Source: a virus (lineage: Duplodnaviria; Heunggongvirae; Uroviricota; Caudoviricetes). From it: DNA of 9,241 nucleotides. This document shows positions 1-9,241 of this stretch, one piece after another (positions within the stretch are counted from its first letter, which is position 1; each line of letters opens with the position of its first letter). The position numbers were made by a program, and so were the translations under genes. The notes beneath the pieces were generated by a model. That model saw nothing but the letters and a program-made list of their open reading frames with translations. It was not told where the DNA came from and did no database searches. The stretch is taken from the IMG/VR virus record IMGVR_UViG_2585427789_000003, positions 1-9,241 of that record. One strand, 5' to 3'.

Positions 1-1
1 G

Positions 2-1216
2 CGGTTGTTTGATTTCAACAAGCTGGCGATTTACCAGGAGCAGAGCGCATCAAAATTTGAACCGCTTTCCTCGGATGCAAACAACCTGGACGGTCTGAAC
101 ATCCACTGCGCCATTATTGATGAGCTGCATGCACATAAAACCCGCGACGTGTGGGACGTTCTGGAAACGGCAACCGGTGCCCGTCTGCAGTCCCTGTTAT
201 TTGGTATCACCACGGCTGGCTTTAACAAGGAAGGGATTTGTTACGAGCAGCGTGATTACGCCATCAAGGTATTGCGAGGCTATAACAGCGACGTGGAGGG
301 CGCTGTAAAAGACGACTCTTACTTTGCGATCATTTACACGCTCGATGAGGGAGATGATCCGTTTGATGAAACGGTCTGGCAGAAAGCGAATCCGGGCCTG
401 GGCATCTGTAAACGCTGGGATGATCTGCGTCGCCTGGCGAAAAAGGCGAAGGAGCAGGTCTCGGCGCGGGTGAATTTTTTCACGAAACACATGAATGTGT
501 GGGTTACTGCCGAATCTGCCTGGATGGACATGATTAAGTGGGAGAAGTGCGAATACATTGCCCCACGACATGAGCTGAAAACGTATCCCATGTGGGTCGG
601 CGTTGACCTTGCTCATAAGATTGATATCTGTGCGGCGGCAAAACTCTGGCGAACGGATAACGGGCATGTTCATGCCGATTTTAAATTCTGGCTTCCGGAA
701 GGACGGCTGGAACGATGCTCGCGGCAGCAGGCAGAACTTTACCGGAAGTGGGCAGAGATGGGGAAGCTCATCCTGACGAATGGTAATGTTATCGATCATG
801 CTCAGATAAAAAGTGACCTACTGGAATGGATTGGCGGTGAAAACCTCAGGGAACTGGGATTTGACCCGTGGAGCGCAATGCAGTTCAGTCTGGCGCTGGC
901 TGAAGAAGGGATACCGCTGGTGGAAGTTCCGCAGACGGTCCGCAATCTGTCAGAGGCTATGAAGGAAACGGAATCACTGGTCTATGCCGGGCGTTTCCAC
1001 CACAGCAATCATCCGGTCATGAACTGGATGATGTCTAACGTTACGGTAAAACCGGACAAAAACGACAATATCTTCCCGAATAAATCCACGCCGGAAGCCA
1101 AAATCGACGGCCCTGTTGCGCTTTTTACAGCCATGAGCCGCTTTCTGGTAAATGGCGGGGGCGTGAATGACTTTCTGTCCACGCTTGATCCTGATGAGGA
1201 CCTGTTAATTCTGTGA
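2..1216 (+). CDS. Terminase large subunit, 5'-truncated by the window edge (C-terminal part of the ATPase domain plus nuclease domain)
   Basis: The reading frame is open from the window start with no upstream stop, and stops at TGA 1214-1216. A Walker B-like hhhhDE motif (AIIDE) lies at about nt 107-124, so the Walker A must be upstream of the window. An RNase H-like nuclease motif (WVGVDLA, Asp codon 605-607) follows. It sits immediately upstream of the portal gene, the canonical position. Confidence 0.85.
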   Translation, partial: RLFDFNKLAIYQEQSASKFEPLSSDANNLDGLNIHCAIIDELHAHKTRDVWDVLETATGARLQSLLFGITTAGFNKEGICYEQRDYAIKVLRGYNSDVEGAVKDDSYFAIIYTLDEGDDPFDETVWQKANPGLGICKRWDDLRRLAKKAKEQVSARVNFFTKHMNVWVTAESAWMDMIKWEKCEYIAPRHELKTYPMWVGVDLAHKIDICAAAKLWRTDNGHVHADFKFWLPEGRLERCSRQQAELYRKWAEMGKLILTNGNVIDHAQIKSDLLEWIGGENLRELGFDPWSAMQFSLALAEEGIPLVEVPQTVRNLSEAMKETESLVYAGRFHHSNHPVMNWMMSNVTVKPDKNDNIFPNKSTPEAKIDGPVALFTAMSRFLVNGGGVNDFLSTLDPDEDLLIL

Positions 1217-1374
1217 AACAGCTTATTACTGATATGACCGGGCTGATCGGTTTCGGTCTGCTCACTGCTGGCGTTTATCTGTATGCAGGTCTGCCAGCGT
1301 CTCTGATGCTGTCTGGCTGTTTGTTGCTGCTTTATGCACTGGTGGTGTCCATGAGGAGAAAACATGCTTCTTGA
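1213..1374 (+). CDS. Small hydrophobic hypothetical protein (about 53 aa from GTG 1213, or 46 aa from ATG 1234), possibly a two-helix membrane peptide
   Basis: This ORF is below the 60-aa cutoff of the supplied track. GTG 1213 overlaps the terminase stop (GTGA) and has GAGGA about 12 nt upstream. The stop TGA 1372-1374 overlaps the portal ATG at 1364 by 11 nt. The translation (VKQLITDMTGLIGFGLLTAGVYLYAGLPASLMLSGCLLLLYALVVSMRRKHAS) is strongly hydrophobic with a basic C-terminus. It fills an otherwise unexplained 148-bp gap. Confidence 0.4.
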   Translation: MKQLITDMTGLIGFGLLTAGVYLYAGLPASLMLSGCLLLLYALVVSMRRKHAS

Positions 1375-2590
1375 TGCTCTGTTTCGCAGTGAGCCTCTGG
1401 AAAATCCCTCGGTTCCGGTAACCGGAGAGGCCGCTGAGACGGATAATATTTTTGCCCGGGATGTGTATGTCAGTCCTGAAACTGCGATGAAACTGGCTGC
1501 GGTGTATTCCTGTATCTATGTCCTGTCTTCCAGCCTTGCCCAGATGCCGTTGCATGTTATGCGCAGGCACAATGGGAAGGTTGAGCCCGCACGCGATCAT
1601 CCGGCGTTTTATCTGGTTCATGATGAGCCCAATACCTGGCAAACCAGTTACAAATGGCGCGAACTGAAGCAACGTCACATCCTTGGCTGGGGGAATGGGT
1701 ATACCTGGGTGAAACGTAATCGTCGCGGTGAAGTCATATCCCTGGATTGCTGTATGCCGTGGGAAACGACGCTGATGAATACTGGTGGCCGATACACCTA
1801 CGGTTTGTACAACGAATATGGGGCGTTTGCGATCAGCCCCGACGATATGATCCACATCCGTGCGCTGGGTAATAATCAGAAGATGGGGCTGAGTCCGATT
1901 ATGCAACATGCCGAAACAATAGGCATGGGGATGAGCGGTCAGAAATACACAGAAAGCTTCTTCAGCGGTAATGCCCGTCCGGCGGGGATAGTATCCGTTA
2001 AAAGCGGACTCAATAAGGACAGCTGGGGCTGGCTTAAAGATCAGTGGCAGAAGGCATCGCAGGCGTTACGCAGCCAGGAAAACAAAACCATGCTGCTGCC
2101 AGCCGATCTGGATTACAAGGCACTGACTGTGTCGCCAGTTGACGCCCAGATCATTGACATGATGAAACTGAACCGTTCAATGATTGCCGGTATTTTCAAT
2201 ATTCCTGCGCACATGATTAATGACCTCGAAAAAGCCACCTTCTCCAATATTTCTGCGCAGGCGATTCAGTTTGTCCGCTACACGATGATGCCGTGGGTGA
2301 CGAACTGGGAGCAGGAGCTTAACCGTCGCTTGTTTACCCGCGCTGAGTTAGCCGCCGGGTATTACGTCAGGTTCAATCTGACGGGGCTTTTACGCGGAAC
2401 TCCGCAGGAGCGCGCGCAATTCTATCACTTCGCTATTACCGATGGATGGATGAGCCGTAATGAGGCCCGCGCATTCGAGGATATGAATCCGGTTGAAGGG
2501 CTGGATGAGATGCTGGTAAGCGTGAACGCTGCTAACCCGGCAGGAGATTTTAAGCCCCCAAAAAACGATGAGGGAAAAACCAATGAATGA
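1364..2590 (+). CDS. Portal protein (HK97-family type)
   Basis: A 408-aa ORF with GAGGAG 4 nt upstream of ATG 1364. Its size and its position between terminase and prohead protease are canonical for a portal. The stop TGA 2588-2590 overlaps the protease start region. Confidence 0.88.
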   Translation: MLLDALFRSEPLENPSVPVTGEAAETDNIFARDVYVSPETAMKLAAVYSCIYVLSSSLAQMPLHVMRRHNGKVEPARDHPAFYLVHDEPNTWQTSYKWRELKQRHILGWGNGYTWVKRNRRGEVISLDCCMPWETTLMNTGGRYTYGLYNEYGAFAISPDDMIHIRALGNNQKMGLSPIMQHAETIGMGMSGQKYTESFFSGNARPAGIVSVKSGLNKDSWGWLKDQWQKASQALRSQENKTMLLPADLDYKALTVSPVDAQIIDMMKLNRSMIAGIFNIPAHMINDLEKATFSNISAQAIQFVRYTMMPWVTNWEQELNRRLFTRAELAAGYYVRFNLTGLLRGTPQERAQFYHFAITDGWMSRNEARAFEDMNPVEGLDEMLVSVNAANPAGDFKPPKNDEGKTNE

Positions 2591-3185
2591 CCGTGAAATC
2601 CGTTGTTACAGCGGTGAGGTGCGTGCTGAGAGGCATGACGATAACCCGGCGCACATTATCGGTTATGGATCGGTGTTTGACTGTCGTTCTGAGCTGATAT
2701 TCGGCTCATTCCGCGAAATCATCCGGCCCGGCGCTTTTGACGATGTGCTTGGTGATGATGTACGCGCACTGTTTAACCACGATCCTAATTTTATTCTTGG
2801 GCGTAGTGCAGCAGGCACGCTGAATCTTTCAGTTGATGAGCGCGGATTACGCTATGACATCCAGGCTCCGGAGACACAGACCATTCGTGATCTGGTGCTG
2901 GCCCCGATGCAACGTGGAGATATTAACCAGTCATCTTTCGCTTTCCGTGTCGCCCGTGACGGTGAGGAGTGGTATCAGGATGAGGATGGGGTTGTTATTC
3001 GCGAGATAACCCGCTTTTCCCGTCTGCTGGATGTCAGTCCTGTGACATATCCTGCCTATCAGGAGGCTGACTCGGCTGTTCGCTCCATGAAAGCATGGCA
3101 GGAGGGGCGCAACAGCGGCGCGCTACAGAAAGCCATTAATCAACGTATGGCGCGTGAACGCGTCCTGACCCTTCTTAACGCGTAA
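2583..3185 (+). CDS. Prohead maturation protease (HK97 gp4-like, peptidase S78 family)
   Basis: A conserved FNHD motif (His codon 2778-2780) and a QSSFAF motif (Ser codons 2931-2936) resemble the His/Ser catalytic dyad of HK97-type prohead proteases. I chose ATG 2583 because AGGGA lies 7 nt upstream; the in-frame ATG at 2568 lacks a Shine-Dalgarno sequence and is the alternative. The gene sits between portal and capsid. Confidence 0.85.
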   Translation: MNDREIRCYSGEVRAERHDDNPAHIIGYGSVFDCRSELIFGSFREIIRPGAFDDVLGDDVRALFNHDPNFILGRSAAGTLNLSVDERGLRYDIQAPETQTIRDLVLAPMQRGDINQSSFAFRVARDGEEWYQDEDGVVIREITRFSRLLDVSPVTYPAYQEADSAVRSMKAWQEGRNSGALQKAINQRMARERVLTLLNA

Positions 3186-3195
3186 AGGAAATATC

Positions 3196-4425
3196 ATGAA
3201 ACTGCATGAACTGAAACAGAAACGTAACACTATCGCAACTGACATGCGCGCCCTGAATGAAAAAATTGGTGATAACGCATGGACGGAAGAGCAGCGCACT
3301 GAGTGGAACAAAGCAAAATCCGAACTGGAAGCGCTTGATGAACGAATTGCACGCGAAGAAGAACTGCGTCGTCAGGATCAGGCGTACATTGAAAGCAATG
3401 AGGAAGAGCAGCGTCAGAATCTTGATCCGGAAAACAATCCACAACAGGATGAGAAACGAGCTCAGGTTTTTGATAAGTGGATGCGTCACGGTGCCAGTGA
3501 GCTGACATCAGAAGAACGAAAGGCGTTGCGTGAACTTCGTGCCCAGGGCGTAGCTCAGGATGAAAAGGGCGGATATACCGTACCAGAAACATTCCTGGCG
3601 AAAGTTGTTGAGAAGATGAAATCCTACGGTGGCATCGCCAGTGTGGCGCAGATTCTTACCACTTCTGACGGTCGCACTATGGAGTGGGCAACAGCTGATG
3701 GTACTTCCGAAGTTGGTGTTCTGCTGGGCGAAAATGAAGAAGCCGGTGAAGAAGACACCGATTTCGGTATGGGAAGCCTTGGGGCGCTCAAAATGACATC
3801 GAAAATAATTCGTGTGTCTAATGAGTTGCTGCAGGACAGTGCGATCGATATGGAAGCTTATCTTGCCCGTCGCATTGCTGAACGTATTGGTCGTGGTGAA
3901 GCCCGTTATCTGATTCAGGGGACGGGGGCTGGTACGCCTAAACAACCCAAAGGGCTGGCAGCATCAGTGACCGGCACAACACAGACTGCCGCGGCAAATG
4001 CGGTGAAGTGGCAGGAAATTCTGGCTCTGAAACACAGCATTGATCCTGCATATCGTCGCGGACCGAAATTCCGCCTGGCGTTTAACGATAATACGCTGAA
4101 ACTGATCAGTGAGATGGAAGACGGTCAGGGACGCCCTTTATGGTTGCCGGATATTGTTGGTGTGGCACCTGCTTCAGTGTTGAATGTACCGTATGTCATT
4201 GATCAGGAAATTGATGATATCGGGGCGGGTAAAAAATTCATGTTCTGTGGTGACTTTGATCGCTTCATTATCCGTCGTGTGCGATACATGATTCTTAAAC
4301 GTCTGGTTGAGCGTTACGCAGAATATGATCAGACCGGTTTTCTGGCCTTCCATCGTTTTGACTGTATCCTGGAAGACACCTCTGCCATTAAAGCGCTGGT
4401 GGGGAAAGGTAGCGTTGGTGGTTGA
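3196..4425 (+). CDS. Major capsid protein (HK97-fold) with an N-terminal charged coiled-coil delta/scaffolding domain
   Basis: A 409-aa ORF with AGGAA 5 nt upstream of ATG 3196. The N-terminal ~120 aa are rich in E/R/K/Q heptad-like sequence (for example EALDERIAREEELRRQDQAYIESNEEEQRQ), typical of a delta domain removed by the upstream protease. The gene directly follows the protease gene and is followed by terminator-like hairpins. Confidence 0.9.
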   Translation: MKLHELKQKRNTIATDMRALNEKIGDNAWTEEQRTEWNKAKSELEALDERIAREEELRRQDQAYIESNEEEQRQNLDPENNPQQDEKRAQVFDKWMRHGASELTSEERKALRELRAQGVAQDEKGGYTVPETFLAKVVEKMKSYGGIASVAQILTTSDGRTMEWATADGTSEVGVLLGENEEAGEEDTDFGMGSLGALKMTSKIIRVSNELLQDSAIDMEAYLARRIAERIGRGEARYLIQGTGAGTPKQPKGLAASVTGTTQTAAANAVKWQEILALKHSIDPAYRRGPKFRLAFNDNTLKLISEMEDGQGRPLWLPDIVGVAPASVLNVPYVIDQEIDDIGAGKKFMFCGDFDRFIIRRVRYMILKRLVERYAEYDQTGFLAFHRFDCILEDTSAIKALVGKGSVGG

Positions 4426-4446
4426 TTAGTCTTTTTACGTACTACA

Positions 4447-4471
4447 GCACGCCGCGTAATGCGGTTTTTTT
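4447..4471 (+). terminator. Putative intrinsic terminator or attenuator downstream of the major capsid gene
   Basis: A short GC stem (CCGC 4452-4455 pairing with GCGG 4461-4464, loop GTAAT) is immediately followed by a run of seven T (4465-4471), 27 nt after the capsid stop codon. The stem is short, so this is probably a partial terminator. Confidence 0.45.
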
Positions 4472-4493
4472 GTGCCCGCTTTCTGGCGGGCAC
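4472..4493 (+). promoter_or_regulatory. Perfect 8-bp GC-rich inverted repeat (stem-loop) abutting the ribosome-binding site of the next gene
   Basis: GTGCCCGC (4472-4479) and GCGGGCAC (4486-4493) are exact reverse complements separated by a 6-nt loop (TTTCTG). The repeat ends one nucleotide before AGGAGG (4494-4499) and ATG 4504. No T-tract follows, so it is not a classic terminator. Confidence 0.4.
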
Positions 4494-4503
4494 AGGAGGT
4501 TTT

Positions 4504-4827
4504 ATGCTGTTAAAAATGGAAGAGATTAAGCTTCAGCTTCGTCTGGATGATGATTTCTCTGATGAAGATGAGTTGCTTGAACTACTTGGGAAGGCCGCTC
4601 AGAGTCGTACGGAAAACTTCCTTAACCGTAAGTTGTATGCAACCGCAGATAACAGGCCTGCGGATGATCCTGATGGGCTTGTGATATCTGATGATGTGAA
4701 GCTGGCGCTTCTGCTACTTGTCAGCCATTTCTACGAAAACCGCTCAACGGTTACAGACGTTGAGAAAATGGAGTTGCCAATGAGTTTTAACTGGTTGGTT
4801 GCTCCTTATCGCCTTATACCACTATGA
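4504..4827 (+). CDS. Head-tail connector / head completion protein (phage gp6-like family)
   Basis: A strong AGGAGG sits 4 nt upstream of ATG 4504. The track's longer start at 4459 would read through the hairpins and has no Shine-Dalgarno sequence. The product is about 107 aa, acidic at the N-terminus (LRLDDDFSDEDELLELL), and is the first gene after the capsid, consistent with gp6-like connector proteins. The stop overlaps the next start (ATGA at 4824-4827). Confidence 0.65.
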   Translation: MLLKMEEIKLQLRLDDDFSDEDELLELLGKAAQSRTENFLNRKLYATADNRPADDPDGLVISDDVKLALLLLVSHFYENRSTVTDVEKMELPMSFNWLVAPYRLIPL

Positions 4828-5234
4828 AAATTCGTCAGGCGCAGACCAGCGCAACCTACATTCTGCCGGACCCCGGCGAACTGAATAAACGCGTCCTGAT
4901 CCGCCAGCGGGTGGATATGCCCGCGGATAACTTTGGCGTGGAGCCTCAATACCCGGTTGCGTTCCGGGCATGGGCGAAGGTTATCCAGACCAGTGCCACC
5001 ACCTGGCAGGAAACCGCGCAGACCGGAGACGCCATCACCCATTACATCACCATTCGCTACCGCCGGGGGATCACTGCTGATTATGAGGTGGTCTGTGGTG
5101 ACAGTGTGTACCGCGTGAAACGTCAGCGCGATCTGAACGGAGCGCGGCGCTTTCTGCTGCTGGAGTGTACGGAGCTGGGCGAATTTACGCAGAGTCACGG
5201 AGGCAACAATGGCGACTTCCTTTTTGCACGTTGA
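4824..5234 (+). CDS. Head-tail joining / head closure protein (SPP1 gp16-like head-tail adaptor class)
   Basis: A 136-aa ORF translationally coupled to the upstream gene by an ATGA overlap. Its size and position, second gene after the capsid, fit the head closure family. Assigned from gene order and general sequence character only. Confidence 0.6.
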   Translation: MKIRQAQTSATYILPDPGELNKRVLIRQRVDMPADNFGVEPQYPVAFRAWAKVIQTSATTWQETAQTGDAITHYITIRYRRGITADYEVVCGDSVYRVKRQRDLNGARRFLLLECTELGEFTQSHGGNNGDFLFAR

Positions 5235-5715
5235 TGTTCAGCAGCCCGCGGAGATGCGCTTTAACCGCGCCCGTGTCCGGCGGGCGTTTGTCACGATTGG
5301 TCAGCGTCATATGCGTGATGCCCGACGGCTGGTGATGCGCCGTGCGCGGTCGGCACCGGGTGAAAACCCCGGTTATCAGACCGGACGCCTGGCTCGTTCG
5401 ATTGGTTACATGGTACCCAGAGCCAGTAAAAAGCGAGCCGGTTTTATGACACGCATTGCCCCTAACCAGCGCAACGGGAAGGGGAACCGGATGATCTCTG
5501 GTGACTTCTATCCGGCGTATCTGTTTTTTGGTGTCCGGGGAGGAGCAAAACGTCGTCGTAGTCATCATCGTGGTGCATCTGGTGGCAGCGGCTGGCGGCT
5601 GGCTCCACGTAATAACTTTATGGTGGAAACGCTTGAAAAGAACCGCAGCTGGACACGCTATTTTCTGGCGCGGGAATTACGTAAATCACTGAAGCCGGAG
5701 CGACGACGCAGATGA
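5209..5715 (+). CDS. HK97 gp10-like tail-component / neck protein
   Basis: GGAGG (5199-5203) lies 5 nt upstream of ATG 5209. The region PGENPGYQTGRLARSIGYM matches my recollection of the conserved core of HK97 gp10-family proteins. The protein is very basic, with Arg-rich stretches. It overlaps the upstream gene by 26 nt. Confidence 0.65.
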   Translation: MATSFLHVDVQQPAEMRFNRARVRRAFVTIGQRHMRDARRLVMRRARSAPGENPGYQTGRLARSIGYMVPRASKKRAGFMTRIAPNQRNGKGNRMISGDFYPAYLFFGVRGGAKRRRSHHRGASGGSGWRLAPRNNFMVETLEKNRSWTRYFLARELRKSLKPERRRR

Positions 5716-6272
5716 AACTGACGCCTGTTATTGCTGCGCTGCGTGCCCGCTGCCCGTATTTTGAAAACCGGGTGGCAGGCGCGGCCCAGTTCAAAAATCT
5801 GCCGGAGGTCGGAAAGCTGAGACTCCCGGCGGCGTATGTGGTACCGGGGGATGACTCTCCGGGAGAAAACAAAAGCCAGACCGACTACTGGCAGGAGCTG
5901 AAAGAGGGCTTCTCCGTGGTTGTCATACTGAGTAACGGGCGTGATGAGCGCGGTCAGTTTGCCTCGTATGATGTGGTGGACGATGTCCGGCAGATGCTCT
6001 TTAAGGCCCTGCTGGGCTGGAACCCGGAAGCGTGCGGTAACCCGATTACCTATGACGGCGGCACGCTGCTGGATCTGAATCGTCATGAGCTGATTTATCA
6101 GTTCGATTTTTCGGTCATCAGTGAGCTGACCGAAGACGATACCCGCCAGCAGGATGACCTGAACAGTCTGGATGAACTGCAAACGCTGGCGATTGATGTT
6201 GATTATCTCGAGCCCGGTAACGGGCCTGACGGCGATATCGAACATCACACCGAAATAACCCTTCCTTCCTGA
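5712..6272 (+). CDS. Putative tail terminator / tail completion protein (Mu gp37-like position); function inferred mainly from synteny
   Basis: A 186-aa ORF with an ATGA start/stop overlap with the upstream gene. It lies immediately upstream of the small DUF2635-like ORF and the sheath gene, where contractile-tail phages encode the sheath terminator. The C-terminus is acidic. Confidence 0.5.
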   Translation: MKLTPVIAALRARCPYFENRVAGAAQFKNLPEVGKLRLPAAYVVPGDDSPGENKSQTDYWQELKEGFSVVVILSNGRDERGQFASYDVVDDVRQMLFKALLGWNPEACGNPITYDGGTLLDLNRHELIYQFDFSVISELTEDDTRQQDDLNSLDELQTLAIDVDYLEPGNGPDGDIEHHTEITLPS

Positions 6273-6280
6273 GGATCCTC

Positions 6281-6451
6281 ATGTTTGTCAAACCTGTTAA
6301 AGGGCGGTCAGTGCCTGACCCTGCCCGCGGCGACCTTTTGCCCGCCGAAGGGCGAAATGTTGACGAGAACAACTACTGGCTGCGCCGTGAAGCAGCGGGT
6401 GATATCCGGCGCGTGAATAAAAAGGTGAATACCGATGACGATAAGCTTTAA
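6281..6451 (+). CDS. Small conserved phage protein (56 aa), DUF2635-like, typically found just upstream of Mu-type tail sheath genes
   Basis: This ORF is absent from the supplied track because it is under 60 aa. ATG 6281 has GAGGA 5 nt upstream, and the stop TAA 6449-6451 overlaps the sheath start by 17 nt. The translation is MFVKPVKGRSVPDPARGDLLPAEGRNVDENNYWLRREAAGDIRRVNKKVNTDDDKL. I recall a short protein with this character immediately upstream of sheath genes in Mu-like tail modules. Confidence 0.55.
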   Translation: MFVKPVKGRSVPDPARGDLLPAEGRNVDENNYWLRREAAGDIRRVNKKVNTDDDKL

Positions 6452-7931
6452 CACCATTCCGTCGAATACGCTGGTTCCGTTGTTTTATGCGGAAATGGAT
6501 AACCAGGCGGCGAATACTGCACAGGACAGCGGAGCATCGCTGCTGATTGGTCATGCCAATAACGGTGCAGAGATTGTTGCCAACAGTCTGGTACTGATGC
6601 CGTCGGCAGACTATGCACGCCAGATTTGTGGTGTGGGAAGTCAGCTGGCGCGTATGGTCGAGGCTTATCGCCAGACTGACCCGTTTGGCGAGCTGTATGT
6701 GATTGCCGTTCCGGAAGCCACAGGCGCGGCGGCAACGGTTACGCTGACGGTGACCGGGGCGGCAACCGAAACCGGCACGGTGAATGTGTATGTGGGACGT
6801 ACCCGCGTGCAGGCACCGGTGACTAACGGCGATAACGTCACGATGATTGCCAGCAGTATCCAGGATGCCATCAATGCCGTTCCGACTCTGCCGTTTACGG
6901 CTTCATCTTCGGCAGGCGTGGTCACACTGACCGCGCGTCATAAGGGGCTTTGCGGGAATGAAATTCCTGTCAGCCTCAATTACTACGGCTTTGGTGGGGG
7001 CGAAGTGCTGCCAGCGGGCGTACAGATTGCCGTGGCGACGGGGACCGCCGGAACGGGCGCTCCGGTTCTCACCGGCGCGGTGGCTGCAATGGCGGATGAG
7101 CCGTTTGATTATATCGGCCTGCCGTTCAGCGACACGGCCTCCGTTAACACGCTGGTGACCGAGATGAACGATACCAGCGGTCGCTGGAGCTATGCGCGTC
7201 AGCTGTATGGTCATGTGTATACGGCAAAGATCGGCACACTGTCAGAACTGGTGAACGCAGGTGACCAGTTTAACCAGCAGCACATTACCCTGGCGGGGTA
7301 CGAAAAAGAAACCCAGACGCCTGCCGACGAGCTGGCAGCCAGCCGTACCGCCCGCGCGGCAGTGTTTATCCGCAACGATCCGGCACGTCCCACGCAGACC
7401 GGTGAGCTGGTGGGTATGCTGCCTGCGCCGAAGGGGAAACGGTTCACGATGACCGAGCAGCAGACCCTGCTGTCTCATGGCGTGGCAACGGCGTATGTCG
7501 AAAGCGGGGTGCTGCGCATTCAGCGTGATGTCACCACGTACAGGAAAAACGCTTACGGGGTTGCGGATAACAGCTACCTCGACAGCGAGACGCTGCATAC
7601 CAGCGCGTATGTACTGCGCAAACTGAAATCCGTCATTACCAGTAAGTACGGGCGTCACAAGCTTGCCAGTGACGGTACCCGCTTTGGTCCCGGTCAGGCG
7701 ATTGTCACCCCGGCGGTGATCAAAGGGGAACTGCTGGCAACCTACCGTCAGCTCGAGCGTGCGGGGATCGTGGAAAACTACGAACTGTTCAAGCAGTACC
7801 TGGTTGTGGAGCGTGATGCCAGCGATCCAAATCGCCTGAACACGCTGTTCCCGCCTGACTATGTTAACCAGTTGCGTGTCTTTGCCGTGGTTAACCAGTT
7901 CCGTCTTCAGTATTCAGAGGAGTCTGCATAA
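6435..7931 (+). CDS. Contractile tail sheath protein (Mu gpL-like)
   Basis: A 498-aa ORF with AAGGTG 7 nt upstream of ATG 6435. Its size is typical of Mu-type sheath proteins and it is immediately followed by a ~118-aa tube gene through a TAATG overlap. Confidence 0.85.
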   Translation: MTISFNTIPSNTLVPLFYAEMDNQAANTAQDSGASLLIGHANNGAEIVANSLVLMPSADYARQICGVGSQLARMVEAYRQTDPFGELYVIAVPEATGAAATVTLTVTGAATETGTVNVYVGRTRVQAPVTNGDNVTMIASSIQDAINAVPTLPFTASSSAGVVTLTARHKGLCGNEIPVSLNYYGFGGGEVLPAGVQIAVATGTAGTGAPVLTGAVAAMADEPFDYIGLPFSDTASVNTLVTEMNDTSGRWSYARQLYGHVYTAKIGTLSELVNAGDQFNQQHITLAGYEKETQTPADELAASRTARAAVFIRNDPARPTQTGELVGMLPAPKGKRFTMTEQQTLLSHGVATAYVESGVLRIQRDVTTYRKNAYGVADNSYLDSETLHTSAYVLRKLKSVITSKYGRHKLASDGTRFGPGQAIVTPAVIKGELLATYRQLERAGIVENYELFKQYLVVERDASDPNRLNTLFPPDYVNQLRVFAVVNQFRLQYSEESA

Positions 7932-8287
7932 TGGCCCGTATCGGGGGAACCTGTTATTTCAAAATTGACGGTCAGCAGCTATCGCTGACCGGCGGCATTG
8001 AGGTGCCCATGAACAGGACGGTCAATGATGACATCATCGGCCTGGACGGTTCAGTGGACCGCAAGGAAACTCACCGTGCGCCTTATGTCAAAGGGACCTT
8101 CAAGGTGCCGAAGAATTTTCCGGTGAGCAAAATCACCTCGTCTGATGAGATGACAATCACTGCCGAGCTGGCGAACGGTCAGGTCTATGTACTATCGTCT
8201 GCCTGGCTGCACGGCGAAGCGAACCATAATGCCGAAGAAGGCACGGTTGATCTTGAGTTCCACGGTGAAGAAGGGGATTACCAGTAA
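7931..8287 (+). CDS. Tail tube protein (Mu gpM-like)
   Basis: A 118-aa ORF whose start overlaps the sheath stop (TAATG at 7929-7933). It lies directly downstream of the sheath and upstream of the tail assembly chaperone, the canonical order for contractile tails. Confidence 0.8.
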   Translation: MARIGGTCYFKIDGQQLSLTGGIEVPMNRTVNDDIIGLDGSVDRKETHRAPYVKGTFKVPKNFPVSKITSSDEMTITAELANGQVYVLSSAWLHGEANHNAEEGTVDLEFHGEEGDYQ

Positions 8288-8556
8288 TGAAAGAGCTTGA
8301 GTTAAAGAAACCGATTACTGCTCATGGCGAGACACTCTCCGTACTGGAGTTTGATGAGCCCACCGGGAAGGATGTCCGCGAGCTGGGGTATCCCTACCAG
8401 ATGAATCAGGATGAGTCTGTCAGACTTCTGGCGCATGTGGTGTCGAAATACATTGTGCGGCTGGCGAAAGTGCCGCAAAGCTCTGTCGACCAGATGTCTC
8501 CGGCAGACCTGAATGCAGCGGCGTGGCTTGTGGCTGGTTTTTTCCTCCAGGCCTGA
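8287..8556 (+). CDS. Tail assembly chaperone, short (unshifted) product (gpG/gpE-like)
   Basis: An 89-aa ORF lying between the tube gene and the tape measure gene. It ends with GGT TTT TTC CTC CAG GCC TGA, which includes a slippery heptamer, and an overlapping ORF in the -1 frame runs to the tape measure start. Confidence 0.75.
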   Translation: MKELELKKPITAHGETLSVLEFDEPTGKDVRELGYPYQMNQDESVRLLAHVVSKYIVRLAKVPQSSVDQMSPADLNAAAWLVAGFFLQA

Positions 8557-8705
8557 CGGCTGAATACCTCACTGATCGCTTCTTTGACTGCGCCAGCTAC
8601 TGGCGCATTAATCCCTTCGAATTGCTGAATATGTCGATCAGTGAAATTCCCTTGCTGGTCAGTCAGGCAAACAGGATAGAGCAGGAGAAACGCACACATG
8701 GCTGA
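8287..8705 (+). CDS. Tail assembly chaperone, frameshift-extended product (gpGT/gpE+E'-like) made by a programmed -1 ribosomal frameshift
   Basis: The zero-frame ORF 8287-8556 and the -1-frame ORF that is open from 8523 to TGA 8703-8705 overlap across the heptamer T TTT TTC (8538-8544). The predicted fusion junction reads ...WLVAGFF/PPGLTAEY.... The conserved position between tube and tape measure genes matches the lambda G/GT and P2 E/E+E' paradigm. Confidence 0.6.
8538..8544 (+). other. Slippery heptanucleotide (T TTT TTC, X XXY YYZ type) for the -1 programmed frameshift
   Basis: Read directly from the sequence: zero-frame codons are GGT TTT TTC (8536-8544). The -1 frame stays open from here to 8705, whereas the zero frame stops 12 nt downstream at 8554-8556. 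Confidence 0.55.
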
Positions 8706-9241
8706 ATTTGAGCTTAAGGCGTTGATCACCGGTGTCGACAGGCTTTCTCCCGCGCTGTCGAAAATGCAAAAGAAAATCCGGGGATTTAAACGCCAGGCGG
8801 AAGATGCGTCACAGGGTGGGCTGGCGCTTGGTGGCGGACTGGCAGCGGGTTTGACGCTTTCCCTGAAATCTTATGCCGATCAGGAAAACGCCGCCACCGG
8901 GCTGAAAGTCGCCATGATGGATGCGAACGGCGAGATTGGAAAGCGCTTTCAGGACATCAATAAACTGGCTATTGGCCTGGGTAACCAGCTACCCGGTACA
9001 ACGGCTGATTTCCAGAACATGATGCAGATGCTGGTGCGTCAGGGGATCCCGGCAGAAAACATTCTTGGCGGTGTGGGTAAAGCGACAGCTTATCTTGCGG
9101 TACAACTGAAAAAAACACCGGAAGCGGCTGCCGAGTTTGCCGCAAAGATGCAGGATGCTACCGGAACGGCGTCAGAAGACATGATGGGGCTGTTCGACAC
9201 TATCCAGAAGGCGTTTTATCTGGGCGTTGACGATACCAACA
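8698..9241 (+). CDS. Tail tape measure protein, N-terminal part (3'-truncated by the window edge)
   Basis: ATG 8698 overlaps the stop of the frameshift product (ATGGCTGA). The frame is open with no stop for 181 codons to the window end. The translation (MAEFELKALITGVDRLSPALSKMQKKIRGFKRQAEDASQGG...) is helical and Ala/Gln/Lys-rich, typical of tape measure N-termini. It is missing from the supplied track, presumably because no stop codon falls inside the window. Confidence 0.8.
   Translation, partial: MAEFELKALITGVDRLSPALSKMQKKIRGFKRQAEDASQGGLALGGGLAAGLTLSLKSYADQENAATGLKVAMMDANGEIGKRFQDINKLAIGLGNQLPGTTADFQNMMQMLVRQGIPAENILGGVGKATAYLAVQLKKTPEAAAEFAAKMQDATGTASEDMMGLFDTIQKAFYLGVDDTN

Follow-up and report, generated by a model that had tools for sequence, protein, structure and literature searches.

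A catalogued small protein predicted to form a membrane hairpin is encoded between the terminase and portal genes of an SfV-like Escherichia coli prophage

The region between the gene for the terminase large subunit (TerL) and the portal gene is organised in different ways among phages. In phage HK97, and also in prophage L015, the TerL stop codon overlaps the portal start and no ORF is present between them; to our knowledge, no membrane step is known in HK97-type head assembly. In phage lambda the position is taken by gpW, a soluble head-tail joining protein. A membrane protein linked to the portal is found in phage T4, where gp40 is a membrane-associated factor to which a role in assembly of the gp20 portal is ascribed. 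An arrangement similar to the one described here is that of PHROGs family phrog_502, whose members include L37 of phiP27 ('membrane protein'), ORFs of SfI, SfII, SfIV and ST64B, and gp3 of phiKO2. YmfR (b1150) of the cryptic prophage e14 of E. coli K-12 belongs to the same family, and its gene is flanked by the remnants of the terminase (aaaE) and portal (beeE) genes. The sole expression datum found for ymfR is that it rises with the e14 lytic genes under SOS-inducing treatment. A literature search retrieved no functional study of YmfR or of proteins of phrog_7105, the family treated below, and no functional account of a small membrane protein between terminase and portal, including in the descriptions of phiP27 and SfII.

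The window analysed in this study, 9,241 nt long, covers late genes of an E. coli prophage that is SfV-like with an HK97-type head module. The 3' part of TerL comes first, and after it are encoded the portal, a prohead protease of the HK97 family, the major capsid protein and connector proteins, followed by the beginning of a contractile-tail module. Positions 1000-1600, used as a 601-nt query, are 100% identical to E. coli E300010 (NZ_CM128601.1). A small ORF of 53 codons (VKQLITDMTGLIGFGLLTAGVYLYAGLPASLMLSGCLLLLYALVVSMRRKHAS, with GTG read as Met) is situated on the + strand at 1213-1374, as seen in the ORF list and supported by RefSeq identity, conservation and dN/dS. Its GTG start codon (1213-1215) overlaps the TerL stop TGA (1214-1216) in the sequence GTGA (1213-1216, + strand), which is ATGA in most homologues. 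At its 3' end it overlaps the portal start by 11 nt (1364-1374, + strand), as also seen in relatives; the portal ATG begins at 1364 and the small-ORF stop TGA (1372-1374) spans portal codons 3 and 4. An earlier, sequence-only reading of this DNA had already described the ORF and both overlaps correctly, and had given the gap between the TerL stop and the portal start as 148 bp, which by sequence count is 147 nt.

That reading had also called the ORF unannotated, which did not stand. The protein is identical to RefSeq WP_000811487.1 (hypothetical protein), hypothetical proteins are also called for it in several GenBank phage records, and it matches the phrog_7105 HMM with E = 9.4e-20 (residues 1-52 on profile positions 1-52 of 52). 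The small ORF, whose product is predicted below to be a two-helix membrane protein, is already catalogued both as a RefSeq protein and in phrog_7105; the PHROGs label of the family is unknown function. With this family the window protein shares the length of 52-53 aa and residues D7, G13, G20, L23 and G35, and its gene follows immediately on a PF03354/PF20441 TerL and precedes a PF04860 portal, as expected for phrog_7105. Sequence searches of Pfam, NCBIfam, PADLOC and PDB gave no usable match: the sole NCBIfam match was spurious (E = 0.1), and none of the PADLOC defence models matched at E <= 1.

Comparison with related loci indicates that the small ORF is a genuine phage gene, well beyond what chance would produce. 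Phages and prophages from E. coli, Shigella (SfV), Klebsiella, Morganella, Edwardsiella and Salmonella share an ORF of 159-162 nt; those compared all show the ATGA/GTGA overlap with TerL, and the 11-nt portal overlap is missing only from Salmonella phage F1055, where the ORF is 159 nt long and overlaps the portal by less. IMG/VR contains 331 relatives. In a profile search at least 198 clusters were obtained at the 90% identity level; nearly all have a length of 52-53 aa, and their named sources are all Enterobacterales. Six residues (M1, D7, G13, G20, L23 and G35) are invariant among 54 diverse members, and nine more (K2, G10, G15, Y22, G26, L31, A42, L43 and A46) are conserved in at least 90% of them. 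For codons 3-46, which lie outside both gene overlaps, the Nei-Gojobori dN/dS in the small-ORF frame was 0.22 (median of 45 pairs from 10 loci), against 1.26 and 2.27 for the other two frames of the same DNA, and variable columns were distributed over the three codon positions as 34/22/43. In a second set of seven loci the omega of the small ORF was 0.39 versus 0.067 for the portal. The comparison of synonymous and nonsynonymous change suggested by the sequence-only reading thus came out in favour of this frame (0.22-0.39), and this evolutionary pattern argues that the ORF is translated. Judged by these values the constraint is real but moderate, because the omega is several-fold above that of the portal.

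Frameshifts or stops, which had been named as evidence against a gene, were not seen in about 100 related loci, with the exception of L088, where a rearrangement within codon 5 has fused the prophage to a modE-like reading frame and so truncated the ORF. Loss of the spacer in relatives had been named in the same sense: the ORF is kept in the related loci, and distant phages such as HK97 are without the spacer. Of 5426 complete E. coli genomes, 1166 gave a match to the 601-nt region, 630 of them covering at least 80% of it, and about 250 further SfV-type matches of 60-80% identity also span the small ORF; the gene is widespread.

Two start codons had been considered, giving 46 to 53 codons. The 53-codon version is supported as the right one because the homologues place an ATG exactly at the position of GTG 1213 and keep M1-K2, whereas the codon of the alternative start, ATG 1234 (M8), is replaced by V, A, L or I in homologues; the shorter version was rejected.

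Inspection of the sequence upstream of the GTG revealed a GAGGA at a distance of 12 nt (1196-1200, + strand), possibly a weak Shine-Dalgarno (SD) sequence. Since it is not conserved in the homologues, the small ORF is probably initiated by termination-reinitiation at the GTGA/ATGA overlap. The portal SD, AGGAG (1354-1358, + strand), is located 5 nt before the portal ATG and within the Arg-Arg codons (AGG AGA) of the small ORF; homologues have AGGGGG or AGGAGG here, read as Arg-Gly or Arg-Arg in the small-ORF frame, and the last three small-ORF codons overlap portal codons 1-4. The basic C-terminal tail thus appears to be largely dictated by the portal SD and start codon. The tail MRRKHAS, pointed out by the sequence-only reading, is indeed present, but it is weak evidence of design because its Arg codons form the portal SD and its last codons overlap the portal start.

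No + strand sigma-70-like promoter or terminator of its own was found for the small ORF between 900 and 1700, and its GC content (0.494) does not deviate from that of TerL (0.513) and portal (0.518). The missing signals and the neighbour-like composition indicate that it belongs to the late operon rather than being a moron with transcription of its own. An explanation at the RNA level was rejected, as no Rfam family was found in the window and region 1190-1400 folds no better than shuffled sequences (z = -1.09). A programmed +1 frameshift fusing the small ORF to the portal was also rejected as a general mechanism on sequence inspection: a TGA in the portal frame at 1352-1354 leaves only about 20 nt for it, an RF2-like slippery codon is missing, and the SD spacing does not fit. 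One database protein (P0022), from a single contig, is a fusion of small ORF and portal through a frameshift located further upstream.

The proposal that the product is a hydrophobic membrane peptide of one or two helices was borne out in its two-helix form by prediction. The protein has a GRAVY of 0.99 with two hydrophobic stretches in the hydropathy plot, and AlphaFold2, run on an alignment of 54 sequences, predicts a helical hairpin with helices at residues 2-25 and 27-51 (mean pLDDT 84.5). Hydropathy, alignment and model together place the first predicted transmembrane (TM) helix at about residues 8-25 (1234-1287, + strand); it is rich in Gly, Thr and Ala, moderately hydrophobic, and contains the conserved residues G10, G13, G15, G20, Y22 and L23. 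Alignment and model place G26 (1288-1290, + strand) in the turn between the helices; this residue is conserved in at least 90% of sequences. The second predicted TM helix, assigned on the same three grounds as the first to about residues 27-46 (1291-1350, + strand), is strongly hydrophobic with L31, G35, A42, L43 and A46 conserved. On helical wheels calculated from alignment positions, G10, G13 and G20 fall on one face of helix 1, and L31, G35, L38, A42 and A46 on one face of helix 2. Such small-residue faces would be the pattern expected of tightly packed membrane helices. Both ends of the hairpin are probably cytoplasmic, because charged residues are found at K2 and at the C-terminal Arg/Lys, an argument of the positive-inside type that is weakened by Lys or Arg in the loop of some homologues. 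A fold search of BFVD with the hairpin returned nothing at E <= 0.001, a helical hairpin being too simple to be informative.

These properties also bear on existing annotation. The lambda gpW label, given by some pipelines to proteins at this place (e.g. phrog_502 members), is positional and wrong: gpW resembles them only in its location between the TerL and portal genes, and it is soluble, unlike the almost wholly hydrophobic peptide described here, which has no Pfam match. The SfV reference records miss the small ORF, and the portal there is begun at an upstream GTG that overlaps it. Correction of the SfV portal start and of the 'gpW' labels is the practical yield of the analysis.

A membrane peptide had been considered unexpected in a packaging and portal module. 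This view is not sustained by the comparisons, which point to a small two-TM protein directly after TerL as a recurrent, syntenic feature of this phage group. Remote members of phrog_7105, from metagenomes and Pragia, all follow directly on a PF03354/PF20441 TerL, and one of them (L010) has kept the small ORF although its portal is of another type, its protease belongs to S49 and a gap of 127 nt is present. In other E. coli prophages the TerL body is about 95-100% identical to that of the window, and from about 19 codons before the stop another tail begins, followed by a 60-aa two-helix ORF of phrog_502 (E = 8.8e-26) and another portal lineage. The gene in this slot is accessory for this type of head and motor, because HK97 and L015 are without it.

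The protein of the window and YmfR/phrog_502 share the TerL-portal slot, a similar size class (60 aa for YmfR), a predicted hydrophobic two-helix hairpin and a basic residue after helix 2. HMM matches between phrog_7105 and phrog_502 are weak (E = 1.3e-6 and 5e-4); the first of these values is that of the window protein on the phrog_502 HMM, far weaker than the match to its own family. Alignment of the two profiles by hhalign extended end to end over 47 columns (P = 0.003) with a probability of only 9.8%. YmfR members outscored 1000 of 1000 composition-matched shuffles on the phrog_7105 HMM, and the reverse test was weak. Differences are present as well. The conserved YmfR motifs P28-x-G30 (YPPAG) and C38-L39-x-W41-S42 (CLxWSW) occur neither in the window protein nor in the phrog_7105 alignment, and YmfR does not have D7, unlike phrog_7105. 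The YmfR-type ORF starts 11 nt after the TerL stop, whereas the phrog_7105 ORF overlaps that stop, and it is accompanied by another TerL tail and another portal lineage. Distant homology of the two families is no more than plausible.

Locus comparisons also showed how the small ORF is inherited. The C-terminal tail of TerL (DFLSTLDPDEDLLIL plus the stop codon; 1169-1216, + strand), which by analogy with lambda gpA may be the portal-binding element, has the pattern DFLSxLDPDxDLLxL. Even with a TerL body of only 38% identity (SfV type), this tail is found together with the phrog_7105 ORF, whereas loci with a YmfR-type ORF or an empty slot have a different tail. Compared with the common E. coli type (L106), which has the same small protein, the window is 100% identical over 1081-1476 and about 75% beyond. 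Its identity to the SfV type (L007) is about 50% before 1184, rises to about 70% over 1201-1500 and reaches about 100% over 1501-3060. Because the identity switches from the L106 to the L007 type at 1477-1500 (no strand assigned), the portal gene is chimeric, with a recombination joint at about codons 38-46. These profiles indicate that the small ORF has been inherited with the TerL tail and the first 40 or so portal residues while the surroundings were exchanged. Joint inheritance of this kind could reflect co-adaptation or, equally, simple linkage at the joint of packaging and head modules, the comparisons being few. The HK97 motor papers that were checked do not state which TerL residues contact the portal.

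As to function, we lean with moderate confidence towards an accessory role for a hairpin of the inner membrane that is made late, is coupled in its translation to the neighbouring genes and does its work inside the membrane. Ribosomes ending TerL would most likely restart at the overlapping GTGA, and those reaching the end of the small ORF would move on to the portal start, which precedes the small-ORF stop by 11 nt; the overlaps suggest a peptide made late and coordinately with TerL and portal. The 53 residues are predicted to form a helical hairpin embedded in the inner membrane, where the peptide may act through self-association or by binding a host inner-membrane protein. Selection has kept the small-residue faces G10/G13/G20 and G35/A42/A46, D7 and the Y22-L23-x-x-G26 turn; action within the membrane is suggested by the location of the conserved residues inside the bilayer, by the very short cytoplasmic ends and by a C-terminus that the portal ribosome-binding site dictates. 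Lysis timing, membrane energisation and blocking of DNA entry are candidate late functions of this accessory kind, and the peptide would not be a part of the capsid or of the packaging motor. The tight linkage to TerL and portal would fit a role in assembly or packaging equally well.

Such a role is the basis of the alternative that the hairpin is a membrane tether or assembly factor, which anchors or nucleates portal or procapsid assembly, or holds TerL, at the inner membrane. It is a doubtful alternative, though the best of those considered. The ORF invariably lies between the TerL and portal genes with coupling to each, it has been co-inherited with the TerL tail and the portal N-terminus during exchange of the TerL body and the rest of the portal, two different families occupy the slot, and the gene is not moron-like. 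T4 gp40 offers a precedent within a head module for a phage membrane protein tied to a portal step, although T4 has an unrelated genome layout. Set against this, HK97 and L015 use related TerL, portal and protease proteins and do so without the gene, and L010 keeps the ORF next to a portal and protease of different type across its 127-nt gap. The protein itself offers little for a cytoplasmic partner to hold: about seven residues per end are cytoplasmic, those at the C-terminus are fixed by the portal SD and start, and the conserved residues are inside the membrane helices.

A peptide of lysis timing, i.e. a holin-like, pinholin-like or antiholin protein with two TM helices and both ends inside, supplementing or tuning permeabilisation of the membrane as the packaging genes are expressed, is improbable. 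Class II holins and pinholin S21 68 do resemble the small-ORF peptide in their two TM helices, of which the first is Gly-rich and weakly hydrophobic, and in their basic C-terminus, and in the peptide helix 1 (Gly/Thr/Ala-rich) is much less hydrophobic than helix 2. The direction of late transcription is also that of the lysis cassette a few kb upstream. This cassette, however, already provides the prophage with two holin-family genes beside the endolysin (an M15 peptidase), about 3.5-4.5 kb upstream (L001 1670-2707), and HNH, TerS and TerL genes separate it from the small ORF, which is therefore not adjacent to the endolysin. No holin match was obtained in Pfam or NCBIfam, the M1/M8 pair that could mimic a dual start is not conserved, and known class II holins are longer than 53 aa.

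That the ORF is a moron which the prophage expresses for superinfection exclusion or defence, in the manner of HK97 gp15, is highly improbable. Temperate phages often use small inner-membrane proteins to block DNA entry, and PHROGs files phrog_502 under 'moron, auxiliary metabolic gene and host takeover', a placement that rests only on the label 'membrane protein'. What would be expected of a moron is not seen here: the ORF is without a promoter or terminator of its own, without compositional deviation and without any intergenic space around it, it matches no PADLOC model, and it is fixed within the clade rather than patchy, being intact in the members examined except L088. As with the moron, the sequence evidence contradicts a pure translational relay, in which translation of the ORF would hand ribosomes from TerL to portal and set their ratio and the peptide itself would be functionless; the two overlaps and the portal SD inside the ORF would suit such a relay, but constraint at the amino-acid level, the invariant residues and the fixed length of 52-53 aa, the direct TerL-portal overlap in HK97 and L015 and the ordinary RNA fold without an Rfam family make it hardly credible.

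As a broader and speculative idea, to which we assign little probability, the two-helix proteins of the TerL-portal slot (phrog_7105 and YmfR/phrog_502) would form one ancient class that, in HK97-like temperate phages, physically ties the machinery of DNA packaging and of the portal to the inner membrane, or that times an envelope event to the expression of packaging genes. If this were true, a membrane-coupled step of head assembly or packaging would have been overlooked because HK97 itself is without the gene, and such coupling of packaging or portal assembly to the membrane, or such timing of an envelope event, would add an extra step to the textbook assembly pathway. The sister protein of the slot, YmfR, is a named gene product of E. 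coli K-12. As it stands, the finding adds one more conserved small phage membrane protein, a modest question with a well-defined knockout target.

Sequence comparison shows that the portal gene of the window (1364-2590) is a recombinant, with its joint at approximately 1477-1500. Portal codons 1 to about 38-45 share 100% identity with the common E. coli type locus L106, while the remainder of the gene, together with the protease gene, is approximately 100% identical to the SfV-type locus L007. An identity of at least 99% over window positions 1000-1600 was found in only two of 1168 matching E. coli records.

The small ORF preceding the portal gene is intact in SfV (NC_003444.1; positions 2289-2450 of locus L002), yet it lacks an annotation in the SfV reference records. 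The SfV portal gene is annotated at 2392-3666 of this locus from an upstream GTG (2392) and, as such, overlaps the small ORF by 59 nt; portal homologues begin at M/V-LLDALF, 16 codons downstream of this annotated start. In locus L088 (positions 1-243; IMGVR_UViG_2778261163_000008), the prophage breaks off within the fifth codon of the small ORF and continues in frame into MQAEILLTLKLQQKLFADPRRISLLKHIALSG, an unrelated N-terminal sequence that we take to be ModE-like; the product is an 81-aa chimera (P0004). In another database protein, P0022, a frameshift fuses the small ORF, as far as roughly residue 40, to the N-terminal part of the portal; since only one cluster representative shows this, a sequencing error may be responsible. 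One chromosome of Symbiopectobacterium purcellii (NZ_CP189882.1) contains five copies of a prophage region, all of them encoding the same small-ORF protein.

In the e14 prophage of E. coli K-12 MG1655, the terminase-portal slot is occupied by ymfR (locus L105, 7550-7732; 60 aa), a gene of the phrog_502 type flanked by the pseudogenes aaaE and beeE. Several phage records (H79, H83, H88 and H92) label the phrog_502 proteins of this slot as 'head-tail joining protein W'. The label seems to have been carried over from lambda gpW on the basis of gene position, and it is a poor match for a hydrophobic two-helix peptide.

Elsewhere in the window, two overlapping ORFs in different frames (8287-8556 and 8523-8705) directly follow ORF 7931-8287, itself located 3' of the tail sheath gene. 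Their overlap contains the T-run GGTTTTTTCC at about 8537-8546, and the two ORFs look like the usual frameshift pair of tail assembly chaperones. In the prophage of E. coli E300010 (NZ_CM128601.1), genes for tRNA-Ile and tRNA-Arg (positions 1229-1478 of locus L001) are situated upstream of the lysis cassette, in which a gene for an M15 peptidase accompanies two holin-family genes.

On the other side of the small ORF, the 15 C-terminal residues of TerL, DFLSTLDPDEDLLIL (window 1169-1216), were compared across loci L002-L011. This tail is nearly unchanged between TerL proteins that share only 38% identity elsewhere, and within the same set, including the window, a different downstream ORF and portal are accompanied by a TerL with another tail. 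Such a pattern of tail swapping agrees with a candidate role of the TerL tail as an element that may contact the portal.

Follow-up and report, generated by a model that had tools for sequence, protein, structure and literature searches.

A conserved pair of RNA hairpins between the capsid and connector genes of SfV-like prophages and its possible roles in late gene expression

The gap between the major capsid gene and the head-tail connector gene of an SfV-like Escherichia coli prophage holds two adjacent hairpins, a short one followed by a run of seven U (hairpin 1) and a perfect GC-rich one (hairpin 2) that abuts the ribosome-binding site of the connector gene. These are real structures of the sense strand: hairpin 2 is unusually stable, the pairings of both are conserved in an RNA-type manner, and their register between the U-run and the ribosome-binding site is fixed. 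The reading that we favour, and hold to be moderately probable, is that of a two-part intercistronic RNA element which would uncouple the expression of the abundant capsid from that of the low-copy head-completion genes. Such an element would combine termination, RNA stabilisation and translational damping, and all three activities are ones that we infer.

The window and its genes

The window, by which we mean the whole stretch of DNA analysed (9.2 kb; 9,241 nucleotides), comes from an SfV-like E. coli prophage and represents its head and proximal tail module. Between positions 3196 and 5234 its identity is 98.2% with Shigella phage SfV and 99% with Escherichia phage SKA5. A 501-nt query (window 4200-4700) is 100% identical to one E. 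coli chromosome record, and at least 80% of this query is covered by similar sequence in 260 of 5,426 complete E. coli genomes.

The records of SfV, of SKA5 and of E. coli in RefSeq all label the gene 5' of the gap as capsid, and the connector gene starts at ATG 4504 in SfV orf6 and in the RefSeq annotations. An earlier reading of this DNA, made from the letters and a list of open reading frames (the sequence-only reading), had named the two genes as major capsid and connector, and the Pfam families PF05065 (HK97-family capsid) and PF05135 (gp6-like head-tail connector) agree with both names. The same reading had described 4426-4503 as the only substantial non-coding stretch within the structural operon, which is essentially right; the two other gaps hold coding sequence or an open frame.

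The first of these lies between the terminase and portal genes, where PGAP places a 53-aa gene in the E. coli record that is identical to the 501-nt query. In the window this strongly hydrophobic open reading frame (VKQLITDMTGLIGFGLLTAGVYLYAGLPASLMLSGCLLLLYALVVSMRRKHAS; 1213-1374, plus strand) fills the gap, with a GTG that overlaps the stop of the terminase gene (GTGA) and a stop codon that overlaps the portal ATG at 1364. It corresponds to the hypothetical protein WP_000811487.1 (PGAP), it has no Pfam match, and the same stretch is unannotated in the SfV record.

The second is the 141-nt gap at 8557-8697, before the tape-measure gene, in which the -1 frame is open behind a TTTTTTC slippery run. 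The region concerned is 8538-8705 on the plus strand: the tail assembly protein gene (8287-8556) has the slippery run GGTTTTTTCC close to its end, and the -1 frame is open from 8523 to 8705 and reaches the tape-measure ATG at 8698. This is probably a programmed -1 frameshift of the G/GT type, which would explain the apparent gap; it is annotated neither in the SfV record nor in the RefSeq records.

Anatomy of the capsid-connector gap

The features of the gap and of its two flanking genes are as follows.

3196..4425, plus strand: major capsid protein gene (HK97 family), from the list of open reading frames; Pfam PF05065, E 7e-65; TGA at 4423-4425
4426..4450, plus strand: unconserved spacer from the capsid stop to hairpin 1; unalignable among relatives that keep the module, absent in L004-type prophages
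4451..4465, plus strand: hairpin 1, stem of a candidate intrinsic terminator; core CCGC/GCGG, loop GUAAU; matched by the terminator scan
4465..4471, plus strand: U-tract (T7), adjoining hairpin 1 on its 5' side and hairpin 2 on its 3' side
4472..4493, plus strand: hairpin 2, perfect 8-bp GC-rich stem GUGCCCGC/GCGGGCAC, plus U4480·G4485; loop of 4-6 nt
4494..4499, plus strand: Shine-Dalgarno sequence AGGAGG of the connector gene; predicted partner of U4466-U4471 in a helix that continues hairpin 2 coaxially
4504..4827, plus strand: head-tail connector (gp6-like adaptor) gene; Pfam PF05135

Hairpin 1 begins 26 nt after the capsid TGA and is made of five pairs, four of them G-C (G4451·U4465, C4452-G4464, C4453-G4463, G4454-C4462 and C4455-G4461). 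The arms of hairpin 2 are GTGCCCGC (4472-4479) and GCGGGCAC (4486-4493), with U4480·G4485 as a ninth pair. The sequence-only reading had reported a short stem followed by seven T and then a perfect inverted repeat; the stem is found at 4451-4465 and the T-run at 4465-4471, and the repeat, with its 8 bp, has the position and the sequence that were described. It had also placed AGGAGG and the ATG after hairpin 2, where they indeed stand (4494-4499 and 4504). The single nucleotide that it had counted between the stem and the site has to be given up, because AGGAGG begins directly after the hairpin 2 stem, unless the site is read as GGAGG.

The loop of hairpin 1 contains an ATG at 4459 (UAAUG) that shares the reading frame of the connector ATG at 4504; in the SKA5 record the connector starts there, giving 122 aa vs 107 aa. 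We rejected this start because its frame is not conserved, the U-run being 6-8 nt long and the frame being lost in the prophages of the L004 type; judged from these sequences, the SKA5 start is probably an over-extended annotation. A promoter in the gap was considered and rejected as well, there being no sigma-70-like site and the upstream flank being unconserved.

Folding of the gap

Minimum-free-energy folding, which the sequence-only reading had proposed as a check, places hairpin 2 and the helix that extends it far below shuffled sequences. Hairpin 2 alone folds with -17.5 kcal/mol (z -6.4; 0 of 200 shuffles as good), the extended helix, in which U6 pairs with AGGAGG and hairpin 2 continues the stack, with -23.2 kcal/mol (z -5.75), and the whole gap with -35.8 kcal/mol (z -4.3). 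The extended helix is the most stable 40-nt fold of the window on both strands (the runner-up has -21.5), where the 40-nt folds of the plus strand have a mean of -8.1 and a standard deviation of 3.5.

Both the minimum-free-energy and the centroid folds pair U4466-4471 with A4494-G4499. The same pairs appear in the RNAalifold consensus of 33 variants, and the 15-bp helix composed of hairpin 2 and the U-run:AGGAGG pairs dominates the predicted ensemble in the window. The predicted cost of opening the connector ribosome-binding site is 12.7 kcal/mol, the highest among the 12 genes of the window (2-8 for the others), and it falls to 9.2 when the RNA is given a 5' end at 4472. The pairing probability of the ribosome-binding site is not discriminating, since other genes of the window also reach 0.8.

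Hairpin 1 alone does not stand out from shuffled sequence (-7.5 kcal/mol, z -1.25; 27 of 200 shuffles fold equally well), and a generic terminator scan of the window found no excess of sites (10 vs 9.1 expected in shuffled sequence). Because both the fold and the scan stay at chance level, hairpin 1 has to be judged by its position and conservation and not by its energy.

The covariance models of Rfam 15, run over the whole window, gave no match at E <= 1. No REP-like or dispersed repeat was found either: in a search that tolerated 3 mismatches, the element occurs once in the 37-kb SfV genome. A function of the minus strand was rejected; the reverse strand does fold (-31.5 kcal/mol), but A-runs follow its hairpins and the observed substitutions lead to A·C mismatches.

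Conservation across relatives and the mosaic junction

Loci for comparison were gathered from IMG/VR and metagenomes through the connector protein, not through the motif, which gave 250 loci. The module is present in 205 of them, in 59 distinct versions, and the connector identity among its carriers goes down to about 50%. Its pattern can be written as a CCGC stem, a loop of 3-5 nt and GCGG; U6-8; an 8-bp GC hairpin; 0-1 nt; GGAG(G); 4-6 nt; and AUG. The U-run is 6-8 nt long in all 59 distinct modules (7 nt in 49), and hairpin 2 is separated from the GGAG-like site by 0-1 nt in every one of the 59.

The CCGC/GCGG core of hairpin 1 is kept in the 59 variants around many different loops of 3-5 nt, with stems of 4-6 bp and a median energy of -8.2 kcal/mol. 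For hairpin 2 the median is -16.7 kcal/mol, and the 205 loci present 15 stem haplotypes, 12 of which are fully paired, together with 24 loop sequences. Across lineages no alignment is possible 5' of hairpin 1, nor in the spacer that leads from the ribosome-binding site to the AUG. Mean pairwise identity is 85% for the module vs 71% for each of its flanks (connector gene and capsid 3' end), and the module is more conserved than its flanks in 181 of 190 pairs.

More distant relatives (L123, L323, L325, L327, L328, L333 and L338) carry a single canonical terminator at the capsid-to-connector junction, without hairpin 2; it reads, for example, CCCGC-AUU-GCGGG-U7 in L328 and GCGCC-UCG-GCGCG-U6 in L123. 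The ribosome-binding site directly follows the U-run in these genomes, so that no pairing between the two is possible. In three metagenome contigs of this set (L323, L328 and L333) the gene 5' of the connector has at its end a long tandem array of GAGCAGCCA (a peptide repeat of the EQP type) and a lysine-rich tail, after which the single canonical terminator follows.

The E. coli prophages L004 (1500-1556), L005 and L006 have a different capsid 3' end, and their capsid stop codon UAA forms the loop of hairpin 1. Homology between the SfV type and the L004 type starts exactly at hairpin 1 (match H40 covers positions 251-498 of the query), the capsid 3' ends being 51-52% identical and the modules 88-92%. 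This sharp beginning of the homology places the module at a mosaic recombination junction. The module might then be nothing other than a generic terminator, kept as a shared linker where different capsid modules join the connector gene, and both the position of the junction and the L004-type stop codon inside the hairpin 1 loop would suit such a linker. We consider this explanation very doubtful, because the module is also more conserved than the linked connector gene in many lineages, and because wobble-biased substitutions combined with free drift of the loops indicate purifying selection on structure and not recent exchange alone.

Substitutions in the stems

A formal covariation test on 33 distinct modules was not significant: 96% of the cells pair and shuffles do equally well, with double changes in only 2 pairs. 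This outcome is due to the stem columns, which are nearly invariant. The substitutions that do occur can be examined for their direction. In the hairpin 2 stem, G·U pairs arise by six distinct changes of the C>U or A>G kind, and compensation is seen in two pairs (G-C to A-U; U-A to C-G), a mismatch being present in only 3 of the 15 haplotypes; in the stem of hairpin 1 two C>U changes lead to U·G pairs. In a hand count of distinct uncompensated transitions, 8 keep the pairing of the plus strand (6 in hairpin 2 and 2 in hairpin 1) and 1 does not, for which a one-sided binomial test, also worked by hand, gives p about 0.02. The asymmetry would preserve pairing in plus-strand RNA only, and we regard it as suggestive.

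The same substitutions bear on an extremely improbable alternative, namely that hairpin 2 acts as a palindrome in the DNA, the operator-like or packaging-related site of a dimeric protein, and not as an RNA structure. Almost invariant arms around a variable spacer are indeed what some operators show. Variants of the G·U type, on the other hand, become A·C mismatches on the other strand and break the symmetry of the DNA; the sequence is moreover present in a single copy in the SfV genome, and its intercistronic position between a U-run and a ribosome-binding site suits an RNA.

Which hairpin is the terminator?

Hairpin 1 with its U7 shows the sequence features of an intrinsic terminator: a GC-rich stem, a 5-nt loop, an uninterrupted U-tract and a position 3' of the stop codon. 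As a terminator stem it is at the short, weak end, and we regard hairpin 1 with U7 as the canonical terminator candidate of the gap. Hairpin 2 lacks the U-tract of an intrinsic terminator: AGGAGG follows its stem, UUUU comes 6 nt later, and one would have to include the weak U·G extension in the stem to accept it as a terminator. After the hairpin 2 site, UUUU is found only in the SfV subgroup, and the other lineages have AAAAU, AUCCU, AUAU etc. at this place. Since the stem is followed by AGGAGG and the UUUU is not conserved, hairpin 2 is not a conserved terminator; by analogy with other phages, its origin may be the second hairpin of a tandem terminator pair.

Several unrelated phages of IMG/VR (L247, L208, L233, L245, L254, L295 and L299) have a different GC hairpin with U6, then a hairpin of the form RUGCCCGY...GCGGGCRY and a U-rich tail. 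These layouts are true tandem terminators, one of them standing between protease and capsid genes. A pattern scan of IMG/VR for U6 followed by the RUGCCCGY hairpin found it in about 20 unrelated contexts. A control pattern with permuted core, which is not matched for the frequency of stems among terminators, gave 34 matches, mostly coding and without an upstream hairpin. We rejected the idea of a wider homologous motif and claim no homology: U6 with the RUGCCCGY hairpin resembles ordinary tandem terminators with the common GCCCGC stem.

The activity of hairpin 1 has to be considered together with antitermination. Lambdoid Q proteins make RNA polymerase terminator-resistant. SfV encodes a Q antiterminator and has terminators upstream of its lysis genes, so that late transcription complexes should largely ignore hairpin 1. 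Because late transcription of the SfV type depends on Q, partial termination is uncertain and is the least secure step of the reading that we favour. No transcriptome of an SfV-like prophage was met in the literature searched, the searches having been aimed at other questions.

These considerations also open the way to an explanation in which there is no role in lytic stoichiometry. Hairpin 1 with U7, perhaps backed by the extended hairpin 2 and UUUU, would be a safety terminator only, stopping spurious transcription that is not modified by Q, as in the lysogen, while late transcription modified by Q would run through unhindered. The Q antiterminator of SfV and the organisation of its late operon speak for this, the unrelated phages with true tandem terminators have the same layout, and the same alternative has been offered for the intra-operon terminators after the procapsid module in phage L (PMC8022706). 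We still find it a rather unlikely account, since it leaves unexplained why hairpin 2, which has no U-tail, lies 0-1 nt from the ribosome-binding site throughout the 59 modules, and why a strong hairpin without a U-tract stands after the capsid gene of SfII; besides, the site is not a random one but follows the gene of the most abundant structural protein.

Proposed mechanism

In the two-part element that we favour, hairpin 1 with U7 would act as a weak rho-independent terminator that ends or attenuates those transcripts not fully protected by Q, and would define the 3' end of the capsid mRNA. In transcripts that read through, hairpin 2 would have two effects. As a GC clamp it would halt 3'-to-5' exonucleases, allowing the capsid segment to outlive the downstream segment; moreover, by joining the U-run and AGGAGG in one 15-bp helix, it would damp the initiation of connector translation. 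Hairpin 2 is in fact a stable stem-loop 3' of the capsid cistron, as expected of an intercistronic mRNA stabiliser (strong hairpins also stand after the capsid genes of SfII and HK97), and the Shine-Dalgarno sequence lies, in the predicted folds, within the helix, as expected of a translational operator. What the sequence-only reading had proposed, a leaky terminator and behind it a second stem acting on 3'-end stability or on access to the ribosome-binding site, is in keeping with the computed results.

The fixed register also invites an explanation in which hairpin 2 is mainly a translational device, either sequestering AGGAGG or serving as a protective 5' hairpin of the downstream message after an RNase E cut in the U-run, with termination at hairpin 1 as a secondary matter. 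The long helix that dominates the ensemble, the U-run/ribosome-binding-site pairs in the consensus fold and the high opening cost, reduced when the 5' end is at the first nucleotide of hairpin 2, are all in its favour, and the relatives without hairpin 2 have a ribosome-binding site so close to the U-run that it is unpairable. The pairing itself, however, follows from composition. The anti-Shine-Dalgarno pairs are kept in 96% of cells, but this is uninformative because U pairs with any purine; the U-run is the predicted partner of the ribosome-binding site in 32 of the 59 variants, its pairing probability being below 0.5 in the other 27. A strong AGGAGG, moreover, could outcompete weak U·G pairs. 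We judge a mainly translational role to be decidedly unlikely.

Within the favoured two-part element, the U7 might be used twice, as the release signal of the leaky terminator and, in those transcripts that escape (most of them under Q), as the strand that hairpin 2 clamps onto AGGAGG. We put this forward tentatively and would not expect it to hold. If it were true, a single 50-nt module would reduce, relative to the capsid gene, the transcript dose of the head-completion genes as well as their translation, and it would represent a conserved combined attenuator of transcription and translation specific to the clade of SfV-like prophages.

Comparison with known systems

Tailed phages need about 400 capsid subunits and about a dozen copies of each head-completion protein, and make them from a single late transcript. 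A widespread module that exists in natural variants (59 versions, some with the terminator only and some with the hairpin only) would be a convenient test case for how this ratio is set in Q-antiterminated late operons. Leaky terminators after capsid genes include T-phi of phage T7, after gene 10, and the intergenic terminators of phiX174. The likeness lies in a terminator that directly follows the major capsid gene and reduces the amount of transcript from the downstream genes; the difference is that here the polymerase is expected to be terminator-resistant, whereas the T7 and phiX174 systems work, to our knowledge, without processive antitermination of the Q type.

Intercistronic stem-loops such as the REP sequences in malE-malF shield the upstream mRNA from 3' exonucleases and thereby bring about differential expression within an operon. 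Hairpin 2 resembles them in being a strong GC hairpin directly 3' of a highly expressed cistron and before cistrons of low expression. It differs in being single-copy in the SfV genome, and as far as we know it is unlike the REP consensus.

Terminators inside a late operon have been described elsewhere. One of them, in the lambdoid late operon of phage L/P22, follows the procapsid module, as noted in the phage L genome paper (PMC8022706). According to the same paper, intra-operon terminators occur in other phages and what they do is unknown, and either partial termination or the stopping of spurious, non-antiterminated transcription is suggested (PMC8022706).

Three phages offer closer comparisons. 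In HK97 (NC_002167, 5192-5213) a putative terminator is annotated between the gp5 capsid and gp6, in the same position as here and likewise in a Q-antiterminated late operon; it is a single hairpin of unrelated sequence (GGGCGGG-GAAA-CCCGCCC-UUUU), without a second clamp hairpin at the ribosome-binding site. In SfII the capsid gene is followed by the strong GC hairpin already mentioned, which has no U-tract. In SfV itself (GenBank U82619.2 / NC_003444.1) a "putative rho-independent terminator" is annotated at 5547-5584, which is window 4471-4508, that is the same locus in a 98%-identical phage. This annotation, a prediction, spans hairpin 2, AGGAGG and UUUU, and omits hairpin 1 and U7. The feature described here is thus an ordinary one at a site already annotated as a putative terminator in SfV, and our additions are modest: the canonical terminator would be the unannotated hairpin 1, the annotated hairpin 2 is not a conserved terminator, and the U-run, hairpin 2 and the ribosome-binding site keep a fixed register that is conserved across the clade.

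What the first reader, a model, noticed from the sequence alone, without database searches (positions are those of the whole stretch)
8287..8705. Programmed -1 ribosomal frameshift in the tail assembly chaperone gene
Two overlapping ORFs in the zero and -1 frames (8287-8556 and a -1 frame open from 8523 to 8705) share the canonical slippery heptamer T TTT TTC at 8538-8544. The zero frame stops 12 nt later. The -1 frame ends exactly where the tape measure gene begins. This is the conserved G/GT-type arrangement of tailed phages, and the track's 60-aa ORF at 8523-8705 is its C-terminal extension rather than an independent gene.
Basis: partly seen in the sequence, partly recalled or inferred. Interest (0 to 1): 0.5.

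Follow-up and report, generated by a model that had tools for sequence, protein, structure and literature searches.

The report
Frameshifted tail chaperone gene in prophage
This is the standard two-proteins-from-one-gene ribosomal frameshift that long-tailed phages use to build their tails, here in an SfV-like prophage where public annotations miss it; it is real but ordinary.

Summary
The window is the head/tail module of an SfV-like prophage (98.7% nt identity to Shigella phage SfV). Between the tail tube gene (7931-8287) and the tape measure gene (ATG 8698) lies an 89-codon tail assembly chaperone ORF (8287-8556, Pfam PF10109). An in-phase T_TTT_TTC sits at 8538-8544. A -1 frame runs on to 8705.

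Comparison supports a programmed -1 frameshift giving a 139-aa fusion:
- All 20 distinct SfV-group relatives checked (70-100% aa identity) keep the heptamer in phase. So do 75 of 80 near-identical IMG/VR copies.
- Eight distant phages (31-45% identity) and P2 keep T_TTT_TTN at the same aligned residue. The preceding codon always ends in T, whatever amino acid it encodes.
- Wobble-position variation switches from frame 0 to frame -1 downstream of the site.
- 15 of 20 relatives have no start codon in the -1 frame upstream of the heptamer.
- The fusion aligns across the junction with P2 E+E', which its RefSeq record annotates as a -1 frameshift product.

No classical stimulatory structure was found, and efficiency is unknown. 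No record examined annotates the slippage.

One side observation may be new. A perfect 8-bp hairpin (8589-8607) inside the extension is invariant at all four synonymous stem sites in 19 of 20 relatives.

The parts
7931..8287 (+). Tail tube gene (118 aa), immediately upstream. Its stop overlaps the chaperone ATG.
   Evidence: PF10618 Tail_tube E 2.4e-33; annotated as tail tube in SfV.
8287..8556 (+). Zero-frame tail assembly chaperone ORF (89 aa; counterpart of P2 E and lambda G).
   Evidence: PF10109 Phage_TAC_7 E 6e-16, 58.7 bits; phrog_166 'tail protein'; third-position variation dominates in frame 0 (43/26/147).
8538..8544 (+). Slippery heptamer T_TTT_TTC, in phase (GG[T TTT TTC]). Proposed site of tandem -1 slippage by two tRNA-Phe.
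   Evidence: Sequence. Invariant in 16 unique SfV-group sequences, while the neighbouring third positions 8532 and 8535 take all four bases. T_TTT_TTN sits at the same aligned position in ST64B, phiP27, SfIV, F1055, BgVeeders33, DVM-2008, PG1, PBb002 and P2.
8544..8705 (+). -1 frame extension (53 codons plus TGA; counterpart of P2 E' and lambda T). Together with 8287-8544 it encodes the 139-aa fusion.
   Evidence: Variation by codon position is 33/15/66 in the -1 frame for 8557-8697. Conserved motif [FY]W[RK]xNPxEL. phrog_32181 E 3e-40. hhalign to P2 E+E' spans the junction.
8589..8607 (+). Perfect 8-bp stem / 3-nt loop hairpin (TGCGCCAG CTA CTGGCGCA) inside the extension, 44 nt after the heptamer. 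Role unknown.
   Evidence: dG -14.2 kcal/mol, z -4.85. All four synonymous stem sites are invariant and the loop site varies. Lost in the Hamiltonella relative L109.
8683..8687 (+). AGGAG Shine-Dalgarno for the tape measure gene, lying within the extension's coding sequence.
   Evidence: Sequence; GAGCAGGAGAA is conserved in most relatives.
8698..9241 (+). 5' part of the tape measure gene. It runs off the window and its start overlaps the -1 stop by 8 nt.
   Evidence: PF10145 PhageMin_Tail; phrog_28; same start as SfV orf14.

Best explanation
The gene at 8287 is the tail assembly chaperone of an SfV-like prophage, which has a Mu-type contractile tail.

Most ribosomes read 89 codons and stop at 8554-8556, making the short chaperone. 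A minority slip back one base when TTT (8539-8541) is in the P site and TTC (8542-8544) is in the A site. Both tRNA-Phe re-pair with TTT/TTT. These ribosomes continue in the -1 frame for 53 more codons to 8705, making a 139-aa fusion.

By analogy with lambda G/GT and P2 E/E+E', the shared N-terminal domain coats the tape measure protein. The frameshift-only C-terminal domain recruits the tube subunit. The fixed slip frequency sets the ratio of the two products.

Shown here by sequence analysis:
- the genomic architecture;
- conservation of the slippery site;
- selection on the -1 reading frame;
- lack of an independent start in most relatives;
- homology to P2 E+E'.

Inferred only: that the slip occurs, its efficiency, and what each domain does.
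For: 1. Position and family. The gene sits between the tube and tape measure genes and matches PF10109 at 58.7 bits.

2. Slippery-site conservation. T_TTT_TTC is in phase in 11 genome loci from different genera, 9 further metagenome or genome loci at 70-83% identity, and 75 of 80 IMG/VR copies. T_TTT_TTT/C/G lies at the same aligned residue in 8 phages at 31-45% identity and in P2.

3. First heptamer base. The codon before TTT ends in T in six different amino-acid contexts: GGT, CGT, AAT, AGT, CCT and GAT.

4. Frame switch in selection. Minimum substitutions by codon position are 43/26/147 in frame 0 for 8287-8537. For 8557-8697 they are 33/15/66 in frame -1. By my arithmetic the second set gives chi-square of about 35, df 2.

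5. No independent start. 15 of 20 relatives have no ATG, GTG or TTG in the -1 frame between its upstream stop and the heptamer. No conserved start lies before the conserved motif. In the window, GTG 8523 has no Shine-Dalgarno upstream.

6. Narrow entry window. Combining the latest -1 opening among relatives (window position 8517) with the earliest zero-frame stop (8548-8550 in L110) limits entry to about 33 nt. The heptamer is the only in-phase T-run slippery motif there. Two relatives (L009, L014) also carry an adjoining in-phase GGGTTTT.

7. Homology to P2. A profile of 9 reconstructed fusions aligns with P2 E+E' over 123 columns through the junction, GFF against GFL (hhalign E 2.7e-5, probability 74%). 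P2 has GGT TTT TTG there, product sizes 91/142 aa against 89/139 aa, and the same 8-nt overlap with the tape measure start (PMC3091744).

8. Motif competence. U_UU.U_UU.C is frameshift-competent in E. coli: 0.12% alone, 0.89% with the IS911 stimulators and 7.6% with the IS3 pseudoknot, against a background of about 0.05% (PMC4066793 supplement).
Against: - There is no direct evidence of the fusion protein for this phage group. I found no paper in the held library that states it for SfV.
- No stimulatory structure lies 5-9 nt downstream. The fold of 8545-8640 gives z -1.37, and 8545-8600 gives z +0.36. The alignment fold shows only a weak 3-bp stem there.
- No conserved upstream Shine-Dalgarno-like element is visible in the sequences aligned.
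- The bare motif gave only about 0.1% in a reporter. This is far below lambda's roughly 30:1 G:GT product ratio and the 2-3-fold higher P2 frameshift efficiency quoted in PMC5009743. Context effects must therefore be assumed.
- Five of 80 IMG/VR copies have an altered site. Two have GGG TTT TTC, two carry an extra G that hard-fuses the frames, and one has GGGTTTTTTCTCC.
- Paraburkholderia phage IPK has GGC TTC TTC at this spot, yet still has the -1 domain.
Confidence: 0.88

Rival explanations
1. The 60-aa ORF (GTG 8523 to 8705) is an independent small gene translated from its own start, as some records annotate it.
For: It is called as a separate 'hypothetical protein' in phage vB_EcoM-689R6 and in one NCBI assembly. 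It has its own PHROG, 32181. The window does have a GTG at 8523.
Against: There is no Shine-Dalgarno upstream of 8523 (ACCTGAATGCAGCGGC). 15 of 20 relatives have no start codon at all in the -1 frame upstream of the heptamer. The next starts lie downstream of the conserved, codon-periodic FDCASYWRINP region. In several relatives the -1 frame opens only 21-30 nt before the heptamer.
Confidence: 0.03
2. The fusion is made by transcriptional slippage. RNA polymerase adds one extra U in the T6 run, giving an mRNA in which the two frames are joined.
For: A homopolymer run is the only conserved element, and no ribosomal stimulator was found. An inserted U would give the same protein. The review (PMC5009743) covers transcriptional slippage as a known alternative route to the same kind of product.
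Against: From general knowledge, runs of 6-7 T are shorter than those on which bacterial RNA polymerase slips appreciably (about 9 or more). The homologous P2 site is annotated, and cited in PMC3091744, as a translational -1 frameshift. The motif is measurably shifty for ribosomes in E. coli. Sequence analysis alone cannot fully separate the two mechanisms.
Confidence: 0.05
3. After stopping at 8554-8556, ribosomes reinitiate in the -1 frame (termination-reinitiation) and make a separate E'-like peptide.
For: The stop is close to the overlap. The same operon shows tight coupling elsewhere (tube/chaperone ATGA-type overlap, and the E'/tape measure ATGGCTGA overlap).
Against: No start codon is conserved in the -1 frame near the stop. 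The first downstream ones in the window are TTG 8622 and ATG 8631, beyond the conserved motif. In the ST64B group the zero-frame stop lies 63 nt after the heptamer, inside the conserved -1 region.
Confidence: 0.02
4. The overlap is a chance or decaying arrangement in a defective prophage, and the -1 frame is not translated.
For: The heptamer alone is expected about 0.18 times by chance. A few copies carry altered sites.
Against: There is clear -1 frame codon periodicity. The extension is conserved at protein level down to about 31-45% identity and aligns with P2 E'.
Confidence: 0.01

Closest known systems
Bacteriophage P2 E / E+E' tail chaperone frameshift (Christie et al. 2002; annotated in NC_001895)
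   Same: - Same Pfam family for the N-terminal part (PF10109).
- Same gene position, before the tape measure gene.
- Slip site at the same aligned residue with the same GGT TTT TTN context.
- Near-identical product sizes (91/142 against 89/139 aa).
- Same 8-nt overlap of the E' stop with the tape measure start.
- The extension aligns with E' (hhalign E 2.7e-5).
- No obvious downstream stimulator in either.
   Different: - The last base of the heptamer is C rather than G.
- The zero-frame stop is 9 nt after the heptamer, against 18 nt in P2.
- The extension does not reach the Pfam PF06528 (P2 GpE) model.
- Overall identity is only about 22%.
- The surrounding tail module is Mu-like, not P2-like.
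- The SfV-type shift has not been tested experimentally.
Bacteriophage lambda G / GT (Levin, Hendrix & Casjens 1993; Xu, Hendrix & Duda 2004, 2013, 2014)
   Same: It has the same logic. The chaperone gene precedes the tape measure gene. A low-frequency -1 shift near the end of the first ORF adds a domain that recruits the tube or tail subunit. The ratio of products is fixed by recoding (PMC5009743).
   Different: Lambda uses G_GGA_AAG, has a non-contractile tail, and belongs to a different sequence family. No detectable sequence similarity was sought or found here.
Bacteriophage Mu gp41 chaperone (-2 frameshift)
   Same: The neighbouring tail genes are closest to Mu (sheath L, tube M, DUF2635/gp38). 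The Pfam family is the same by name ('E, or 41 or 14').
   Different: Mu is reported to use a -2 shift (PMC2628397, PMC5009743). Here the +1/-2 frame is closed after 16 codons and only -1 is open. Mu gp41 is 144 aa.

Membership tests
G/GT-type tail assembly chaperone with programmed frameshift (Xu, Hendrix & Duda 2004) | The gene lies between the major tail/tube gene and the tape measure gene. | tested here: met
   Tube 7931-8287, chaperone 8287-8556, tape measure from 8698.
G/GT-type tail assembly chaperone with programmed frameshift (Xu, Hendrix & Duda 2004) | A second ORF overlaps the 3' end in another frame, runs to the tape measure gene, and lacks its own initiation signals. | tested here: met
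   The -1 frame is open 8415-8705. GTG 8523 has no Shine-Dalgarno. 15 of 20 relatives have no start codon upstream of the heptamer.
G/GT-type tail assembly chaperone with programmed frameshift (Xu, Hendrix & Duda 2004) | An in-phase slippery sequence (X_XXY_YYZ) lies within the overlap. | tested here: met
   T_TTT_TTC at 8538-8544 is the only in-phase heptamer in the overlap.
G/GT-type tail assembly chaperone with programmed frameshift (Xu, Hendrix & Duda 2004) | The slippery site and the two-frame arrangement are conserved in relatives, and the second frame is under coding selection. | tested here: met
G/GT-type tail assembly chaperone with programmed frameshift (Xu, Hendrix & Duda 2004) | The fusion protein is produced at a low fixed fraction, and both products are needed for tail assembly. 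| not testable with these tools
   Needs proteomics, a reporter or genetics. No report for SfV-type phages was found in the held library.
P2 E / E+E' family (Pfam PF10109 + PF06528) | The N-terminal domain matches PF10109 Phage_TAC_7 above the gathering threshold. | tested here: met
   58.7 bits against 25. All 11 fusions tested match.
P2 E / E+E' family (Pfam PF10109 + PF06528) | The frameshift extension matches PF06528 Phage_P2_GpE. | tested here: not met
   No Pfam or NCBIfam hit even at E up to 10. Only P2 itself hits PF06528. Remote similarity does exist: hhalign against P2 E+E' covers the extension (E 2.7e-5, probability 74%), and pairwise BLASTP gives E 0.099.
P2 E / E+E' family (Pfam PF10109 + PF06528) | The slip site is T_TTT_TTG, preceded by a T-ending codon, near the end of E. 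| tested here: inconclusive
   The position and GGT context are the same, but the last base is C in the SfV group and T in the ST64B group. This is a functional equivalent, not an identical site.
Mu gp41-type (-2 frameshift) chaperone | The extension is encoded in the -2/+1 frame. | tested here: not met
   The +1 frame is open for only 16 codons (8513-8563). The extension is in -1.

The most novel reading that the evidence does not exclude
The hairpin at 8589-8607 is a selected RNA (or DNA) element embedded in the frameshift-only coding region. All four synonymous stem positions are frozen in 19 of 20 SfV-group relatives, while the loop and the flanking wobble sites vary. P2-like phages fold to about -16 kcal/mol at the homologous codons.

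It could tune the amount of fusion product or of tape measure protein. Possible routes are distal modulation of frameshifting, pausing of shifted ribosomes, or mRNA processing or stability. That would add a previously undescribed cis-element to a system usually described as needing only the slippery sequence.
Probability: 0.2. Interest if true: 0.45.

Novelty: new member of a known kind. Interest (0 to 1): 0.2.

Why it matters
This is mainly an annotation matter. The cassette is present at 95% identity or more in 918 of 5426 complete E. coli genomes, and in SfV, SfI, SfII and related phages.

None of the SfV-group records examined marks the slippage. SfV RefSeq, a PGAP-annotated E. coli chromosome, EPP-1 and AH07 leave about 141 nt between chaperone and tape measure unannotated, and vB_EcoM-689R6 calls a spurious 60-aa 'hypothetical protein' there. 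More distant relatives leave similar gaps of roughly 85-140 nt. The extension has no Pfam or NCBIfam model, and its PHROG is labelled 'unknown function'.

Recognising it as the E'-equivalent domain would correct many records. It would also link the Mu-like tail module of SfV-type phages to the P2-type (-1) rather than the Mu-type (-2) recoding solution. Biologically it is an expected instance of a well-known mechanism.

Tried and rejected
- **Downstream stimulator.** I folded 8545-8640 and 8545-8600, did the same for nine relatives and P2, and ran RNAalifold on 11 sequences. Nothing significant lies within the 5-9 nt spacer range.
- **Upstream Shine-Dalgarno-like stimulator.** The codons before the heptamer vary freely among relatives, so none is conserved.
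- **Rfam scan of 8200-8800.** There was no relevant hit.
- **Promoter and terminator scan of 7800-9241.** Nothing was found on the + strand.
- **Inverted repeat 8675-8690 / 8744-8759.** This could have masked the tape measure Shine-Dalgarno. It is not conserved in 14 relatives and gives z -1.66, so I rejected it.
- **AlphaFold2 of the fusion.** The 96%-identical proxy P0001 gave mean pLDDT 48, which is too poor for a fold search.
- **PDB sequence search with the profile.** No relatives were found.
- **'Fused' database proteins P0001-P0006.** These looked like natural in-frame fusions. On alignment they contain several frame changes and are assembly noise, so I did not use them as evidence.
- **The search for related loci with the diverse alignment.** It failed for lack of a conserved block.
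- **Is the hairpin thermodynamically unusual?** It is not. About 20 sites in the 9.2-kb window fold as well in 34-nt windows. Only its synonymous-site conservation stands out.
- **Literature.** I found no paper in the held library that states the frameshift for SfV, SfI, SfII or ST64B. The SfV genome paper and Christie 2002 are not held. I therefore could not check whether Xu et al. 2004 listed SfV.

Full report
**What the window is.** A megablast of 7900-9241 finds Shigella phage SfV at 98.7% identity, and SfI, SfII and two E. coli phages at 98.2-98.5%. The ORF map and Pfam give the usual order. A 498-aa sheath gene (6435-7931) is followed by a 118-aa tube gene (7931-8287, PF10618). Next comes an 89-aa ORF (8287-8556, PF10109 'Phage tail assembly chaperone proteins, E, or 41 or 14', 58.7 bits against a cut-off of 25). 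A tape measure gene then starts at ATG 8698 (PF10145). This is the Mu-like contractile-tail module of an SfV-type prophage.

**Checking the observation.** The zero-frame reading is GCT GGT TTT TTC CTC CAG GCC TGA.
- T_TTT_TTC at 8538-8544 is therefore in the X_XXY_YYZ phase, and the stop codon ends 12 nt later.
- The -1 frame is open from 8415 to TGA 8703-8705. Its first start-like codon is GTG 8523.
- The predicted fusion reads ...VAGFFPPGLTAEY... and is 139 aa long.
- The -1 stop overlaps the tape measure ATG by 8 nt (ATGGCTGA).
- The +1/-2 frame is closed after 16 codons.
- By my arithmetic, a heptamer of this form is expected about 0.18 times by chance in the 142-nt overlap. The case therefore rests on comparison with relatives.

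**Conservation of the heptamer among close relatives.**
- Eleven loci from different genera carry the chaperone at 76-100% aa identity: Edwardsiella, Shigella, Buttiauxella, Citrobacter, Atlantibacter, Scandinavium, Kluyvera and Pantoea. All have TTTTTTC in phase and a -1 ORF ending at the same place.
- Nine more loci at 70-83% identity do too. They include a Hamiltonella relative and one with CGT instead of GGT.
- Among 16 unique sequences, positions 8538-8546 never vary. The neighbouring wobble positions 8532 and 8535 take all four bases.
- Of 80 near-identical IMG/VR copies, 75 keep GGTTTTTTC. Two have GGG TTT TTC. Two, both from taxon ids of similar number (2585427747 and 2585427730), carry an extra G that fuses the frames. 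One has GGGTTTTTTCTCC.

**Conservation in distant relatives.** I searched the phage collection with the fusion by tblastn. ST64B, phiP27, SfIV and F1055 match in two pieces over the whole fusion at about 40% identity.
- In ST64B, phiP27, SfIV, F1055, Burkholderia BgVeeders33, Pseudomonas DVM-2008 and PG1, and Bordetella PBb002, a T_TTT_TTT/C/G heptamer lies in phase at the same aligned residue. The -1 frame reaches the tape measure start.
- The codon before TTT is GGT, CGT, AAT, AGT, CCT or GAT. The amino acid changes, but the third base stays T, as tandem slippage requires.
- Every one of these records leaves an unannotated gap of 85-140 nt before the tape measure gene.

**Is the -1 frame translated?**
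- Minimum substitutions by codon position are 43/26/147 in frame 0 for 8287-8537. They are 33/15/66 in frame -1 for 8557-8697. The wobble signal moves to the -1 frame exactly where the model predicts.
- The extension is conserved at protein level, with the motif [FY]W[RK]xNPxEL.
- 15 of 20 relatives have no ATG, GTG or TTG in the -1 frame between its upstream stop and the heptamer. The next starts lie beyond the conserved motif.
- Taking the latest -1 opening and the earliest zero-frame stop among relatives, entry into the -1 frame must occur between about 8517 and 8550. In the window the heptamer is the only in-phase slippery motif there; two relatives also have an adjoining in-phase GGGTTTT.
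- This excludes an independent 60-aa gene and termination-reinitiation.

**Relation to known systems.**
- P2's RefSeq record annotates E (91 aa) and E+E' (142 aa, joined, '-1 translational frameshift').
- P2 reads GTC GGT TTT TTG. This is the same GGT TTT TTN at the homologous residue (GFL against GFF). Its E' stop overlaps T by the same 8 nt.
- A profile of nine reconstructed SfV, ST64B and Pseudomonas fusions aligns with P2 E+E' over 123 columns through the junction (hhalign E 2.7e-5, probability 74%). Pairwise BLASTP is marginal (E 0.099).
- All fusions hit PF10109. Only P2 hits PF06528 (GpE).
- The window's extension has no Pfam or NCBIfam hit. Its only match is PHROG 32181, 'unknown function'.
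- Mu, whose sheath and tube are the closest named relatives, is reported to use a -2 shift (PMC2628397, PMC5009743).
- So this element works like P2 E/E+E' and is a remote member of that family. It sits inside a Mu-like tail module.

**Mechanism and its limits.**
- Sharma et al. (PMC4066793) class U_UU.U_UU.C among the shift-prone motifs in E. coli. Their supplement gives 0.121% without a stimulator, 0.893% with the IS911 stimulators and 7.58% with the IS3 pseudoknot. UUUUUUU gives 0.33/0.45/10.2%, and UUUUUUG gives 0.118/0.247% for the first two conditions (the third value was cut off in the passage fetched).
- I found no structure at a functional distance, no conserved upstream Shine-Dalgarno, and no Rfam match.
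- P2 and its relatives are likewise described as lacking a stimulator (PMC3091744). Yet they are said to shift 2-3 times more efficiently than lambda (PMC5009743).
- The efficiency here is therefore unknown. It probably depends on context not visible to these tools.
- Transcriptional slippage on T6 would give the same protein and cannot be excluded from sequence. I rate it unlikely.

**Side observation: a hairpin in the extension.**
- A perfect 8-bp hairpin, TGCGCCAG-CTA-CTGGCGCA, lies at 8589-8607 (dG -14.2 kcal/mol, z -4.85). It covers the codons C-A-S-Y-W-R-I of the extension, 44 nt after the heptamer.
- In the 16-sequence table, the four synonymous sites in the stem (TGC, GCC, TAC, CGC) never vary. 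The one in the loop (AGC/AGT) does, and so do nearly all flanking wobble sites. The same stem codons are unchanged in 19 of the 20 SfV-group sequences examined.
- Eight of about 45 degenerate codons are invariant. By my arithmetic, the chance that the four stem sites are among them is about 5e-4.
- The hairpin is lost in the Hamiltonella relative. It is absent from the ST64B group.
- P2-like phages fold to about -16 kcal/mol at the homologous codons. There the protein is so conserved that this proves little.
- Hairpins of this stability are not rare in the window, with about 20 sites.
- It is too far downstream to be a classical stimulator. Its role, if any, is open.

**Verdict.** This is a new, unannotated member of a well-known kind. 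Interest is low, apart from the annotation gap and the unexplained hairpin.

Noticed in passing
window 8589-8607: A perfect 8-bp/3-nt-loop hairpin (TGCGCCAG CTA CTGGCGCA) lies inside the -1 extension. All four synonymous stem sites are invariant in 19 of 20 SfV-group relatives, while the loop and the flanking wobble sites vary. It sits 44 nt after the heptamer, too far for a classical stimulator.
   Followed up: partly
L027 (P2) about 1745-1778; L115-L119 at the homologous codons MADxAVIFHWPPS: P2-like phages fold to about -16 to -17 kcal/mol at the codons homologous to the SfV-group hairpin. This is 59 nt after their heptamer, just beyond the 60 bp earlier authors screened. The protein is too conserved there to judge selection on RNA.
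   Followed up: partly
L081, L087, L029, L030 and one other IMG/VR locus (around locus positions 950-960): Five of 80 near-identical copies have an altered slip site. Two have the synonymous change GGG TTT TTC, which loses the first T. Two have an extra G that hard-fuses the two frames; they carry similar IMG taxon numbers, so this may be a homopolymer sequencing error. One has GGGTTTTTTCTCC.
   Followed up: no
L022 (Paraburkholderia phage IPK) 1180-1200: This relative has GGC TTC TTC instead of the T-run. Its -1 frame opens only 9 nt before the zero-frame stop (GAG GGC GCG TAA), yet it encodes the conserved E' motif (LAHFWNVSP). It either uses a different shift site or the record, marked UNVERIFIED, has an error.
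   Followed up: no
window 8557-8697, and the same stretch in public records: There is an annotation gap. SfV RefSeq, a PGAP-annotated E. coli chromosome, EPP-1, AH07, ST64B, phiP27 and SfIV all leave this stretch uncalled, and vB_EcoM-689R6 labels it 'hypothetical protein'. None of the SfV-type or related records examined marks ribosomal slippage. The cassette occurs in 918 of 5426 complete E. coli genomes.
   Followed up: yes
proteins P0001-P0006 from the protein database: Apparent single-frame 'fusion' chaperones of 107-139 aa are singletons, all but one on contigs of a few kb or less, with several internal frame changes. They are assembly or sequencing noise, not natural fusions.
   Followed up: yes
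window 8675-8690 / 8744-8759: A 16-nt imperfect inverted repeat pairs the tape measure Shine-Dalgarno region with codons 16-21 of the tape measure gene. The window folds at -32.9 kcal/mol (z -1.66), but the pairing is not conserved in 14 relatives.
   Followed up: yes
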